Shown piece by piece: positions 1-64,000 of a stretch of 64,000 nucleotides of DNA. Within the stretch, counting starts at the first letter, position 1; every line of letters starts with the position of its first letter. The position numbers were made by a program, and so were the translations under genes. The DNA lies in contig CM106585.1 in the NCBI GenBank assembly GCA_048013815.1, positions 4,650,001-4,714,000 of the forward strand, given 5' to 3'. The stretch is from Setoptus koraiensis. Taxonomy: Eukaryota; Animalia; Arthropoda. The notes below the pieces were generated by a model. It had not been told where the DNA came from, made no database searches, and saw only the letters and a list, made by a program, of their open reading frames with translations.

Positions 1-741
1 GCATCAAGGCATCGGGGCATCGCGGCGCGGCGCGGCGCGGAGGCATCGGGGCATTATATTATATTATAGGCAGCTCTGGGGTGAGGGCGAGATGTGGCGC
101 TCGTTATAGGACGTATTGGTGTGGCGGGCCTAATTACGGGGCAAATTCAATATTGGAAATGTCTCTGAGTCTCGCCGTGTGTCTCGCCGCTGAGCGTGAC
201 TCAAGTTCATTCAACTGACAGCTCCAATCTGCGTCGGGCCGTCAGTTGAACAGCGACATGCAAATCGGCCGGCCCGTCGTAATGTCAATGTCTGCCTAAT
301 GAGATAATGAGCTCTATATGAGCTCGCTCCAGCACGCAGCTAATGGCAACAGATTGCATGAACAAACAACTCAATTCACCTGTGCTCGCCACGCAACATT
401 TCGGCAGCATCTCGCCATACGATGTCGGCGAATTTGCATCAAATCATTTGCTGCAAATGCAAATAAATCCAAATGCGACTCGTTTGGCCGCTGGCCGGCC
501 AGCGACGCAGCCTCATGTATCATCGCGGGCCATTGTTGTTGGTATTTGGAGCACAGTTACAGTGTCTTAATTATTGGGCTGCAATTTCGCTGCTCCAATG
601 ATGCAACAACGACGACAACTGCGCACAGAGCCCAATTCTTTTCGCACAATTGTGCGAAAAGAATTGGCGAAAATAGAGCAAAATTTGATCACTGTCGCCG
701 GCCGATTTGCCGCGTCCGGCCGGCGACGGAGGCGACCCACC

Positions 742-865
742 GAGCCGGCTCTAGTGGCCCGAGCGGCTCTAGTGGCCAGAGCGGCTCTAGTGGCCAGAGC
801 GGCTCTAGTGGCCCGAGCGGCTCGAACTGACCGAGCGGCCTGAGCGGCTCAAACTGACAGAGCGG
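742..865. repeat. 18-bp minisatellite (GAGCGGCTCTAGTGGCCM)
   Basis: Four near-perfect units followed by degenerate units (GAGCGGCTCGAACTGACC, GAGCGGCTCAAACTGACA). Confidence 0.9.
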
Positions 866-1050
866 CCCGGACGGCTCACAATGTCGGATGGCGCGCCAAT
901 TCAATGGCCAGTTTGGCAAATCAATCAAAAGCATGAGCGAAATTCTTGCGAAAATTGAATATCCACATGCGTTCGTGAGCTCGCCAACGAGTGGCTTCTC
1001 ATTAGGAGAGCCGGTTGTTTCTGGCCGTGAGTGTGTGTGCGAAACCATCT

Positions 1051-1345
1051 CGTTGTTGTTGCTGTTGTTGCTGCTGTCGCTGTTGTTGTTGCTGTTGTTG
1101 CTGTTGTTGTTGCTGTTGTTGCTGTTGTTGTTGCTGTTGCGGTCTCATCGGCGAGCGAGCCGACACACACAACAACAGCAGGTATAATTGCGGTAATTTG
1201 TTGTTTGTTTTTCTGCAACAACTGCCGCAACAACGGCAACAGCCTCGCCGCTTGTTGTTTGGACGGGCCGATTCTCTGGCATGTCCACAGTTGATTGGCT
1301 CTGTTGTTGTTGTTGTTGCTGTTGTTGTTGTTGTTGTTGCTGTTT
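1051..1345. repeat. Compound (TTG/CTG)n and (CAA)n microsatellite cluster
   Basis: TTG/CTG runs at about 1051-1140 and 1301-1345 with short CAA-rich pieces between; these produce the poly-L/Q/V/C ORFs in the track. Confidence 0.9.
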
Positions 1346-2449
1346 TGCTGTAGTCTTCATTTGTTGCGCCGTTGCGCAATATTCAATATTCAATTTGAAT
1401 ATTAAATGAGCACACACAACACGAGACTAATCAACATGGATGGGCTTGCAATTATATCTAATTAACATTATGCAAACAACAACAGCTGATTGAGTGCATT
1501 AACAAATGGGCTGTTATTTGTTGGCTGTTGCCATTATGTGGCCATTATATAAATATAAATATAAATTATAAATTCTCAATCTTCTCAATCTATCTTTTTA
1601 CCTGTTCAATTGATTGCGATTGTGGTTCAGTTGTGGCATGTGCTGCTGCTGCAGCAGCGCGCATATTATCATCTTAGCATCTATTATCATCACGATGATA
1701 ATAGACGAAATTATTGAAATGGGCCGCTCAATCTCACAATTGCGATCACCAGCGCGATCACAATTGCGATCGCAAGACAGATGATTATATCTTAATTCAA
1801 TTCGATCATCTCATCGGCTCATCTGGGCCAGCTCATTTTGGCGTTAAATAACAATAATGGTGCGGTCGTAATCAGCCAGACAACAGCAGCATTACATAAC
1901 ATCATAGCGCAGCGTTGCGTAACATGAACAACAACAACAACAACAAGTGGTTGTTGTCTGGTCTAACTTAATGACAGGCACGTGATTGATTAGTTTTTAT
2001 TTTCCCGACCGCGCTCGTCTCGTCGCTCGTCTCGTCCGCTCGCTCGCTTGTTCCCGCTCACCGGTCACTAGTGGTCAGCCGGCCAGTGGCCAGTGAGCCG
2101 GCCCGCGACTTGCGTCCCACTGACCACTGGTCAGTGAGCATTGTTACAAGATGGCAAATGGTGAGCACATAATTACGTAACAGCGGCAACAATTGAATTC
2201 TTTGCGGCGCTGCCTTGATTATCCGGCTAGGCCGCATCATCCCTGGTTAATGCCATGTTAATATAGCAATAATACTGCTGTAATGCAACTCAACTGCTGC
2301 AACTCAAATTAAAGCCACCGATAACAATATACGGACTTAGTGTGGCCACTCAATTAGGCGCCACAGATTGGTGGTGTGCTCAACGAGACGCGCATAAATT
2401 GATAAAAAAAAAATTCTCATTTCAAAAGTCTCAAAAGCCTTTTTTCGAC

Positions 2450-2552
2450 GAGAAGCCTTTTGAGACTTTTGCGACCTTTGAGACTTTCGAGACTTTTTGG
2501 ACTTGTGGGACTTTCGGGACTTTTGGGTTTTTTTCGGACTTTTGCGACTTTG
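2450..2552. repeat. Degenerate 9-bp minisatellite (GAGACTTTT / GGGACTTTC)
   Basis: About 11 imperfect 9-bp units visible directly. Confidence 0.8.
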
Positions 2553-2703
2553 TGCGAGCCTGGTGAGATGACCGGGCCGGCCAACTGGACGCCAGCTCGT
2601 GTTTGTCCAGTTGCCCATCCAAACTGGACCACTCCAACGGCTGATGTGTCAGTAAGCTGCTCATCACACCGCTGTTGGCGCTGTTACGTAATCACTTGTT
2701 TAT

Positions 2704-2773
2704 AATCACTGTTACGCAATCAATGTTACGCAATCACTGTTAAGCAATCACTGTTACATAATCAATGTTACAT
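2704..2773. repeat. 14-bp minisatellite (AATCACTGTTACGC)
   Basis: About 5 imperfect tandem units. Confidence 0.8.
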
Positions 2774-3042
2774 GATCATCACAGTTGAGCGCTGATTGCG
2801 CAAGATGCTAGCTGATGCAAGCGGCAACAAAAGTGCTCAGTGCACAGTTTTTGTAGGCAGTGGGGGGACTGGGCCGATCAGATCAGAGTTATCCAGAGCT
2901 AATTTTCAAGAGTTACCGAGAGTTGCCGAGATTTATCAAGAGCAGCAACAGGTTATTGCGCAACTGCGCAAGCCGGCGCGACGAGCACGAGCAAATCACA
3001 CGCAATCACGTCGCTGTTGGGATGCGTTGGCACTTGTTATGT

Positions 3043-3290
3043 AACAGTTGTTGTTGCTGTTGTTGCTGCTGGACAGAAACTGTTGCTATACATAGATCAA
3101 TATCAACTGCAATACCAACAACAATAGTAATAATAATAGCGATAATAATAGCGATAATAATAGTAATAATACCGGCGATAATGATAGTAATACTAATAAC
3201 AATAATAATGATAAAAATAATAATAATGATAACAATAGCAATAGCAGCAGTAGCGATGGCGATAATAATCCAAATCCAAATCCAAATCAT
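3043..3290. repeat. Mixed trinucleotide (TTG, TAA/ATA) low-complexity tract ending in (AAATCC)n
   Basis: Seen directly in the sequence. Confidence 0.8.
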
Positions 3291-3504
3291 GTCAGAGTTC
3301 ATGATCAGGGTCAGTTGATCAGTGAGTGACCAATGGCCAGTCATTACGGCCACTTGTTGGCCTGATCTAAATTTGCGCCATCATCGATTGCTGCTTCATT
3401 GGCTGCATTGTGTCAGCCACAGGCTGCCTGGTTGCGAGCCGACACTCTATCGGCCGAGATGGCTCAATTGCGCAATGCCAGCCAGCGTTGGCCGTCATAT
3501 TCAA

Positions 3505-3547
3505 ACGATATTCGGACGATATTCGGACGATATTCGGACGATATTCG
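3505..3547. repeat. 11-bp minisatellite (ACGATATTCGG) x4
   Basis: Perfect tandem units. Confidence 0.9.
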
Positions 3548-4314
3548 CATGATGACCACTGGTCAGCGGCGCACTGGCGGCCATTGTTAAACTTTTGCTA
3601 TCTCACAGTGTCAGTGATCGCAAGGCGCACTTAACACGCAACTGCGCTCAGTCGTTTGTCATTTGCGCCCTAGCAAAATTCACCTGTCACTTTGTGAGCG
3701 CATGATGCCAACAGCAACAGCCACTGCATCATGCTGTTGGCTCTAACAAGCTGCCGGGCCGGCCATTGTTGCCATTGTTACGCAATTAATCATGATATTG
3801 TCTTATAGAATGATCATGATTTATTTCTCATGCTTGCATCATCGACACCCTGCGCATGATTACATAACACTGCGCACATATGCACTTGTTATGCAATCAT
3901 ATCATCATAATCATGAGCCAGTTGACTTGTTACCTGTCGCAACAGGCTCAACAACAAGCGCACCGTCATGCGTCATGCAACAACAGCTGATTGGCATATA
4001 GGCTGACTGTCAGGTGGATATCAATTGATCGGCTCGGCTACCGGCGATTGTCAGCGGGCTGAGTGTGCATCGCGTGCACGAAAGCGTCCAGTGGCCGAGG
4101 CGTCGTCCAATGGACACTTCGGACACTGTCAAAACTTGTCAAAACTGGACACTGGCGCATACATAATATATAACATATAACATATAATATATAATGTATA
4201 ATATATAATGCATAATATGCGACTGTCACTGCTATGCATAAAACGAAAATAAATGCACAGTGCGCAATGTAAATGTTGTTCATTAGCCGTCGTTCGTGGC
4301 CACTTCGGGCCAAG

Positions 4315-4388
4315 TTCACCTGTTGCAGATCACCTGTCGCACATCAGCTGTTGCGGATCAGCTGTTGCGGATCAGCTGTTGCGGATCG
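4315..4388. repeat. 14-bp minisatellite (ATCAGCTGTTGCGG), one E-box per unit
   Basis: CACCTG at 4317 and 4331; CAGCTG at 4345, 4359 and 4373; period exactly 14 bp. Confidence 0.9.
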
Positions 4389-5100
4389 GCGATGGGGTCA
4401 GAGTGACCTTTTGCTTGTTTGCGACTTCCACTTATTGTTGGCATCGCCGGTGTCGCCGGTGTCGCTGGCGTCGCCGGCAGAAATTGAATTTGCTCGGCAT
4501 CGCATGCATCCTCGCCGGGGTTTTCTCGCCCGATTCAATGATTGGAGCCATTGAATCGGATCGGATCGAGCGCGTCAGATGTCATTGGCAGCGCCAATGG
4601 GTCGCTTTCACTGCGATTAGCTGCAAACAATCCAGAGAAAACGCAAACGGTGCAAAGACAACGCAATCAGTGCAGAGACAAAGCAAACAAAGGGGGCGCG
4701 ACAGTCGCCACCTTGCAGCCGTTTAAACGATTCGCAACCACATTCGCATTGAATGTCGCACCTTGTTATTACATGAATAAATTGTTTATGTGCGTGCTCT
4801 CAAGCATGCAATTAGTGATTTGATGAGCCTGATTAACTGGCCGCAATGCGCCATATATCATGCACGCATATCATCAATTTTGCACAGGTAACCTGTCAAG
4901 CTGCATCAAGTCGATGATGTGCTATGAGTGGGTGCTCACCTGGTGTCACGTAACAGCTACCTGTGCCGCGCAGTGCATGACCAAGAGAGAGCGATAACAA
5001 ACTCTGACAAGCAGAGCCAGTTAACGCTGAAGTTGTGCGATGATTCGACAATTGTCATGATATAACAACAGCGAAAATCTCATGACATTCCAGCCACTCA

Positions 5101-5182
5101 CCGGCTATATACCGGCCATATACCGGCTATATACCGGCCATATACCGGCCATATACCGGCTATATACCGGCTATGTACCGGC
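5101..5182. repeat. 11-bp quasi-palindromic minisatellite (YATATACCGGC) x7
   Basis: Seven full units, alternating TATAT/CATAT with CCGG cores. Confidence 0.9.
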
Positions 5183-5439
5183 TATATATAGATAGATATA
5201 TAGATCACATTCCGGCGATGATATTGGCGCGGCATTCAGCGACATTTCTGTCCGCCCACGCCTGCCGACTTGGCAATGCCAAGTTTTCGGGCATTTCTCG
5301 AAAGGCAAATATTAACAGATCAATAATATTAATAGATAGATTAATAGAATGATCTTGTGGCTCGCGCCTGACTGATCTCATCGGCCGGTCCTCTGACAGT
5401 CGCAACGAGCCCAGGCCTCGCGCTCAAACTCTCGCGACT

Positions 5440-5607
5440 GTCAGCTGACCGCTTACAAACGTCAGATGACCGCTTACGAATATCAGCTGACCGCTTACAA
5501 ACGTCAGATGACCGCTTACGAATGCCAGATGACAGCTTGCGAATGTCAGCTGATCGCTTGCGAATGTCAGCTGATCGCTTGCGAATGTCAGCTGATCGCT
5601 TGCGAGG
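5440..5607. repeat. 21-bp minisatellite (GTCAGMTGAYCGCTTRCGAAT) x8, one E-box per unit
   Basis: Eight units; five carry CAGCTG and three carry CAGATG. Confidence 0.92.
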
Positions 5608-7077
5608 GTGCCCAAAAGCATTATTACTGCGGATGGGATCTCTCGAGACAATGCCCACAACTTATCGTAACATCGTCGCAGCAAATGATCGACATGTTTC
5701 AATCCGATTGATATTTGTATGTTTGATTGACAGTGCCCTGGGTAGTAGATCATTTTTTTTGCTGAACAATGCGCATTGGGGACTAATTAAAATTAATCAT
5801 GTCGTCCCCGTGGTCAACAATGTTAAGCGAGTGTGTCGACTATTAATCACAGCACTCACAAGTTGTGAGTCACAAGTTTGCAATTAACTCTATCGAAAGC
5901 AAACGCGTGATCAATTATCGACGGAGCTGGCATTGTTGCGCTTGTGTCAATTGTGTCAATTGTGGCACAAGCACAACAATTGACCAAGCACCAATTTATC
6001 CAATTGATAGCTCAAATTATTGCCGCTAATCAATCTCAATCCAATCACACATTACGTAACGTCATTATTAAACATTGCACAAGTGAATTTAAGAGGTCAT
6101 TTGTGCTAGTAACACTCGCTCGCCTTGCCTCAGCTCGACTGAACTTGCGACTAACAAACTTGCAACAATGTTGCCAGCTCAACTCAAACAAATCCGTCTG
6201 ACAGATGATGTCACGATGAGCCTAAACGATGCCTCAACAAACTGGTTACGCAACAATGAAAATGTTGCTCGTCATCGTCATTGGTCGTTATTGCTAACGA
6301 CCAGCAATGAGATTGCGCGTGACCAATCAATCAGAGCTAACTGGCGGCAGCAAGTCGCTGACCATTAACTACAATGCGGGCTACCATTTAGCTCACCTGT
6401 TGATGTTTGTACGATTGTGTGTTGGTGTGTTGGTGTGTTGGTATGTTTGTGTGGTTGTGTGGTTGTTTGGTTGTTTGGTTGTTTGGTTGCTTGGCCGCTT
6501 GGTTGCGTCGTCGATGTTGCACTGAGCAACTTTGGGCCTAATTGAGCCAACGTGGCGTCGCGCAAATCGTAACGGTTGTTAGATACTCAGTTAGATAATA
6601 GAGACATCGTTGCAAGCGAGCAGAGATAATGATTAATGATAATGCGCTAATTACCGATATTCACTGATTCACCGATTCACCGATTCACTGATTGTGCCGA
6701 TTTGCTGACTCGGCCAGCCAATAATCTGTTTACTGTTTCATCGTTATTGATTGCGCCATTAAGCAATATGGCAATGGCTTAATGATGCAATTGGCCAGTC
6801 ACAATTGTGTTGTGTCCTCGCACTGGCCACTGACGCAGCCAATTAAATCTCGGACTTGACGATAATTACAGCGGGCGCCTATTTAGCGAAGCGTCTGGCG
6901 TAATTGTTCGTAATTAGCCGAGACACGGGCGGCCTTTAATTGAACGTTTCACTCTCCTGTTCAGGCTGCCGGTCAGTGATACTCACAATGACGCTCAGTG
7001 ATATTTGTGCCTGTTTGCAACTATTTGTAGCAGCTCCGTTTGCTGCAACAAGTCGCCATGCTAATTGAGTCGCCCGC

Positions 7078-7130
7078 TACCTGCTATCTGTTGCAAGTTG
7101 CTACCTGTTGCAAGTTGTTACCTGTTGCAA
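7078..7130. repeat. 17-bp minisatellite (TACCTGTTGCAAGTTGY) x3
   Basis: Units start at 7085, 7102 and 7119; TACCTG at 7078, 7102 and 7119. Confidence 0.8.
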
Positions 7131-7481
7131 GATGCCGGACAAAGGCGAGCTGCACAATTATGCTGCAATCGACAGCCTACAATGCGCGTGCCCACCGAAT
7201 GAGAGAGCACAGGTAATTGAATTGCGTCATTACGCCATCATAAATTGCCACACAGCATCACTGACCAGTTGATAATGGCCAACAACAACAACATTGCAAT
7301 GTTTGTTTGTTTGTTTGTTTGTTTGTGTGTCTCTGCTCGCAAGCAAATGAACGAATGTAACTCGACGGCGGCCACGATGGGCCTCGGGCGCATCTCGCGA
7401 TGCGGTGGTCAGCGCACATTGCGATGGACGCACAAATTTCGCTCTAAATCATGTGTCTGGCATAATTACTCTGTCGGTAAT

Positions 7482-7491
7482 TTGTTGTTGC

Positions 7492-7579
<88 letters not shown>

Positions 7580-7695
7580 GCTGCTGTTGTGAGCAAACAA
7601 ACGCACCGTATGCAACGAAGTTGCCTGTTTTGCCAGCGAAACAACAACAACGACAACAACAACAACAACAGTAACAACAACGACAACAACAGCGC
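7482..7695. repeat. (TTG)~36 microsatellite followed by an opposite-orientation (CAA)n tract
   Basis: Near-pure TTG at 7482-7590; CAA-rich at 7640-7695. Confidence 0.92.
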
Positions 7696-8904
7696 AAATG
7701 CAAATTTTCACCTTTTCACCTGTTTTCACCTGGTTGCACTCACTCGGCCCAATGTTGTCAAGTGATGTCAGTTTGTATGACATCACCCCTGTGCCAATTA
7801 ATTGCCGGCACAATTATGTGACATGTGTAATGGCAGCGCACACTTGTTTGCGATATGGACTGCGTATAATACGCAACGTATTGTTGTGCAGCATAGACAC
7901 AAAGACACCAGCAGCAACGTAATTGTGAGCAATCGAAATCACATTTGCATACTCACAGTAACTTGTCTTATTATAATAATTATAATTGTGTAATCGTAAT
8001 GATTTGTTTGCGATGCCCGGCTCGACAGCAAGCGACGCTATTATTGCCATTATTACAACTATATACGACAACTATTACATCATTGTCGTCATTTGTTTCA
8101 TTTGCATAAATGCATAAATGAAACAAATGATGATGACGACGACATTTTGCAATGACAACTTTGTTCCGTTTGGTGTCACTGTTGTCACTGGTCACTGGTT
8201 TAATTCGCTCACTGGTGCCACTTTGTGCACAGCTGACTGTCATTTCAAGCGTGCCATTGCGAATCTGCCAACTACCGGCCAGACTGACCAACAAGCAAAA
8301 AATTACGCAAATCTAATTAGATGGACTATGAGAGGCCCCTTGTGCGCCACATACGGCGTCGTCCGCGATGCCGGCAGCTGCCGCGCACTGGCCAGCGACG
8401 CATTACAAATTCATTATAATATTATAATTTTATAACATTATAATTTTACAATTTTATAACATTATAATTTTATAATGGAGAAATGGCGAAATTGTCTCGT
8501 CGCGAGTTGTTGCGCAATGTGTAGCAGTGGCTTGTTGTGGTGCGCACAGCGAACAATTCCGTGGCGCGTAAACATATACAATACACAAGGTAATTAAGGT
8601 AATCTAACTAGCAGAGCGGTGGCAAGTGGCCGAAGCGTTCGAAGCGTTCGGAGCGTTCGAGGCGTTCGGAGCGTCCGAAAAAAGCGGAAATGGCGCAGAC
8701 GGTCAGTGGCGCAAGTGGCGCTGGTGCTCGTATTCGCAGGGTCGCGTTTGAGTCAGTTGACAAGTGTCAGCTGCAGCAAAGTTGCCGAGTTGATGAGTTT
8801 GCTCGATTAGCAGTTGCGTCCAACGAGCAAATTAAAATTAATCAAGGCAGACGCGATTGTTATCGTGGCCACGCTGTGTTGCGCAAAGTCACACAAAATT
8901 ATAT

Positions 8905-8970
8905 CAAGTTATACAAAGTTGTATCAAGTCGCACAAAGTTGTATCAAGTCGCACAAAGTTGTGCAAAGTT
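8905..8970. repeat. 20-bp minisatellite (TCAAGTCGCACAAAGTTGTA)
   Basis: About 3 units with an internal 10-bp sub-period. Confidence 0.8.
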
Positions 8971-10849
8971 GCCAGTTGGCCCAGTGCAGCGCTGTCCGCT
9001 GTTGCTCAATTGTTGATCGGCGCAATTTGCCTAATTTTGCATCGTTGGCCCGTTTGAGCGCTGGCATCGCAGCACAGGTCTTATACAGCCCGAATAATAC
9101 AGCCTGGATAATACAGGTGAGCGGGCAGTTATAATTGTTGTCGCTGCGGCAACAATTGCCGCTGTTGCATAATCGTGTGTTGACACATGACGCTGGCGTT
9201 GGGGGCGACAGAATGAAAAATTGCACCAAATGCAACAGATGCAAACGTATGCAACAGCGGCAGTGTTAGCTTACGCAATTTGTAGTGGCTACAAATGACG
9301 CTTGTTGCTCGCAACTTGTTGTTGCTGTTGTTGTTCAATTGCGAAATTCAATTTGCCATTGAATTTGCCATTTGTATCATCGCCATTCGCGACTATCAAT
9401 TAATTTCAATTTGGCCACAATTCGAGCCAGCAACTCGATTTGCTGGCGGGCAGCTGGCCGGCATTAACAATGTGCAAAATGAAACAATTGCAGCGCAATA
9501 ATAATTACAATCTTTTGTTGGTCGCCCAGCCAACCAACAAAAGATTGAATCAACCAACGAGCGTATTCACGTATGAATACGCTGGCTGTTTGATTGAAAA
9601 TAATAATATTCAAGCGTTGCTATCATTGGAGATTGGCGCCATCATTGAGCCGCTACCAAGTGTGGCCCCCGGCCGGCCTGCGTGCCCCCGCCCCCCACTG
9701 GCCGTGTTTTTTATTTGATTGGTTGGCTGGAATCACAGCGGGTCATCCGATTGGCCGATCGCCATTGGTACCTATTGGTGTTGTTTGTTTGTATTTGTTT
9801 GTTTGTATATGTATTACATTAAGTTTGCCTCAATGGACAGCAACCCAGCAAAACTAGAACAATGGCTGGCGAGTTGCAACATATTATCATTATTAGCTAA
9901 TAATTGATTATTATTTCCTAGTGCGATCGTCATGACGATCGCATGTTGATTGAATCAGCCATTTTGTTGAATCGCGGCCCTCGCTCAATTGCGAGTCTCG
10001 TTGAATCTCGTCGAATCGCGTTGAATCGCGTCGAGTTGTGAGTATCGTTGAGTCGCGTTGAATTGCCAGCCGGACAAACTGTTCAGTTGAGCCAGTGGCC
10101 AGCGAAGGGGCAGCGAAATTCATTAGCAGGAATTCGTTGGGAATCGGTGCGCTGTCGGCGCATGTCGGAATTCCTCAATTTTGTTTACAACTATCACCGC
10201 TGACGCATTTGCATGTTAAATGCCACAGGTAACACATGTTACAAGTCACAACAACATAGCAGCTCGCAATATGCGCCAGCTTACAGGTGAGCAGCAGGCT
10301 CAGGTAGCAGCATGCGAGTGGCCGATGAGCCCGAGTTTATCGATCTAGTTTCGCCAACCAATTGAATGAATTGAATTCTTTGTGAGGTGCTCGTCACTGT
10401 AATGAACAGTTTATCTGTCCGTGCGCCGCCCGATGATATCTGTCGAGCCGCCACAACCACAACAGCAACCACAACAGCAACCACAGCAGCAACCACAGCA
10501 ACAACAGCAGCAACAACAAACATGAATGAGCCGCACACTTGTTGGCGCTGGCTCATCAATTGCTCCGTCGGCTCGGTCGGCTTCGTCGGCTTCGTCGAGT
10601 CCGCGCCCGAGCCGACGGAGCCGCGATTATAGGCTCGATGGAGCGGTGGTGAGTGGCGCTGCTGGCATTTAGAGCACGCTGACAAGATTGTGAGATCACT
10701 GGAGAGCCCCTCGCGAAATTAAAGTTATTTAAATGAGCCAACCACCAAACACAATAAAAGTAACTGAATTCACGAGCACACTCGCAACTTGACAGTGGCC
10801 AACAAGCAGCGCAATTGCGACCAATTTGCAGCTTTGCCACTTGTTTGCC

Positions 10850-10932
10850 AACTGACCAACAGTGAGCTGACCAAAAGTGAGCTGACCAACAGAGAGCTGA
10901 CCAACAGTGACTGTTGGACAACAGTGACTGTT
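10850..10932. repeat. 15-bp minisatellite (GAGCTGACCAACAGT)
   Basis: About 5 imperfect units. Confidence 0.75.
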
Positions 10933-11421
10933 GGTTTGTGAGCCAAAGTTAATTGATTTTCGCTGTGTCTGGCTGCTGTTGGCGTTGTTTAAAGTGGCCA
11001 CATATCATTGTTGTAGCAAAAAATGATTTCAACGGACAAAACTAATTACAAATAAATCTCGTCGCCAGTGGTTGTTGTCTCTGGCATGAGAGACGCCAAC
11101 CACTGGCCAACAAATTTAACGCTAATATCGCTTGTGAGTGTGTGTTATTGTGTGCCTGTCGACGGCCTGTGATTACCTGTGATTAGCTGTGATACTATCA
11201 CAGTGGCCACGACCATGATGACTGCATGATAACTGGTTTACAAGCGGTTTGCAGTGGCCAATTTGCAGTGGCCAATTGGGGGACCATTTAAAGTTGCAGT
11301 TGTGACTATCGTTTAGTAAACGATAGTCAACATGCTGTCGTCATGCTTCTCTGGTCGCCGATGGGCCTTCTATCCGGACGATGGGAAACAGATCAATCAC
11401 CGCATCAATTGATGCGGTGCA

Positions 11422-11620
11422 CTGTTGCTGTTGTTGCCGTTTCTGATGTTGTTGTTGTTGCTGTTGTTGGCGTTGTCGGCGTGGTTGTTGGCGTTGTTGT
11501 TGGCGTCGCAACAGCCACTGCCAGCGCCAACACTGACATCAACAACCGCGCCAACAACCACACCAACAGCAACGCCGACAACACCAACAACAACATCACA
11601 AACGGCAACAACAGCAACAA
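11422..11620. repeat. Long imperfect inverted repeat (~200-nt fold-back)
   Basis: CTGTTGCTGTTGTTGCCGTTTCTGATG (11422-11448) pairs with 11594-11620 at 25/27; GGCGTTGTCGGCGT (11469-11482) pairs with about 11571-11585; inner arms 11483-11506 and 11548-11570. Confidence 0.8.
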
Positions 11621-12284
11621 CAGCGACAACAAAGAAAAAAGAATCGTCGTTGTCACGACAACAACCGGTTGCCGCTGTTGCACTTTCAATGTTTGGTCGC
11701 ACAACGGCAACAAAAGGAAACGGCCACTCAATTTGTCATCAGCGTTAGCCAGACAAAATAACGCGCCGTGTGTGTGTGTATAGCTAAAACTTGTAACAAC
11801 TTTATCAAGTGGACACAAATAAATGCCTGCCGCGGCCAAAAATGGATCACGACGATGACGTTTGTCCGCCGTCCGCCGTCCAACTGGCCGCTGCCCACCG
11901 TCCGACTGGCAACTGCTGACATTAGCCGGTGTCAGTCTGATTGCTGGTGTCAGTGCGACGGGCACTCGGACACACGGTGCCAGTTCAACGAGCCGCTAAA
12001 TGCCACTGACCACAACCACTTTTACCTGCAACAAACGACCATTTCCTCTCTGCGACGCCGGCCTACCTGTGCCCGGCGCAAACATATCATATCAGCTAAT
12101 ATAAATATAAATATTGTCAACCGGTGACGAGCGCAAGCCAACTGCTGCCCAATGCGATGTTTATCGGCCCCCTCGGATTGACATTGAGGGCGTGCTCGTT
12201 GTATGCGATCGCATACGTTTTATACGGGGCCTGAATACTCATTTTGTGCGCTCACATGTCGCCATATCTGGCTCGAATCGCCTA

Positions 12285-12360
12285 TATTCACACTATATTC
12301 ACACCGTATTCACACTGTATTCACGCTGTATTCACACTGTATTCACACCGTATTCACACG
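12285..12360. repeat. 11-bp minisatellite (TATTCACACYG) x7
   Basis: Seven tandem units. Confidence 0.9.
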
Positions 12361-12572
12361 TGGTGGCCGTGTTCGCGTACTCGCGCCGATGTATCCGATG
12401 TTTTTTACAAATGGACAATCGAGGCCTGAATAGCATTCAGTGAATACAACCGATGCGATGCTCGTTGGTGCTGCACGGCGCTCGCACCGGCGATGATGGA
12501 ATCAATCATTGGCGGCCGTCAGTCGTTGGCTGGAGCCCGGCCGACGAGACACAAATGATCACATGATCCGGT

Positions 12573-12647
12573 CATATGACCAGCGATCATATGACCAGCG
12601 ATCGTATGACCAGCGATCGTATGACCAGCGATCATATGATCAGAGAT
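12573..12647. repeat. 15-bp minisatellite (CRTATGACCAGCGAT) x5
   Basis: Five units; three carry the CATATG E-box. Confidence 0.88.
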
Positions 12648-14598
12648 GATATCTCTGTGATATGACGCATAGCGAGACGAAGAGAAGCAAAGTTGTTAAA
12701 CGGCGGCGTGAGTTGGCAGCTCTCACCAGCTCTCGCCGGCTCTCACCAGGTAGCGAATGCCATCGACAGGTAGGAATTGCAATTGGCGGGCGTGGCGCTG
12801 CGAGTTCATTGTCATGTTCGTCAGCGTTTATAAATAGCATTATAAGTGGCATTATGCTATTATTTATATATAGTTATAGTTGTATAGTTATATAGTTGTA
12901 GTCGTATAGTTTCAGCATTGTGCGCCAGTTATGTTGACACCTGTAATTATGATGACAATCGGATGACAGATGGACGGACAATTGTCATGGTGACACATGA
13001 CAATGAGTCGCTGTTGCCGCTTAATCGCATTTGAATGTTGACACCTCTGTCGGTGTCAGAGTGGCTCTTGAATTGCTGCTGCTGCTGCTGCCGTTGAAAC
13101 ATAACAGTTAGCTACAGGTAAAGCGAGCAACTTTGCCTGCAAACTGTCGGCCAAGGTGATGATTATAATCATCGACACATACCTTATACGACTGTACGCA
13201 AGCCATCTCGTGCTAACATGGCCAGTTGATTGACAAGCAATTGAACAGGTAATGGCCAGTTTAGCGATATGGCCGCTCACTCTGTTTCAATGCCATTTTA
13301 ATTGATCAGTTTGATTTGATAATAGCTTCCTTTGTTCCAGGTGACACACACACACACACACAATCTCGTTGCATTCTGCTTGTGAGGATTGTTGCGGATC
13401 GTGTATCACATTGTATAGATTATTGCATTGTATGGATTATTGCATCAGGTAGGTGTAGTAGCGGCGCCCGGTGAGTTGGCCGTCGGTGTTGGCTTGCGAA
13501 GTTAATTCAATCGGACACACCAACGACACCACCACGTCTCGACAGCTGGCGATACCCCGGCAATACCTCGGGCGCTTGCCGGTCATCGCTCAATGATGCA
13601 TGCGAATTGGCGCGAATATGTCGGCCCATCGGCGACTGTTGCCGATCGGCGATTGTTGGCCAGCGTATCGGTGGTCCGGCTAATCGCATTTGTTTGTAAT
13701 GAAGCATTCAACAACAACAGCAACAAATTGGCTTGTCTTGGCACGGCCAATCCAACAAGCGCCAACAAGCAACAACCAGCGAGCAACAACCAGCGAGCAA
13801 CAACCAGCGACAGGCAACAACCGGCAAGCATCACGCTCGTCATTGGTGGTCTAGAGGAATTATTCTCAATTATTTGGCGTTATACGCTACGACTACAATT
13901 GTGGCAACTTGCTGTTACCTGTTTGCTGCTCACCAGTAATTGGCTATTTGTTTTGGTTGATATGGCAACGTGATCGGCCGGCCGGCCGGCATGTTATTAC
14001 AATGATTCACAGCTTGACGCTTCGCCATGTTGCCTTGTGTCCATCACGGCTACGCAAGCTTGTTGTTGTAGGCATGTTGTGTAAGAATGTTTGTTGATGG
14101 TCGCTTGATTTTGCATAGTTCACTTTGGGAATTATCAGCACACTAATGTGTTGATAATTCTGGTTGCAACAACACAAACTCACTTGTGAGTAATAGTAAT
14201 AATAATAATGTAATAATAGTAATAATAAGTAACAAAACAACACACTGCTCCGCAAAAGTGCTGCCAACATCCGTCTAGTTCGCGTCCGTTTCTGGCTCAC
14301 CAATGTTCCAATGTTGTTCTCATCAAATTGTGCTGTTGGATACCTCACAATTATACTCGTGTGCCTTACCTGTGCTCGAGCTACACCTCTCTCGACCGTG
14401 ATGATCCATCATTCGCGAATCGCCAAACCATCCACAAAACCATCTTAACTAATCAACTGACTCACCAACTAACCAACTTACTGACGTGTCAATCAAGCTC
14501 AATCAGCTTAAATTGGCCTTGAGATATATGCATTCATGTGTATATATATATATATTAACGAATAACTTATCAACAAATGTTTATTATGTTTATAAATT

Positions 14599-17500
14599 CT
14601 AGCTCTTTAATGAGTACCAAACGCCACTTAAATCGTCTCCCTCTTCTTCCGCTTCTTGGTCTTCCTCAATGATATCCCTCAATGATTGGCCCTTATCACG
14701 CCATGCATCTCTCGCCGTTTCGTTCCTTTTAGTGACGCTCTGATATTGGCGATGGTGCAATAATTTTCCATCATCAAACCATGAACTAACTGGCCTCTTC
14801 TTAGGCGACTCTGTCCATAGATCTATGTTGCCTGTGACGTTGAGATTGTTATCAAAAATGATGTAATTATTTATCACTTGCTTGTCTAGCTGCCGTTGGT
14901 AAGGCGACAATCTAGCGGTGCTGTTTAGCAGGTAACGTTGGCTTAATTTTAAACCGTTAACCAGCTTCACGTGAACATTGCCTAAAACTGTTAGCTTATT
15001 AAAAGATGTCAAGTTGCCTTTCATAAAAAATGATCCACGCTTCATGAGAGTGCCCTCCATTAGATCGGGATATAGTACAGTTTCCTTATGAATATTTTTT
15101 GATTGCTCGCCGTTGCCTGTAAAGTTTGAGCGAGCGAGCCTGCGATCGCAAATTATCCTGCTCTCAGGTATAGCGATTATTTCGGTTACGTTTAATCCAT
15201 CTTCAAAAGTGATACTTGAAAACTTTAAATGAGAGAACACGAAACCATTCACTAGACCTCTGCTGTCTCTAGTGAAAACATTTGATTCAAATATTGCATA
15301 GTTCTCGAATTTGAAATTACTTTTGATTGTTTGAGGCCTACTTTTTGATAGTATTCTAGCTATAAATGGTGAAAATAACTGATTATTAAAGTTATTTGTA
15401 AAAATCTCATCAACTACATTACTACCGTCCAAAACTAGTTGATTCAATGCGATTACTCTATTAGACCCTCCAACAATGTCGAACCACGGATGGATGGCTA
15501 TCCTAGACCGATAAAACGAAACTAAATCTGTTTGGCCAATCGCGTAATTTGATTGAATTCTATTGGCCACAACATGCCATTTTGTATGCATTCCTCTGGT
15601 CAGGGTCACTCGACCGCGGATGACCGCCCCAGAATTGACCGTAACAACATCGGATACAAGAATACCATTAATTTTAGAGTGTAATGGATTTTTCATCTCT
15701 AAGCGTTCCAAAAACCTTAGAGACCTAAAGCTTGATGACGGTCTTCTATCATGGGCATAAGATAAAACCTTATCCAATAACTCCAACGTGTCATCTACAA
15801 CAACTTGTTGCTCGAATCCTTTCGCTGGTACTACCAGATTGTTGACGGTGGTGTGTGATGGCAATAAATTACTAAAAACTAACGTAGTGTGAATAATCTG
15901 AGGGAAGCTTGCGCCTCGAATAGGTATAAGATGTTCCATCCAGTTTTTGACATAGTTGACGGCCGAAAAGTGACAATGATCGGCTTCAACCAAGTTCTCA
16001 AACTTTTTCAAGCCACTATGATGAATAGTAGAGGCTAACCATGGGTTGTTCATATCTTGTATTGCTATATTGTTGATATGGTTGAGATTGTTCGTAAAAT
16101 CAAGTCTGCCAATTGTCAACGGAAATGATATAACTCCTTTGAGATTTGCAGTATGATTGATTAATCTAGATAAAATAACTCCTGGTGCCTTCACATTCTG
16201 TCTGATAGGTCCCATCGTGTCAAAATGTGTTTCCTCTGAAAGTTCCATTCCTGATACTAGATGAACACCATTAACGAAAAAGATTTTAGAGCTTGATTCT
16301 CCTGCCTCGTCTCCACTATGATCGTCTTGAGAGACAGTTAAAATTTCTTGAGGTAAAATTAGGTTACTTGTTGTTCCCGCTACAATAATATTGTTGAACA
16401 GCGGATCGATAATGAAACGCTTGCGACCTTTCACTGTTATTGGCGTGTTAAAAGTTGAAAGCTGACTAGCAGTCATAACATCCCGTGGTATTGAAATACC
16501 GTTCAAATTATCAATCTTAAATTGATTATAGACATTAATGACAGGTTGTTCCAACTCCTCGGAATGGGGCTGTTGTTGGAAACTCAGTTTTGGTATGATG
16601 GCATTTTTGTCTATCCTGACTAGTGATTGTTTTACAAAATCAGCGAATTGATAAATGTTATTGACTAGCTGGCAATCGAGATGGTTGTAAACGTTAATCC
16701 GTCCAAAACTTGTTGCGGTACCCTGGAATTTTTGATGCTGACCAATTTTCATCAAGTAATGATTTTGTTTCAGATGGAGTTGCTTCGCATTGATCGATAT
16801 AAAAGTACTTGGAGAGTGAGCAGCATAAATGACGATAGGACTATTCCTAATGATTAAATTAAGAGACTGGCTTCGACTTGCTTCAATATTCTGCCGAATG
16901 AATAAAAGATTATCTGGTTTCAGGGTGACTCTAGACTGATTATTCTTAATTCTGAATTGATGAGGAGTCTCGTGACTTTGCATTATACTGTCAATTTTAT
17001 TCTCGAGCTGATTTGTGGTTAAACTATGAAAGTGTGACTTGGATCTGACAACAACCACAGAATTGGCGACCGTTTGGTTAATTGAAGCTCGCATCAAATG
17101 ATTGACGTCGCCAAAAGGCTCGAGTCTATTACAGCAAGCACTAGATAGATTTCGCTGAAAGACTACCCCATTGTGAAACGTTTTAGTTCCTTCGAAATAC
17201 CAACGACCACTTCTATCATATTTTACATGATCCGTCCAAGATTGCGGACCAAAAACGCTCTGTATTATGTCGGTCACGGATGTTGTATTGTTTTTGATGT
17301 ATCCAAGTTGGACATTTGTGGCGGAATAAACAGTAGTTATGAAGACGGGTTGTAAGAAATGTTTTATAGAAGTCACTTTTGTAGTAATTCTGTCTTTGAA
17401 AATGTAACTGTCATGATTTTTCCTGATTTTCTCCGTCACCCCGTCGGCAACTCGATGCAATTCTGTCACTTTATGACGAATATTCTCGATAAAATTGTTT

Positions 17501-17796
17501 GCTTTCTTGAACATTCGCTCTATGGAGTGTCTGTCCAGATGAATTTCTCCATCTGTAGTTAATTCTGAAAAGTCAGTCATTGTGGTTGTTGTGGTCCTCT
17601 GTCTGAGTTTACTTGATGGACTCTCCGGAAGAATGATAGAGGCCTCTAGAGCTCTGTTTAATTGGTCGCGTAGGACCGAATATTGTTTCCAACGAGCCTC
17701 TAAGTTAATCTTCCAATGGCTAAGACTACTCTGGGCCGATATCTCTTGGCTAATAAACATCAAGAGCAACAACAATAAAATTGTGAACAATGTCAT
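14599..17796 (-). CDS. Large secreted protein (~1065 aa, intronless), family uncertain
   Basis: The track ORF begins at a TTG. The first ATG (17796) gives MTLFTILLLLLLMFISQEISAQ, a typical signal peptide. 3.2 kb open frame with ordinary composition and recurring (I/V/L)NG(I/V/L/F) motifs. Confidence 0.85.
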   Translation of the reverse strand: MTLFTILLLLLLMFISQEISAQSSLSHWKINLEARWKQYSVLRDQLNRALEASIILPESPSSKLRQRTTTTTMTDFSELTTDGEIHLDRHSIERMFKKANNFIENIRHKVTELHRVADGVTEKIRKNHDSYIFKDRITTKVTSIKHFLQPVFITTVYSATNVQLGYIKNNTTSVTDIIQSVFGPQSWTDHVKYDRSGRWYFEGTKTFHNGVVFQRNLSSACCNRLEPFGDVNHLMRASINQTVANSVVVVRSKSHFHSLTTNQLENKIDSIMQSHETPHQFRIKNNQSRVTLKPDNLLFIRQNIEASRSQSLNLIIRNSPIVIYAAHSPSTFISINAKQLHLKQNHYLMKIGQHQKFQGTATSFGRINVYNHLDCQLVNNIYQFADFVKQSLVRIDKNAIIPKLSFQQQPHSEELEQPVINVYNQFKIDNLNGISIPRDVMTASQLSTFNTPITVKGRKRFIIDPLFNNIIVAGTTSNLILPQEILTVSQDDHSGDEAGESSSKIFFVNGVHLVSGMELSEETHFDTMGPIRQNVKAPGVILSRLINHTANLKGVISFPLTIGRLDFTNNLNHINNIAIQDMNNPWLASTIHHSGLKKFENLVEADHCHFSAVNYVKNWMEHLIPIRGASFPQIIHTTLVFSNLLPSHTTVNNLVVPAKGFEQQVVVDDTLELLDKVLSYAHDRRPSSSFRSLRFLERLEMKNPLHSKINGILVSDVVTVNSGAVIRGRVTLTRGMHTKWHVVANRIQSNYAIGQTDLVSFYRSRIAIHPWFDIVGGSNRVIALNQLVLDGSNVVDEIFTNNFNNQLFSPFIARILSKSRPQTIKSNFKFENYAIFESNVFTRDSRGLVNGFVFSHLKFSSITFEDGLNVTEIIAIPESRIICDRRLARSNFTGNGEQSKNIHKETVLYPDLMEGTLMKRGSFFMKGNLTSFNKLTVLGNVHVKLVNGLKLSQRYLLNSTARLSPYQRQLDKQVINNYIIFDNNLNVTGNIDLWTESPKKRPVSSWFDDGKLLHHRQYQSVTKRNETARDAWRDKGQSLRDIIEEDQEAEEEGDDLSGVWYSLKS

Positions 17797-18125
17797 TGTT
17801 TCGGGAGCTCGTTGTAGCCCCTTTGGCTCCAGTTTTATCGCCGGATAGAATAAATTGATCCACAACCACTACTATTAGCTGATAGTGTGTGTTTAAAAGT
17901 AGTAAATTTTTAATAAATTTAAAACCACTCGTTGTGGGTGAACAACGATACTGATGGTCTTGTATCAATCAATGCGATTGATATCGAAGGTGTATCCATA
18001 TCGTTCCAGTTGACCTGATGATAAACCTTCAAGTGATAATGAAACAAAAACAAAAACAGTAGTAACAACAACAATAACCAGTTTTTTGTTTTGTTTTTTT
18101 GTTTGTTAGACTATTTATTGAAGAA

Positions 18126-18757
18126 TTAGAATATATCGTCGTCGTATGAGACTAACTCCCTCTTTAGATCAAGATCTGGAGCTGGAACATTATTATCCTT
18201 TCTGCTTGCTATTGCAGACCATTTTTGTTCGACCTTTGTATCGCCCGACTTTTGAGTCGATACCAAGTTGGGTGCTCGAGATGGGGGTTTGAAGAGCCTA
18301 ACTGGCGATTTCTCCGCAGGTTTGTCAGAGGGTGAAGGGTTGCCGAAGGTGTCGGCGTTTGAAGGACCTGATAAGCGATCAGGAACTTTTCTTTTGAAAC
18401 CGGAGCCAACAGGCTTCCTCTCTGGTAGCTTTGATGATATTTGAGGCAACGCTCCGGATCTTTTTAATTTTTCAATCACTTTCTTTGCATCTATAGCGCC
18501 CACTTCGTTGGCAGACTTTTTCAATGTGAGGGTGGAGTGAACCACTGTGGGTTCAGGCTTGGCTGATTTCAATTGTATCAATGAAGCTCTCTAGAGGATG
18601 CGGAGTAAATGGAACAATTAGTCACTCAATCTGGTACAGTACAGAAAGCGGCTAGCCTTAGATTAGGTATACTGACCTTTCTTTTTAGTTTTTCATATTT
18701 TCTCCTGAGCGACGTCTCTTCGTCTGTCTCTTCTTTCGGGAAGCAAATGAAGACCAT
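18126..18757 (-). CDS. NELF-E: Negative elongation factor E, RRM-less (181 aa; exons 18757-18677 and 18590-18126)
   Basis: Spliced protein starts MVFICFPKEETDEETSLRRKYEKLKRK|RASLIQLKSAKPEP...KLKRSGALPQI...SGFKR, matching the NELF-E N-terminus as I recall it (fly MVYIHFP...EEEQMLQAKYQKLKKKK). It ends KWSAIASRK...KRELVSYDDDIF, like the conserved NELF-E tail. 86-nt phase-0 GTCAGT...CTCTAG intron with a GACTAAT branch-like site; AATAAA at 18114-18119. Confidence 0.88.
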
Positions 18758-19194
18758 TTTCGTTTGGGATTGGCGAAAATTTTTCTGCTGGCAACTAACC
18801 TCTTTGCCGTATCCAACTTTTGATCAACTTCTTCTAGAAAGAAATAATCATCCAGGAATTGTTTCTGGTCGAATTCGCCCAGCGATACGTATGGAATTCT
18901 GTTACGTTTGCCGTCACAATCAAAGGTATTTTTGTGTTGTTTGCAACACCCGACAGAGCAATAAAGCCGGCTACAGCCTGGACATTTGTATGGACTGTTC
19001 TCCGTTGAGCAGACACAACAGGGCTTGGTGAGTTGGGAATGGAATTTTTGCTCGACAGTGTCCTCTATTTGGCTGTCCTCCGAGTCGGCTATTTCTCCCT
19101 CCTCTAAATCCGAAGAATCGTCCGAGCAGTAATTGGACATCAAATTTTGCAGCCCGCTACTGGATGTGACAGGCGATTGGGGGATATTTTGCAT
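18685..19194 (-). CDS. ZNHIT6: Box C/D snoRNP assembly factor ZNHIT6/Bcd1-like, C-terminally short (169 aa)
   Basis: zf-HIT CCVCSTENSPYKCPGCSRLYCSVGCCKQHK followed by the Bcd1-type DCDGKRNRIPYVSLGEFDQKQFLDDYFFLEEV segment. Confidence 0.85.
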   Translation of the reverse strand: MQNIPQSPVTSSSGLQNLMSNYCSDDSSDLEEGEIADSEDSQIEDTVEQKFHSQLTKPCCVCSTENSPYKCPGCSRLYCSVGCCKQHKNTFDCDGKRNRIPYVSLGEFDQKQFLDDYFFLEEVDQKLDTAKRLVASRKIFANPKRKWSSFASRKKRQTKRRRSGENMKN

Positions 19195-19437
19195 GACAAT
19201 GAGGCTAATGAATTATCACATGTATCGTTTATGTTGTTGAAAAAGAGGGTTACAGGCCGGCAATTGCCATGATTGGCCGTGCGAGAAACAACATGGCTCG
19301 CATATGCTGCAATTGAATTTTGTGAATCTTGCGCAGATGCGCAGAGAGAATTTGCAAAAAGTTCGCCATGTCGTTACTCACACTGTGTGAGTGTGTAATG
19401 GCCAAACAAAAGTAAAAGCGCACGCCGTACAATCGCC

Positions 19438-19440
19438 AAT

Positions 19441-19483
<43 letters not shown>

Positions 19484-19819
19484 CATATATTGTATATAAC
19501 GCACACACACACACACACTTTTAGCAACATGGTGAGTGTGGAACGAAAGCGTGATTCACAGCAAGCGACCAACTAGACAAGCTGGCGGGCAGGGGCGGTC
19601 TGTTGTGGCTGTTGGTGTGTTTGCAGTTGTAGATGGCGTTGGCATTGAGCTGATCGGGCGGCAGGCGTTGTACGAGATTCGATGCGAGTGTGTGTGTGTG
19701 CGCGAGTGTGTGTATGCGCGCCTGCCACTCTGTGTGCGTGCGTGTGTGCGTGTGTGTGGTGCTGTGGTAGCTGTGAGCGGCACCGCACCGCACAGCCACC
19801 CTATAGTTGGTGTGAGCGA

Positions 19820-19888
<69 letters not shown>
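19438..19888. repeat. (CA)n tracts (19438-19518) and (GT)n tracts (19823-19888, plus interspersed) in a putative divergent-promoter region
   Basis: Dinucleotide runs lie between ZNHIT6 (minus strand) and the next plus-strand gene. Confidence 0.85.
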
Positions 19889-19889
<1 letters not shown>

Positions 19890-20621
19890 TGCGAGAGAAG
19901 TGTGTGTGAGTATCAAGCTAGCGGACGAACTGACGAACGATATAAGGAACATCCATTACCAGCACTTGGCTAGCTAACAACGTATATGAATGAATCAACA
20001 CAGCACAACGAGGACGAGGACAAATTTCCACAAGCTTCCACTGCTGCTGCCGTTGCTGCTGCTGCTGCTGTTGCTACTCCTTCTGTGAACATATCATCCC
20101 AATAATTATTATTATTATTACCACCACCACCACCACCATCACCACCACTACTATTACCACCCTTAACATTATTATTATTAATTATACTATTATTCTTATT
20201 ATAACTATTATCACTATTACCATTATCATTATTACTATCTTTACTATCGCCACAACTATTACTATTATTATTGCTATTACTATTACTAATATTACTATTA
20301 TTATTGGTTTCATAATTACTAACAAGCGGCACAAGAGAACGACAGAACGATAATAACTATTATTACCATTATTATTACTATTATTATTACTATTATTATT
20401 GTTTTACACATTACAAACATCGCAACACCAGCGCCAACCTCGTACCAGGAGCAACATTTATCATCGGCATCGACCATTTATACATCGTGATACATTCAAA
20501 ATTATAATAATCAATTCTAGATTATTGTTGTTGTTATACATTATACATTATTAGTTAGTATACACGTACCCATACACACACACACACACTCAACACACAC
20601 ACAAGAGCCATATTTAACGCC

Positions 20622-23600
20622 ATGGACGAAATGATCAATAAACCGGAGGAAGAATTCAAAGAGATACTCGATGTCATTGTTGATTTTTCAAAGCCAGAAA
20701 GCAAAAAGGCGCCCATAATCAAAGAGCTCAGTCGACACACAAGATCCAGAGATTCGTCGTCGGAATTGGGACAGGCCAACAACGGGCCCAACAGAAGAAA
20801 GGCGCCTACATCAGATTGTAACGATATTAGGCCCAAATTAGCCACTGTCTCATCCAATAATACTAACCACTTCCACAACAATAACAACCACAATCATCAT
20901 CACACTAATAATATCAATAACAAAAACAATTCTTCTGATCATCAATATTATCATAAACAACAACAAAATCACCAACACAACAACAATAGTGCTAATTACA
21001 ACAATACCAACGTGGATTCTCCTGCTAATGCTGCTACGGCACCAGCAAACGCCAATGCCGCTCATAATATTAATAATGAACGTCGCAATTTCCACAATCA
21101 CATTGGCACTGGAGGTGCCAATAATACCAAAAGTCAACATTTGAATAATGATAACAACAAATCACAACAAAACACCACTAATAATTATACATACAGTCAC
21201 AAAAACAATAACAATCATAATATGCAATTTGATAAGTCGTCATCCAATAATAAATCGTCCTCATTGTTATCATCATCTACACCACCCACAACAGTAGCAA
21301 GCACTCCAACATCATCATCATCGTCAGCAACAACAACAACCACTAGCATTCATGATAGCCGTTCTGGTTCCAAGTCAAATCAAATACAAACCGTCTCTCA
21401 TGGTAGCCCAAACACAGTCAGCCTGTCCAATCATGCTAACAGATTTACAAAAAGCTCAGGCTACACAGATAGCACCAACACAATAACCACTAACAACAAT
21501 TCCACCAATAGTAATAATAGTGAATCACTAAATCATGTCAAACCTGCCTCAAATAATATTACGTCCAACGCTACCACGAACTATCCTTCTTCTACTAGTA
21601 ACACATCAACAGCAGCAATGGAAAATTGTACACTTAGAAAAACTCAACGTTCTGACGACGATGATAATATTCAATTGGTTGAAATGGAAGATCTCGGAAA
21701 AACAGCCGAACTCATTGAGCCCAGTGAGCGTGAAAAGTATTCAGTCACTTTGGGCTCAGCTAATAAAAATGGTATTATGGGACAAATACCATATGGCCGG
21801 AACAGCGCAGCCAGGTTTATCAATACGGCCTCAGTCAATGAATCTTTGATACCCTATAATCCGTTGGACAACCACAGCCTAACTAGAAATTCTCTGACCA
21901 AGCGTGATATTAAAAAGAGAAGAAAACCTGAAGAGAAAAAGGTATATGCCGATGATATCCCAGGACACATGGGCAATCTGACAGTTGATGAACTAACGCA
22001 ATTCATTGAGGTAAGTAGAGATGCGTTTGACGCCAAAGGTTTGAATGAGAATCTCATATCTCCATTCGATCATCATTGATGGCATGTGTTGTGATGAAGA
22101 CAAACTGCTTGTATTTAAATATCAGCAGTGAGTCTAGTCAAAAAAAAAACTAAATTGATCGTCATCTGTTCGTTTGTGTTGAAATTCTAGGTACGGTGTT
22201 CAGACTTGAACATAACTAGTTAAACAACTTTTCTCTTTCAAGCACGAGCTCTTGATCAGAGCTATCGGCGTAGTCCTTCAGATATATCAAAGCTGAGACT
22301 TCAAGCTGAAATTCTCAAAGCATGTATTCTGTGGATCATACTCACGGATGTGCTTTAATGCCTCTTCTCAATACTCACCTAACCTCTCGAGCATGAGACT
22401 ATTCATTAGTAAATACAGCAGCGTCAACCCTCCTCTTGTGAGCTCTTACACAGATTACTGGCGATTAGGGCGATCACTATCTCCTTTCTGATGGAGCATC
22501 CAGATCACAATTTGCAAGTGCAACAGTAGAGTACTGTTTCAAATATTGCTCCGTCTTCCGATAGTGCCAAACAAATACGATTGATCGTTTTGTGCTGATT
22601 CATTAGATTTATCATTACTATATTTATATATATTGTCCTCCGAGCAAATGCCGATTAGCAGCGCTTATTCCGCCTGTATGATCAATCGTTAATTAGATAA
22701 TCTGAAAGTAATTCTTATCAATTTCAACCAACAAATATTTCTTTCTCTTTTGATGTTGTTTAATAACCAGAATGGAAATAATAGTCCCTCTACCGGCAAG
22801 ACATCTCAGTCCAATAATAGAAACAAATCTAATGGTGGAAACTCATCCAATAACACAACCAATAAAGGCAATACCAAGCATTCTCCAGTGACCACGAACA
22901 CTCAACCAACGACGTGCAATACCAATAATTCTGGAAACAGTAATGCTAGTACCCAAATAAATCAAAGTAATAACAATAACACTAATAGTAGCGGCAGCAG
23001 ACCTATGAAGAAGAAGAAAAAAACAACTAACAGTCAAGCCAGCAGCAACAAAAATAACCATAATAATACAAATAACAACAGTTCCGCAACCAATAATAAT
23101 AATACCAGTCCTTCGAGCAGCACACACGCTAATAGTAATGATAATGATACATTGGATAGTACTATCAACACTTCAACTAGTAGCGATGGTGCAGTGGCAA
23201 CCAGCGTAAATGAGCCTTCAAAACCGAGAACCTACGCCGATATTGCTAAAAATAACAGTCCGTCTCCCGCAAGCTCTACTACAGACACATCCCCACAGCA
23301 TACCAAAAGGAATAGTGATGCGTCCAGCACAGAAGTCTCAACAAAAGGAAGGTCCAAACAGTCTGATGTAGTCAAAGACACAAGGCCCGCGGCCGTCGTA
23401 ACATTTGCAAATCATCTCAACTTCAAAGAGGATGACATGTGTCAAGTACAATTTGGTTTCTTTGATGATATAACTCATAGTAACGCTAAGAACCTCAAGA
23501 ATCACAAGAATATAGCAATTGAAACAGTGGTTGAATTTGTCGAGAACCGTGAAATCAAAAACATCACAACTAGTCCCATTAATGAAAAATACTATTTCAA

Positions 23601-23706
23601 AGACAATATTAACGCCAAGAGTTTCAACTATGATCAAATTCTTAAATTCATAAGTACTGCCTGGGAGGGGAAAGAGAGAACCAAATGTGACATTCACGTC
23701 AATTAA
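20622..23706 (+). CDS. Asn/Ser/Thr-rich low-complexity protein (~774 aa; exons 20622-22010 and 22771-23706)
   Basis: Two long ORFs join in phase 0 through GAG|GTAAGT (22011) and a pyrimidine-rich ...TAACCAG| acceptor (22770). Non-repetitive islands: KKRRKPEEKKVYADDIPGHMGNLTVDELTQFIE, VQFGFFDD, FNYDQILKFISTAWE. Confidence 0.7.
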
Positions 23707-24422
23707 TAGTTTTTGTTGGTTACAAATCTTGAATATTTGAAGCAATGATATCCCAAAAAATATTTGATTGTTTACGCCAATTTAATTTCATATCCTTAGT
23801 GATAATGTTATTGCCTAAAGCCGGCATGTGTTTATCCAATTATAGAAAACAACGGACGAGTCTTTTGAAGGGCTTGATTAGAAGGAGTGAAACCTTAGAC
23901 GGAAATGTTTTTCTCCTAGAAAAAAATAAAAAACATGTTGATAAGAGTGTTTGGAACAGCGAAGCTATCCTCTATTGAAACATTAAAAATGAAAAAACAC
24001 GTTGAAGTGAAGACTACTTTAAACTGATGGCTCTTTGACTTTAAATGTTATTGTTTGGATTCTCTAACTACTTCGTGACTTGTTCTTCTAAAGTCGAGTT
24101 GTTATATTAATACTGTTTATTTTATTTATTACAATGGTTTGGCCTAATTTTTGTTTCATTCAGTACTGTACCATCCCAAAACAGCCGCACGCTTTCTGGT
24201 GATCTATTATTCATTTCGAACTTTTTGTAAGTTAACTTTCTGACTGAAAATTTCCATCGAAATGCTTAGTGATTTCCACAGTCAACCGATTAGGCATGGA
24301 GATCGAAGATGGGTCAGAATTTTTAGACTAAGCAATACCGCTAGATCGCGCGCTATCTTTTCACCAACCCTAAATAAATCTCGTGGATATACTCTCCCTA
24401 CTCTCTAATATTTGATTGAACG

Positions 24423-25658
24423 CTAATTGGCTTTAGTTGTTTGAGCAGCCTCAGAAGTTCCCTCTATGAACAATTCAAATGATGTTAAGCCACGCTTGTT
24501 ATACCTATCATGTTCAATATTTTTAGCCCAAGCTCGACATTCTACATAGATTAAAGTATCATGACGAGGATTCTTAAAATGCACCATCACAAAAGGTGAT
24601 TGGTAGCCTACTTGATTGTAGAATGGATAGTATTTGGTCTCGATACCCTGAGGATAGTATTCTATGTCTCCGATGTGCTCCTTGTCAGGATCATTCTGAT
24701 AATATCGATAATATTTGAGAAAAAGAAAGAAATGTGAAGAACGGCTTTGTGAGCACCTGATTGTTATGGGTATAAATCTACCGGTGTTGAATCAAAAAGA
24801 AGGCATAACTCACCTGACCAGTGCAAGTGATTTGTATAGCGTTAGGCTTGAATGGTGCCTTCTCAGGATAATTGCTGGGCTTAGTGTCGTACGGCTCTGG
24901 TTTCCAACCATAAATCTGGAGAGATAGTAGATTATCGAGAAGGAGATTTGGTTAGTCAAATATTTCTATATATTTTGTTCAAGTTATATAGAGAGAAAGA
25001 GAGACCGTTGTGGTAACTTACGCGATTCAATTTAATTAACACGCAAGGGCTTCCTAAGCTGTATGAAAAATTTTGAGCTGCTGAGCACTCGCTCGGGATT
25101 ACACTAGTGTCAAAGGGACATATAGTGTCCATGTCTCTATTTTGGCTACCGCTACAATCAACTTTGATTCCTGTCCGATTTTCATACGCTGCATATAGTG
25201 ACGATGATAATGGTGAGGATACAATTCTTATTATGCATTCATTATATAAAATGACAATACATATACAATTTACATGTATACTAATGGAATTAAATGAGAA
25301 AAAGCTACTAGTAAGACTCACGTTTTAAGTAATTATTCAAGTCATCCACCCAATGCTGATAATCTCCGACCGGGCCGTCTTTGTATGATATTAGAGCGCT
25401 CTCAACGCGACTAGAGGGGTTCTGTGGACGATAGCCAACGCCAGGATTTGTACCAATCAAACTCTCGTCCAGTTGCCATTTGGGATATCGATCGCTAATA
25501 GTCTGTCGAAACATGATGAAGAATATTGTCCATATTGCAGCCAAACAAGTGTATAATGCTATATAGAAGGCAACTAATTTGGCCCACATAATGGGTGTTC
25601 GTCCCATACATTTTCGCGTTTTTGGATCCCAAAGAAATTGCTTGAAATTATCCAACAT
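24423..25658 (-). CDS. nrv: Na+/K+-ATPase beta subunit, nervana family (exons 25658-25322, 25188-25022, 24915-24814, 24695-24423)
   Basis: FLWDPKTRKCMGRT...W, one TM helix, LIGTNPGVGYRP, SPCVLIKLNR|IYGWKPEPY, YYPFYNQVGYQSPFVMVHF, VECRAWAKNI. All six extracellular Cys are present and three GT-AG introns keep frame. The paralogue cannot be determined. Confidence 0.95.
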
Positions 25659-27936
25659 TTTGAATTTATAATTATAAATAAAATCGTTTCGGTGTAAACA
25701 ATATCTCGGATGAAATCCTCGAAATAACCTTGTACTTGAGTCTATATGTGTTAGTACTGTTGCTATTATTCCATTTAGTGCATCAATCTAAACAATTACA
25801 AATATTCCATGAGAGTTGTGTGTATTTGTGTGCAAATAAACAATAAATAACCAATTGTGTCTGATATTCATAACAAGTCATACTATATTGCACCGAGCAA
25901 ACCCCATTGGTTGCGTTCTCTAGTTGCCGCCTTAGCGTTGTTGGTAGTGCGCTATGGTCGCTCGCTAAGACATGTACATAGGGTATGTTCGCTCTTAGGA
26001 AATAATAGCTGCCGAAAACGCTATTCCGATGCTGCAACCCATTTGCTGCGAAGTGCTAGTGTGTAGGGCTGCCTCTTTCCCTCACTCTCACACTATATAT
26101 CTCTCTGCCTTTCTCTCCTTCTTCTTCTCAACACTAACTACCCCACTTCTGTTACCCTTACATAATGCACAATCGCGAACAGCACACATACACGCACACG
26201 CACACACATTATATTGTATTTGGGGGCCTAGATACTCTATGGAGATAGCCTATTTCTATGGCCATCGCCATAGAAATAGGCTAGACCTTTCCAACATTAG
26301 TGTGGCTGGTGCTGCTGATGACGCTGTTAAAGCGCAATCTCCAACTTTTTGCTCGCGAACGGTCTATCCAAATAGCGGCTTAGATGGCTTGGCTGAATGG
26401 TCGGATAACTACGTGCTTTTGAAAATTAACTATCACGAAGATACAATGGGTGAACTCGGCACGGAGGGAGGGGGTCCCACTTTTCAAAGTGGTCACTACA
26501 CGGTCACGCTCAATAATCAGTCCTCAATGTCAATTCAGTGACGTTGCAATTCAACTAATGCTGCATTACACTACTGTTGTAACAATTACTAAAGCCACTA
26601 ATATTGTGCATTGATGACCAGGAGGCCGACAGACGCATCGAACGAATCACTGGTAGCGACAACGATAAAAAACAATCTAATTTCTCCATCTTTTCATTTT
26701 GTGCACTTGTCTAGCCGGCATGAAATAGACCGTTCGAGGTTCTAGATCAAAACTATTGCAATATATGTGACTGGTGTATAACAGCACCCTCGAGGCTGAT
26801 TGCCGGGAGAATCAATCGCTTCGGAACATTGTATTCTCGCCGAGGGCAGTCTTGTCTAGACTTCTCTATCTCGGAATACACTTTATGGAATGAGGGAAAA
26901 GTGCGAATTAGTTGATTAGAGGCGAAGCCTTGGGGGCCGATTCCCACAATTTTATTCATTGTTCCCTTTTCTCTCTTACATTCCTGTTGCCCTGTCTCCT
27001 GTGTATCGTGCTGTTAGACCTCCACAACCCATGACTCTTCACTATTGCCCACCAAAAATCACTCGTTCTTGGCCAGTCCCCGTAGAGAGGGTGCTATGCG
27101 TCGTGAGTGGAGCTGGGTTGCTTAGAAAGTGTAGGATAGACCGAGGGAGCAAATGCACGAAGAAAGCCAGCTTGCTGAGTCAATCCTTCGTCAGCAATAA
27201 CGGAAAATTTCTCCCAAGTTTCGCACTGATACTAACGCCTGTGATAAAAGATAATTATTCCTTTTTGTGTTTATCATAACTTTTCGTTACGACTGACGAA
27301 GAGAGAGAGAGAGCTGAGCGACCTCGAGCTTTCGTGTTTTTTCTCGTCTTCTCGCAAGATCTCCCATCGCTTACACATACCGCACACTGACTCTCCCAAT
27401 TCGAACGCACCTTACCTGTACTTGAAAAACTTCTGTAAAGAACACGAACAGCTGATTTCGAGGGGGAGTGAAGTCTATGCGACTATATGCATGTAAAGGG
27501 AAAAAAGAACGGATATCTCAGCTCCCGACACCGGGTCGCTTCGCTCGCCTCGCTGTTGCAGTGGGCCGGGCTCGGCGAGAGAAAGCTGGGCGGGCCTCTG
27601 TGTTGCGGATCCGGTTCGACTCAAAGGATACGGGCCGCTTTCATACAAAACATATGCAACCATTTGCTAAGCATTATTTACACAAAAAATTGAGAACTGG
27701 CGAAAAATTTTCTGCCGGAAAAGCACAGTTACTCAAGCACTAAACATTCCGCGACAAGTACGCGGATCGCGAGATAGGTAGTGCGGATCTTTCGCGGACG
27801 GGATTTCCGCGCGCACATCAAGCTTGCACACAGATGTAAAGCAAACCAATATGATTGGCACACACTGAAGTGAAGCAACAAGAAAAGAAATGTCATGCCA
27901 GTACACGCACGCAGACACACAATTGGACTAGTGATT

Positions 27937-28208
27937 GTCTCCCAAGACGGGAGACGATCTCCCGCCTCTCCTGTTTCCCCCTAGCGGAGGAAAAAGCAGC
28001 CGTGTGCGTTTGTGGCGACGACCTGATGAAGGCTTGCTTTTATCTCCGCCAGGGGCGCAGAGGGCGTATAAGAATACACGGTCAAGCGCACAGTGTATCG
28101 ATAAATGTTGCAGCAACGGGAGCAACGGGAGACGCGGGAGACGTCGAAGCTCCCTGGGAGAGTCCTCCCGGGAGAAAGGTCTCCCCCGTTGAGTGAATTG
28201 TTCACTCA
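27937..28208. other. GC-rich multi-hairpin element of unknown class (structured ncRNA or non-autonomous TE)
   Basis: Hairpins at 27937-27955, 28156-28169, 28170-28185 and 28190-28208, plus a 24-nt long-range stem 27958-27981/28118-28141. Confidence 0.55.
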
Positions 28209-28850
28209 CAGTGAAAACTCTATGGGATATATGGGGAGTCTATCGAACGAACGAGCCAGCGAGCCAACAACAAACGAACGAACGAACAAACAAACTAACG
28301 ATCTAAACGAGCCAAAACAACGGATACATCAACAACAAACTGGCTACATTATATTCATATGCGAACCAGCACTGCAAAGCATTGTAAATCCATCAATCAC
28401 ATCAACCTGATCGCATTTACAACATCTTCGACGGCAATGAAATTGGTTGGGATAATAGACAAAATATTGATCTACGGTGCAACATGTAATTTCGCTGCAT
28501 AACACAATATTATTGATCGTTTCTGCTTTAGTCACAACATTATTATTTCTCATGTTATCTTACGTATCCGCTTTGTGGCCTTCTAATCCTAAAGAGGTAA
28601 CCTATTCTGTGCAACAACAATAACAAACCCGATACTCAACATCTGCATTTATTTCACTATTATTATTGCGCACATGATACTATCACATTGACTGCCACAA
28701 TAGACATCATTATTGTACATTAGTGTACTACACTCTTGGAAGCAACACTCACAAGGAAACTATATTATTTAAGGCTCAGAGGCATTGCCACTCTAAGAAT
28801 CTAACAACTATCAATGTAGATATCATCTTATCGGAGCCCTCTATGAAACT

Positions 28851-29360
28851 ATGACTTCTGCTAAAAAAGGGTCACCAGATTCAGTTGACGAAGAGACAGG
28901 TTTTCACAGGGACTTTGAAAATCATTCTCATTTAGGCCACCAACACAAACATGCATTACACAGGATTAGGAGGCACAAAAAAAGAGGTATGTAACTCCTC
29001 TGATACAGATGATTAACAATTTGACTTCATCATAGACATCTGTGCGATCTGACTATGAGCCCGATCGAGTCTAAAGCTAAAACCATTTTCTAATATATCC
29101 TTCATTCTCTTTAAAATTTGTAAACAAACTGTATTCATATAGCCCCCCATCGAGACTTGGTTATTAGTTTTGTGCCGCGATTACGCACGTCCATAATAGA
29201 TAGGCTCGACTTTTTTCATCGATATAGCAAGCAGGAACAGGAAGTCCTATCGTGTTTCGATTTTCTTGATGATCTAATGAAAAAGACCGGTGATACAGGA
29301 TTAGAATCCCCCAAGTACTCTCAAAAACTACATCAATATATGATTACGGAACTCATTTGA
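28851..29360 (+). CDS. Possible small two-exon hypothetical protein (~117 aa; exons 28851-28986 and 29143-29360)
   Basis: ATG at 28851; G|GTATGT donor and ...CATATAG| acceptor join in phase 1 into the 29157-29360 ORF. No recognisable homology. Confidence 0.3.
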
Positions 29361-29719
29361 GGGAAAGAAATACCGCTTGAAGAGCTTCAGGAAAGTCACT
29401 ACCAGATTGAGTAAGATATGTATATATTGTAGATAACGCCCATAAACACTAGATTCAAAGGCCTATAAGGGTCGTTCAAGGAGTTAATCCAGTATGTCAC
29501 ATCCCAGGCCGTGAATGTTCTATTAAATTTTTAGGCTACAACAGATTAACTACTGATTGCCTAAGAACTACTACTTCGATTTCAACAAAGTGACAAGTTT
29601 ATTCAATCTTTTGATTTTTGAAGAACACAGGGATCCTTTGAGACCGGTATGATTAAACGCTGTGGTTTTGCTTTTTGCGGGTTACATTTCGTCCAGATAA
29701 TTCGATCTAAATGCAAGAT

Positions 29720-31618
29720 TTAGCTGGACCCGATAACATCATCGATGAAGCGCTTGCAATGTAATCTGGCCGCTCCAATACCTGGAATAGAATGCAAATC
29801 TCTATCTTCTAACCATCTTCTGAGTGATGTACTAGTTGTAGTCTTGTGCACACAATGAAGTGCGGACAAAGTGTTGATAAACATATCTTTGGGACACTTG
29901 TGCTGATACCACAATTTGGTGACGAGAGTCAAAGCGTACAAAGCTATCTCATCCTGTTTTTCGTGCTGTGTGCTCAAAATGGAATCATAACGCGAGAGTA
30001 ACTCTTGATCCACCTTGACCCCGTCAGAGGTGGCATCAAGCAGAACTAAACAGCCTCTAACAATACCATAAATCAAGTTTCCGCGAAAGAAAACTTCGTC
30101 AGGAGATCCGGGTTCTAGTTTTTCTTCGGATATTCTCTCCAATAACTCTTTAGGATCCTTCTTTCTCTCGACCATCGCAGTTATATCATCGGCAAATATC
30201 TCTAGTCTTTGAGGCAGACTTTTGATGTCGGGAGTGGTGGTAGCTGTAGTTTCCTCTATAATAGAGTCATTTATGGTGAATTGAATAGAGCTGTTTATTT
30301 CAAAGAACTCTGACAGGCTATCCTGAGGAATGAAAGTTGTCCAACTGAGGCCTGCCTTGTTCCACAAATCTTTAGCATATCGTTCATCTTTGGTCTCTGC
30401 GATAGCTTTCATTACACTTGCTAGTAGGTTGCCACGATTTTCAGGTTTATATTTTTCTAAGCAGGCGAGAAGAAAGGTTTTGTATGTTTCTTCATCTTTT
30501 TGAAACATGAGCACACAGTTTTCAGCAAGAAATTGACCAAGACTATCCATATATCTCGGGGCATCAATTGCGATGTCTTCCTCTCTACTAGAAATACTAT
30601 TGAGAGCATTAACAAAACTCTCTTGGTGTTGGGAGGGTTCCTTGAAGATCATTAGGTTGAATCTACCAGCTATCTCGTTCAATTCTACTAGATTGGTCAC
30701 ATCGCAAATGACATGCTCTAAAATAGAGACACAAAATTCGTACAACAAAGTCGGGCCTTGCATGAGTTGGTCATGAATCGATTCTAGAGAGTGATCACTA
30801 TGTAGGAAGTCGCGTTTAGCGTTTTGGACTACTTCTTCAGCATCAATTTCCGCGGGCTCGGCTTGCGGAGAAGTGTCGTTGGAATTTCTTTCTGAAGAGT
30901 CGAAACGTCTGCGGTTAGCGAAAGGCCCTCTCTGTCTATTGTTGAAGCGATTCTTTTTTCGGCGGTAGAGCTTTTTGCGCTCCTCTTCACCCTCTATACG
31001 CTCTTCGCTAGAAGGGTCAGCCGCCTGAGTAGTCGAGTCGTCATTGGGTCTCATCACGTTGGTACGATCAGTGGGTGGACCTGCTCCGTTCCTTCGTCTT
31101 CTCTCATTGTTTCGTCGACCTCCTTGGTAGGGTTGCTTTTGGACCTTAACGTTAGTGTTGGGGACTGAGGAATCAGTTGGTTGATTAGGGGCAGTTTCAT
31201 TTTGTATACTCGGAGCAGGTTGTTGATCTTGAGTAGTTTGTTGTTGTTGTTGTTGTTGCTGTTGTTGTTCAGATTGCGACCGCTTTGCGAAACCTCGTCT
31301 TTTGTTATATGGCTTCTTAGAAGTAATATCTTGTTTGTTTGTGTTGTTTGACTGTTTCTGGTCACGATTGGTGTTAGCTGTCGCAGCTGGGCCGACTGAT
31401 TCGAGTACACGTAGCCGTTCTTTAAGGAGTTCGATCTCAATGTTCAGCTTTTCAATATTCTGTCTCAATTTATCGATTTCACTTAGATCTAGCTCACTAA
31501 TGGGTGCTGGCCTAATGTTATCTTGTTGGATGGGGTCGATTCTGTTCGGCCGCTTATAGAAGCTAGCCTTGTGATTCGGTCTGCCATTGAAATTTGTCGG
31601 GTTGGGTTTAGGAGGCAT
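29720..31618 (-). CDS. eIF4G C-terminal-like protein (MA3 + W2 HEAT domains, no MIF4G), 632 aa, intronless
   Basis: EEDIAIDAPRYMDSLGQFLA and LWNKAGLSWTTFIP match the eIF4G MA3 domain (human EDMEIDIPHVWLYLAEL, LWREAGLSWKEFLP). The C-terminal EIALYAL...RRW...PGIGAA matches W2. The N-terminal half is a coiled coil plus R/N/Q-rich disorder. Confidence 0.8.
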   Translation of the reverse strand: MPPKPNPTNFNGRPNHKASFYKRPNRIDPIQQDNIRPAPISELDLSEIDKLRQNIEKLNIEIELLKERLRVLESVGPAATANTNRDQKQSNNTNKQDITSKKPYNKRRGFAKRSQSEQQQQQQQQQQTTQDQQPAPSIQNETAPNQPTDSSVPNTNVKVQKQPYQGGRRNNERRRRNGAGPPTDRTNVMRPNDDSTTQAADPSSEERIEGEEERKKLYRRKKNRFNNRQRGPFANRRRFDSSERNSNDTSPQAEPAEIDAEEVVQNAKRDFLHSDHSLESIHDQLMQGPTLLYEFCVSILEHVICDVTNLVELNEIAGRFNLMIFKEPSQHQESFVNALNSISSREEDIAIDAPRYMDSLGQFLAENCVLMFQKDEETYKTFLLACLEKYKPENRGNLLASVMKAIAETKDERYAKDLWNKAGLSWTTFIPQDSLSEFFEINSSIQFTINDSIIEETTATTTPDIKSLPQRLEIFADDITAMVERKKDPKELLERISEEKLEPGSPDEVFFRGNLIYGIVRGCLVLLDATSDGVKVDQELLSRYDSILSTQHEKQDEIALYALTLVTKLWYQHKCPKDMFINTLSALHCVHKTTTSTSLRRWLEDRDLHSIPGIGAARLHCKRFIDDVIGSS

Positions 31619-32634
31619 TATTGAAATATAATGTTATTCGTAATTGTTTAATTGTAATATTATTTGTCTATGTACCAATTGTAACTGAAATAGTAACTAC
31701 TAATATGTTAATAATGTTCTGTGTAAATTTAAATTAGATGAAATAAATAGTTACAATAATCGCGTCTTATCACAAAGCAACTGGCAAAATTAGAGAGAAA
31801 ACGACAAACATGCCTATCGGGAGCGTGCAACATTAGAAAATTGTGTTCAAGATGGAGTGCATTTCATTGATCTGTACTTTGTAAACGCCGCAGACAAGAG
31901 GATGGAGTGTTGCTTTTCCCTGCTAGCGCAACACTTCACCCTATTACACAAATGCTTTTTTAATCTTCAACACCGTGGGTATTGCGCACCCTGAAGGTAT
32001 ATTACACAACAGTTCGAAGGCGCCAACTTAATTATCTACTGCGTCTCATTTAACCAGGTGACACAAAAGCCCGGGATTCATGGGTCACAAAGTTGAAATG
32101 AGCATCGATATTTTATGACATTTATCTTATATGCCAAGAACCTCCGGCATGTCTCTTTTCTGACCACCGTCAGCGTGTACTATTAAAATGCCCCTCGCTT
32201 TGAGCTCTCAACACGCCCATCTTAAATACCTACTTGCCCACAACACAACTGCAACGGTGCCCACACTGTAGTGTGCATGTAAAATCAAATATGCTTCAGC
32301 AATCTTGAGCATCAGTGCATTGTTTGTTGTATTGCGTACTACAGTGTTAATATTCTCTGCTAGGGGTCGCCTAACGCACGAAACTAGCATGCGGATAGCA
32401 CTCTTCAGGCGTTCGAGGCGCCCTCTTTAGACTGAGACGGAACTCGCTTTGGTCGACTATGAATTTATACAGAGGCAGGAGTAACAGAACGAGAAGTACG
32501 TTTAGTTCGCGTGTTCTCTCTACCATTCAGCTAGTCTCATACCGTTGCTTGGACATATCAGATATTATTATTTCTGTAAACAAATTTACACATCTCCATC
32601 ACTACAAAAGTTATTACTCTATCACTACGAAGGT

Positions 32635-33051
32635 ATGTCTTCTAAAACTACAAGAAGACGAGCCTTCGGCGATGTCAGAAATCAACGTATTCTGTCCCAG
32701 TCGTCGGCCAACAAAAAATCTCTGCAGGCCCCATTAACGGACATTAAACAACCTCAACCAATCTCCAACAAAGCCATCCAGCAACAGCAGCCCTCTGTGC
32801 CAAAACAATCTTCGTCTAGCCCGATAGGAAAACCAGATGAGAAGCCAATCCTGGCCAAGGATGAGAACAATACCAAAGATCTCACCAAGGATGAAAACGA
32901 TACCACAGATCTCACCAAGGACTCTTACGACCCCAGACTCGAGAAATATCCAATGGATGATGCACTATTTCTTAAAATATCCCAACTAGAGTTAGCAGAC
33001 GACGGCGTTCCTATCTTCAGCAATTACGACGACGAACCTTTTGATTTCTGA
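32635..33051 (+). CDS. Securin-like small acidic protein with an N-terminal D-box (138 aa)
   Basis: ATG at 32635 gives RRAFGDVRN (RxxL/FxxxxN destruction box). The C-terminal ISQLELADDGVPI resembles vertebrate securin IAHLPLSGVPL. Contains an internal 30-nt tandem duplication at 32855-32921. Confidence 0.55.
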   Translation: MSSKTTRRRAFGDVRNQRILSQSSANKKSLQAPLTDIKQPQPISNKAIQQQQPSVPKQSSSSPIGKPDEKPILAKDENNTKDLTKDENDTTDLTKDSYDPRLEKYPMDDALFLKISQLELADDGVPIFSNYDDEPFDF

Positions 33052-33142
33052 CTACCTATACCATAAAATTTATACATAAATTCGAATGCGATCGATAGAG
33101 TAATTCGAACATAACTATTTTTATTCCAGTTCTTTATTCGGA

Positions 33143-33646
33143 TTAAGCTATGAGCTCATATGCTTGCGGTCTCAGCTCTCTGGGTTTGTTGTATCTATTG
33201 ATTCTCACTAACTCTCCCTCTCTCGGTTGAGCTGGCAATCTTTTGAGTTGGAGCTTCGCGATTGGTTGTTTCTTATCTTTGGCTTCTCTGGCCGCACGTT
33301 TAAGTTCATCGTTGCGTTTGACACGAGCAAGAAAGTCTTCTCGGCACTTTGAATGTTTCACGTGCTCCACACGGACGTTGATCTTTTTAGGAATAATACG
33401 ATGCCTGACGCGCTTGTTCACAATAACTCCTAATGCGTGTGGTGTGACATTGTATACTCGGCCAGTTTTGCCGTGGTAAAATTTGTGTGGCATACCTTTT
33501 TGAAAGGCACCATTACCTTTAATGTCGACAACATCCCCACGTTTATAAACTTTCAGGAACGTGGACAGGGGCTCTAAACCATGTTTGCGGAATTTCTTGG
33601 CAAACATGTAACGCGTTCCACGCCGGTATCCCTTGGTGTTCGTCAT
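33143..33646 (-). CDS. RpL21: 60S ribosomal protein L21 (eL21)
   Basis: [15 protein letters not shown]...[18 protein letters not shown]...[24 protein letters not shown]. The CDS is intronless; a GT-AG 5'UTR intron lies at 33679-33798. Confidence 0.98.
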
Positions 33647-33883
33647 CGTGACTTTGTTGGTGTTTTACGTAGGTATATCTAGAAAAGATTAGTGTTGAGT
33701 ATTAAATAGATGTGAGAATGGATTGGTTAGTCTCCTATAGATGGAAGTGATTCGAAATTGCAGCCTGATCCAGAATTAACAGGGACAATAATATTTACCT
33801 TGATTTAGTTTATAACAGATTAATTTATAGAAATAATTAGATCAATTAGGGTCAGCCTGTTTATTTAGTTCTGAGTTTGAATC

Positions 33884-33891
33884 AGAAAGGA
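33884..33891 (-). promoter_or_regulatory. TCT (polypyrimidine) initiator of RpL21
   Basis: TCCTTTCT on the minus strand about 85 nt upstream of the 5'UTR intron donor; fits the YYC+1TTTYY consensus of ribosomal-protein promoters. Lies in a divergent promoter shared with TRAPPC8. Confidence 0.6.
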
Positions 33892-34182
33892 CTCTGGTGC
33901 CAAAACATTCTGCATGTGTCTACTGCTATGTTTCCGGCATGACGATCGCAGCGCCACCTGAGAAAGATTCAGCGCCAATTTCGAAACAGATTTGTCAAAA
34001 AATATTGTTATCTTTTTGTCGAGTGCTGTGTCTGTGCCTTGCGTAAGGCCGAATCATTGTTTTGTGCGAAAAAAAAAACAAACAGAATCTGAAGATAAAC
34101 CACAAAACCAGAGGCAATTCTTCATTATATCATATTAATCATTTAAAATTTTTGTACAGATTGAAGTTCGGGACGTACAAGC

Positions 34183-36270
34183 ATGGATTCCATTTCAAAC
34201 CTATTCCGTATTAATTTGATCACATCATGCAGCGAATCAGCCAAGTCCAAATGCGATTTAAACGCATTACTCAAGAATTACGACTCAATTAATGATCTCA
34301 ATGGCATAACATTTCGTGACCTTAGTACAAATACCGCCCATCCGATAAATAATTTACGACTGAGGATCAGCAACATTGAAGAAATCAAATCGCGTCCAGA
34401 CCAAAATGTGCTTCAAAAAGTTTTGCATGATGTCGTAGCTGAGGAAAGTAACAAATACGAGCTAGCGAACACAATTGAATTGATTGACACGCCCTGGTTT
34501 GAAAGATGGAAAGATGAATTTATTAGTTATCATAATGTATATAATCATGATTTTATTGGAGCAAATTTTGGTGTATTCATTATTGTAAGCACCGCGGATC
34601 TAGACAATTTTGATAATGTCGTTTCGACGCTATTAGGACTAGTACGCGATTGCAGTCTACTCAGATTCATGACGAATGGTTTTATTGAACACTATGTGGT
34701 TGTCGATTTTATTAAAGATAGCTGTGGTAACGTGCCAGACTCGCCCAATGTAGATACAAACTCACCAAATCCGAAATATGAGAGGTTCGTAAATTGTTTC
34801 GGCGCAAACAACTGTTCTTGGTTGACAATACCGGAGAGTCAGCCTGGTCAAAATATAATACCGTTTCTCAAAAAATTCGTATCTAATTCTTTGATGCCTT
34901 GGTGTGAAAGACAAGTCAGAATACTTAACGATGCAATATCAACACGAAAAGGTCTTAGGAGAAATCTTGTCATAGCAACTCGTCAATTCCTTAACATTGG
35001 TCAATCTTCCTACTTAAATCAGTCCATTGTCTACACACCAGATGCGAGTGAAATGCAATGCAGGAAATTGGGCGATCTAGCTATGTGTTTAGGTTTATAC
35101 GAGCTGGCTAGCTCTTCATATGATATGGCCAGAAAAGATTTTTTGAATGATAATGCATGGTTATATTATGCTGGAGCTTGCGAAGCCTATGCGTCAGCAA
35201 GATCTATGTTGAAGCGATTCCAGAAGAGCCACATCGAGAAAGCTGTATCTACATACATTGATTCTTGCAAAAGTATCAATCTAGCGACAAGAGCTACAAT
35301 CATAGCAACAGATATTACGAAAAAAATTTCACCTATAGATGCTGCCAAATTTTTTGTTACTCTAACCGGAGACGATTGTGATTTGAGATCTGCTTTATTT
35401 CTCGAGCAAGCATCCAGGTGCTATTCCTTATGCCCTACTAAATTGCGAAAAGCAGCCTTTCATCATGTCTTGGCAGGATATCGCTATAGTAAATGTGGTT
35501 TAAGAAAACTGTCATTAAGATGCTATTCAAAATTCCAGGAACGCCGCTGGGAAGCAGCGGCTGACCACGTTGATTCATCGTTGAAACGTATATACAGCCA
35601 ATTAGGTATTGAAGCAGTTAATTTTGCGCCATCAGTAGAATTTTCAATCATTTTTGTTTCGCCGAAGAGCGAGAATGATCTTATTAGTATGGTATACTAC
35701 ACCGGTGAAACAATAGAGCTTGCTATCAAAATGACATGGGTACCCACGAAGCTTTATCTTTATTCTAATAACAATCTATTAACAAGTAATGAAGTTGTAT
35801 TAGGAACCAACGAACCTCTTATATTTGAAAGCCCATCCGAAGTGGTCAATTTCAATGTAAGAGTGCCTCAAACACCCTACAAGCAAGTATTGTATTTCAA
35901 AATCAACTACCCTGATAAGAATGGTGATATGCGTGAGGCAATTAAAAGTATAGCGCTAAATGTGGAACATTGTCTAACTATTCCATCAATAATAGACCAT
36001 TTGATCAGTATTAAGAATGTTACAAATAATCATGTAGATTATTGTTTAGTTGATAAATCATCTGGATGTCCATACCAACCCGAGCAGAATGCGGATAAAG
36101 TGTCTCAAACAGATGATCACTCCATGATAAGCAATGTTCCACCAAACTTGACAGCTCATTTATTGATGAAAAGTCCTGGTGCTGATGAGTATCTGAGTCA
36201 TCCTATGGTAAGATGGAGTGTTCACGAAAAAACCATGACACGTCACGGTGTCTATCTTGTTGAGTTTTAA
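34183..36270 (+). CDS. TRAPPC8: Trafficking protein particle complex subunit 8 (Trs85), shortened (695 aa), intronless
   Basis: TPWFERWK; YTPDASEMQCRKLGDLAMCLGLYELASSSYDMARKDFLNDNAWLYYAGACE; DLRSALFLEQA; RKAAFHHVLAGYRYSKCG. Confidence 0.92.
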   Translation: MDSISNLFRINLITSCSESAKSKCDLNALLKNYDSINDLNGITFRDLSTNTAHPINNLRLRISNIEEIKSRPDQNVLQKVLHDVVAEESNKYELANTIELIDTPWFERWKDEFISYHNVYNHDFIGANFGVFIIVSTADLDNFDNVVSTLLGLVRDCSLLRFMTNGFIEHYVVVDFIKDSCGNVPDSPNVDTNSPNPKYERFVNCFGANNCSWLTIPESQPGQNIIPFLKKFVSNSLMPWCERQVRILNDAISTRKGLRRNLVIATRQFLNIGQSSYLNQSIVYTPDASEMQCRKLGDLAMCLGLYELASSSYDMARKDFLNDNAWLYYAGACEAYASARSMLKRFQKSHIEKAVSTYIDSCKSINLATRATIIATDITKKISPIDAAKFFVTLTGDDCDLRSALFLEQASRCYSLCPTKLRKAAFHHVLAGYRYSKCGLRKLSLRCYSKFQERRWEAAADHVDSSLKRIYSQLGIEAVNFAPSVEFSIIFVSPKSENDLISMVYYTGETIELAIKMTWVPTKLYLYSNNNLLTSNEVVLGTNEPLIFESPSEVVNFNVRVPQTPYKQVLYFKINYPDKNGDMREAIKSIALNVEHCLTIPSIIDHLISIKNVTNNHVDYCLVDKSSGCPYQPEQNADKVSQTDDHSMISNVPPNLTAHLLMKSPGADEYLSHPMVRWSVHEKTMTRHGVYLVEF

Positions 36271-36591
36271 ATTATTAGATGATATTAAAAATAACTTAAA
36301 GGGCTAACTTTTCGAATATGCTCTTTAATTAAAAATTAATCACCCTTAGTGTATTGATTCAATGTAATATTAATACTGATAGAGGCTAGTGCCTGAGCGA
36401 TGCTCTATTAGCCAATTTGCTTCTATAAGTTTAGAATGGATGTGAATAAAAAGAGTATCGGTTTGTAGTAGGCTAGTAACAATCTACTGGTTTTAAACAG
36501 TATTTACTTTTAATTTAATTAGTTTAGATGTGAACAACATGAGGCCATAATGACGCTGGCATCAATTATCAATCATTCATAAAGTAGTCGA

Positions 36592-37716
36592 TCACGGACA
36601 TTCTTTAACATGACGTTGCTGGTGCGTTTTGAGATTACCCTATTGGAAATAGAAGAGTTTAAAAATGGAAATTGTAAGAAAGTTTTTCAATGGTCATATA
36701 CATAAAATAGTTGCGAGATTATTATAAATACGTACCTTTTGTGAGAAGGTCTTGCCGCAAACAAGACATGGGAATCTTGCATCTTTGTTGTGAGTCCTGA
36801 AATGTGTTAACATATTGCCTTTTTGGGAAAAGCATTTCCCACATTGACCGCATATGTACGGTTTCTCTTTAGTGTGAACGGATCTTATATGGGTTTTAAG
36901 GTTTCCTCTTTGAGTGAAACCTTTCTCACAATAGGGGCATCTATGATCTTTAGTTTCTGTGTGAATTTTAACATGTGTATCTAAATTTCCTTTTTGAGTA
37001 AAGCTTTTACCACAAGAACGACAGGCATAAGGTTTCTCTCCTGAATGTGTCATCAAGTGCGTCTTGAGATTACCCTTTTGAGTAAAATCTCTGAAACAGA
37101 CATTGCATTTGAAGTTGCGACCAAGAAGACCGGAAGGGGAAATGTTTGAGGGCGTTGAAGTATTATTATTACTATTATTGTTAGAATTGGTGGTATTGGT
37201 TTGGTTGTTGTTTGTGGTGGTATTGTTGCCGTTGTTGCTAGTAGTAGTAGTAGTAGTAGTAGTAGGAGTGGTGGTGGTGGTTGTGGTGGTTGTTGTTGTT
37301 GTTGTGGTGGTTGTGTCGGTATTGATGCTATTTCCATTTTGTAGGTTCAAATTATTATTACTATTATTATTGCTATTGGCAGGTGTGCCTGTAACATTTA
37401 CGGTTAATAATTGATGATCTGGGGTAGAAGTTTGTTGATTGTGATTATTAGCATTGGCAGTAGCACCAGCACCAGCAGCCGATCCTGGGGACAGATTAAT
37501 TTGCAGTTGTTGCGACTGTTGTTGTTGGTGTTGTTGCTGGTGTTGTTGTTGTTGAAGCTGGTGCTGTTGCTGGAGCTGTTGTTGCTGGTGTTGCTGTTGA
37601 AGCTGATGTTGCTGTTGTATGTGTTGCTGTTGTTGTTGTTGCTGATGTTGGATTTGCAATTGCTGCAATTGAATAGTATTAAATGTGGTTGCAACCGAGC
37701 CAATTGGTAATAGCAT
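36592..37716 (-). CDS. Q/T/N-rich C2H2 zinc-finger protein with 5 fingers (exons 37716-36736 and 36639-36592)
   Basis: Four complete fingers plus a fifth completed across a 96-nt phase-0 intron (FSQK|GNLKTHQQRHVKECP*); TGEKP-like linkers. Confidence 0.9.
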
Positions 37717-37828
37717 AATGGGGTATTAATAATATTAATAACAGCAATCTATATCTGTGTATCTATCTATATATAAATATATGTGTGTGTGTGTGTGTAT
37801 ATATATATGTATATCTATATATATGGGT

Positions 37829-37861
<33 letters not shown>

Positions 37862-39324
37862 TAAATGTGTAATGTAGCGATAACGGCGGTGTCGGTGGTG
37901 TTACCAGTAATAGTTGACTTAGTAGGCTCGCGTGATTGGTAGTAGATGTATGTCTAATCCTACTGATGATATATATAATGTTGATGATTAGTAATATTAA
38001 TTTCAATAATAGTTATATAAATTTGTGTCAACCCGATTCAAGTGGATCCAATCCTCCAGTTCCATGTAACGTTTCAATGGTATACACTGGCTGTGTGTGT
38101 TTTTTATGATTTTTATTTTTTATTCTCTGTGGTCTGTCAAAAAATACAGTAATGAGCAACATTTATCTCTATCTGTATGTTTATGTTACAACGACGAGTT
38201 GGCCGAAAGAGCGAGAGAGAGAGAGAGAGAGAGAGCGACTCCAGTTTGATAGAGTAATGGATGGTCGCATACTTGCGTTGAGCGAGTTTGCTGACGCACA
38301 AATGTGTTTATATTCGAGCACAGCTGAACACAAGCACAGAGGTCTCGTGTGCTCTATTAAAGGGCATGGGACTTTTGGGTCGCGCACAGTGCACAGACCC
38401 CCAAAGTTGGTTAAAAGTGAAATGTATTACGCTCGCACCTCGTCCGTAGAATAAAAGAGTGCATTTTAATACTTGCTCGCTCATCACAAGTATGTGACCA
38501 CCCTTTGAGCAATAACGATAATCGTTGTTGCTTTTGCCTCGGCTTGCTTTCTCACTGCATGCACTCGCTGCAAGCACTGTGCTGCTGAATGCAAGTGCGT
38601 GTGTGTGTGTGTGTTGTGCGTATTTGCAGTGTATCTCTGCAGCAGTATCGGCAGTAGCGGCAGCAGAGCGGAGTTTTGCGACGACGATAAAATTCGTGGA
38701 TGATGGCGATTATTACTATTATTATTAATATTACTAATCCTTTTATTTTTTAATTTGATACACATCTAGCCATTAGTTAAGCGAATATGCGTATGTTGTC
38801 TCGTCGCCATCCAACAATCTCGCCATCCCAAAAGCGATCACAGAGAGTCTGGTCTGATTGCGTGTACGTTCTGTTCTGTTATATCTATCTGTTATTATTG
38901 TGTCACGATGATGTATTTATCCTAATGATATGTGCGCTGTTGGCTTCAGACGATCAATGGCATATAGCTACTTTTTTAACAACGACATTTCGATGAAGCG
39001 TCTCGTCCTACACGTATCACGTATCTGCTGTTTGCTTCCACCACGATATGCCTTTGCATGCTCATTGGTCAGCTCCTTCTCAAGACGATAGGGATATAAC
39101 TTGATTGAAATGAGAGATATTGCTTGCATCGTTAGTCTAATGCTAACAAGTACTCACAATTGCGAGCCTCACCGATGCACGCCAAACGATTCGCTAAATA
39201 TAGCTATTAACTCTATGCCTTACCTATTGGCGCTCTGTGCTCTGTTGTATCTGATAAATTATTATGTAATTGTGCGACGTAAAAGCTGTGTTCCATGCGT
39301 GCGCTCGAAACGAAAGTGACAGCT

Positions 39325-41362
39325 TCATTTACGATTCATATTGATCAGCACCAAGCTCACGGAAACAGTCCAGGTAATTATCTAGAGAGGACGTTGTTTG
39401 TGTTGGGCGAATCGATTTGAGTACAATGGTCAGTCAAATGGGCATACTATAAAATACTATAAAACTTTTTTTGTCATGCTGTGACTTTCTAATCGTGCTT
39501 CTCTGCCTAGAAATAGTCATTATTATGCTTACTGAGACAAAGCTGCTCCATGACATCGTGAACTGGCCCAGACAGGTGAATGTGCAACGAAATCGGGGAT
39601 AATAATGTTCATAAACCAACCTCCAGCGTCTCTTTGTGACAACATTATTGTCGCGGGCAACAAAACTGTTGATTTTTGGATACAATATCATTACCAATGA
39701 TTTCACTATATTTGTAATTGAGAATATACTTAAGAAAATGAATGTTGCAGCTCCAAAGAATACAATTATTACTACGAGGCCCGCCTCGTGTTCGTGTACC
39801 CTGAACAAGCCCACTGCTATAACTATTGACACGTATTCAATGAAGCCCAAAAAAACAACCACAAATATTATGTAGGCTGCCAGGTAATCCACGTGCTCTA
39901 TATAGGCGAAAAAGTCCAATAGTTCATTTTGCAGCTCAAAAATTGCTTGTGGATGTAGCCTCAGACCGTCGCTCGACGAATCAATGCTACCAACTGATGT
40001 TATATGGGGATTTTGGATGTCATCGAAAGTTAAAGTGTGTCGATGAATGTGTTTGTTGCATGAACAACATATCTGCTCTTGTTTTTGACTAGTTTCCGAT
40101 ACACAAGAGCTTCTATGGTCGATTGTGGCCTCTTTGCGCTCAATTGATGCCAGCTTTATATCGTGACTTCTAATTAGATAGATTAGTTTTGCATTGATTT
40201 GTCTAGCCTGAATGGTGATGTCATAGACGAGGGTCATGAGAAATAATATCTCAAACCACACGACTATAGCACTGTCAGTTATGAACATGACCGTCTCAAA
40301 GAAATCAATCACACCTCTAATGTGTAGGTACATGAAGCCTGGTTTTTCGCAATTTTTCGGATAACGTTTCTCGTAATCAAAAGCTTCCTGTGGCGTGATC
40401 AATAATAAGAACATGATCGCATTAACCAGTGTAAGCAAAATAATGAATCTAAGCGCCCTAGCTAAATAAGCCTTAATGCAGATGCTTCTTTTTTTCGCTA
40501 ACAATTTTCTCTTTTGTTCCTTATGAATTATGTATTGAGCAGATCGGAGATTGTTCTCATTTCTTTCAGTTCGCGATAATCGTTTCCTTCTGAAACTCTT
40601 TGTTGTCTCTTCATTCTGTTTGTCACAGTTCCAAACTGAATCTCTTTTTAGTGAATTCCTATACATGTGACAATTGCTTTTACATAGATGCCAATTATAA
40701 CTGCTGTCACATTGCATAAAATGTGGACAACCAGTATCTTGGGCAATGTTGATCATTCTATCCCATACCATGATATCATCTTCTCTGGTATCATGGTGAC
40801 GCGAGGCCAATCTTGATCCAATTTTGTACTTTTTAACAATCGGCTTCACGTCAGGCTCAAAATAGCTGGGAGGCAAAAAAAAGAGAGCTAGTTCTTTATC
40901 AACAAACTCATTGCGCTTGTAATACAAGTTATAAAATCTGGTCGTTAGATGCAACAGAGTAGAAACAAATTGAATAAACGCAATCACTTTAAAGTCACTT
41001 TCGTCCATTTCGGAGCCAGGCACTATAAGTCTGCCTGGTATAAGACATGTTAGAAGGTAGTAGTCCTGAAGTGCTGATGATAATGATAAGATTAAAATAA
41101 TTGCGTACTTTACAGCGGTAGCCACATAATACAAACAGCAGCCAGCCTCGTATAGTCGATAAATCCAAGGCAACCTAATATTGAATCGCCTGTGCATGCA
41201 AGTAAGTACAATCATGAATCTGATGGATTCATTGAGAGCAGGATGTACAACTGAATCTGACAAATCTACATCATCGTCTCCTGGGACGGCTATCAGAACC
41301 CTCTTTTTTCTAGTGTTGTTATCTGCTGGTCTCTTTGCATTAGCAATATTCGCATCGGTCAT
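39325..41362 (-). CDS. Gustatory-receptor-like multi-pass membrane protein (~628 aa; exons 41362-39533 and 39381-39325)
   Basis: About 7 hydrophobic segments. The C-terminal FTCLGQFTMSWSSFVS|IITWTVSVSLVLIN is split by a phase-0 GTAAGC...CTAG intron at the position typical of arthropod GR terminal introns. The track start at 41407 is a TTG; first ATG is 41362. Confidence 0.65.
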
Positions 41363-43090
41363 CCTTAGATAATCTATTGTGTCCTTTCCAACTAGGTAAT
41401 AAGCCAATTTTCATCTGCAATAGTATGCAGCAATAGTTATACATTTGTTGGGGCTTTTTCTTCTCTATCTTTCGTTCAATGAGAACACACAAGCCCTTGT
41501 TTGTCGTTTGCGATTAGGGGGCAATGAGTTAGTGAATAACTTTTTGAATGATGGCACTGAAACAAATTGATTTCATTTTCTCTCGATATACATACTTTTC
41601 TGCTCGATTTGATAATAAAGGACATCGCGATCTCTTTGTAAACCTTTTTTCTGGTGCGCTAAAAATGTATAAGAGTCATAAAAATTGTCTACTTTTTTTC
41701 CCGCGAATGAACTAAACTAATTATGCAAGCATCGTGCGTAGAATTTGAACCCACATGCGTCATCCATAGTCTTGAGTTTGTTTACGATCGATATGCTAAA
41801 ACACTATTCCGACTACATCTAATGAATGACCATTAGTATAAGCTACTAACGATGTCGTGGTGTTTTTACAAAGAGATAATAAATGAATAATTTTTAACGT
41901 ACACAAATTTTGCATATTTTTGTACACTCTCGATATATTGACTTGCGAACAGTTGCTATAAACAATTGAAGGCTAACCACACGCTAACGAACGAATCACA
42001 TTCTATCCATTGGAATATCGAAACAAAATTTTGGTCGTTAAAGCTATATTCGGACTTGAAATGCCGTGGGGTCGAGTTTTGAGGGAAGGGTCAAAGTTTG
42101 ATTATTCCATTGTTTGATTATTCCATTATGCAATTAGATGAATAACAATTGCAAACAGAAATAGTTTTAATGATGACTAATCAACTTGTGGTCAAAAGCA
42201 GTGAGTTTCACAGTACAATGAATTAAGAATTTTGCTAATTCAGTAGTCGCGAGTTTACTCAATCGATTATAGGTATCATGCAAGCCCTCTCTAGAAAGAT
42301 ATTCTTCAGTCTAGCACTAAGAATCACCGGTGCTCCACTAATGGAGTTTTTGCGCTCTTTTTGCCAAAATGACAAAAAGTGGAAAAATGCAAGAACGTGG
42401 CAAAAAGTGTGAATTAGTATGCAAACTTATTTTATTAATTGGGTATTTAATCCCTACTTTTCGCCCATTTTGCCATTTCTTACTTTTGGTTGATTCGTAT
42501 CGGTTCGTAAGTCAATCCGAGGAAAAATCTAACAAGATTGTAAGCGAGAAGGAAAACGGTCCTCTCTGCTTCTCGAGCTGAGTTGATCTGGACTAGTGCT
42601 CCGGTAGAAACGGTTTGGATATTCTAGAATCTAGACCATTGAGAACCGATCTTCGTCCATCATTTGGGCAAGTTTCCGAGAAGAATAGCAAGGCTTTTTG
42701 GCGGGTTTTACAAAATGGTTGCTTCTACGCATGCGTGAACTGATTCATCTATAAACACCATGCTATCCACAGTGTATGAGTAATGTATTGACCACTTGAA
42801 AATATTTTTCTTCACGGGTCTTTCGATAGTATATAGAAAACACTTTTTCATTGATAGTCGAAACTCGCACATGGTGTTTTCATTTTCGAGTATCAGTATA
42901 GGATGAGATTTCCACAATCAATGTGCGGGCCACAAAAGAGACTTTACTATCTATTAGTTCATTCGAATATATAAATAATAATATCCAGCGGATATCAGAT
43001 AGCAGCATCAACACTAGCAGTCGTAGTAGCAGTAGTGTTAGAAGTAGTAGTGGTAGTAGAAAGAATTATACAACTGACAATAGAGCCGAG

Positions 43091-43807
43091 ATGGTGAATA
43101 TGGCCAGAAATGATTTCAACAATAATGGTGAAAAGATTTGGGAGCTCACCGACTATGAAAAGGAACGCCTCCCTCAGGAGATAGTGATTGATAACACAGA
43201 GATTGGTGTCTCTCCTCGATCTTTACATAGGGAACTAATGTGTCCCATCTGTTTGGATATGCTTAATAATACTATGACAACACGTGAGTGTTTACACAGA
43301 TTTTGCGCAAATTGTATCACAACCGCTCTCAGGACCAGTAATAAGGAATGTCCAACATGCAGAAAGAAGATAATCTCTAAAAGATGTCTCAGGGCAGACC
43401 CGAACTTCGACAAATTAATCGCCAAGATATATCCGAATAGAGAGGAGTTTGACAAGAACCAAGAGAGCAAATCTTCTAGTATAATCAGAAGCGCTCCAGA
43501 ATGTGAAGTCATTTTAAAACCATTACACACCGGCTCAGATCCAAGCAAGATAAGATTTATGAAGACCTCATTAAATGCTACCATTGAACACATAACTAAA
43601 TATCTGGCCATGAGACCAGATGCAATGCAGGCTCCCAGCACAGGCAATGAAACAAAAATTTCTATTTGTGTATGTGCCGACAGATCTAGAGGCCATTATG
43701 AATCCCTCAACAATTCCAGTACTCTTGAAGAAATTAAGAAAAAGTATTGGCACGACAACAAACCATTGGAATTGTATCATTATGTAACATCAATGAATTC
43801 CTCTTAG
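43091..43807 (+). CDS. Sce: Polycomb PRC1 E3 ubiquitin ligase RING1/Sce (238 aa), intronless
   Basis: [14 protein letters not shown]...[18 protein letters not shown]...[15 protein letters not shown]...[22 protein letters not shown], followed by a RAWUL-like C-terminus. The track start is a GTG; first in-frame ATG is 43091. Confidence 0.95.
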
Positions 43808-44568
43808 AAGGTAGCATAAAGAGAGGATTCTAGTTCGATGAAACCAAAAAATTCAACAGGGATTTGCATAATACTAGAAGCAATCTTAATAATTTATCAC
43901 TACCTCAAACCCTTTGCTATCCAATCATGGCTAAACTATCGCAATCTGTACTAGAAGAAATAGTTCAGATAAAATCAGATAATTAAGAAACTTTACATTT
44001 TGGCGCAATTTTTCTTACTCAACATTTATTTCTGGTCTGGTATATTTATCAACTGTTGATTGGTATATTCTATCAAGGAATCAACCACATGTTGCTTTGC
44101 AAGTGCAGTAGGGGTGATGGGGGTAAAAATAACTAACTGAGCCCTCCTTTTGGTTTTCTTAACGCTGACAAGAATATAAACTGCATAAACTTATTCGTGA
44201 TTTCAAATGATTATCCAGTTTTATTACCTAAATTCGATGAATGGCCATAAAACCACAATCGCAATCAAAAATCAACGGTTCGATTGAATGCGAAATATCA
44301 CTCGATGGATATCTTAAAATAACGTCTCCATATCATCCCGATTTACATGAGCGACCTATGCGAACGATGGGTGCTTTTACCAATTTAATCGCTGATAGCA
44401 TCGAAAAGAATTGTTTGAACTATTCTGTTTACGGACATCTTGAAAGCAATGTAGTAATATTCTGCAAGAGCAGAGCTTATTCAACAAAGACTGCCCCCAT
44501 TCCATTCTAGAGACACAAGAGCAAACGAGTTACTTTCCAACTTAGATGGATGAATTGTATTTCTTTTA

Positions 44569-45380
44569 TCAAAGATATTTTTTGGCCATAATTCGGTAGA
44601 ATCTTGCCCTCCTACTCTGCATAGCCTCAAACAAAATTTCTTCATTGTTGTTTTCGTTCAATTCCAATTGTCCAATCAACTGTATAAGACGACACTTACG
44701 TTCCAATTCGCCTCTTTTTGTATGAATATGTATAATGTATTCTAATAGTGTGATGTCCCATATACACTCATAGAGATCGTCACAGCAATCATTGCAAAAT
44801 CTTTCGTTCAATTGTTTGAACGCAACTCCATAATTCAAATTGCTAGTCATCTGATACAATACAACAGCTTGAGTATAACAACCTAGTTTGATACTACACT
44901 GTATCATCCTATTGATGACAGTTTCTTCTTCCGAATAGTTATTACTGAAATGTGTGAAATACTCAGTCATAATAATCAAAACCTCAACAAAGTTACCCAT
45001 TGCTTGAAAGTATTCTGCCCTAGACATATGTAACTCTCCCTTTATGGTTAATATGGTACAGTCATCTGGCTGATTGTTCATTTTCGGTTGAGAATCTAGA
45101 GTTAAAGCACGCAAAGGGGCCCGGGCGGCGTTTGTAGATAGAAACCGTTCATCTTTATCCTGAGAGGCCATTAATCCAAACATTTCTGTGGAACTATTAG
45201 TTGTCGCTGGCTTTATAAGTCTTATGTCTAGGTCAATCTCTGTATCATTTATATGGATTTCCTGATGTCCTTCATCCATATCTGATATCTCGCCCTCCTC
45301 GACATCGCCGATAGATTTTGGTTTCGTGCGAGATTGATTGAGAAAGGCCTCTATCCTTTGCTCTTCGTCCATTTCACTAC
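44569..45380 (-). CDS. INTS8: Integrator complex subunit 8, C-terminal portion (probably 5'-partial)
   Basis: VINRMIQCSIKLGCYTQAVVL, CIWDITLLEYIIHIHTKRGE and IGQLELNENNNEEI...RFYRIMAKKYL match the INTS8 C-terminus. The upstream part runs into the G-less tract. Confidence 0.9.
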
Positions 45381-48300
45381 AATCCCCCACCCACCCCCAC
45401 CCCCCCCCCCCACCCAAATTCAATACTATCCCATTCCTCCTCTCCCTTCCACTTTTAACACCACCCACATCACTCCCCCCCCCACAACATTCTCATACTC
45501 TTTTTCTCATCACACTCACATTCATCCTTCCACCTTACACCCACACCATCACATCTCAATCCCACTACCACCCCAAACACCCTCCCTCCCCACAACTAAC
45601 ACCTCCCATAAATTAAAATTCAACCTCAACCCTATCCCTTAAACAAAAACACCCGCTCCTTTCCCAAATCTATCATAGCCAACTATCACCCCTCCCCATC
45701 CCACTCTCATCCATTAACACCATACCCAACAACCCACCCTTCTCTTCAACCACATAACTTTCTCCACCAAAATCCATTTACCCAAATATCTTAAAATCTA
45801 CAACATCATATACAAACCCAAACTAACACCACAATTATCCTCCCATAACCACTTCATCACCCTAATACTACACCCCACTTAATAACACACCCTATAATAC
45901 AATACACCTCATCCACTCCAAATCCAACTTCTATCTAATCTAACCCAATACCTCCTCAAATCCCCATTCAATATATCTCACAAACATTATACACATTTCC
46001 CACCCACAACTCCACCACACCACAACACCCCCTCTTTCCATTCCCTACCTATAAATACAACACCATAATATCAATCCCCAATTCCCAATCCTCCCCCCCC
46101 ATCCTCCCAAAATAAATCTACACATCCCTCTATTTTTCCTCAAACCCTCCAACATTCCCCCACAAATCTCCCTCCCAACCAACACAAACCTAATTCCCTA
46201 CCATAAATCCACACAATATAAACTCCATTCACATTTTTCCTAAAATATTCCACTACATAAATCTCCAACAACACCAATCAACCCTCATACCTACACCCTC
46301 AACTAAACCCCCCAACAAAATCATAACCAACTCTCAATCCAATTACCCTCCCCTCTAACTCCACTTATCACATACCCATTTTCATCACATTCTCCTAACA
46401 AATCTCACACCATTATCACAACCTCAACCAATCCTATCCAAAAATCAATTCAATATTAAAACATTCAACCACTCCAAAATTACCACCCCCATTAACCACC
46501 AAATCCCACTTCACTCTTAACTCCTAAACACAACAATACCTTAACCTCCACCTTTTTTACATAATAAAAAAAACCCCCACCCCCCACATCCCATCCACCT
46601 CACATATTAATAAATTACTCCACACCCACCCCCCAACCCATAATAAACACACCCCCCTCCCAACCATAATCTACCCTCCCCCAATTCCCCCCATACACAT
46701 AAAAAACAAACAACATCAACAATCCACAAAAAACTAACCATCAATCTCATAAAATAATAATTCACTCCCATTTAATATTACTATCAAAAACAACCTCAAT
46801 CAAACTACAACATTCACACATAATACAAAATATTAAACTCTAACCTAGACCATCTAACATCAAACACCTCTCAACCAATTAAAAAATTTAAAACCATCAC
46901 CCCAACCATTAAATAATACTATTCCCCCTACAAAAACAACAAACAACCCTTACCATTCCAATATCTTTCAACCACAATTCCAACTCTCACATATTCCAAC
47001 CCCACCACTCCCCAAAAATAAACCAATCATATCATTTCTCTCATTCCAATTACTTCCATATACAATATAACATATAAACCCATTATCAAAAAATCTTACA
47101 ACACCAACAACATATAATGAACATATCTAGAGATTATAAAATTAAAAACCCACAATCCAACCAAACTTCTTAACATCAACTCACTCATCTAATCAAAATT
47201 TAATACAAACACAACAAAACTTCAAACAAATTTCAAACATACTCATAATTTACATCCATCTAACAAAAACTATCAACACAACAAAATCCATATTTCCCAC
47301 AAAAAAATATACCATCTATCTTAATATAAACCAAATCTCCCCACATATACACCCACCTATAATACAACTACAACAACCTCACACCCCTCATTTTCCCCCA
47401 ACTAAACATACCCTCATCTTCTATCCACCAACACATATAACACCATACAAAACACTTCTTTTTTAACCAAAACCACTATTATCTCACCCACACAAAAACC
47501 AACAATAATCCACAAAAATTCAACAACCCCCTCACTTCAACACAATACTAATAAACAACAAACAACCCCACACCTCATACACACAACTATCTAAACCTCC
47601 ATCATTTAATAATCATCTAACATACTCCTCATAACTACTAAATAAAAAAAACTAAAGAATACAATATCTTCAATAGAACAAATTATTCCTACAATTAAAT
47701 ATTAAATCACACCAAAAATCTAATCTACACATCCCCCCTTTCTATAAACTACTAATCAATTAAAAATTATTTCAAATCTAATCATAAGACCAGTAATAAA
47801 CCACAAAACAACTATTTACCCACCACCACCACCATATTAAATCCATTATAAACACTTCATCCACCTAACCTCATCTACTTCATCCCAAATTACCCACTCC
47901 CCTCATCAAACAACACTTCCCCATTCCAAAATCACTCTCCTCACTTAACACCCATTTACTAAAACTCAACACCACCTAAAACCCTTTATCCCCACTACCT
48001 CACCCACATCACTCTCCTCCTCTTTACCTAAATCCACTCAAAACCCCATATAAATCAAAAACACTTCAATCACCTCCCCTACCTCCACCCCCCCCCTACT
48101 CACATTCCCACATTTCTCCCCATCCTTTCACCAACCCCAACCACCAACTAAATAACCACCAACAACCAAAAACCCCTAATAAAAACAAAAATACAAATTC
48201 CCCTCATTCCCAACCCCACCACTATCTCCCAGATCAACAACTATACTGCCATACTACACACAAACAATCTCTTTCAATCATTAACACAAAAACTCAATAT

Positions 48301-51300
48301 AAACCACTCTCCACCATCCAACTCCCTAAACCAACCAATACATATCCCACAAATCAAAATCCCCACTAATAACCTACACCAAACCCCACAAACATATATC
48401 CAATAACTTCAAAAAATCCACTTTTCCACACCCACCCATTCCACCTCACCAAATCCCAACCACCACCCATACCCCCTTTATCAAACCCTACTAATCACTC
48501 AAACCCTCCCACACCAAAATAATTCAAACCTAATTCACTACAAGTTCTTCTAACGTATCTAGTTTAACTCCAATCACTATAAATTCTATCCACTTTTCTA
48601 ATTACAAACACTATCTTTACAAAAATATCAATTTTATTAACATTTAAAACTAATTCATTCCTTCTCACAAACAACATACACCCACACACACACAAAACAC
48701 ACACTAATAATAATTATCTTATCACATACACAAATATCCATCTCACCATCCATCCACCAAAAACCTACCCCCAAAATCACAAAAATACCCCAATCAACAA
48801 TCAATATCCCTAATACACCCCCAATCTTCACTACCTCCCTCCACAAACACACTTCCACACTCAAAATTACTAACCCTACACAACTAATCCCATTATTTTA
48901 CTCTAAAATCTTTCCTTACCCTAATCAACAACCAATAAATCAACAACCCAACATCCAACTCATCCACCCCCAATCCCCTCCCACTAAAACCATCATCACC
49001 ACCCAATATTACCCCTCTATCTAAACCCTACCCATCCAACCTCAAAATCACCACAACTACTCTCTAAACACCACTCAACACTTCACACATCCTCCAAACA
49101 TCCCTCACAACAACTACACTCCACCTCACCCTATAACCACATTTAAAAATCTAAAAAATCCCCATCCCCCTATTCCCCATCTCCTATTCCCCTACATCAC
49201 AACTACATCCCAACAAAACAACCAATTTACAAACCACCATAAATCCAAAATCCAAAACAAAATTAATCAATACTTAATACCTACCACTCATTCAACCCTC
49301 AATACCTTTTCTTTCCCTTAAACTCAATCTATCTATCACTTCACTATCATACTCCCCCTTAAATTCACAAACTCCAACTCCATCTCCTCAAATACACAAA
49401 TTTCCCTAACTCTCCTCCACTCACTTAAAATTCTTTAAAACCCCCATTAATAACTCCATTATCCATCAACAACACCCCCATCATCACACCTATACATCTA
49501 CCATACAATCCAATCCCACAAAAAACCTATTAAAATCACTACACACTCCCCCACATCACTATCTCCACATCCCATTATAAACAAAACCTCTACACTACAC
49601 TTCATCTCAAACCACCCATATTTTCCCCCTCTCAAACACAACAATAACACTCACACCCACCCACCACCACACCTCTTCACACCTCACCTTCACCCACTCT
49701 ACATACTACTACTATAACTCCTACTATATTACTACTCCCTCAAACCCCATCCACTCTTTCATTATCACATTCTCCCATCAAACCCCCCCACCATTATCCT
49801 CAAATTTCTCACTCACATCCCTCCTCATTCTCACTATCATCACCCCTCTCAATTATAAACATCAAAACCACTTTCCACCATATACAATAAATTCACATAA
49901 CCACCACCAACATCCCCCTATCTATAAACCCCTCAAAATCTCCCAATACACCCTACACTTCCTACACCTTCCATACCCCTCCCTCCTCACCACACCCCTC
50001 ATAACTTTCTCCTCCAATCCCCAACCATCCTCACACACTCCACTCTCTTCTAATCCCTCCCCTCTCTCACCACAACTACACCACCTCCTTACCTCCATAT
50101 CCTACCAAAACCCCCAACCCCTTACTCACCTCCCTCACCTCAAACATCCTCACCACCCATACCAATCCCACCACCACAATTCATCTCCTCATCCCATCCT
50201 TACTCCTTCCATCCCCCACCAAACACAAATATACATATCTCCTCAACTCTTACAAATCAACCCCCAACTACACAATCCTCCCAACCTCCCTACAATTCCT
50301 CAATTCCAATACACACATACCCACATCAACCACAACTCCTTACTCACCCTCTTTCAACACTAACTCATCAACCCCTTTCAAATCACACACACTCCTCCCA
50401 AACCACCAAACACCACACCACCCAAATACACCACCATCACCACACTCCATACCACTCATCCACTAACTCACCCACCTCACCACTCCCAAACCAAAATTTC
50501 AAAAACCAACACCCCAAACAAAATTACAAATTACAAAACACACCATAATAATTAAACACAACACCCTTCCACCCCATAATCAAATCCCTATCTACTTATC
50601 ATTTTTACCCACACCCACCCATCTCACAAATTAAAACAACCCTATCCCTCCACACCCCATCACCCCAACAACTATCAAACCCATCAACACTAAAACAACA
50701 CCCAACTCATCCATTCCACACCCACTCCCACCCCCACCCCTTAATCAATCCATCCCCACACATCATTCACAACCCCCCTAACACACACTAAACCATCTTC
50801 CACATTCCCTCATTATAAAACCCAAACCATATCACTCACTCCCCTCCAATAAATCCACAAATAAACTTCAAATCCCTCCATACTACCACAACATCCCTCT
50901 CCTTAACAACCCCCCCCTCATCCCAACCAAACTTCCCCTCTCCCTCTAACAAACCCAACTCATCTCCAATACAAAAAACACCCTCACAAAACATCACCAA
51001 TTACTCCAAATCACACAATCACTCACCCCCCCCAAAAACCATAATAAAATAACCCAACCAATACCACCATACACTCTCAACTACCAACATAATCCAAACC
51101 CATACAAACACTATATCATAACACCACCACTCATACTCCACCAATCCCACAAACTAACCAATAAATCCTCCCACCACAACCCAATCACTACAATCACCCC
51201 ACCCTATCTACACCCCACTAAATCACACCACATACAACAAATCATCCTAAAAAAATCACTAACAACATCCCATATATCCCACCACTACCACCACACTAAC

Positions 51301-54300
51301 CAATCAATCCTACAATCACTCACTACCCACAAAATAACCACATACCTACAATTACTCAAAACCAAAATTAATTCTCACACTTACCTCTCCTTCTTTCTAA
51401 CTCTCACTCCCTAACCACAAACAATCTCTTCCAACCACCCCCATCACAACTAATAATATTAAACACCTAACATACTTACACACATACACAAACACTCAAC
51501 TCACAAACCACAATCACACACCACATCCACTCCTCACACAAAATACATATCTCTCAATCAATCTCCTTCAACACAAAAAAACCCACACCCACCAAAATCA
51601 ACTAACACATCACCCCACCCACCACACAAAACACCCAATCAACACTCCTCAATCTATCTAAACTACACAATCACCTACACCCCACACAACCACACATCAC
51701 TTCCACCCCACACCCCCCACCCCCCCACCACAACCCCTCCCACAAACAACCAAACCCCCCACACCCCCAACCCCACAACACACCCCCCCACCCAACACCC
51801 ACCTACACCACCCAACAACCCCAACCACCCCCACATCCCACAAACACAACCACACCCCCCAAACCCACAACACTCCCCCCCAACACCCCACCCAAAACTC
51901 ACACAACCACACCCCCACCCCCACAACACCCACCACCCCACAACCACCCACCCAAACCACCCCCCACCTCACACCCACACCACCCCCCCACACACCATAA
52001 CACCACCCAAACACAAACCACCCACCACCCACAAACCACCCAACCCCCCACACCATCCCCCCTCACAACCACAACACCACCACCACATACATCCCCACCA
52101 CCCCACAACTCCACACCATACCCACCACACCCCACCCAAACATCCTACACCACACAACACCCCATCACCCCAATCCAACCTCACCCCCCCACACCCAACA
52201 ACAAACACCACACCATACACCCCAAACCCACAACACCCCCCACAAAATCACCACACCCCAACACCACACCAACACCACCACAACAAAAATCCAACACCAC
52301 ATCCCCACAAACACACCCAAACACAAATCCCCAAACACCAAACACCCACCCAACAACACCACCACACCCCCAACAAACCACCAACACCCCACACCCAACA
52401 ACCACCCCCACCAACCCACACCACAACACCACAACACCCAACAACACCACCAACACAAACCCACCCACCCAAACAACAAAACCAACAACACATCCAACAC
52501 CCCAACACACAACCCCAACACAAACACCACCCCACACCCACAAAAACCACCACAAAACCCACACCCCCACCCCAACACACAACCCCCCAAACACCCAACC
52601 CACACACAAACACCCAAACAAAACCACACACCACACCCAACCCCACAACCACCCCACCCACACAACAACCCCAAACCACCCCAAAACCCACACCAAACCC
52701 AACACCACAACACCACCACAAACAAACACCCACCACCCCCACAACCCACCCCCAAACCCACACAAACCACCAACACCCACCACACAAACACCCACCCCAA
52801 CACCACCCAACAAAACAACACAACACACACCCCACCACAACACCACCCAACCACCACAACCCCCCACAACCCACACCCACCACAACACAACACCACCACA
52901 CAAACCACAAACCCCCCACCCCACCCCAACAACACCACAACCCCCACACACCCCCACACCACAAACAACCCACCAACAACCCCCCCACCAACCACAACAC
53001 CAACACCCAACACCCCACAACACACCCCCAACCCCCACCACCACCCCACCACCACAACCACACACCACAAACCCCCACACAACACACCAAACCCCCCCCA
53101 CCCCACCACCCACCAACACCACACACACCACCCCACCCCCACAACCCCCCCACCACACCCAACCACACCCCACCAACACCCCCACCAACCACACAACACC
53201 CACACACCACACCCCCCACCCACCCCACACAACCCCACCACAACAACAAACACCACACCCCCAAACACCCACCACCACACCCACCAACCCCCACAACACC
53301 ACCAACACACACCAACCCCACACCCACAACACCACCCCCCAACACCCACCCCAACACCACCCACACACCCACCCCACCACAACACCCCAACACCCCACAC
53401 CACACAACCCACACCCCACAACACCCACCACCCCCCCAACACCACCACACCACAAACCACCCCCACCCACAACACCCCACCACAACCACCCCACCCACAC
53501 CACCAACACAACCACAACCCCCACCACAACACCCCACAACCCACCCACACCACACCCCCCACCACAACACCCACCACAACACCCAACACACACCCCCCAA
53601 CCACCCCCACAACCCCCCCCACCCCACCACAAACAACACACCACCCCCAACACCACCCACCCCCCACCCCCACCAACACCAACACCACCCACCCCCACAC
53701 CCCCACCCACCCCACACCCACCCCAACACCAACAACCCACACACCAACACCCCCCACAACCCCCCCAACCCCCCACCCCCCACCACCCCCACACAACACC
53801 CCACCACACACCACCACCAACCCCCACAACCCACACCCACACCCCACACCCCCACAAACCCCCCACCACCCACACCACCCACAAACACACCAACACCCCA
53901 CCCCACCACCCCACACCACCCCCACCCACCACACCACCACCCCCACACCACACACCACCCACAACCCCCAACACCCCCCCACCCACCCCACCACCACCCA
54001 CACACCCCACCCCACCAACACCAACACCACCAACACCACCCCACCACCACCACCCACACCCCACCAACACCCACCCCCAACAACACCACACACCACCACC
54101 ACCAAACACCCCCACACCAACCCACACCCCCCACCCCACACCCACCAACACCAACCCCCCACAACCCCACACACACCACCCCACCCCACCACACCCAACA
54201 CCACCCCCACACCACAACCCCCCAACACCACCCCACCACCACACCCACCCACCCCCCCACCACCCCCACCCCACCCCACCACAACACCCCAACCCCCACC

Positions 54301-57300
54301 ACACCACACCCCCAACCCCCCCACCCCCCCACCAAACACAACACCACCACACCACACCACCCACAACACCCACAACCCCACCCCCCAACACCCCCCCACA
54401 CCCCCCACCACAACCAACCACCCAACACACCCACACAACCCCCACACACCCCCACCCCACACAAACACCCACCACCCCCACAAACACCACACCACCCACA
54501 CCCCCACACCCACCCCCCCACCCCACCCCACCAACACCACCCACACCCCCACACCCACAACCCCACACCCCCACACCCCCCCACCACCACCCCCCAACAC
54601 CACCACAACCACCACCCCACACACCCCACCCCCCACAACCCCCACCACACAAACCACCCCACACACCCCACACACCCCACACACCACCACCCACCACAAC
54701 CCCCCCCACACCACCCACCCCCCCACACCCACCCAACACCACACAACCACCCCACACCCCCACACCCCCCCCACCCCCAACCACCACCAACAACACCACA
54801 CACCCCCCAACCCCACCACACCCCACCCCACCACCACAACACACCCACACCCCACCCCCCCAACCCACACCAACACCCCCACCCACCCACCCAACAACAC
54901 CCACAAACCACCCACCCCCCCACACCCCACCACCACCACCCCCCCCACCACCCCACACACCCACCAACACCCCCCAACACCACACCCACCACACCAACCC
55001 CCCCAACCCCCACCCCCACAACCACACACAACACCACCCACCCCCCAACACCCACCACCCACCCCCCCCAAACCCCCACACCCACCACCACACCCCACAC
55101 ACCCCCACCACACCCACCCCCCACCACCCCACACCACACCACCCACCCCCACCACCCCCCACCCACACCCCACACACCCCCCCACCACACCCAACCACCA
55201 CACCACCCACACCCCCCCACCCAACCCACCACCCACACCCCCCAACCAACCCCCACCCACACCCCACCCCCCCCCAACCCCACCCCACCCCCAACCCACC
55301 CACCACAACAACACCCCACCACACCACACAACCCCCCACCCCCCCACCCCCCACCACACCCACACCCACCAACCCCCACCACACCCACACCCCCCCACCC
55401 ACCCCCCCACCACCAACACCACCACACCCACACCCAACACCCCCACCCCACCCCCCACCCCCCACCACCCCCCCCCAACCACCCACACCCCACCCCCACA
55501 CCACCCCAACCACCCACCCCACAACACCACCCCCCCACCAACCCCCACCCACACAACCACCCCACAACACACCACCCCCCCACACCCCCCACCCCCCCAC
55601 CCCCCACACCACACCCACACCCACCCCACACCCACCCCCCCCCCACACCCCACCCCCACCCCCCCACCCCACCAACACCACCACCACAACCCCACCAACC
55701 CCACCCCCCCCACCCCCCCACCCCCCCCCACCCAACACCCCACCCCCACCCACCCCCCCCACCACCACCCAAACCACCACCCCCCCCCCCCCCACCCCCC
55801 CCAACCCCCCACACCACCACCCCCCACCCACCCCCACCACACCACCCCCACCCCCACACCACCCCCCCACCCAAACCACAACACCAACCACCCCCCAACC
55901 CCCCACCCCACCCCCCCACCCCACACCCACCCCCCACCCCACCACACCCCACCCCCCCCACCACCCAACACCCCCACACCCCCCCACCCCCCCCCACCCC
56001 CCCACCACCCCAACACCACCCACACCCCCACCACCAACCCCCCCACACACACCCACACCACCCCCCCACCCCCCCCCCACCCACCACCCCCACCACACAC
56101 ACACCCCCCACCCACACCCCCCCACCCACCAACCCACCACCCCACCCCCCCCCCACCACCCCCCCACCCACACCCCCCCCACCAACACCACCACACCACC
56201 ACCCACACCCCCACCCCCCCCACCCCCCCCACCCCCCACCACAACCACCACCCAACCCCCCACACCCCCCACCCCCCCCACACCCCCACCCACCCCCACC
56301 CACCACCCCCCACACACCACCCCACACCCCCACCCCCACCCACAACACCACACCACACCCACCCCACCAACCCCCCACCCCCCCCCCACCCCCCCCCCAC
56401 CCCACCACCCCCACCCCCCCACCCCCACCCCCACCCCCACCCCCCCACCCCCCCCCCCACCACCCACCCACCCCCCCCCCACCCCCACCCCCACCCCCCC
56501 CCCCCCCACCACCCCCACACCACCCCCACCCCCCCCCACACCACCCCACCCCCCCCACCCCAAACCACCCCCCCCACCCCCCACCCCCCCCCCACCCCCC
56601 CACCCACACCACACCCCCCCCACACCCCCCCACACCCCCACCCCAACACCCCACCCCCCCCACACCCCCCCCACCCCCACCCCCACCACCCCCCCACCCC
56701 ACCCCCACCCACCCCCCCCACCCCCCACACCCCACCACCCCACACCACCACACCCCCCCCACCCCACCACCCCACCACCACACCCCACCCCCCCCCCACC
56801 CCCACACACACCACCCCCCACCACACCCCCACCCCCCCACCACCCCCCCCACCCCACCCCCCACCACCCCCCCACCCACCCCCACCCCCCCACCCCCACC
56901 CCCCAACCCACCCCCCACCCCCCCCACACCCACCCCCCCCACCCCCCCACCCCCCCACCCCCACCACCCCCCCACCCACACCCCACCCCCCCCACCACCC
57001 CCCCACCCCCCCACCCCACCCCACCACCCCCACCCCCACACCCCACCCCCCCCCCACCACCCCCACACCCCCACCACACCACCCCACCCCCCCACACCCC
57101 CACCCCACACCCCCCCCCCACCACCACCCCCCACACCCACCCCACCCCCCCACCACCCCCCCACCACCCCCCACCCCCCCCACACCCCACCACCCCCCCA
57201 CCCACCCCCCCACCCACAACCACCCCCCCACCCCCCCCCCACCCCCCCCACCCCCCCACCACCACCCCACACCCCCCACCCCCCACCCCCACACCACCCC

Positions 57301-59085
57301 ACCACACCCCACCCCCCCACACCACCCCCCCCCACCCCCCCCCCACCCCCCCCCCACCACCCCCCCCCCACCCACCACCCCCCACCCCCCCCCCACCCCC
57401 CCACCACCCCACCCCCCCACCCCCACCCCCCCCCCACCCCCCACCCACACACACCCCCACCACCCCCACCCCCCCCCCCCCCACCCCCCCCACCACCCAC
57501 ACCACCCCCACCACCCACCCCCCCCCACCCCCCCACCCCCACCCACCACCCCACCCCCCCCACCCCCCCCACCCCACCACCCCCCCCACACCCCCCCCCC
57601 ACCACACCCCCCCCACCCACCCCCCACCCCCCCCCACCCCCACACCACCCCACCCCACCCCCCACCACCCCACCACCACCCCCCCACCCACCCCCCCCAC
57701 CCCCCCACCACCCCCCCCCACCCCCCCCACCCCACCACCCCCCCCACCACCCCCCCCCCACACCACCACCCCCCACCCCCCCACCCACCCCCCCCACCCC
57801 CACCACACCACCCCCCCACCCACCCCCACACCCCCCACCCCCCACCCCCCCCCCCCACCCCCCACCCCCCCACCCCCCCCACCCCCCCCCACCACCCGCC
57901 CACCCCCACACCCCCCCCCACCCCCCCACCCCCCCCACCCCCACCCAACACCACCCCCCCACCACCCACCCCCACCACCACCACCCCCCCACCCCCCCCA
58001 CCCCCCCACACCCCCCCCACCCCCCCACCCGCTGACCCCCCCCACCCCCCACCCCACCCCACCACCACACCCCCACCCCCCCCACCCACCCCCCCCCCAC
58101 ACCCCCACCACCCCCACACCCACCCCACCCAGCCCCCCCCCACCCACCACACACCCACCCCCACCCCCCCCACCCCACCCCCCCCCACCCCACCCCACAC
58201 CCCCACCCCCCCCACCCCCCCCCCACACCCCACACCCCCCCCCCACCACCCCCACACCCCCCACCCCCCACCCACCCCCCCCCCACCCACCCCCCCACCC
58301 CCCACCCCCCCACCCACCCCCCACCACCCCCCCCACCCCCCCCACCCCACCCACCCCACCCCCACCACCCCCCCACACCACCCCCCCCACCCCCCCCACC
58401 CCCCCCACCCACCCAAACACAACCCCACCCCCCCACCCCCCCCACCCCCCCACCCCCCCACACCCCCCCACCCACCCCCCACCCCCCACCCCCACCCCCA
58501 CCCCCCCCCCACGCCCCCCCCCCCCCCCCCACACACCACCCCCCCCCCACCCACACACACCCCCACCCACCCCCCCCCCACACCCCCCCCACCCCCCCCC
58601 CACCCCCCCCCCCCCCCCCACCACACCCCACCCCCCACACCCACCCCCCCCCACCCCCCCCCCACCACCCCACCACCCACCACCCCACCCCCCCCCCACC
58701 CCCCCCCCCCCCCCACCCCCCCCCACCCCCCCCCCACCCCCACCCCCCCCCCACCGCCCCCACAAACCACCCCCACCCACACACAACCCCCCACCCCTCC
58801 CCCCCCAACCCCCCCCCCCCCCCCCCCCCAAACCCCCACCCCCCCCCCCCACCCCCCCACCACCACCCCCACCCCCACCCCACCCCCCACCCCCCACCCC
58901 CCCCCACACCACCCCCCCACCCACCCCACACCCCCCCCCCCCCCCCCACCCCACCCCCACCCCCCCACACCCCCCCCACCACCCCCCCCCCACCCACCCC
59001 CACCCCCCCCCCACCCCCCCCACACCCCCCACACAAAAAACACCCCCACCACCCCCCCCCCACCCCCCCCCCACCCCCCCACCCC
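45381..59085. other. 13.7-kb aperiodic C/A-rich tract with a compositional gradient; probable sequencing/assembly artefact
   Basis: G almost disappears abruptly at about 45,380; T fades out by about 52,500; A then declines toward C-runs at the gap edge. There is no repeat unit and the tract cuts a conserved gene. Confidence 0.8.
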
Positions 59086-59585
59086 NNNNNNNNNNNNNNN
59101 NNNNNNNNNNNNNNNNNNNNNNNNNNNNNNNNNNNNNNNNNNNNNNNNNNNNNNNNNNNNNNNNNNNNNNNNNNNNNNNNNNNNNNNNNNNNNNNNNNNN
59201 NNNNNNNNNNNNNNNNNNNNNNNNNNNNNNNNNNNNNNNNNNNNNNNNNNNNNNNNNNNNNNNNNNNNNNNNNNNNNNNNNNNNNNNNNNNNNNNNNNNN
59301 NNNNNNNNNNNNNNNNNNNNNNNNNNNNNNNNNNNNNNNNNNNNNNNNNNNNNNNNNNNNNNNNNNNNNNNNNNNNNNNNNNNNNNNNNNNNNNNNNNNN
59401 NNNNNNNNNNNNNNNNNNNNNNNNNNNNNNNNNNNNNNNNNNNNNNNNNNNNNNNNNNNNNNNNNNNNNNNNNNNNNNNNNNNNNNNNNNNNNNNNNNNN
59501 NNNNNNNNNNNNNNNNNNNNNNNNNNNNNNNNNNNNNNNNNNNNNNNNNNNNNNNNNNNNNNNNNNNNNNNNNNNNNNNNNNNNN
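59086..59585. other. Assembly gap (500 N)
   Basis: Run of N. Confidence 1.
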
Positions 59586-59586
59586 C

Positions 59587-60672
59587 TCGCTCGACAATAG
59601 ATGGTTGTTAGATCATCAGCGCAGTGAGCCAGCGCATACGAGCGTAGATCACAGGCTGTTGCGTCATATAAATCGAGCTCGCCAGCGGTATGCGGCCGCG
59701 GCACCAACGGCGACAGCACCAACAGAATCGGGCAACTTGAGCCAACAGCAGCAACTGTCATGGGGACTGTCGTCGTCACTGTCACGAGTTGATAATATCG
59801 ACTCGGGCAACATCAGCGCCAGTGCTTTATGGCGTCACACTGGCCCCACACTACAATATCCGTGGGCCTGTCGCGCGTCGTCGGCGCTAGGCGACTACTA
59901 CGGCGCTTCCGACACTGACCGTTACCATACCGCCCGCTACAGCGGCCAGATGCAATATGCAAACAACAAATTCAATGACAACATTCGTTTGCAGCGCCAC
60001 TCACCTGAGCGATTCTCGTACTCCATCCCGTACAGCGACAACAACAGCGCCGGCAGCAACATCAGAGCAACAACGCTGCAGAAACAATTGAGCGCCGGTC
60101 ATCACCATCGTCACAATTACGATAATGGCGCCGACAATTGGCCAGCGCTCCTACGCCGCTCCTCCTGTGACGCAACCACCGAAATGCAGGCCATTCTTTG
60201 TCGCCGGGGCGCACGCTCAAATTCGCAACAGCTCCACGGGCATGGCCACAACATTGCCGGCAGCATTATCGGACACAACAACGCCAGTTACGACACTAAC
60301 GCCAGCTACGACAACAACGCCAGTTACGACAACGTCGGCCAGCAGCGGCGCCCCAATAGCAATAATTCCGACAAGCATGATAATAATAATTACCAGTCTA
60401 GATATCCGTCGCAAGCGGCAGCGCAACACGAAACGGCCGAATCAACTATTAGTCTTCCAAACAATATTTTAGTTTCTTCTTCTAATGATGCCAACAACAG
60501 AAACAGTGCAACTTTCAACACGCCGCGACAATTGTTAGATGCCTCGACTGGCCACAACGACAACAAATACAGCAGAACAACAAATAACGCGCAAACACTA
60601 TCGCTGTCTGACCAAATACAGCAGCAATTGAAATCATTTTCGGCCGCCGGCCAGTCGAATCCCGTTCGCAAG
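59587..60672 (+). CDS. Probable internal coding exon of an unidentified low-complexity (N/Q/S/H-rich) protein
   Basis: The frame is open from the gap edge for about 1.08 kb and ends at a good donor AAG|GTGAGC (60673). Beyond it the ORF turns into F/R-rich minisatellite translation. Confidence 0.55.
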
Positions 60673-60824
60673 GTGAGCACTCTCTTTTTCTCTGCAACCC
60701 ACTCCTCCTTTTTTGCGCCGCTAATTGTTTCTGCTGCCAACTGTTTCGAAATCTTTTTTCCGATCCGATCCACTTTTCGGACCAGAATTTCGCCATACCA
60801 CTTTTCTGTAATTTTTCGGGAAGC

Positions 60825-60990
60825 GCTAGCTCTTCGCCGCGGGTTTCTTTTTCCGCCACGGATTTCGTTTGTCGCCGCGATTTTCTTTTTTCGTCGCTAG
60901 TTCCTTTTTTCGCCGCTAGTTTCTTTTTTCGCCGCGGGTTTCTTTTTTCGCCACGGGTTTCGTTTGTCGGCGCGAGTTTCCTTTTTCGGC
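60825..60990. repeat. ~19-bp minisatellite (TTCTTTTTTCGCCGCGGGT), ~8 units
   Basis: Imperfect tandem units in the putative intron. Confidence 0.85.
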
Positions 60991-62274
60991 CACACTGGCA
61001 TAATTCATCATTTTCCACATGTTTTTCATGTCTCCCGGTCCTGTTTCAAATAGTTACCACAGAACATGGTGACAATTGGACTATTTTTCGCGGCGAACAG
61101 GCTCGTGTCGGCGATCGCCACACTAAAACGGCTCGCCATTGCTATTCGAGAACCGCGAATTGCGACACGCGCGATATAGCGTACGCTCCAAGCGAATCCA
61201 GGTCACGCTGGTAGGCGATCTGAGATTCAAACCATCGACTTGTCGCAATGATGAGCCAGATACTTTAGAATATTTTTCAGTGGTTGCAGGTGTTTTTTCG
61301 CTATTGTACTGCGATTTCGGTGTCAACTAACGGCGCAGCCACTCAACTCATTTGTCAAATGATTGCTCAACCGCTACTTTTCTGTTTACACACTGTGTAG
61401 CTGGTTGGCTGGAGGGCCGGCAATTGTGACAGTATTGAAATAAACAAAATTGACAGCCGCTGATTGATGGGAGTGCGCTGGCTCTTATTGGCTGTTTTCA
61501 ACAGTTTTTTTCCTCTCTATGCGGCCCCAACACTGCAACACTGTGTGTGTGTGTGTGTTTTCTAGAAGTGCCCCGGAGTGAATATCAGAGCGAATGCCAG
61601 AGTGAATATCGAACTGTGGAAACGATGATGATGGGATCGTTTTGTGCAAGAAACTAGCAAGCGTCGGATTGTTTTCGCTGGCGTCATCGACACTGACGTG
61701 CACAACCGTTGCTGCAGTTCATCAAATATCAATCTCGGCAACGGCATTATACGCCGCTATTACGGGCGAAAAATATCCGAAGTAAGAAAAATTTCTACAC
61801 AAACGCACTCAAGAGTTGTGAGTTGTGGTCTAAAAATAATTTGTGCGACTGTGAAAAATGCTGTGCGCTTGTTTCTGACGTGCGAATGCCCACATGACGC
61901 GCGCCCCCATTTGTCGGTGTCGCTGTTTTGGTTGTTGTAGCGGTTGTTGTTATTTTGGGCTACCTACTAGCGAGTCCACGAGCACTGAGTTGCGTGGTGG
62001 GTGCCGGAAGGGCTCGCCAGCGAGCCACACAAATGTTCGGCTCGAGTGGGGCCAGTGCCCATTATGATGTTGCCTGCATTGTTGTTGCATAATATTCCTG
62101 GAATTGTACACCATCTGGCCGGAGCTAGTTTATCCTTGGCAAGATCTCAGCTTCAATTAATTATATTGTGTGTTTGTGTGTGTTCACTTATGTATTTAAC
62201 CTCTCATGTTATGGTTTCCGAGAGGGGCATTTAGCCGTTTCAGTAATTTGCCAGCGGTACAGTTGTACGGTATT

Positions 62275-62355
62275 GTAATATACTCGCATATATTCGCATA
62301 TACTCGCATATAGTCGCGTATGCTCGCGTATATACGCGTATACACGCGCACATAT
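62275..62355. repeat. 10-bp degenerate minisatellite (TACTCGCATA / TATACGCGTA)
   Basis: About 7-8 imperfect units. Confidence 0.75.
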
Positions 62356-64000
62356 GAGTACGCGCGCTCATTAGTGCTACAGCACCATGATACCAGCAAT
62401 ATATTACACCTTTGCCCAATGTCGAGTCGGCTCTTGGGGCCCCAATGCGCCCCAATTGTGCCTGGCCATGCAACAATGGATGAAGCACAATTTCGCGCAA
62501 TTTTGTATGCGCGCCAAGCATGCAGATACTGCCCATATGGTATTGCTAATAGGAAGCAAATCTTCGCCGTTGTTCCGTTGTTATCGCCAAAATAAGGGCA
62601 ATAAATTATCTAGTAGTAGTAGTTTGTTCATTGAAATTTAATTAAAATAGTCGAGCCAACAGTCATGATGATATTTGATTATTTGTCATACTAGCGACAC
62701 ACAATATACGACACTACGGTTGTGACAGCTCATCACTCTAAGCCGAGGCCAGCTGCGCCGACACAAAAACAAACCAGTAACCGGCAACAGCGGCCCCGAC
62801 TTTAGTTGTGCGATATGAATGAAATATTGTTCGTATCGCGCTGCTGCCACTGCCAGCCTCAACCGATGTGCCCGTCTCAAAAAATCTCTCGGCCCCACTG
62901 ACAATAATGCCATTTTCTAGTCGCTTTTTGGCGCGCACGCGCGCAGGCGCTTTTGTTTGGTTCGCCATGAAGCGAAATGAAATGGAGAAAAAATAGCAAA
63001 AGGGTTAAGTGACAAGTAGTCAGCCGAACAAAATTTTTGGTCATTGTGTATCATCAGTGCGACGCAACTTGGAAAACGAGCCCCCTTTGAGCCAGGCCCG
63101 CGGATAAAACGAGCAGCAGGATAAAATGCCCAAAGAAAGAGCTCGAGAATATCACAATCATTTATTCTTGTCACGCCTACGCGCGAACCCCATCCAAGCT
63201 TGCCATCGAGCGGAAGTTCATTAAAGAATCAAATTGCGTAGGTGTGCGCGAGCGCGCTATTACCGATGGGTGACCAATGCGGGCCCCAGCCAGCAGATAC
63301 CAGCTAAACGGCTGGCGCAATTCTTTGCTATTTTGCGAACGATTCCGCCAGTTAGAGCGAGAGAAACAAGTTGAATGGAAAAAAGAAAGAGCGTTCGCTT
63401 TTGTTGGGACCTGGCGCATTTTTTTCATGCGCTCGCAACGCTTGAACTGTGGACATTCCTTCCTTGGACTATAGCGTTCAGGTGGCGACACTGCGACAAG
63501 TTCTTAGTAATGAAAAAAGCCAGCACGGCAAGTAGCTATTTATGGCGATTGAAAAAAAGCCAAGCGAAACTGAGCGAAACTAAGCGAAACGAAACAAGCC
63601 AACTAACGAACGAACATTACGGAATGCGAGCGTGCCGATATATTTCACAGTTAATATCGCATTTTGCTTGATCACTGATTCGTAAAACGTCTAGACAAGC
63701 CATAACTAGCCCGATGTTTGTGATGTGTGAAGTGTTTGAATGGGCCCCGGGCCGGCGCTTCATTGAATAGATAACATTCATACGAATTGCATCTCAAGGC
63801 CGACGATTTATCACTGATAACCTATCGTTTTTGATGCGAAAACGATGATAACCTGATAAGCGACAACCGGCAAATCGTCATTGTCTGGCCTGTATTAATG
63901 CTGTTAGCCGACGATAATTCACAATTCACAGTTGATAAGTATATTATTGTAGCTAACCAGCCAACTACTATCGTTCGGCAAATCTAACGAACCTTTCCCA

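What the first reader, a model, noticed from the sequence alone, without database searches (positions are those of the whole stretch)
18114..19194. Same-strand, out-of-frame overlap of ZNHIT6/Bcd1 and NELF-E: candidate bicistronic unit
Seen: the NELF-E start codon (18757, strong context AAAATGG) lies inside the ZNHIT6 ORF. 73 nt (18685-18757) are read in two frames: WSSFASRKKRQTKRRRSGENMKN* and MVFICFPKEETDEETSLRRKYEKL. The ZNHIT6 stop falls 8 nt before the NELF-E intron donor, and I find no AATAAA after that stop until 18114-18119, downstream of NELF-E. The ORF track misses this exon. Known: ZNHIT6 assembles box C/D snoRNPs; NELF-E acts in Pol II promoter-proximal pausing. Inference: both proteins come from one mRNA (leaky scanning or termination-reinitiation), or NELF-E has a promoter buried in the ZNHIT6 coding sequence. 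A ZNHIT6 stop upstream of a spliced junction could also couple the two through NMD.
Basis: partly seen in the sequence, partly recalled or inferred. Interest (0 to 1): 0.82.

Follow-up and report, generated by a model that had tools for sequence, protein, structure and literature searches.

The report
Overlapping BCD1 and NELF-E-like gene pair
In this mite genome a shortened snoRNP-assembly gene (BCD1/ZNHIT6) runs 73 bases into the start of the next gene (NELF-E-like) on the same strand, and related mites keep the same spacer-less layout, which points to one shared transcription unit, although no RNA data could be obtained to prove it.

Summary
A 169-aa zf-HIT ORF (18685-19194, minus strand) overlaps, out of frame and by 73 nt, exon 1 of a two-exon NELF-E-like gene. 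The only AATAAA lies after that gene.

It is not an assembly error or a pseudogene. An independent assembly of a related mite (L001) has the same 73-nt overlap. The zf-HIT ORF is under purifying selection (omega 0.22). It belongs to a clade of shortened BCD1/ZNHIT6 proteins (120-190 aa) that keep only the N-terminal module.

All five substitutions in the overlap are silent in the NELF-E frame and amino-acid-changing in the BCD1 frame.

In Fragariocoptes setiger the two genes are 4 nt apart. In eight loci of Aceria-like eriophyoid mites the short BCD1 sits -4 to +21 nt upstream of a different gene, brunelleschi/TRAPPC9. Other tandem gene pairs in these loci are 388-1146 nt apart. The only conserved promoter motif (E-box) lies upstream of BCD1.

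This favours a dicistronic unit (about 0.45) over a promoter buried in the BCD1 coding sequence (about 0.38). No RNA evidence was obtained: the read-mapping call returned zero reads.

This is a new member of a known kind, arthropod dicistronic or overlapping gene pairs. The scan's first readers noted four more such pairs in this genome; none was tested here.

The parts
19195..19260 (-). Presumed promoter and short 5' leader of the unit. It holds CATGTG (19222-19217), 28 nt upstream of the BCD1 ATG.
   Evidence: Inferred. A CATGTG lies at -31 in F. setiger, and a canonical E-box CACGTG lies at -40 to -106 in 7 of 7 Aceria-like loci. L001 has no such motif. The transcription start site was not determined.
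18685..19194 (-). Coding sequence of the short BCD1/ZNHIT6 (169 aa). It consists of a disordered acidic N-terminus, a zf-HIT (residues 57-95), a long helix (110-141) carrying FDQKQFLDDYFFLEEV, and a basic disordered tail.
   Evidence: zf-HIT 20.5 bits, below the Pfam cut-off of 24.7; the F. setiger orthologue scores 26.5; best PDB match is the Bcd1 zf-HIT, 2n94; the next-best families are named box C/D snoRNA protein 1; omega 0.22; structure model.
18685..18757 (-). 73-nt stretch read in two frames: BCD1 codons 146-169 plus stop, and NELF-E-like codons 1-24.
   Evidence: the 5 substitutions against L001 are all synonymous in the NELF-E frame and all non-synonymous in the BCD1 frame; the tail is predicted disordered (pLDDT about 50).
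18677..18757 (-). NELF-E-like exon 1 (27 codons, phase 0), start context AAAATGG.
   Evidence: It encodes the identical peptide in L001. The F. setiger homologue has an intron at the same place.
18591..18676 (-). 86-nt GT..AG intron of the NELF-E-like gene.
   Evidence: The donor GTCAGTATA and a CTAAT branch-like site are shared with L001. Splicing itself was not observed, because no reads were obtained.
18126..18590 (-). NELF-E-like exon 2 including the stop codon. The full product is 181 aa and has no RRM.
   Evidence: 82% identical to L001 and 44% to F. setiger. omega 0.10.
18114..18119 (-). AATAAA, the only canonical poly(A) signal downstream of both stop codons.
   Evidence: L001 has an AATAAA 33 nt after the NELF-E stop.

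Best explanation
The two ORFs form one dicistronic transcription unit.

1. A promoter just upstream of 19194 drives a transcript that runs through the short BCD1 ORF and the NELF-E-like gene.
2. The 86-nt intron is spliced out.
3. The transcript ends at the single AATAAA at 18119-18114.
4. BCD1 is translated from the first AUG, which has a sub-optimal context (GTCAUGC).
5. A fraction of scanning ribosomes bypass that AUG. They pass one weak in-frame AUG and two mini-ORFs of 4 and 5 codons, then start at the strong AAAAUGG of NELF-E.

**Shown:** the geometry, its conservation in relatives, purifying selection on both ORFs, the lack of any spacer or canonical poly(A) signal between them, and that the NELF-E frame dominates constraint in the overlap.

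**Inferred:** the single transcript, the start site and the translation route.

**Evolutionary reading (inferred).** BCD1 lost its C-terminal domain and its own 3' end in the eriophyoid lineage and has since lived as a 5' cistron. In the window/L001 lineage a further deletion removed its old tail, stop codon and spacer. The ORF now ends in the purine-rich start of NELF-E, which happens to encode a basic tail.
For: 1. The layout is conserved. The 73-nt overlap is identical in L001. F. setiger has a 4-nt spacer.
2. In eight Aceria-like loci the short BCD1 lies -4, -4, -4, +2, +6, +11, +12 and +21 nt from the ATG of brunelleschi/TRAPPC9. Other tandem gene spacings in the same loci are 388-1146 nt. 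The published median CDS-to-CDS intergenic distance in Aculops lycopersici is 538 bp (PMC7738191).
3. There is no AATAAA between the BCD1 stop and the end of the downstream gene in the window, F. setiger, L002, L006 or L008.
4. The E-box CACGTG lies upstream of BCD1 in 7 of 7 Aceria-like loci. No conserved motif was found in the 150 nt upstream of the downstream ATG in six of these loci.
5. Both ORFs are under purifying selection.
6. There are few AUGs between the two starts: 3 in 437 nt, against a mean of 8.1 in control coding windows. The two out-of-frame AUGs open only 4- and 5-codon ORFs.
7. Dicistronic mRNAs are established in arthropods: 159 pairs in Drosophila (PMC4528330).
Against: - No RNA evidence exists. 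Read laying gave 0 reads in four RNA runs, which appear not to contain this organism (possibly because their species label is the host's). No RNA run was listed for a related locus.
- The AUG depletion does not exceed a synonymous-shuffle null. It is absent in F. setiger, which has 7 AUGs. Several Aceria-like loci have an out-of-frame AUG whose ORF runs past the downstream start.
- No single translation mechanism fits all species. Reinitiation geometry fits F. setiger and the Aceria-like loci but not this window.
- In Drosophila most dicistronic loci also produce monocistronic transcripts (PMC4528330).
- The 2.4-kb contigs that carry both ORFs look genomic, not transcript-derived.
Confidence: 0.45

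Rival explanations
1. Nested transcription units. The NELF-E-like gene has its own start site and core promoter inside the BCD1 coding sequence, and NELF-E protein is made from that shorter mRNA. The BCD1 mRNA still reads through to the shared poly(A) site, so it carries the NELF-E ORF only passively.
For: - In Drosophila 114 of 159 dicistronic loci also produce monocistronic transcripts (PMC4528330).
- The position of the BCD1 stop relative to the downstream ATG drifts freely between species, from -73 to +21 nt, as expected if translation is not coupled.
- F. setiger has 7 intervening AUGs, and several Aceria-like loci have blocking out-of-frame AUGs.
- Synonymous divergence in the BCD1 core is lower than in its N-terminus (dS 0.60 against 1.42). 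This could reflect an embedded DNA element, but the number of sites is small.
Against: - There is no conserved motif in the 150 nt upstream of the downstream ATG, while promoter motifs upstream of BCD1 are clearly conserved in the same species set.
- The 60 nt before the NELF-E ATG are poorly conserved between the window and L001 and contain an indel (omega 0.51).
Confidence: 0.38
2. Two separate mRNAs with separate 3' ends. The BCD1 mRNA is cleaved at a non-canonical site soon after its stop, for example in the intron or at the ATTAAA at 18468. NELF-E is transcribed from an internal promoter.
For: An ATTAAA lies 216 nt after the BCD1 stop. L001 has an ATTAAA and an AATAAA inside exon 2.
Against: These signals are not conserved in position between the window, L001 and F. 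setiger, which has none. L002 and L006 have neither hexamer across about 1.7 kb of the downstream gene.
Confidence: 0.1
3. The zf-HIT ORF is a decaying remnant of ZNHIT6, or the overlap is an assembly or indel artefact, and only NELF-E is a functional gene here.
For: The ORF lacks the C-terminal two thirds of canonical BCD1. The Pfam score is below the cut-off.
Against: - omega is 0.22 overall and 0.13 in the core at dS 0.67.
- The same length and stop codon occur in an independent assembly.
- There is a whole clade of equally short orthologues with invariant zinc ligands.
- Yeast carrying an endogenous BCD1 1-115 truncation was constructed and studied, and the N-terminal region is the one needed for Bcd1 function (PMC7994586).
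Confidence: 0.04
4. A single fusion protein is made by -1 ribosomal frameshifting or by alternative splicing that joins BCD1 to NELF-E.
For: The NELF-E frame is -1 relative to BCD1, and the overlap is A-rich.
Against: There is no canonical X XXY YYZ slippery heptamer in the BCD1 frame within the overlap (read directly from the sequence). In F. setiger and the Aceria-like loci the ORFs are separated by a stop codon, have differing frame relations, and in the Aceria-like loci a different partner gene.
Confidence: 0.03

Closest known systems
Drosophila dicistronic gene pairs (for example stoned A/B and Adh/Adhr; 159 pairs in FlyBase release 6.04, PMC4528330)
   Same: It is an arthropod nuclear locus with two unrelated protein-coding ORFs in tandem on one strand. 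There is no trans-splicing signal, and the upstream ORF is small.
   Different: - Here the two coding sequences overlap out of frame by 73 nt instead of being separated.
- A spanning mRNA has not been shown.
- The pair is conserved across three eriophyoid genomes that differ widely in sequence (NELF-E-like identity down to 44%).
- The upstream gene has a different downstream partner in the Aceria-like mites.
Polycistronic mRNAs of green algae (PMC7896298)
   Same: In both, small upstream ORFs are very closely spaced with the downstream ORF, and the ORFs are mostly out of frame. Translation of the downstream ORF there is attributed mainly to leaky scanning that depends on the upstream Kozak-like context. 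Here the upstream context is weaker than the downstream one (GTCATGC against AAAATGG).
   Different: It is an animal, not an alga. There is no Iso-Seq or proteomic proof. AUG depletion is only modest and is absent in one relative.
Overlapping and multigene transcripts in compacted eukaryotic genomes such as microsporidia and nucleomorphs (from my own knowledge; not checked in the paper library)
   Same: Both involve a streamlined genome, loss of intergenic control regions, and transcripts that start or end inside neighbouring genes.
   Different: This window is not extremely compact: other gaps between genes are about 0.3-1.4 kb. The collapse of the spacer is specific to this pair and is conserved, so it is not a general consequence of gene crowding.
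Canonical BCD1/ZNHIT6 (yeast Bcd1, human ZNHIT6, Oppia nitens XP_054164159.1 at 328 aa)
   Same: It has the zf-HIT followed by the conserved DYxFLE helix. The best PDB match is the Bcd1 zf-HIT, and profile hits from E = 1e-24 downwards are named box C/D snoRNA protein 1.
   Different: It lacks the whole C-terminal domain, which in yeast (residues 120-303) binds Rtt106 (PMC7994586). Its basic tail is partly encoded by the neighbour's first exon.

Membership tests
BCD1 / ZNHIT6 (box C/D snoRNA protein 1) | N-terminal zf-HIT with its Cys/His zinc ligands | tested here: met
   Pfam zf-HIT scores 20.5 bits in the window protein, below the cut-off of 24.7, and 26.5 bits in the F. setiger orthologue. 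The ligands are invariant in 17 sequences. The best PDB match is the Bcd1 zf-HIT 2n94, E = 1.7e-4.
BCD1 / ZNHIT6 (box C/D snoRNA protein 1) | Conserved region after the zinc finger (PYV...F...LxDYxFLE helix) that separates BCD1 from ZNHIT3/Hit1 and ZNHIT2 | tested here: met
   The profile search matches positions 27-120 in proteins of 250-500 aa. The ones looked up are named box C/D snoRNA protein 1 (Oppia nitens, Nilaparvata lugens, Sycon, Branchiostoma).
BCD1 / ZNHIT6 (box C/D snoRNA protein 1) | C-terminal alpha/beta domain (Rtt106-binding region, yeast residues 120-303) | tested here: not met
   The protein ends 24 residues after the helix region. tblastn with the O. nitens C-terminal half finds nothing in the 64-kb window or in the related loci. 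This is therefore a truncated member. PMC7994586 describes a yeast strain whose endogenous BCD1 was cut to residues 1-115.
BCD1 / ZNHIT6 (box C/D snoRNA protein 1) | Function in box C/D snoRNP assembly | not testable with these tools
   This needs genetics or biochemistry.
NELF-E | N-terminal helical region that pairs with NELF-B (M-x-x-I-...EEE..L..K[FY].KLK+K) | tested here: inconclusive
   The Atlas feature search of the F. setiger orthologue returns 'negative elongation factor E' clusters at ranks 1 and 2. 83 of 100 hits share the family set of the top three rows, but the best score is 0.76, which counts only as a lead. The window's exon-2 product alone gives no NELF-E hit. HMMER against the PDB is negative. 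The resemblance to the human N- and C-termini comes from memory only.
NELF-E | C-terminal RRM that binds nascent RNA | tested here: not met
   There is no Pfam domain in the exon-2 product, and the full product is only 181 aa. The F. setiger orthologue is 127 aa.
[quoted passage not shown] | A processed mRNA that spans both coding sequences | not testable with these tools
   Read laying returned 0 reads in 4 RNA runs. No RNA run was listed for L011. No transcript-derived contig was found.
[quoted passage not shown] | No room for a promoter or terminator between the cistrons, and no canonical poly(A) signal between them | tested here: met
   The overlap is 73 nt, and no AATAAA occurs until 18119. 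Relatives have spacers of -73 to +21 nt.
[quoted passage not shown] | Both ORFs encode conserved proteins, and their adjacency is conserved | tested here: met
   omega is 0.22 and 0.10. The pair is present in the window, L001 and F. setiger.
Termination-reinitiation coupling (stop-start overlap type) | The restart AUG lies within a few nucleotides of the upstream stop | tested here: not met
   In the window and L001 the AUG lies 73 nt upstream of the stop. The feature is met in F. setiger (+4) and in the Aceria-like loci (-4 to +21).

The most novel reading that the evidence does not exclude
Across eriophyoid mites the truncated, essential snoRNP assembly factor BCD1 has no transcription unit of its own. 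It survives only as the 5' cistron of true dicistronic mRNAs, paired with NELF-E in one lineage and with brunelleschi/TRAPPC9 in another. It would be one visible case of a genome-wide, operon-like mode of expression without trans-splicing that arose during genome streamlining. The four other tight same-strand pairs noted in this genome would be further cases.
Probability: 0.3. Interest if true: 0.72.

Novelty: new member of a known kind. Interest (0 to 1): 0.5.

Why it matters
If the pair is truly dicistronic, it would be a conserved case of two nuclear proteins made from one mRNA in a chelicerate. I found no report of dicistronic mRNAs in mites.

The case has three unusual features:
- the coding sequences overlap out of frame;
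- the upstream gene is an essential ribosome-biogenesis factor reduced to its minimal module;
- the same upstream gene is coupled to different downstream partners in different mite lineages.

This would show how genome streamlining can delete promoters and terminators and force genes to share them. It would also give a natural system for studying leaky scanning or reinitiation in animals.

There is a practical consequence as well. Gene predictors miss or mis-model such pairs: the first NELF-E exon shows up only as a 43-aa ORF, and no separate Aceria tosichella BCD1 protein turned up in the protein search.

If instead a promoter is buried in the BCD1 coding sequence, the locus is a tidy example of dual-use coding DNA, but an ordinary one.

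Tried and rejected
1. **RNA evidence.**
   - The single read-laying run on 17700-19435, with four poly(A)/oligo-dT RNA runs carrying the species label of X4, gave 0 reads. Those runs evidently do not contain this organism. Possibly the label is the mite's host plant.
   - A second run search with the related locus L011 listed no RNA run.
   - The exact-protein look-up of the 169-aa ORF found nothing.
   - The NELF-E exon-2 search found no spliced, transcript-derived protein.
2. **Candidate transcript contigs.** The 2.4-kb Logan contigs L009 and L010 carry both ORFs. I had hoped they were full-length dicistronic transcripts, but they have no poly(A) tail and end in what look like neighbouring genes, so they look genomic.
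3. **AUG depletion as a test for leaky scanning.** It is real against other coding windows. It is not significant against a synonymous-codon shuffle, and it is absent in F. setiger. It is suggestive only.
4. **NELF-E identity.** HMMER against the PDB (single sequence, profile, and exon 1 alone) and Pfam were all negative.
5. **Frameshift or fusion reading.** Rejected: there is no slippery site, and the frame relation is not conserved.
6. **NMD coupling.** Rejected, on stop-to-junction distance and on lack of conservation.
7. **Splicing of BCD1 to a distant 3' exon.** Rejected: no BCD1 C-terminal domain was detected anywhere in the window.
8. **Literature.** Searches for mite or eriophyoid dicistronic or operon reports found none.
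Full report
**1. Observation**

- The ORF 19194-18685 encodes 169 aa.
- The ATG at 18757 (context AAAATGG) lies inside it, in the +2 frame.
- 81 nt later a GT donor follows at 18676. The zf-HIT stop codon TAA (18687-18685) ends 8 nt before that donor.
- An 86-nt GT..AG intron (18676-18591) joins exon 1 in phase 0 to exon 2 (18590-18126). The product is 181 aa.
- The overlap is 73 nt.
- The only AATAAA after the first stop is at 18119-18114. One ATTAAA lies at 18468.

**2. Not an artefact and not a pseudogene**

A Logan contig from a related species (L001; 75% identity for the zf-HIT protein, 82% for exon 2 of the second gene) has the same 73-nt overlap, the same stop codon and the same intron position.

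I compared the window with L001 by the Nei-Gojobori method.

| Region | omega | Note |
|---|---|---|
| zf-HIT ORF, whole | 0.22 | dS 0.67 |
| zf-HIT ORF, core | 0.13 | |
| NELF-E-like gene | 0.10 | |

Inside the overlap there are five substitutions. All five are synonymous in the NELF-E frame and non-synonymous in the zf-HIT frame. The downstream gene therefore sets the constraint, and the zf-HIT tail follows passively. The AlphaFold model agrees: the zf-HIT (residues 57-95) and a long helix (110-141) are confident, while the tail after residue 142 is disordered.

**3. What the genes are**

*The upstream gene* is a truncated BCD1/ZNHIT6.
- The best solved-structure match of the family profile is the yeast Bcd1 zf-HIT (2n94), just ahead of ZNHIT3.
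- An exhaustive profile search gives eight clusters of short proteins (120-190 aa) at E <= 1e-39. After a gap come proteins mostly of 250-500 aa, starting at E = 2e-24.
- The four of those longer hits that I looked up are all named box C/D snoRNA protein 1 or its equivalent (Oppia nitens 328 aa, Nilaparvata lugens 420 aa, Sycon, Branchiostoma).
- The short clade keeps the zinc finger and the FDQKQFLDDYFFLEEV helix and then ends in a basic tail.
- No C-terminal BCD1 domain was detected anywhere in the window.
- In yeast the region 120-303 binds Rtt106. The N-terminal region is the one needed for Bcd1 function, and a strain with the endogenous gene cut to residues 1-115 was made (PMC7994586). 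A minimal BCD1 is therefore plausible.

*The downstream gene* is called NELF-E on weaker grounds.
- Its nearest named relative is a hypothetical protein of the eriophyoid mite Fragariocoptes setiger.
- The Atlas feature neighbours of that protein are 'negative elongation factor E' clusters of arthropods, but the best score of 0.76 counts only as a lead.
- Pfam and PDB HMMER searches are negative, and the protein has no RRM.
- I therefore write 'NELF-E-like'.

**4. Comparative anatomy, the main new evidence**

*F. setiger* (L005, GCA_019968535.1). The short BCD1 ORF stops at 5017 and the conserved MVF... start of the NELF-E-like gene is at 5022, which leaves a 4-nt spacer. The annotated alternative ATG at 5001 would overlap by 17 nt. 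The intron sits at the same codon. L001 and F. setiger also share a divergent INTS8 gene upstream. In the window INTS8 is seen only as a C-terminal piece 26 kb away, so the flanks have rearranged while the pair stayed together.

*Aceria-like mites.* A second group of loci comprises L002, L003, L006, L008, L009, L010, L011 and L012. Their downstream protein is 64-75% identical to 'Protein brunelleschi' (TRAPPC9) of the eriophyid Aceria tosichella. In these loci the short BCD1 is followed on the same strand by brunelleschi instead. The distances from the BCD1 stop to the brunelleschi ATG are -4, -4, -4, +2, +6, +11, +12 and +21 nt.

*Comparison with normal spacing.* Other same-strand neighbours in these loci are 388-1146 nt apart. 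The published median CDS-to-CDS distance in Aculops lycopersici is 538 bp (PMC7738191). The window itself is not crowded.

The short BCD1 is thus always glued to the start of the next gene, whichever gene that is. The Aceria-like BCD1 proteins carry a 10-20-aa insertion inside the zinc finger. The window, L001, F. setiger and the oribatid outgroup all lack it. The brunelleschi arrangement is therefore probably the derived one. This is an inference.

**5. One transcript or a buried promoter?**

*Points that lean towards one transcription unit:*
- There is no spacer and no canonical poly(A) signal between the cistrons in the window, F. setiger, L002, L006 and L008. Any BCD1 mRNA must therefore run far into, and most simply through, the downstream gene.
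- The canonical E-box CACGTG lies 40-106 nt upstream of the BCD1 ATG in 7 of 7 Aceria-like loci that have enough upstream sequence. A CATGTG lies at -28 in the window and at -31 in F. setiger. In five aligned Aceria-like loci a block around the ATG (ATTGAAATCATGG) is also conserved.
- In contrast, the 150 nt upstream of the brunelleschi ATG show no conserved motif and many indels. The 60 nt before the NELF-E ATG are poorly conserved between the window and L001.
- AUGs are scarce between the two starts. The window has 3 in 437 nt, against a mean of 8.1 in same-length control coding windows. One is in frame with a weak context (TTGATGT). The other two open ORFs of only 4 and 5 codons. The NELF-E AUG has the better context.
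- Of the 15 homologues found, 13 have no Met after their likely start codon.

*Points against a clean dicistronic model:*
- The AUG scarcity is explained by amino-acid composition. It does not exceed a synonymous-shuffle null.
- F. setiger has 7 intervening AUGs, and five Aceria-like loci have an out-of-frame AUG whose ORF runs past the downstream start.
- The geometry that would suit termination-reinitiation in the relatives (-4 to +21 nt) is absent here (-73 nt). No single translation route fits all species.
- In Drosophila most dicistronic loci also make monocistronic mRNAs (PMC4528330).

*Weighing.* I put about 0.45 on a true dicistronic unit in which NELF-E is reached by leaky scanning. 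I put about 0.38 on a nested promoter with a shared 3' end. The rest is split among the minor rivals.

**6. RNA evidence was not obtainable**

That run holds 74% of the sampled words of the stretch.
- All four returned zero reads. The label is most likely the mite's host, so the result is no test.
- A second run search with a related locus listed no RNA run.
- No transcript-derived contig or spliced protein was found.

**7.

- *NMD coupling.* The stop is only 8 nt upstream of the junction, which by the usual rule would not trigger exon-junction-dependent NMD (general knowledge). In F. setiger the stop lies about 85 nt upstream of the junction. The relation is not conserved.
- *Frameshift fusion.* I find no slippery heptamer in the overlap, and the frame relation varies among species.

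**8. Likely history (inferred)**

- BCD1 lost its C-terminal domain before the split of the two eriophyoid groups sampled here.
- Since then it has sat directly in front of another gene.
- In the window/L001 lineage a further deletion of roughly 100 nt removed the ancestral basic tail, the stop codon and the spacer. To see this, compare the tail of about 45 aa in F. setiger with the 15 aa before the overlap here.
- The ORF now ends in the purine-rich 5' coding region of NELF-E. Read out of frame, that region again encodes a basic tail (RKKRQTKRRR).

**9. Comparison with known systems and verdict**

Dicistronic mRNAs are well documented in Drosophila (159 pairs, PMC4528330) and in green algae (PMC7896298). 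Overlapping transcripts are known from compacted eukaryotic genomes (my own knowledge). The locus is best filed as a new, unusually well conserved member of that kind, and its expression mode is still unproven.

The scan's first readers noted four more tight same-strand pairs in this genome. I did not test them, but they suggest the phenomenon may be recurrent here.

Interest is moderate. The layout is real, conserved and easy to test once mite RNA data are mapped.

Noticed in passing
L001:4286-4374 and L001:4987-5075; window 19120-19194: An 89-nt inverted repeat (78% complementary) makes the divergently transcribed INTS8 and short BCD1 genes of L001 share their first 25 or so codons (MQN..SS.GLQ.LMSN.CSD). 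The window's BCD1 has the same N-terminus. F. setiger INTS8 and BCD1 both lack it. It looks like an inverted duplication across a bidirectional promoter.
   Followed up: partly
window 44569-45468 (-): INTS8 is detectable in the window only as its C-terminal 267 aa, 88% identical to L001. No N-terminal half was found anywhere in the 64 kb. It lies 26 kb from BCD1, whereas in L001 and F. setiger INTS8 is the divergent neighbour of BCD1.
   Followed up: partly
L002, L003, L006, L008, L009, L011, L012 (40-106 nt upstream of the short BCD1 ATG): A canonical E-box CACGTG is present in all seven Aceria-like loci that have enough upstream sequence. About 0.02 per locus would be expected by chance (my own estimate from base composition). 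It fits a Myc/USF-type control of a ribosome-biogenesis gene.
   Followed up: partly
L003:1403-3121 and equivalents in the other Aceria-like loci: The eriophyoid brunelleschi/TRAPPC9 is only about 550-590 aa and matches only positions 472-889 of the 1229-position Pfam model. The N-terminal half of TRAPPC9 is missing or encoded elsewhere.
   Followed up: no
window 18126-18757 (-): The NELF-E-like protein (181 aa) has no RRM and no RD repeats. The F. setiger orthologue is 127 aa.
   Followed up: partly
window 52165-59785 (-) and 59086-59585: Three ORFs of more than 2300 aa occupy all three minus-strand frames over the same 7 kb, which suggests a stop-free repetitive region. It lies next to a 500-N assembly gap.
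   Followed up: no
L003:3358-4032 (-): A HEXIM gene lies convergent, immediately after brunelleschi, in an Aceria-like locus. It is another Pol II pausing and elongation regulator close to BCD1, and this is probably coincidence.
   Followed up: no

Follow-up and report, generated by a model that had tools for sequence, protein, structure and literature searches.

[quoted passage not shown] The gene concerned lies on the minus strand at positions 18126-18757 of a 64-kb stretch of genomic DNA from the mite Setoptus koraiensis, which was analyzed as a whole and is referred to here as the window. Human NELF-E consists of 380 aa, and its N-terminal region fixes it between both ends of NELF-B. What the RRM contributes to promoter-proximal pausing is debated; among the proposals are that it binds nascent RNA in a sequence-selective manner, recruits NELF, or takes part in the RNA-driven release of NELF. 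To our knowledge, work on RRM-less NELF has so far been limited to engineered complexes in vitro. The initial annotation of the window, made from the sequence alone, described the gene as encoding a NELF-E of 181 aa that had cleanly lost the RRM but kept both termini.

The coding region comprises two exons of 27 and 154 codons which, counted on the minus strand, indeed add up to 181 aa. Exon 1 (18757-18677) begins with an ATG at 18757 and encodes the block MVFxxFP...EE..L..KYEKLKRK. An intron of 86 nt (18676-18591; GT..AG, phase 0 after codon 27) separates it from exon 2 (18590-18129), which is followed, as read from the sequence, by a TAA stop codon (18128-18126) and an AATAAA (18119-18114). 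Exon 2 can be divided into an N block (residues 1-74; 18369-18590), which contains KPEP, DAKKVIEKLKRSGALPQI, and SGFKR and corresponds approximately to residues 30-99 of human NELF-E; a Pro/Ser-rich linker of 47 residues (residues 75-121; 18228-18368), which in our alignment (A5) occupies the place of ∼166 canonical residues; and a C block (residues 122-154; 18129-18227) with the post-RRM motif K-W-S-A-I-A and the tail R-E-L-V-S-Y-D-D-D-I-F. Thus, the segments listed in the initial annotation (the N-terminal basic helix, KRSGALPQI...SGFKRK, W-S-A-I-A, and the VSYDDDIF end) are all present. The description of a short P/S-rich linker inside one continuous exon was likewise accurate, as the reading frame of exon 2 is unbroken and the linker region contains 18% Pro and 16% Ser (direct count over exon-2 residues ∼69-119). 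Because exon 2 is a single open reading frame from the N block to the stop codon, and the neighboring downstream gene begins ∼260 nt past NELF-E, no further exon fits between the conserved blocks. The same gene structure was found in an independent Logan contig (L001; 84% amino acid identity) and in Fragariocoptes setiger (L002, from a GenBank assembly), which means that the gene is not an assembly artefact.

For assigning the protein to a family, exons 1 and 2 were used as separate queries and never as one spliced protein. A word-indexed protein search returned just two relatives, a Logan protein (P0001; 81% identity) and a hypothetical protein from F. setiger, an eriophyoid mite (P0002), and exon 2 had no usable match in Pfam (E ≤ 10), in the PDB (phmmer), or in the ESM Atlas. 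Exon 2 comes up empty in such family searches because no Pfam model exists for the termini of NELF-E; the protein is not an orphan. When 1.84 billion representatives were searched exhaustively with a profile composed of the exon-1 rows, the exon-2 rows, and P0002 (A4), 19 matches were obtained at E ≤ 0.001. They included proteins named negative elongation factor E by their source, matched over profile positions 1-90 from their own residue 1, which stem from other mites (Dermatophagoides farinae and relatives, Dinothrombium tinctorium, and Halotydeus destructor), the bug Rhodnius prolixus, and the ostracod Notodromas monacha. Each of the full-length NELF-E matches (265-322 aa) carries an RRM_1 domain (Pfam; E 1e-10 to 1e-12).

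Comparison by hhalign with a canonical NELF-E profile (A6; an alignment of seven canonical proteins) placed three blocks of the mite protein colinearly on the profile. Exon 1 matched positions 1-27 with a probability of 98% (E 1.3e-13), the front of exon 2 matched positions 30-99 with 96.7% (E 4e-10), and the C-terminal 33 residues matched positions 266-295 with 95.9% (E 5.6e-9). The tail encoded by exon 2 was 45% identical to that of D. farinae NELF-E (BLASTP; E 5e-6). In the reverse direction, a full-length HMM of canonical NELF-E was run against the six-frame translation of the window and the four contigs carrying short forms (L001-L004; ∼115 kb in all) and matched only exons of the NELF-E gene, with domain 1 covering the N block of exon 2. 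The mite profile itself, when searched against PDB sequences, did not reach human NELF-E and gave only weak noise (MED8). The canonical profile, however, did match human NELF-E in PDB entries 6GML and 7YCX (E 6e-59), and the match to 7YCX_h allowed mite residues to be mapped onto the human protein. By way of this arthropod profile, the mite protein retains the equivalents of human residues ∼1-99 and ∼332-372, without ∼100-331. The assignment to NELF-E made in the initial annotation is therefore supported both by the profile search, which matched named NELF-E proteins, and by the colinearity of the three blocks. Judged by its sequence, the protein is a NELF-E orthologue in an eriophyoid (gall or rust) mite.

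In the alignment with arthropod NELF-E that had been proposed along with the annotation, both ends align and the RRM region is missing. More precisely, the mite protein lacks GYQPF, LYESFV, and the RRM in its entirety (GNT.YV to ARRQP; A5 and HMM alignments). The claim of a cleanly lost RRM with both termini kept thus stands as to the RRM and the two ends, but not as to the extent of the loss, because GYQPF and LYESFV are also gone. As the annotation had predicted, a Pfam scan of the separate exons gave no RRM_1 match at E ≤ 10, and no Pfam RRM was found in any of the five short forms described below, even at E 10. With an RRM-only HMM of canonical NELF-E, no match below E = 1 was obtained in any of the six reading frames of the 64-kb window or of L001-L004, which, together with the continuity of exon 2, bears out the statement that there is no hidden RRM exon. 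An HMM of the middle region (the span of GYQPF, LYESFV, and the RRM) had no match in six frames of the same sequences either, and no second copy of NELF-E was detected in the 64-kb window with the canonical HMM in six frames. The AlphaFold model of exon 2 is of low confidence (pLDDT 59) and mostly disordered; short helices are predicted for residues 35-45 and 122-128, whereas the linker, with a low pLDDT, has no secondary structure and thus no hidden fold. There is a weak indication that S-R-A-P in the linker might be a remnant of the RRQP with which the RRM ends; domain 2 of the HMM match begins at residue 105. The lost motifs coincide with the RNA-crosslink clusters G94-P109 and K130-F136 of human NELF-E (PMC9068813), and the positions of GYQPF and LYESFV lie within the human NELF-B-binding fragment 1-138. 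An internal deletion in the stem of the eriophyoid lineage would have taken the central linker motifs and the entire RRM.

The part of NELF-E that contacts the cap-binding complex (CBC) is, by sequence, retained. In human NELF-E, the C-terminal peptide 360-380 binds the CBP20-CBP80 groove of the CBC via R362, Y367, and Y372; the Arg and Tyr of this peptide are conserved across all metazoan NELF-E, and Y372 is usually replaced by Phe or Leu (PMC5670239). Residues R144, Y149, and F154 of exon 2 reproduce this R-x4-Y-x4-aromatic spacing and are invariant in three mites. With the three contact residues kept at the human spacing and the hhalign match of the tail (95.9%), the C-terminal CBC tail that the initial annotation regarded as retained is indeed there as sequence. 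Upstream of it, K-W-S-A-I-A aligns to the canonical post-RRM motif W-x-x-[IL]-A, which is absent from the short forms of F. setiger, L003, and L004 (A5). ARS2/SRRT likewise has a C-terminal R...Y...F peptide, which competes with NELF-E for the CBP20-CBP80 groove (PMC5670239); the sequence preceding the peptide in the mite protein, however, resembles NELF-E and not ARS2. In the human system, an RRM-containing fragment binds the CBC with an affinity of 0.05 µM, compared with 3.3 µM for the tail peptide alone (PMC5670239). As the fragment with the RRM binds ∼60-fold tighter than the tail, the link of the mite protein to the CBC may be weak.

The position of the gene points to orthology as well. 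The phase-0 intron after codon 27 occurs in the window, L001, and L002 and also in D. farinae (L006) and H. destructor (L005), where NELF-E is canonical. A zf-HIT gene lies directly upstream of NELF-E in the window (minus-strand ORF of 169 aa from the ORF list, 18685-19194; Pfam zf-HIT E 4e-4, below the curated cut-off), in L001, and in F. setiger, and ∼1.3 kb from NELF-E in H. destructor. The zf-HIT neighbor and the shared intron position are thus the marks by which this is recognized as the ancestral NELF-E locus. Regarding the zf-HIT ORF itself, no BCD1-domain match was found within 18685-19194, whereas the H. destructor counterpart has 319 aa with both zf-HIT and BCD1 (L005 12169-13180). 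The 169-aa protein may be another miniaturized protein or a different member of the zf-HIT family. Just upstream of the zf-HIT gene, long (CA)n/(TG)n-type repeats extend over 19250-19980, appearing as His-Thr/Cys-Val in the ORF lists, and are followed by an Asn-rich low-complexity ORF (19970-20332).

The two genes are closely packed. The NELF-E ATG lies inside the 3′ end of the zf-HIT ORF, on the same strand but in a different frame, with an overlap of 73 nt (18685-18757). The overlap in L001 is likewise 73 nt (5741-5813), and in L003 the start of NELF-E overlaps a Pcc1 gene by 65 nt (4974-5038); the zf-HIT ORF of F. setiger appears to stop ∼35 nt ahead of the NELF-E ATG. A start within the upstream gene implies either a promoter inside the upstream coding sequence or cotranscription of the two genes.

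A 148-aa protein of H. destructor (P0012) was considered as a further short form and rejected, the short length being due to a split annotation. In the annotation of this species, NELF-E (L005 10001-11018) is divided between a 148-aa "Negative elongation factor E" and an RRM protein of 102 aa. Its RRM exon is intact: the ORF at L005 10488-11015, which follows that of P0012, contains the RRM (Pfam E 5.6e-12) plus the tail, so that H. destructor, a trombidiform mite, has a full NELF-E.

Altogether, five RRM-less forms were found, with lengths of 181, 178, 131, 119, and 112 aa. Two of them came from the exhaustive search and are intronless on their Logan contigs (L003, ORF 4974-5312, 112 aa; L004, 119 aa). 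Exon 1 of the window is identical to that of L001 and 63% identical to that of F. setiger. The NELF-E of F. setiger has 131 aa when the homologous acceptor at L002 6195/6196 is used. The GenBank model of this gene (GZH46_01044, "partial", L002 6103-6228) places the acceptor 33 nt too far downstream and uses an upstream ATG, by which 11 residues are skipped. In a tree calculated from 157 columns with the RRM left out, the five short forms constitute one clade (support 100/99), within which F. setiger branches first and the window together with L001 is sister to L003 plus L004; because the tree rests on 157 short columns, this inner order is tentative. Under such an order, the RRM would have been lost once and W-S-A-I-A later lost twice. 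Among the predicted proteins, absence of the RRM is a clade-wide state of eriophyoid-type mites and not private to the S. koraiensis genome. Querying with the RRM and tail of D. farinae NELF-E yielded 72 relatives, from sarcoptiform and oribatid mites, a scorpion, a millipede, crustaceans, a priapulid, and a mollusc. No match bore the name of F. setiger, a species with annotated proteins in the database searched, and no RRM-bearing eriophyoid NELF-E was among the database matches of either the exhaustive profile search or the RRM-plus-tail search. Between the window and L001, dS was 0.78 and dN/dS 0.10, which indicates that the gene is kept by purifying selection. Divided by part, dN/dS was 0.077 for the N block, 0.19 for the linker, and 0.081 for the C block. 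Loss of domains has been described for the genome of another eriophyoid, Aculops lycopersici (PMC7738191).

Canonical metazoan NELF-E, which in arthropods including mites has 265-344 aa (e.g., XP_046910800.1 of D. farinae), shares with the mite form the N-terminal block (approximately human residues 1-99), W-x-x-I-A, and the R-x4-Y-x4-aromatic CBC peptide, as well as the intron after codon 27 and, in Halotydeus, the zf-HIT neighbor. It differs in having the RRM, GYQPF, and LYESFV where the mite protein has the 47-residue linker; the mite forms of 131, 119, and 112 aa also lack W-x-x-I-A. Close parallels are engineered human complexes, NELF ΔRRM and NELF-E(1-138), in which the NELF-B anchor region is kept and the RRM is gone. 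Such complexes are stable, retain RNA binding via other subunits, and are able to assemble on Pol II that is paused. Human NELF-E 1-138 binds NELF-B stably, and human NELF without the RRM still binds RNA, via NELF-B and NELF-C (PMC4940160). ΔRRM NELF enters paused complexes as efficiently as the wild type, and the RRM contributes to RNA-driven release of NELF (PMC9068813). Unlike the engineered forms, the mite NELF-E is natural and under selection. Compared with NELF-E(1-138), it additionally has the CBC tail, but its anchor is shorter, without an equivalent of human residues ∼100-138. Because only the counterpart of human residues ∼1-99 is kept, as opposed to the tested fragment 1-138, binding to NELF-B is not guaranteed.

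Taken together, it is highly probable that the gene encodes an eriophyoid NELF-E orthologue from which the RRM and the central motifs have been deleted and in which the N-terminal anchor region and the CBC peptide have been retained. Such a mini-NELF-E would sit on NELF-B and form a short tether between NELF and the capped 5′ end of nascent transcripts, and direct contact with RNA would fall to the RNA-binding surfaces that human NELF-A/C and NELF-B are known to have. The mites would either lack the functions that depend on the RRM, such as sequence-selective recognition of nascent RNA and the RNA-driven release of NELF, or accomplish them by other means. Pausing without RNA binding by NELF-E, as put forward in the initial annotation, may reasonably be expected with such a protein. 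That eriophyoids run a complete NELF in which the E subunit has been reduced to a NELF-B anchor and a CBC hook, down to 112 aa, is slightly favored over its negation.

Other readings of the same data have to be weighed against this. The similarity to NELF-E could be due to chance or low complexity (Lys/Glu-rich helices) in an unrelated small disordered protein. The lack of a match in Pfam, of a usable match in the ESM Atlas, and of a PDB match with the mite profile would fit this view, as would the fact that some matches of the exhaustive search are Lys-rich repeat proteins (P0004 and P0005). However, three blocks in the right order and at the right protein ends, with profile-profile E values between 1e-9 and 1e-13, a shared intron position and gene neighbor, and a reverse HMM that matched nothing but NELF-E exons in ∼115 kb of six-frame translation make it scarcely credible. 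It is also quite improbable, if less so, that the gene is a truncated paralogue and that the canonical function is carried out by an intact NELF-E with an RRM, encoded elsewhere in the genome. The genome sequence examined here is one 64-kb window, which leaves room for such a copy. Yet the gene resides at the ancestral locus, with the zf-HIT neighbor and the intron after codon 27 of canonical mite genes; dN/dS is 0.10; five lineages show only the short form among the matches of the exhaustive search; and the RRM-plus-tail query returned no match named for F. setiger. Alternatively, an RRM may be supplied to the complex by a separate gene.

A somewhat less remote, though still unlikely, alternative is that NELF has been lost or dismantled in eriophyoids and that the mini-protein serves a NELF-independent role, for example as a stand-alone CBC adaptor or competitor. 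In its favor, the CBC tail is the best-conserved short element over all five forms, and eriophyoid genomes are known for the loss of genes and domains (PMC7738191). On the other hand, the N block is present in all five forms and is as constrained as the tail (dN/dS 0.077 versus 0.081). We know of no role for the N block besides anchoring to NELF-B.

A search of the literature found no mention of NELF in Eriophyoidea, including in the Aculops genome paper (PMC7738191). With 112-181 aa, the mite forms could be used directly as minimal constructs in complementation, binding, and structural studies, and they add a well-defined case of protein miniaturization alongside the streamlining of eriophyoid genomes. 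A clade that lacks the RRM and keeps both terminal modules under strong purifying selection points to the parts of NELF-E that are indispensable, which makes eriophyoid NELF-E a natural test of whether the RRM is needed. If eriophyoids do run a complete NELF with such a reduced E subunit, a whole animal would be able to develop without the RRM and without any of the RNA-contact clusters mapped in NELF-E, and the core function for which NELF-E is conserved would be the tethering of NELF to the capped 5′ end.
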